Below, in pieces: positions 1 to 20,000 of a stretch of 20,000 nt of DNA. The stretch lies in assembly GCA_009602735.1 (NCBI GenBank), contig WELA01001020.1, positions 204,932 to 224,931 on the forward strand, written 5' to 3'. The translations under genes were made by a program, and so were the position numbers. Below the pieces are notes generated by a model that was given only the letters and a program-made list of their open reading frames with translations, did not search any database and was not told the origin of the DNA. Position 1 is the first letter of the stretch. Each line of letters starts with the position of its first letter. The DNA is from Mesotaenium endlicherianum (lineage: Eukaryota).

Positions 1-564
1 ATACATAAGCAAGGTTAGAAGACAGTGCGTATCAATGGCTTCTCGCCTTGGATTCAGAGTTCTCTCAGTAAGCTGTACAAGAGAGTTGGCCTCGTTTCCG
101 AATGCCGAACTCGAGAGCAATGCCTAGCATATGTACATGGAATGAGTTTACTGTTCAACGGTCAGTGCGATGGCACCGCCTACCCGGGAGTTAACCACGT
201 TGGTAGGACCTCGGTTAACCAAATCCACCGCCATCTCCCATCATCCCGAATAGCCATCCATCATGGGGATGTCATCTGGCCATTCATCTAGCAGGTGGTA
301 CTTAGATGCATATCAAGGCAGTTCGCTGCTACCGAGCACGGAAGTCAGCTGGCTGTCAAAGAATGTGTCAGCAAGCTGACTTAAGTTGACTTCAGCCTGC
401 TGCTTTTGGCCGAGTCATTAAACTGATACTTACGTAAAGTTCAGCAGACTGATTACTAACTAAAGTTCAGCAGATTGACTACTAACTAAAGTCCAGCAGG
501 CTGAACTACATTAACTATTATATTTAAATGAATATTATATCTACTAATATACTGATTCATTACA
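1..564 (-). repeat. 3' LTR of element 1 (partial, truncated by window edge)
   Basis: Near-identical to 8101-8664. Begins TGTAATGAATC on the minus strand at 564, directly after the PPT. Confidence 0.95.
435..507. repeat. 26-bp tandem repeat (about 2.8 copies) in LTR U3; also at 8535-8607
   Basis: TAAAGTTCAGCAGACTGATTACTAAC / TAAAGTTCAGCAGATTGACTACTAAC / TAAAGTCCAGCAGGCTGAACT. Confidence 0.85.
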
Positions 565-579
565 ATCCCTCCAACTTAA
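565..579 (-). other. Polypurine-tract-like plus-strand primer site next to the 3' LTR
   Basis: Minus strand TTAAGTTGGAGGGAT immediately before the LTR TG, preceded by a perfect 8-bp hairpin TGTTGTCG-AGG-CGACAACA (582-600). Confidence 0.75.
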
Positions 580-677
580 CTTGTTGTCGCCTCGACAACA
601 TTAAACTGCAAATGCTTTAAATAAAGAAACTGACCCTGACCAGCCTCCCTTACTGACTATCTTTTCAGCCTGTCACC

Positions 678-2354
678 TTAAGGGGTGGTTCCTGGGGCTT
701 CAGGATCAGGGGACGGAGATCTGGACCTAGATCTGGACAGCCCTCTAGGTCTGTCAGCTGGCCTTCTAAAGAACCCGGTTTGCTCTAAAGTTGGACCTCG
801 AGGAGAACGAAGGATGGTAGCCTGCTCTTCAACCACTTGGGTGTTGATGCCCACATAGACAGGCATTCCAGTAGGATGCTGAAATACATTGGCTAGAGGT
901 ACATGCCCCTGAGCGGAGGGGGAGGCTGGCATACCTCTGGCCCACCCGCGTGTCCCTCTTCTGGCACCCCTGTCCTCTGGGGATTTCTGCCTGTGTCTGC
1001 TGCCCAATACAGTCAGATCAGCTTCTTCCCCTGCTTGGGCAGGTGGGCTGTGGGAGCGAGCGCGGGCTCCAGTTGTCGCCATAACGGGGATCACATTCCA
1101 AACACCTGATCGTGGTTCTTTAAGAAGCGCCCCTACCTGTCCCTGGGTATCCTGAGTACCTGCTGCTGATGCTTCTCCTCTGCCTTGTTCTTCTTCCTCA
1201 TCCTCCTCATCCTCCTCCTCGGAGAGAGTAGGGGTCTCGTCCACTAAGTCGTCCTGCTCCCTAGTAGACATGGAGTAGTCTACCGACCTCCCTTTCTTAG
1301 GGCGCGCTGGAGGTTGCTTGGCCTTCAGCCTACTGATATCTATCCGGCCTGCATTCTTTGCCCATTTGACAAAGGCATGCTTTCCCTTAGAGAAGTACTC
1401 TCTTCCCCTCCTCCTATGTTCCTTGGTCTCTGCATTCATATTGCTCAGGCATCCATTCAGCCTGGGGTCCCAAGGGGCAATGTGAGGTGGTAGGATGAGA
1501 TAGCCGTCTAGGCCATAGTGGAAGTCATCCGGTTGGGCTCGGTCACACTCCTGCTTCTTATTTGTGACGGTCATCCACCTCCAGTCTGTTGGCTGCTGGT
1601 AGTACTGGGGTCCGTGCTCAGCCTTCCTCAGTTTACACGGGAACCAGTGGGGAGAGAACATCTGCTGTCCTGCTTCCCTGGCCAAGTACTCCCAGCTCCT
1701 TCTCTCAACTTCATTGTAAGCTGGCAGGAGTGTGAGGTAGAATACCGTATCCTTAAAGCTATCGGGCCGCATGCTCACCATCCGGATGAGTCTCTGATCT
1801 CCCACTATTCCCGGTATGGGGACCGGCTTGTCCTCTGAATCATCTGCGAGATACCGGGCCTGCTCTGCTGTATAGCCCACCATCTTAGCATAATCTTCGT
1901 AAAGGACCACGCCGGTGTGTGTCTCGATGTACCTGTCCAGTGCTGTAGCTCCTTCCTTCTGTAGCAGTGTTGTCTGTTCCAGCCTGTTGATCTCCTGGGC
2001 TGCCAGCAATGCTTCCTTCAGGTTATCGAAGTTTTGGCCACCCACCACAGTATACCTGTAAGTGGCCAAGCTCTTCTGTCTGTCCGCTTCAATCTTTTTT
2101 CTTTTCTCCTCTTCTGCCGCTGCCGCTTCTTCTTGCTGTTTCTTCTGTCTCTCCTCCTCAGCCTTCCTGAGGTTTTCCGCTTCCTGATCCTTCTTCCTCT
2201 GTGCCTCTTCTGCCGCCTCTTGTTGTTTGCGGACCCTTTCTTGTTCTCTCCTGGTGAGGGACGTCGCCGCCAGCTCCTTCTGGTATTGCTCCATTGTCCT
2301 CCTGGCTTCTTCTGCCTTGCGCTTTCTGTCCTCCTTTTGTGTGGTGGGCGCCAT
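678..2354 (-). CDS. Accessory ORF3 of the retrotransposon, about 558 aa, unknown function: charged coiled-coil N-terminus, aromatic/Pro-rich globular core, basic NLS-like patch, acidic tract, RS/SP tail
   Basis: Uninterrupted 1.7-kb sense ORF between the pol stop and the PPT. The ORF track starts at a TTG at 2378, but the in-frame ATG at 2354 follows a TGCAG splice acceptor. No hydrophobic TM segment or signal peptide. Confidence 0.8.
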   Translation of the reverse strand: MAPTTQKEDRKRKAEEARRTMEQYQKELAATSLTRREQERVRKQQEAAEEAQRKKDQEAENLRKAEEERQKKQQEEAAAAEEEKRKKIEADRQKSLATYRYTVVGGQNFDNLKEALLAAQEINRLEQTTLLQKEGATALDRYIETHTGVVLYEDYAKMVGYTAEQARYLADDSEDKPVPIPGIVGDQRLIRMVSMRPDSFKDTVFYLTLLPAYNEVERRSWEYLAREAGQQMFSPHWFPCKLRKAEHGPQYYQQPTDWRWMTVTNKKQECDRAQPDDFHYGLDGYLILPPHIAPWDPRLNGCLSNMNAETKEHRRRGREYFSKGKHAFVKWAKNAGRIDISRLKAKQPPARPKKGRSVDYSMSTREQDDLVDETPTLSEEEDEEDEEEEQGRGEASAAGTQDTQGQVGALLKEPRSGVWNVIPVMATTGARARSHSPPAQAGEEADLTVLGSRHRQKSPEDRGARRGTRGWARGMPASPSAQGHVPLANVFQHPTGMPVYVGINTQVVEEQATILRSPRGPTLEQTGFFRRPADRPRGLSRSRSRSPSPDPEAPGTTP

Positions 2355-2355
2355 C

Positions 2356-2385
2356 CTGCACATGTAACCAGGGCACAAGTTAGTA
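2356..2385 (-). promoter_or_regulatory. Predicted 3' splice site for ORF3 (branch point and acceptor)
   Basis: Minus strand TACTAAC (2385-2379) ... TGTGCAG|G-ATG. Branch A is 24 nt from the end of the AG. Second TACTAAC at 2429-2423. Confidence 0.6.
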
Positions 2386-2621
2386 GGATATGGACCTTTG
2401 TCATAGGGATTGCAGGAAGTATGTTAGTATTTAGTATAGTGGCTTCGCTGCTGTTTACCTTACAGGATGATTGCTAAAAGTTGACGTAGTTGCGATGCGC
2501 TACACATAAACGTATGAGTGTGTTTTTATCGCTCTCGCTCACTAACTGTCATATATTTTCCCCTCCAACTTAAATGGAGACAGGACCGCCTGTCACCTTC
2601 CCGTGTCAACTGAAATGACAG

Positions 2622-5600
2622 TTATGGAGGGACTCCAGCGGCCCGAAGGTGGAACCGTGTCAACGCCCCTTTGGCATTGGTCAAGTGGTCCTTAAACTCC
2701 CAAGTGTCCCCAGAGGCATCGTAACCCTTCCATCGAATGAGGTATTTCATGACATATTTAGACGATCGACGGACCGAGCGAGCGTCTAAAATCTCATCGA
2801 CCTCATATTCCTCAGGGTCGCCGTCCCGGACAGCGGGGACCGGTCCCGGTTGGACAGGGAACCGACCTGTGAACAGTGTATCACCTTTGATGTACGGTTC
2901 CAGGAAGGAGACATTAAAGACCGGGTGCCCCTTGTATTCAGCTGACATGTTCAGTTTGTAAGCATTCTGACCGACACGACGGACCACCGAATATGGACCG
3001 ACCCAGACAGGGCCAAGCTTTTTCTTGACCACACCAGGGAGGTACAGGTGCTGAGAATGCAGTTTGACTAAATCCCCCTTGGAAAATGTCAGTTCCCGAC
3101 GGTGTTGATTAGCGTATTTTTGTTGGTTTTCTTGGGCCGTGTGCAAGTTTCGTTGGACTTCTGACAGGGTGTCAGCAAACTCCTGAGTTAACTGGAGGGA
3201 GACCGGGTTGTCAATCCCTTCAGGGTGAGTTAAAGATTCCCCTAGCACATCTAGAGGAGACTTAGGGACTCTACCCAGGCTGAGTTCAAAAGGAGTTTTG
3301 CCCGTTGACGCGTGCACCGCACTGTTGACCGCAAACTGAATTTGAGGCAACAGGTCATCCCAATTATCTTGTTTTTGGTTAATATATGCTCTCAGCACCT
3401 CCTGCAGAACTCGGTTAGTTCTTTCAGTCTGCCCATCAGTCTGAGGGTGGTTTGCTGTGCTGAGCAGCTGTTTGACTCCCATTAACCCCATTAAAGCTCT
3501 CCAGAACTTAGAGGTGAATTTTGAGTCTCTGTCTGAGATGATATTAGAAGGGAGCCCATGTTGGCATACTACATGGTTGTAAAACTGTCTCGCTGTTTCG
3601 AGTGCAGTCACTTTGACAGTTGTGGGGATAAAAATGACCATTTTTGTCAGTTTATCCACGACTACCAGTATTGAATCATGCCCGTTGGCAGTTCTTGGTA
3701 GTGAGACCACCCAGTCCATGGATATAGTTTCCCAGCGTCCCGCTGGGATGGGTAGCGGTTGCAAGAGACCTCCGGGTGGTGTGTGCCGAGACTTATTTCT
3801 CTGACACTGGTCACAGGACTTGACATATTTCAAGACCTCCCGGGGTAACCCCTCCCAATGATAATGTTTTGCCAGTTTGCCAACAGTTTTGGCCTGCCCC
3901 AAATGTCCACCCAGGAGACTGTCATGAGCTTGACTCAGTAAGAGAGACCTTATTTCCAAATTATTAGGAATGACCAGCTTCAGCCTGCCTGAAGTGGTTT
4001 CAGACACCCAGACCCACCCCTTGAGCTTATACCCGAGTGCAGTAGCACGACACACAGCAGTAGTGGGGCTGGGCTCAAATGTTGGGTCAAAAAGGTAGGC
4101 TTTCCTAAGTTGTTCAAGGAAGGACTTTTTCACTTTTAGTGAAGTGAGTGCACACAGGACTTTATCTACAGTATGCTGACTAAAGTTCCTTTCTTGCAAG
4201 TCAGGTCTTCTAGAGAGTGCATCAGCAGGATTCAACTTCCCTGGTTTGTAGTCGATCTGGACTTGGAACTGCTCCAGCATCTGGCTCCAGCGGTTCTCCC
4301 TCCTCGACAGCTTGGACTTCTTCTGAAAGTGGGTCAGAGCTAGATGATCTGTAATCACCTTAAAAGCTTTACCATGTAAGTATGCTCTCCACTGTTTGAG
4401 TACATGAATGATAGCTAGCAGCTCTTTATCATGCACTGAGTAATTAATCTCCGCTGGATTAAATTTCATAGACTCATACAACACAGGATGCCACTCCTGC
4501 CGTACCTTACCATCCTTTGTGGTTTTGTCAGCAGGCTGCAACAAAATAGCACCCATGGCAAAATCAGAGGCATCAGTAACCACCTGCACCGGTTTGCTGG
4601 GGTCATACACGGCTAGCACTGGGGCAGAACAAAGGGCATCTTTAAGGGTCTGGAAGGCAGCCTGCTGCTCTTCCCCCCACACATACCCGATGTCTTTCTT
4701 AGTAAGGTCAGTCAGTTTACTGGCCTTTGTGGAATAATTCTCAATAAATCTCCTATAGTAGTTAGCCAACCCGAGGAAGGATCTAACTTCAGAGACAGAC
4801 TGTGGTACTGGCCAGTCCCTTATGGTCTGGACTTTCTTAGGATCCACACTGATGCCCTCTTTACTGACAACGTGGCCTAAGAATTCAATACTTTCCTTAA
4901 AGAAATCACACTTGCTCATTTTAGCATACAAGTGATTTTTCCGCAGAGTGTCCAGCACTTTCTTTAAGTGTTCAGTGTGCTGAGCTTCATCTTTAGAGAA
5001 AATTAAAATATCATCCAGGAAAACTTGCACAAACTTATCCAAATAAGGTCTGAAAATGTCATTCATAGCACCCATAAAGGTAGCAGGAGCATTAGTCAGT
5101 CCAAATGGCATCACGTTGAACTCATAGTGTCCATAACGTGTGCGGAAAGCAGTCTTGTGTTCATCCCCCTCAGCAATTCTGATTTGATGATAACCACTCT
5201 TGAGATCTATCTTACTGAACACCTTAGCGCCAGACAGGGTATCAAGCAAGTCCTCGATTCTGGGTAAAGCATACTTGTTCTTTACTGTAATTCTGTTCAG
5301 GGCTCTGTAATCCACACACATCCGCATACTGCCATCCTTTTTCTTAACAAATAGGATAGGTGCGCCGTACGGTGATTTACTGGGAGAAATGTAACCATTT
5401 TCCTCCAGCTCTGCAATCTGTGTTTTCAACTCCTCACTCTCCAAATAAGACAAGCCATACGTGCGTTGCCAGGGTGGCTGGCTACCAGGTAATAAATCAA
5501 TCCTATGATCTACTTCCCGCTTAGGGGGTAGTCCTGGAGGCATATTAAACACATCCGTGTACTGAGCAACAATGTTTGCAGCAGTAGGGTGTTCCGGAGG

Positions 5601-6431
5601 GTGTACCTTTTTCTCAACCACTTCTTCAGGTTGAGGAGGTACCTCTCTTAGCAGCAGACAGAACATTCTGTCTTCCTTCTGGTTCCAGCTTTTGACGAAC
5701 TCCATTGCATTCAGCAACTTGCATCCTTCTGGAAGCCTCTTCTTTTCCTTCATTTGCCATCCACACAGGACAAGAGGAAGAGCACTGGTGGGTGCCAAGT
5801 CAGTCTGCCCATCACTGGCTCCTCTCACTTTAACTGTACCTCTGCTCCAACACACTTCAGCTTGATGTCTATTAAGCCAGGACCTGCCTAGCACGAGATC
5901 ATAAAAGCCAGTGTTGAGTACCTCAAATGTAAGCGTTTCAGTTAGAACTGCAATGCCAGAACCTAACTGGACCTCAATAGGCTTGGTTATAACTCCTCCC
6001 GGGATACTTGAGGCATCTCCAAGGAATATTTTTCTATTCCCTTGGGTGACAGTAGGCAGCCTTAGCCGCTTAACTAAGTCCTTGTGGATAAAAGTATGTG
6101 ACGCCCCTCCGTCAACAAATGCCCTCACCTTCCTACCTGCAATCATGCAATGCAGTAGGATAGGGGGGACTGTCTTTTCCTGACTTTCGCATTGTTCTCC
6201 TGACGTAGCAAAGAAATGTTGGACATCAGGTGGAACAAGAGCATCCAGAGTGTGCACTCTCTGGACGTCTATATTGCTGATGGTCTCCTTTATCTGGTTG
6301 TCAGGCATGCATAGTGAATCCAGTTCAGCAGGACCCATAATACCTGCTACGAGGGCAGCTAGTGACGACTCACTATCTCTAGCATCCTCACAGTCAGTAG
6401 ACTGGATTACTGACTGTTGCTGTCTTTTAAA
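2622..6431 (-). CDS. pol: Pol polyprotein (aspartic protease, reverse transcriptase, RNase H, integrase, chromodomain), predicted Gag-Pol fusion via -1 frameshift; first in-frame ATG at 6338
   Basis: [51 protein letters not shown] zinc finger H-x6-H...CDQC, SMDW, SDRD, ERTNR, GPY; chromodomain EYEVDEILD...YLIRWKGY...DTWE. Frame open from 6452. Confidence 0.97.
2650..2810 (-). other. Chromodomain at integrase C-terminus with intact aromatic-cage residues
   Basis: [44 protein letters not shown]. Confidence 0.9.
6390..6431 (-). promoter_or_regulatory. Predicted -1 programmed ribosomal frameshift signal
   Basis: In-phase heptamer U UUA AAA (6431-6425), 7-nt spacer, perfect 10-bp stem ACAGUCAGUA/UACUGACUGU with 8-nt loop. 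Lies in the 46-nt gag/pol overlap. Confidence 0.85.
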
Positions 6432-7885
6432 GGCTGGTCTTTTCTCTCGACCTTAGGCAGGTGCTTGACCGGACACTGTTCTCTGTAGTGGCCTTTCTGC
6501 TGACAATGGTAGCAAGTAGATTTTGCTGAGGCTGGTCTCGGCTTAGTCCTACCACCACCCCTTCCATAGCCACCTCGAGAGGGACCACCTCTACCTCTAG
6601 ACTGAATAGCATTGTACTCATACTCATATTCATCACCCTGATTATCCTCAGCCTGGTCTCCTTCAACTGCATTGTAGGAACCGTGGGGCTTTTTGACAAT
6701 CTTAGACACCAAAGCGTTACTCTGGCGCTTGTGATTGAACTGCTGCTGATCCCAGGCGTCAGCATCCTGGATCAAGTCAGCCAGTTTCTCATACTTTTTC
6801 TCAGCAAAATGACCAGAGACCTCGGATTTCAAGCCATACCTGAAGTATGCTATCCTATACCGTTCTGGCAAATCAGGCTGCTTCATCATGTTCTCTTGGA
6901 ACTTTTGAGCAAACTCAGCAACTGAAGTGGTCTGCTTCAGTGTCAGGGAGATCATCGCATAGATAGCTTTCTCCTGCTGGTTGATGACATCAAACTTCTC
7001 ATGCAACTTCTCGACAAACTCTACCCACGTAGGGTCACCGAGTTGCCGAGCCTTACGCTCTTCCTTCCAGTAAAGCCACCAGTCTGCGGCACTGCCTTTC
7101 AGTAGCGCATCGGTGTGCCTGACCTTCTCGTAATCTTGCAGTTCTGGGTAGTTCTCCAGCCACTGCTCAACATCCGCGAGAAACTTGATCAGGTAATATT
7201 TTCTGTTTCCCTCAGGATCATAGCCCTGGGGAGGTTTCGGCTTGGGCTTACTAGGCCCTCGGCCACCACCACTAGTGGTGTGAGACCCCAGTTGGTCTCT
7301 GTCCCGGAGTAGGGACATTATGATTCTTTTGTCCTCCTGCTGGGACTGATACATGGTCGCCATTTGCGACTGCATCTGAACAAACAATGCTCCCAAGTCT
7401 ACATTTTGGGGTGGTAGATTAGCAGATGCAGCAGCAGCATTGGCATCCACTCGCTGAGTAGTGTCCTCAACAGTCCCTCTTGCTCCTGCAGCAGCAATTT
7501 CTGCCGCATTCAGCCGGTCACGTATTTGACCTAGGGGTACATTGAGTTGTACGGCAGGAGGTGGGTTCAGAACATTGGCCCTTGATGCCATAAGTTCTTC
7601 AACAGTGCGCTCGTCAGCTGGCTGTCCTTCCCTCCTTTGTATATCTTCAGCGGCCTTTGCTACTTGTTCAGCTTCTAGTCTGGCTATCTCCTCCTCAGCT
7701 TGCTGAGCTGCGACTGAGGCAATAGCAGCTGCCTCATCTGCAGCCTCCCTAGCTGCAGTATCCGCTACTGCTTCCGAATAGGTACGGTTTCCCGCTACAT
7801 GGCTTTCCGCCTGGTTTTCGACATTCTCGTTATCCTGGTTCTCCATGTCTCGGGAGTTGCTAGTTTGAGACCTTGTCCTTACCAT
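6407..7885 (-). CDS. gag: Gag (capsid, RGG tract, CCHC nucleocapsid), 492 aa
   Basis: MVRTRSQ start; [46 protein letters not shown] capsid-like motifs; zinc knuckle [14 protein letters not shown]. Confidence 0.95.
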
Positions 7886-7906
7886 ACAAAGAAGACTGTG
7901 ATAACT

Positions 7907-7918
7907 GCTCCGATACCA
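7907..7918 (-). other. Primer binding site, tRNA-iMet-like
   Basis: TGGTATCGGAGC 1 nt after the LTR CA end. Differs from the common plant TGGTATCAGAGC by one base (G.U-compatible). Confidence 0.85.
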
Positions 7919-7919
7919 C

Positions 7920-8664
7920 TGAAATGAATCGACTTACCAAATAGGCGATTAACAATTAATAAAGATCTTTATATCAGCAAGTAATCTTTATGGTATTTCC
8001 GTTAACTAGTTAAACGGCAAAGGACAATACACTAGCAGGGAATAATACTCGTAAGTCAAATGCGAGTAAACTAGCATCAATGATGCAAATCAGTAAACTC
8101 ATACATAAGCAAGGTTAGAAGACAGTGCGTATCAATGGCTTCTCGCCTTGGATTCAGAGTTCTCTCAGTAAGCTGTACAAGAAAGTTGGCCTCGTTTCCG
8201 AATGCCCAACTCGAGAGCAATGCCTAGCATATGTACATGGAATGAGTATACTGTTCAACGGTCAGTGCAATGGCACCGCCTACCCGGGAGTTAACCACGT
8301 TGGTAGGACCTCTGTTAACCAAATCCACCGCCATCTCCCATCATCCCGAATAGCCATCCATCATGGGGATGTCATCTGGCCATTCATCTAGCAGGTGGTA
8401 CTTAGATGCATATCAAGGCAGTTCGCTGCTACCGAGCATGGAAGTCAGCTGGCTGTCAAAGAATGTGTCAGCAAGCTGACTTAAGTTGACTTCAGCCTGC
8501 TGCTTTTGGCCGAGTCATTAAACTGATACTTATGTAAAGTTCAGCAGACTGATTACTAACTAAAGTTCAGCAGACTGACTACTAACTAAAGTCCAGCAGG
8601 CTGAACTAAATTAACTAATATATTTAAATGAATATTATATCTACTAATATACTGATTCATTACA
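7920..8664 (-). repeat. 5' LTR of element 1 (745 bp)
   Basis: TG...CA termini with 10/11 inverted repeat (TGAAATGAATC / GATTCATTACA), adjacent to the PBS. Confidence 0.95.
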
Positions 8665-9681
8665 TATATCAGTCATATATAGGATGTAATATCAGTAGGT
8701 TGACATATAGTAAGCTCTCCTCATATTAGTCAGTAGACGTAGCTTCAGTACGCTGAGGATAGATACATTCATTTAGATTATTATTTGTAGATTGGCACAT
8801 GTAACCGTAGTATACTGAAAGTCGGAAGGTCGGCAGAGATTCGGTAAACCGATGTCCTACCAGTGTGGTCAACTCCTGGGTGGGCGGAGCCGTCGTCAGT
8901 CAACTGAACAATTAGGACTTCAATCAACCGACCAATTAATATGGTCGTTATACCTAGATCCGTGGGTCCCAACTTAACGGGTTTCCCACGACACGGCGCA
9001 CCTTGCGTCGTGGTCAACCAGGTGGTCACTAGGTACTTAGCAGGCTGGGATCTCGTGGTCCCTCATTCTGGACAGTAGGCTTTATAGTCGGATTTCTACT
9101 TGCAAGTGATGTGTGCACTTTTTGGGTTAGTTCTAGTGACCAGCCTTCACGAAAATTGACATGGCTGCTTCGTTTGCGCTCCAAATGGAGCGAACTAGAA
9201 CTTTTCGGAAAGGTCTTGTCAAGATGCATCCGTTGCCGTTAAGTTTGCAAAATTTGGAGTAGTATTAACAGAGACATGCCCTCTGACAGTTTGGGGTCAC
9301 ACAACGGACAGATTCCATGGTTTTTGCACCTAAGTCAGTGGGATGTGTTTGAGCTACTTTATGGTCATCTGAATGAGAGCGCCTTTGCTATTCAGTCCCC
9401 TGATGTTGTGTATGTGCTTACATATGCTTGTGTGCCTGGTAGGCAAGAGGTCATGAGTTTCTAAAGGAGAAGCTCTAGTCCTCAAGCTCGCCTCTTTCTT
9501 GTGCCTTGTATTTGTGTGCAACTATGGCACACTACGATAAGTGAGTCAAGGGTTATAGATGAGTAAACGGAATTCATTATAAGGGCAAAGATCGCTCCCT
9601 GATTTCACACGCTTCCACCTATCTCTGATCTTTTATATTCAAATGAAATATATTAATCTTGAATAAGCAAGATTCATTTCA
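8665..9681 (+). mobile_element. LTR of a related but distinct family, opposite orientation (solo or 3' LTR; left boundary uncertain, TGTAAT at 8685)
   Basis: Ends GATTCATTTCA, the same terminus as the element-1 LTR. 8829-8894 is about 78% identical to the reverse complement of 169-235. No PBS follows; element-2 integrase sequence resumes at 9682. Confidence 0.7.
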
Positions 9682-12600
9682 GTCCCCTTTGGTGTAAGGT
9701 TCTAGGAAGGAGACATTAAAGACCGGGTGACCCTTGTATTCTGCTGACATGTGCAGTTTGTAAGCATTCTGACCGACACGGCGCACCACCGATATGGATC
9801 GACCCAGACAAGACCAAGCTTTTTCTTGACCACACCAGGGAGGTACAGGTGTTGAGAATGTAGTTTGACTAAATCGCCCTTAGAAAAGGTCAGTATTCGA
9901 CGGTGCTGATTAGCGTACTTTTGTTGGTTTGCTTGGGCTTTGTACAGCTTCTGTTGGACTTCTAACAGGGCGTCAGCAAACTCCTGAGTTAACTGGAGGG
10001 AGATCGGGTTGTCAATCCCTGCAGGGTGAGTTAAAGACTCCCCTAGGACATCTAAAGGAGACTTAGGGACTCTATCCAGGCTTAGTTCAAGAGGAGTCTT
10101 GCCCGTTGACGCGTGCACCGCATTGTTGACCGCAAATTGGATTTGAGGTAACAAGTCATCCCAATTATTTTATTTTTGGTTAATATAGGCTCTCAGTACC
10201 TCTTGCAGAACTCGATTAGTTCTTTCAGTCTGCCCATCAGTCTGAGGGTGGTTTGCTGTGCTGAGCAGCTGCCTGACTCCCATTAACCCCATTAAAGCCC
10301 TCCAGAACTTAGAGGTGAATTTTGAGTCTCTGTCTGAGATGATATTAAAGGGTAGCCCATGTTGGCAAACTACATGGTTGTAGAACTGTCTCGTTGTTTC
10401 GAGTGCAGTTACTTTGACAGTTGTGGGGATGAAAATGACCATTTTTGCCAGTTTATCCACAACTACTAGTATCGAATTATGCCCATTGGCAGTTCGTGGC
10501 AGTGTGACCACCCGGTCCATGGATATTGTTTCCCAGCGGCCAGCTGGGATGGGCAGCGGTTGTAAGAGGCCCCCCGGTGGTGTGTGCCAAGACTTATTAC
10601 TGGTCACAGGACTTAGCGTATTTCAAGACCTCCCAAGGTAATCCCTCCCAATGATAATGTTTTGCCAGTTTGCCAACAGTTTTGGCCTGCCCCAAATGCC
10701 CACCCAGTAAACTGTCATGTGCTTGACTCAATAAGAGGGACCTTATTTTCACGTTATTAGGAACGACCAGCTTCAGCCGGCCTGAAGTGGTTTTAGTCAC
10801 CCAGGCCCCTCCCTTAAGCTTATACCCGAGTGCAGTAGCACGACACACACCAGTAGTGGGGTTGGGCTCAAATGTTCGGTCAGAAAGGGAGGCTTTCCTA
10901 AGTTGTTCAAGGAAGGATTTTTTCACCTTCAGCGAAGTGAGTGCACACAGGACTTTATCTACAGCATGCTGACTAAAGGTCCTTTCTTGCAAGTCAGGTC
11001 TTGTAGAGAGGGCATCAGCAGGATTTAACTTCCCTGGTTTGTAGATGATCTGGACTTAGACTGCTCCAGCATCTGGCTCCAGCGGTTCTCCCTCCTTGAC
11101 AGCTTGGACTTCTTCTGAAAGTGAGTCAGAGCTAGATGATCTGTAATCACCTTAAAAACTTTACCATGTAAGTATGCTATCCATTGTTTGAGCACATGAA
11201 GGATAGCTAGCAGCTCTTTATCATGCACTGAGTAATTAATCTCCGCTGGATTAACTTTCATACTCGTACAACACAGGATGCCACTCCTGCCGTACATTAC
11301 CATCCTTTGTGGTTTTGTCAGCAGGCTGCAACAAAATAGCACCCATGGCAAAGTCAGAGGCATTAGTGACCACCTGCACCCGTTTGCTGGGGTCATACAC
11401 GGCTAGCACTGGGGCAGAACAGAGAGCATCTTTAAGGGTCTGGAAGGTAGCCTGCTGCTCTTCCCCCCACACATACCCTATGTCTTTCTTAGTAAGGTCA
11501 GTCAGTTTACTGGCCTTTGTAGAATAATTTTCAATAAGTCTCCTGAAGTAGTAAGCCAACCCAAGGAAGGACCTAACTTCAGAGACAGACTGTGGTACTG
11601 GCCAATCCCTTATGGTTTGGACTTTCTTAGGATCCACACTGATGCCTTCTTTACTGACAACGTGGCCTAAGAATTCAATACTTTCTTCAAAGAAATCACA
11701 CTTGCTCATTTTAACATGTAAGTGATTTTTTCTCAGAGTGTCCATGACTGTCTTTAAGTGTTCAGTGTGCTGAGCTTCATCTTTAGAGAAAATTAAAATA
11801 TCATCCAGGAAAACTTGCACAAACTTATCCAAATAAGGTCTAAAAATGTCATTCATAGCACCCATGAAGATCGCAGGAGCATTAGTCAGTCCAAATGGCA
11901 TCACGTTGAACTCATAGTGTCCATAACGTGTGCGGAAGGCAGTCTTGTGTTCATCCCCCTCAGCAATTCTGATTTGATGATAATCACTCTTGAGATCTAT
12001 CTTACTGAACACCTTAGCACCAGACAGGGTATCAAGCAAGTCCTCAATTCTGGGTAAAGAATACTTGTTCTTTACTGAAATTTTGTTCAGAGCTCTCTAA
12101 TCCACACACATCCGCATACTGTCATCCTTTTTCTTACCAAATAGGATGGGTGCGCCGTAAGGTGATTTACTTGGGGAAATATAACCATTTTCCTCAAGCT
12201 CTGCAATCTGTGTTTTCAACTCCTGGCTCTCCACATAAGACAAGCCATAAGTGCGTTGCCAGGGTGGCTGACTCCCAGGTAATAAATCAATCCTATGATC
12301 CACTTCTCTCTTAGAGGGTAGTCCTGGAGGCATGTTAAATACATCCGTGTACTGAGCAACAATTTTTGCAGCAGTAGGGTGCTCCGAAGGACTTACCTTT
12401 TTCTCCACCACTTCTTCAGGTTGAGGAGGTACCTCTCTTAGCATCAGACAGAACATTCTATCTTCCTTCTGGTTCCAGCTTTTGACGAACTCCATTGCAA
12501 TCAGCAACTTGCATCCTTCTGGAAGCCTCTTCTTTTCCTTCATTTGCCATCCACACAGGAGAAGAGGAAGAGCACTGGTGGGTGCCAAGTTAGTCTGCCC

Positions 12601-13221
12601 ATCACTGGCTCCTCTCACTTTCACTGTACCTCTGCTCCAACACACTTCAACTTGATGTCTATTAAGCCAGGACCTGCCTAGCACGAGAATTTAAAAGCCA
12701 TTGTTGAGTACCTCAAATGTAAGCATTTCAGTTAGAACTGCAATGCCAGAACCTAACTGGACCTCAATAGGCTTGGTTATAACTCCTCCCGGGATACTTG
12801 AGGCATCTCCAAGGAATATTTTTCTATTCCCTTGGGTGACAGTAGGCAGCCTTAGCCGCTTAACTAAGTCCTTGTGGATAAAAGTATGTGACGCCCCTCC
12901 GTCAACAAATGCCCTCACCTTCCTACCTGCAATCATGCAATGCAGTAGGATAGGGGGGACTGTCTTTTCCTGACTTTTGCATTGTTCTCCTGACTTAGCA
13001 AAGAAATGTTGGACATCAGGTGGAACAAGAGCATCCAGAGTGTGCACTCTCTGGACGTCTATATTACTGATGGTCTCCTTTATCTGTTTGTCAGGCATGC
13101 ATAGTGAATCCAGTTCAGCAGGACCCATAATACCTGCTACGGGGGTAGCTAGTGACGACTCACTATCTCTAGCATCCTCACAGTCAGTAGATTGGATTAC
13201 TGACTGTTGCTGTCTTTTAAA
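9682..13221 (-). pseudogene. pol: pol pseudogene of element 2
   Basis: Broken into at least 7 ORF pieces with stops (12691, 12097, 10170, 9702) and frameshifts, e.g. an 8-bp deletion near 10598. Confidence 0.92.
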
Positions 13222-15354
13222 GGCTGGTCTTTTCTCTCGACCTTAGGCAGGTGCTTGACCGGACACTGTTCTCTGTAGTGGCCTTTCTGCTGACAATGGT
13301 AGCAAGTAGATTTTGCTGAGGCTGGTCTCGGCTTAGTCCTACCACCACCCCTTCCATAGCCACCTCGAGAGGGACCACCTCTACCTCTAGACTGAATAGC
13401 ATTGTACTCATACTCATATTCATCACCCTGATTATCCTCAGCCTGGTCTCCTTCAACTGCATTGTAGGAACCGTGGGGCTTTTTGACAATCTTAGACACC
13501 AAAGCGTTACTCTGGCGCTTGTGATTGAACTGCTGCTGATCCCAGGCGTCAGCATCCTGGATCAAGTCAGCCAGTTTCTCATACTTTTTCTCAGCAAAAT
13601 GACCAGAGACCTCGGATTTCAAGCCATACCTGAAGTATGCTATCCTATACCGTTCTGGCAAATCAGGCTGCTTCATCATGTTCTCTTGGAACTTTTGAGC
13701 AAACTCAGCAACTGAAGTGGTCTGCTTCAGTGTCAGGGAGATCATCGCATAGATAGCTTTCTCCTGCTGGTTGATGACATCAAACTTCTCATGCAACTTC
13801 TCGACAAACTCTACCCACGTAGGGTCACCGAGTTGCCGAGCCTTACGCTCTTCCTTCCAGTAAAGCCACCAGTCTGCGGCACTGCCTTTCAGTAGCGCAC
13901 CGGTGTGCCTGACCTTCTCNCTTCGGAAGGTGCTTGACTGGACACTGTTCTCTGTAGTGGCCCAACTGCTGACCATGGTAGCGTATGGATTTTGATGAGG
14001 CTGGTTTCGGCTTAGTCCTACCACCACCTCTTCCATAGCCGCCTCGAGAGAAACCACCTCTACCTCTAGACTGTATAGCATTATACTCATATTCATATNT
14101 TCATCATCCTGATTATCCTCAGCCTAGTCTCCTTCAATTGCATTCTAGAAATCTTGGGGCTTTTTGACAATCTTAGACACCAAAGCATTACTCTGGCGCT
14201 TGTGATTGAACCGCTGCTGATCCCAGGCATCAGCATCCTGAATCAAGTCAGCCAGTTTTTCATACTTCTTCTTAGTAAAATGACCCGAGACTTCGGATTT
14301 CAAGCCATACCTGAAGTATGCTATCCTATATCGTTCTGGCAAGTCTGGCTGTTTCATCATGTTCCCAAAAACTTCTGAGCAAACACAACAACTGAAGTGG
14401 TCTGCTTCAGTGTCCGGGAGGTCGTCGCATAGATAGCTTTCTCCTGCTGGTTGATGACATCAAACTTCTCATGCAACTTCTCGACAAACTCTACCCAAGT
14501 AGGGTCACCGAGTTGCGGAGCCTCACGCTCTCCTTTCCAGTATAGCCACCAGTCTGCGGCACTGCCTTTCAGTAGCGCACCGGTGTGCCTGACCTTCTCG
14601 TAATCTTGCAGTTCTGGGTAATTCTCCAGCCACTTCTCAACATCCGCGAGAAACTTGATCAGGTAATATTTTCTGTTTCCCTCAGGATCATAGTCCTGGG
14701 GAGGTTTCGGCTTGGGCTTACTAGGCCCTCGGCCACCACCACTAGTGGTGTGAGACCCCAGTTGGTCTCTGTCCCGCAGTAGAGACATTATGATTCTTTT
14801 GTCCTCCTGTTGGGACTGATACATGGTCGTCATTTGCGACTGCGTTTGAACGAACAATGCTCGCAAGTCCACACCCTGGGGTGGTAGTCTAGCAAATGCA
14901 GCAGCAGCATTGGTATCTACTCGCTGAGTAGTGTCCTCAACAGTCCCTCTCGCTCCTGCAGCAGCATTTCCTGCCGCATTCAGCCGGTCACGTATTTGAC
15001 CTAGGGGTACATTGAGTTGTACAGCAGGAGGTGGGTTCAGAATATTGGCCCTGGATGCCATAAGTTCTTCACAGTGCGCTCGTCAGCTGGCTGTCCTTCC
15101 CTCCCTTCTGTATCTTCAGCAGCCTTTGCTAATTGTTCAGCTTCTAATCTGGCTCTCTCCTCCTCAGCTTGCTGAGCTGCGACTGCGGCAATAGCAGCTG
15201 CCTCATCTGCAACCTCTCTAGCTGCAGTATTTGCCACTGCTTCAAAATAGGTATGGGTTCCCGCTACATGGCTTTCCGCCTGGTTTTCGACATTCTCGTT
15301 ATCCTGGTTCTCCATGTCTCGTGAGTTGCTAGTTTGAGACCTTGTCCTTACCAT
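13197..15354 (-). pseudogene. gag: gag pseudogene of element 2 with duplicated 3' part joined by single Ns
   Basis: Frameshifts near 15070 and 14365, stop at 14145, Ns at 13920 and 14099. 13921-14600 repeats about 13242-13919. Confidence 0.85.
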
Positions 15355-15375
15355 ACAAAGAAGACTGTGATAACT

Positions 15376-15387
15376 GCTCCGATACCA
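15376..15387 (-). other. Primer binding site of element 2
   Basis: TGGTATCGGAGC, identical to element 1. Confidence 0.85.
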
Positions 15388-15388
15388 C

Positions 15389-16106
15389 TGAAATGAATCG
15401 ACTTACCAAATAGGCGATTAACAATTAATAAAGATCTTTATATCAGCAAGTAATCTTTATGGTATTTCCGTTAACTAGTTAAACGGCAAAGGACAATACA
15501 CTAGCAGGGAATAATACTCGTTAGTCAAATGCGAGTAAACTAGCATCAATAATGCAATCAGTAAACTCATACATAAGCAAGGTTGGAAGACAGTGCGTAT
15601 CAATTGCTTCTAGCCTTGGATTCAGATCTTTCTCAGTAAGTTGTACAAGAGAGTTGGCCTCGTTTCCGAATGCCGAACTCGAGAGCAATGCCTAGCATAT
15701 ACACAAGGAATGAATTTACTGTTCAACGGCCAGTGCGATGGCACCGCCTACCCGGGAGTTAACCACGTTGGTAGGACCTCGGTTAACCAAATCCACCGCC
15801 ATCTCCCATCATCCCGAATCGCCATCCATCGTAGGGATGTCATCTGGCCATTCATCTAGCATACCACACTTAGATGCATATCGAGGCAGTTTGCTGCTAC
15901 CGAGTACGGAAGTCAGCTGGCTGTCAAAGAATGAGTCAGCAAGCTGACTTGAGTTGACTTCAGCCTGCTGCTTCCGGCTGAGTCCTTAAAGTGATAATTA
16001 TGTAAAGTCCAGCAGACTCAATACTACATGAAGTTCAGTAGGCTGAACTTAAATAACTATTATAGTTAAACGAATATTATATCTACTAATATACTGATTC
16101 ATTACA
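15389..16106 (-). repeat. 5' LTR of element 2 (718 bp; one 26-bp U3 unit fewer)
   Basis: TGAAATGAATC...GATTCATTACA, alignable with 7920-8664. Confidence 0.93.
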
Positions 16107-16591
16107 AACGTCTAAACCTCATACACAAAATCCCAGACCCTAAATCTTGAGTTACAAGTAGTCAATGTGTTTATGTGTGTATGTGTGTGTGCGTGTGTGC
16201 GTGCGTGTGTGTGTATGTTTGTGGGTGTGGGTGCGTGTGTGCGTGTGTGTGTATGTGTTTGTGGGTGTGTGCGTGTGTGTGTGTGTGCATGCAAGTCAAA
16301 TGTACAACACCCAAACGTCTAGACCTCACACACAAAATCCCAAACCCTAGAACTTGAGTTACAAGTAGTTAATGTGTGTGTGTGTATGTGTGCGTGCGTG
16401 CTTGTGTGTGTGTGCGTGTGTGTGTGCATGTGTGAGTGCATGCAAGTCAAATGTACAACATCCAAACGCCTAGACCTCACACACAAAACACCCTAAACCC
16501 TAAACCTTGAGTTACTAATAGTCAATGTATTTGTGTGTGTATGTGTGTGTGTGTGTGCGCGTGCGTGTGGGTGTGTTTGTGAGTGTGCGTG
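16107..16591. repeat. Three-unit compound satellite: about 85-bp core plus variable (GT)n tract
   Basis: Units start at about 16107, 16313, 16464 (AAACGTCTAGACCTCACACACAAAATCCCAAACCCTA...CTTGAGTTACAAGTAGTCAATG(GT)n GCATGCAAGTCAAATGTACAACA). Confidence 0.9.
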
Positions 16592-16862
16592 TGTAATGAA
16601 TCAATACATTGGTAGATATAATTATTCATTTACATATAATAGTTATTTAAGTTCAGCCTACTGAACTCTAGTTGATATTCAGTCTGCTGGACTTTATATT
16701 GAATATCAGTTTAATGACTCAGCCGGAAGCAACAGGCTGAAGTCAACTTTAGTCAGCTTGCTGACACATTCTTTGAGAGCCAGCTGACTTCCGTACTCGG
16801 TAGCAGCGAACTGCCTCGATATGCATCTAAGTGTGATACGCTAGATGAATGGCCAGATGACA
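16592..16862 (+). repeat. Truncated LTR (first ~270 bp, U3) of the same chromovirus family, inverted relative to element 2
   Basis: Begins TGTAATGAATC. Reverse complement of about 15840-16106. Similarity ends abruptly at ...GGCCAGATGACA. Confidence 0.9.
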
Positions 16863-17216
16863 AGTGAAAGAACCCTTGCCCCCATGTCCAAGTGTGCTTG
16901 ATATCTTTGCCTTCGTACACCATGAACACCTCATTGGCCCACTTGGGCCAGCGTCCTTCTCTAACCAAAGAAACTTAGTCTCCCATGAGCTCTTATACAC
17001 ATTTGTGAACTCTTCCCTTGTTCTCTCCATATTGGTGGACCCTGTTACAGCACTTACTACTTCCTCCGCACCCTCACACCCTTGTGCAACACTTGCACGT
17101 CCCCTATTTTCCACAAGAATCTCGTCTCCTTCAACAACTGGCTTGCTAGATATCAAGAAGGAAGTTAATCTACTTTGACTTCTTCTTGCTTTCTTAGAAG
17201 GCCTTTCAATAGTCAT
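16863..17216 (-). pseudogene. N-terminal fragment of a hAT/ZNF862-like transposase (TTF-type zinc-finger-like region), truncated
   Basis: VYKSSWETKFLWLEKDAGPSGPMRCSWCTK...GKGSF resembles the W-x3-F-x-WL...C-x2-C motif. Upstream candidate intron 17353-17225 (AG|GTAAAG, CTAAT, TGCAG). Possible CAGTG terminus at 17897. Confidence 0.5.
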
Positions 17217-18576
17217 GTTTATGCCTGCACACTCAAGGACAAGAAACACAAATTAGGCTGTACGTCCACATTGTAGAGACTGAATTTTTAATGTGAAGTA
17301 ACAAGAATAGAAATGAGCACAAGTAGCACATAATAGAAGTACCAATACTTTACCTCGTGCAGATATGTGTGCAAATCCGCCCCTTTTGAAAGCTCTAAAG
17401 ATTATAAATGCTATGCCTCATTCCTCCAAAACAGAAATAAACAATTGGCTAGTGGTGTATATTTGAAGTATACTTAAGGTTTTAAATGGTTATGCATTAA
17501 CAATAAATTATAGCACACAATGAGAGCCCTAGAGCACACCTCCTTGTTCGTCAAATTAAGTGTAAGTTTGAAGTCTCATTTTCAGGTTAAGTTTTAGTCT
17601 CAGCGTCCGTTGAAGTCTATTCGAAAGAAGGGTTTGCCTTCGTAAATCAAAGTAGGGCCCAGGGGTTTGCAGGTTGTACGGGGACCTACTGCCGGCGACG
17701 AGGGTGAACCGTGAAAGGGAGGCCAGTGTACGGCATTCCAACTTCTGAATTCTCTCGAGTCGTTGGCGATTCGTGGACCACTGACGATGCAATGACAAGT
17801 CGTAGGCTTTAGCCTGTAGGCCGTGGGCCTAGCCCCGGGGGCCCGGGCTCCGTACCCTTAGCCCTTTGGAAAAAAAACACCCGACATATAATCACTGGAT
17901 TTCCTTGGCATCCAAATCAAGAATTGCCGGGTTTTATGTGCCATCCGCCTTGAACGAACTGGGTTTGTTTTCGACATCCATCTGTTTTTGGTCGGTTTTT
18001 ATAACATCCAAGAATGAATAATAACACCCAAAAAGTTATGAATCCAGGGGTCTGCTCCGGAGTCCGGACTGCCCCTCCCATCCCCCCCCCCTCCCAGCAG
18101 GCTAAAAGTCGGGGATAGATTTTGACCTGAGACTTTGAGCTGCTTTTGGCCAATTCCGGCACATTGTGGCACAGGGGCCTGGTCTTCCAGGGACTTTCAG
18201 GCAGCTCAGGTGACTGCTTGGATACATGTGGCCGGTAATCTTCCAGAAGGGCCAGGGCGTTTGATATTAATTTATCTTGTTTTCTTCTTGCTCGTCTGTT
18301 GTACCTCTGGCATGTAGGGGAACGCCTTCGACGTCACATAGAGAGGCAATTCGCTATCACCGATATGATTTCATGATGATCACCTCGTTCAGTTATTTTT
18401 GAACACTGCGACACCAGTGACCAAGCAGCAACAAGCAAGCACCAAGTAAAAAGTGTCTATTGCAACAGTTAGGATATTGGCGAAGTTCAAGGTGGCAAGG
18501 AGGCAGATGTACTTTCGAGGAGGCCTGACTTTTGTTCGTTGATATACATGAAGGCCTACAGCACACTGACGCAACC

Positions 18577-19920
18577 TTCTGTATCCTTCTTTCCGCACCC
18601 TTTAGCATTTTTTGTTGCATAGACTCCAGGAGCACAGACCGGTTGCTGTTGGCTTCCTCAATCCTGCCCGCGACATCGTAAAGCCCGTCCGAGAAGCCCT
18701 TAACAATGCACCGCTGCGACAGAAGCTTGTAGATTATTGAACCTAGGCCAGGAATTTGCGGGCAATGCAGTACTGCACATCTTAGCGAATGATGATGGTT
18801 AGCAACTGTAGGACAAAGGAAAAAAGAAAGCATGCGGCTGTACTCGCGACCTGGAGTTGCCTTGTGCTTCTGCTTAGCTGCCACACCGCATCAGGTATGT
18901 AACTCCTGCCTGTAACTGCCTGATGATTGACACGCCCTGCAAGGTCCTGCCTCCCTCAATTTCCTCCACAATGGAACCCCTTTCATGTATACCCTGTCTG
19001 CATATACTCGAGTCTGGCGTGTAACTCTTGGCCGATATACTGATAGTCGTAGCACGTGAGCCTCTTCAGAGCTGCAGAGTACTCATTTTACACGAGATTT
19101 GGCTGAGGGTGAGGCGCGGTGAGGGGAATCACGAAGGAGACTTCTGGTTAATTAAAGAAGGGGTTGCTGCAGCCATGTACATGTGTAGTGCAGAGACATT
19201 CGTAAATCATCAGGGTGCAGGAGGACTAGTGTGGACATAGGAGGGCGTCAGCTGGGCTGCAAATTCTATGTGGGCCCGCTCGCCCTCAGCACGTAGTCAG
19301 ATTATTTCTTGCGCGTGCTCTCCAGCATCTTCAAGGTGCCAGTTGTCACCCTCTACATCGCTGCTGAGCTGTAGTACTCACCAGCTGGCAGCATCGCCAG
19401 TACTAATCACTGTCTGCCAAGTACATCAGCTCTCAGTCAAGGCCACGCTGCCCGCCTTCTTTCGCTACTGTAAGCTGTCGGTGCCAGCCACCAATTTAGA
19501 TTGAAGCAAGGATAAAAGCAAGCTCAGTCACGAGCTCAGGCCCCCTCGTCGCAGTGCAGCATCGTCGCACACGCCCCCTCTGTCTGCATGGCACTCGCAG
19601 TCATGCTTGGGAGAGTTGACGCATGCATGCACGCATAGGCACGTACGCCTGTTGCGCAAGGTGTCATCGGCGCTACGGCATTGATACATTCTACGGACAG
19701 GAGAACGACAGACGTTGAGCACAGGCACAGGCGTGACATGCTTGCTCCAATTTGGGGTAATGCCGAAGGGCTGAATGGACTCTTGCAGTGGTAACCCCAT
19801 ATGCGTTCAATGTCTGTACAATGTGTAATCCTGCAATGTGGTTGCCCCGAGCTGCCGAGCTCCTGTCAATGTCCTTCTGTGTAGTGTCACCATCAAGAAC
19901 ATTCTTGTCGTCGTCGATAT
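18577..19920 (-). pseudogene. Possible degraded multi-exon gene or transposon gene, unidentified
   Basis: Coding-like blocks bounded by TGCAG| and |GT (e.g. 19071-18993 LKRLTCYDYQYIGQELHARLEYMQT; about 18770-18577 ...VKGFSDGLYDVAGRIEEAN...QK). In-frame stops in the 19280-19500 block. Confidence 0.25.
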
Positions 19921-19933
19921 CGTTTCAGGACTC

Positions 19934-19934
<1 letters not shown>

Positions 19935-20000
<66 letters not shown>
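19935..20000. repeat. (GA)n microsatellite running off the window edge
   Basis: Perfect AG dinucleotide run. Confidence 0.99.

Follow-up and report, generated by a model that had tools for sequence, protein, structure and literature searches.

The window analysed here, a stretch of 20,000 nucleotides of Mesotaenium endlicherianum DNA (contig WELA01001020.1, positions 204,932 to 224,931), begins with a minus-strand LTR retrotransposon whose intact gag and pol are followed, in the same orientation, by a third intact open reading frame, here called ORF3 (Table 1). The order of protease, RT, RNase H, then integrase, the C-terminal chromodomain, and the LTRs, PBS and PPT identify the element as a chromovirus (Ty3/gypsy). 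The 3′ LTR differs from the 5′ LTR at 10 positions over the 564 nt inside the window, in agreement with the young element with LTRs about 98% identical that the initial annotation had described. Tandem repeats of 26 bp, possible enhancer repeats, lie inside the LTR (389–504 and 8489–8604). Pol overlaps gag in the −1 frame, and folding of the region gave the stem-loop behind the heptamer; a heptamer with a stem-loop within a gag/pol overlap is an established arrangement of −1 frameshift sites and is read as such here. The PBS (7918–7907) matches, at 11 of 12 bases, what we take to be the primer site of the plant initiator tRNA-Met.

Table 1. Features of the chromovirus and of the ORF3 protein (window positions unless marked aa)
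Feature	Position	Strand	Remarks
3′ LTR	1–564	minus	extends beyond window edge; 98.2% identical to 5′ LTR
Terminal PPT	567–579	minus	two bases ahead of 3′ LTR
ORF3	678–2354	minus	558 aa and stop
ORF3, putative single alpha-helix	aa 5–100		
ORF3, orphan core	about aa 98–345		W/Y/P-rich
ORF3, basic patch	aa 343–356		
ORF3, acidic run	about aa 378–389		
ORF3, tail	after acidic run		ends in SR/SP repeats; low-confidence, likely disordered
Candidate intron in ORF3 leader	2356–2458	minus	103 nt, predicted; donor, branch point and acceptor motifs
First PPT copy	2561–2573	minus	13-mer identical to terminal PPT; ends 61 nt after pol stop
12-mer after pol stop	2588–2599	minus	exact repeat at ORF3 stop (679–668)
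pol	2622–6452	minus	intact; protease, RT, RNase H, integrase, group I chromodomain
Predicted −1 frameshift signal	6391–6431	minus	in gag/pol overlap; T TTA AAA heptamer (6431–6425), then 10-bp stem-loop
gag	6407–7885	minus	intact; Ty3 capsid-like domain, CCHC knuckle
PBS	7907–7918	minus	
5′ LTR	7920–8664	minus	TG...CA, 745 bp

The chromodomain retains the aromatic cage Y/W/Y of group I, which together with the overlapping gag and pol gives the element two traits of the Tcn1 clade, while the self-priming trait of that clade is not matched, the PBS being presumably of the tRNA-Met type. According to the available text of PMC6317226, 83% of Tcn1 members are self-priming and 5% use tRNA-Met, and the aromatic-cage chromodomain is confined among plants to non-seed groups. 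In a quick RT–RNase H tree of 50 rows, which took 49 of 109 eligible proteins (19 named and the best 30 unnamed) without REXdb references, the element had a long branch, belonged to none of the starred sets, fell outside the 100-supported seed-plant clade and was assigned to no named clade, and its RT–RNase H region shared at most 63% identity with any compared sequence. No relatives of gag were found at E 1e-5, so that the lineage is poorly sampled and the orphan status of ORF3 is weaker than it would seem.

The window holds another copy of the family at 9683–16107, degenerate and with 94.5% identity across pol; as it is truncated at 9683, ahead of the chromodomain, it is uninformative on the presence of ORF3. 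A 680-bp duplication in its gag lies beside single Ns at positions 13920 and 14099 and may mark an assembly join. The C-to-T rates between the two window copies (0.076 in CG, 0.066 in CHG and 0.032 in CHH) show a plant-like methylation pattern, with CG and CHG pressure on the family. On the sequence evidence, the host would be a non-seed plant or a streptophyte alga. Abutting the truncated copy is a plus-strand stretch of about 1 kb (8686–9681) that starts with TGTAAT, shares its last 11 bases with the family's LTR end and matches the LTR over 58 nt at 83%; it is likely an oppositely oriented LTR from a related family. Tandem repeats of roughly 150 bp, followed by an inverted partial LTR (16588–16862) that faces the 5′ LTR of the second copy head to head, make up 16105–16862, and a 141-aa frame at 16827–17252 (minus) has a W..KF.WL...CxxC pattern that we take to resemble a hAT-type transposase zinc finger.

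Anatomy and orphan character of the ORF3 protein

At the local base composition, 558 open codons would arise by chance with a probability of about 5e-11, and the other five frames over ORF3 contain 9–30 stops each. CpG depletion by codon position is nearly equal in ORF3 (0.54/0.39/0.36) and pol (0.56/0.39/0.37), which suggests that ORF3 has long been resident under the same mutation pressure as pol. The synonymous codon fit of ORF3 to gag and pol is weak, at 0.024 in frame and up to 0.042 off frame, and does not separate the frames. Residues 7–97 hold 26 opposite-charge pairs at i+3 and 25 at i+4, against about 14 in shuffles, and none of 2000 shuffles reached either count, so that the salt-bridge spacing of the helix points to selection on the protein in the ORF3 frame. 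A coding history probably shaped at the protein level is supported. An Arg/Lys-rich alternative frame (2018–2473) and an antisense frame (1965–2477), both over the helix region, were set aside as likely shadows of purine-rich codons.

The initial annotation had described an intact sense ORF of about 558 aa between pol and the PPT, coding for a soluble, non-env protein with a coiled coil of about 100 aa, a W/Y/P-rich core, a basic patch, the acidic run EEEDEEDEEEE and an SRSRSRSPSP tail. Most of this description held. Translation returned the frame at full length with all the quoted motifs, the core contains 6 W, 15 Y and 14 P within 248 aa, and NLS-like clusters accompany the basic patch and the acidic run. 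The highest 19-residue Kyte-Doolittle mean is only 0.73, so that ORF3 has no TM helix and, with no hydrophobic segment, is not env-like. Its N-terminus is charged, unlike a signal, and hydropathy over the whole protein gave neither the signal peptide nor the transmembrane helix that are hallmarks of env-like products, as in Athila, SIRE and errantiviruses; the soluble, non-env character is thus supported. The coiled coil did not hold, because each of the seven heptad registers of residues 7–97 has 0–2 hydrophobic residues and no hydrophobic heptad is present, and the charge spacing fits a single alpha-helix instead. AlphaFold in single-sequence mode modelled a long helix at the N-terminus with pLDDT 72–91 and gave nearly everything past residue 97 values below 50.

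Searches for relatives of ORF3 were negative throughout. Pfam gave no match above cut-off, including Athila ORF1, plant mobile domain, Transposase_28 and DUF390; PHROGs, NCBIfam, PDB sequences, and metagenome and viral contig scans held no homologue; and tblastn against 80 compared loci gave no match. With the core alone, phmmer returned no hit at E up to 0.001 among 1.84 billion protein representatives, and a word search among proteins of length 306–977 found no relative. No RNA-binding, dsRNA-binding, chromatin-reader or other domain was recognisable in the protein, and the best ESM Atlas scores (0.82 and 0.87) were at noise level and serve as leads only. Structure prediction, which the initial annotation had proposed for the core, succeeded for the N-terminal helix and failed for the core itself, since two single-sequence AlphaFold runs gave no confident fold there (mean pLDDT 34 for the core alone, and 43). 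The suggestion of an unrecognised core, possibly of a new protein family, held in every library searched, and no confident match to an env-like or described extra-ORF family appeared in Pfam or the sequence libraries.

Cassette boundaries, candidate splice signals and distribution

ORF3 begins 267 nt past the pol stop, behind a spacer of about 270 nt, and ends 99 nt before the terminal PPT (579–567). The two spacers share the PPT 13-mer and the 12-mer of Table 1, and two shared words of at least 12 letters occurred in none of 3000 random window pairs. The first PPT copy has no LTR TG after its end and so cannot define the end of the element. Relatives were surveyed at 80 loci, 45 of which reach the chromodomain (3 too short, 14 without and 28 with a PPT call); among the matches listed, no more than 160 nt separate the pol stop from the end of the PPT in 17 of the 28 relatives with a call (35–58% identical), which would place the first PPT at the ancestral position. 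Among the same matches, no sense ORF of more than 110 aa lies between pol and PPT in any of the 28 distant relatives, including the nine whose pol–PPT spacer exceeds 300 nt, so that the gene would be dispensable for the wider lineage. Judging from this arrangement, the first PPT is likely the ancestral one, and ORF3 was likely acquired as a cassette behind it, together with a duplication of the element's end. The first PPT possibly acts as a second plus-strand priming site, a central PPT of the kind known for Ty1, EVADE and HIV (PMC7197481). Long sense ORFs past pol in several compared loci turned out to be the gag of a circularly permuted contig rather than ORF3. A distant chromovirus (L067) carries a 244-aa antisense ORF (4055–4786, minus) in a 1.76-kb pol–PPT spacer, a Boty/Retand-like layout.

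The donor of the candidate intron, AG/GTAA, is the sole AGGTAA of the 7.36-kb internal region, the candidate branch point TACTAAC lies at 2385–2379, and the TGCAG acceptor stands one base ahead of the ORF3 ATG. Both TACTAAC copies of the internal region fall in the 270-nt spacer, and as this stretch is locally repetitive they may not be independent. A donor-like GTAAG directly after the gag ATG is a candidate alternative splice donor, and one contig (record 3 of run X4) retains the candidate intron. An ATG within the candidate intron opens an Arg/Lys-very-rich alternative frame of about 128 aa (2018–2404, minus).

RNA-seq coverage, which the initial annotation had put forward as a check on ORF3, came out negative: three polyA runs of one study, sampled at 6–12% of each, gave zero depth across 883–2352 and no splice joint to ORF3. 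Reads at least 99% alike to the element amounted to 8 of 227, 15 of 337 and 4 of 200 aligned reads in these runs, so that the young family is probably close to silent or absent in those RNA samples. Reads from diverged copies cover the LTR, gag and pol to about the pol stop and, at 90% likeness, none fall on ORF3; this pattern lends no support to expression, and the cassette may be absent from older subfamilies or present there in diverged form. Three RNA reads from run X23 jump over 159 nt at 4375–4535, the ends of the gap being GT..AG on the plus strand, which is an antisense splice in a diverged copy.

In public sequence data, 20 of the 24 runs listed (7 studies, 5 organism labels; one may be the window's own source) contain 66–89% of the words sampled from 600–2700. 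No RNA run figured among those listed as carrying these words, which bears on expression in neither direction. Among 8 of 129 records of run X4, at least three contigs match the cassette over 1639 letters without gaps and with 5 differences, and the pol comparison gave 18 differences in 2883 letters; one contig of this run continues from pol's end into ORF3. Every copy observed shows an identity of about 99% or higher. Such near-identical DNA across runs and contigs indicates that the cassette is not private to the source assembly.

ORF3 among known extra genes and its possible roles

Sense ORFs between pol and the 3′ LTR form a known class in plant LTR retrotransposons (aORF-3S or eORF-3′F; PMC7264820), and ORF3 fits the definition of an eORF-3′F, namely a sense frame of at least 250 codons that is separate from and downstream of pol. 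In the available text on REXdb, gypsy extra ORFs split into 314 unrelated groups, sense 3′ extra ORFs occur in 18% of 782 Tekay chromoviruses, and no extra ORF is listed for Tcn1, Chlamyvir, Galadriel, Reina or CRM (PMC6317226); a figure legend on a fungal chromovirus also marks an additional ORF of unknown function (PMC2864245). The earlier remark that extra ORFs are uncommon in chromoviruses hence agrees with the lineages for which none is listed, but not with Tekay or the fungal case. Extra genes have been described at this site before, and what ORF3 adds is an orphan protein with unusually clear capture and splice anatomy. In the mostly open-access literature searched, neither this element nor a chromovirus of its kind with a sense ORF between PPT copies is described; the REXdb per-element data could contain a similar example.

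Relative to the plant eORF-3′F genes, including those of Tekay, the element of ORF3 differs in its group I aromatic-cage chromodomain, its overlapping gag and pol, its presumed tRNA-Met-type PBS and its quick-tree position outside the seed-plant clade, and ORF3 itself in having no TM segment and in being flanked by a duplicated PPT. Position, orientation, a length above 250 codons and orphan sequence are shared with these genes (PMC6317226, PMC7264820). Splicing has been reported for the extra ORF of barley Bagy2, whereas in ORF3 it is predicted from motifs. CERV, encoded by Cer1 of C. elegans, is likewise an orphan non-env product of an LTR retrotransposon, of about 500 aa, with a helical N-terminal part, a globular middle and basic NLS-like motifs; it comes from spliced RNA and has a demonstrated export role, whereas for ORF3 the spliced RNA is predicted and the export role hypothetical, and it further differs in sharing exons with gag and in having a Cys finger and a G-protein-like domain (PMC10309623). 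No search detected sequence similarity between CERV and ORF3. The antisense genes of Grande and Retand and the 5′ extra ORFs of Tekay encode soluble, (predicted) nuclear, partly disordered orphans that their families retain (PMC11963269, PMC11728184); ORF3 is likewise a soluble orphan and would resemble them in nuclear location, partial disorder and retention by its family, but they are antisense or at the 5′ position, and ORF3 has neither Transposase_28 nor a plant mobile domain. The non-env ORF3s of bdelloid rotifer LTR elements are family-specific sense third ORFs in the env position with typically spliced messages, but include recognisable esterases and exonucleases and belong to another host kingdom and lineage (PMC5408684).

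Our preferred reading, held tentatively and at rather less than an even chance, is that ORF3 is a retained accessory gene whose product comes from spliced RNA and works within the nucleus on the RNA of its own element. Recombination or a template switch would have duplicated the element's 3′ end, leaving ORF3 between two PPT copies, the outer of which would now set the LTR edge. As a third cistron could not be read by scanning from genomic RNA, ORF3 would need its own message, which could arise if the acceptor at 2356 were joined either to the nearby donor at 2458 (with an internal promoter) or to the one at the gag start; and since the candidate intron is still present in the DNA, the genomic RNA that was replicated must have escaped splicing. 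The SR/SP tail resembles those of nuclear SR proteins, and the rigid charged helix, the Arg/Lys patches and this tail together make a role on unspliced RNA the most likely one. Nuclear and RNA-processing functions are over-represented among proteins with single alpha-helices; direct RNA binding by these helices is probably rare, which counts against a reading as RNA regulator (PMC5812594). CERV provides a working precedent for RNA export encoded by an element (PMC10309623). The ORF3 protein might thus help unspliced genomic RNA to be stabilised or exported, as CERV does in Cer1 and Rev in lentiviruses.

It is possible, though unlikely, that ORF3 is functional but counters host silencing instead of routing RNA, either by suppressing small RNAs or through chromatin anti-silencing of the VANC type. 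The basic patch, the acidic run, the NLS-like clusters and the CG and CHG pressure on the family (0.076 and 0.066, against 0.032 in CHH) would suit such a role, but neither a dsRNA-binding nor a chromatin-reader domain was detected, and plant mobile domain, Transposase_28, Athila ORF1 and all other Pfam families stayed below cut-off. A comparable idea has been raised for the 5′ extra ORFs of Tekay (PMC11728184).

An unlikely alternative sees ORF3 as a passenger: genuine coding DNA, taken up from another element or from an orphan gene of the host, that rides a recent burst at no benefit to the element. Transduced ORFs are a known class (PMC7264820), the flanking duplication resembles a single capture event, the copies are too young for decay, and the absence of ORF3 from distant relatives and of its reads from the sampled 6–12% of three polyA runs would be expected of cargo. 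Against this, no donor gene was present among the 1.84 billion protein representatives, the CpG profile equals that of pol, splice-like signals stand exactly at the ORF3 start codon, and the cassette DNA occurs under 5 organism labels. A reading of ORF3 as a strongly diverged structural protein (env-like, movement or capsid-like) from a described extra-ORF family is highly improbable, for although it takes the env position behind a candidate splice acceptor and the ESM Atlas listed potyvirus and flexivirus coat clusters for it at 0.81 and 0.79, shuffled proteins reach those scores a third of the time, neither coat family appears in Pfam at E up to 10 or in PDB sequences, and TM helix and signal peptide are absent.

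If ORF3 is an accessory gene acting on the element's RNA, a more far-reaching and quite doubtful extension is that a non-seed-plant chromovirus has turned into a 'complex' retroelement, with a captured cassette, the old PPT as a second priming site and a Rev-like switch of new fold for splicing and export. If true, this would be the first Rev-like regulator found in a plant LTR retrotransposon. ORF3 is a candidate new protein family. As an intact frame next to intact gag and pol, with a precisely predicted splice junction, a recognisable scar of the presumed capture and coverage in public data of several studies, it offers a practical case in which to test whether genes of this sort act as regulators or ride as passengers.
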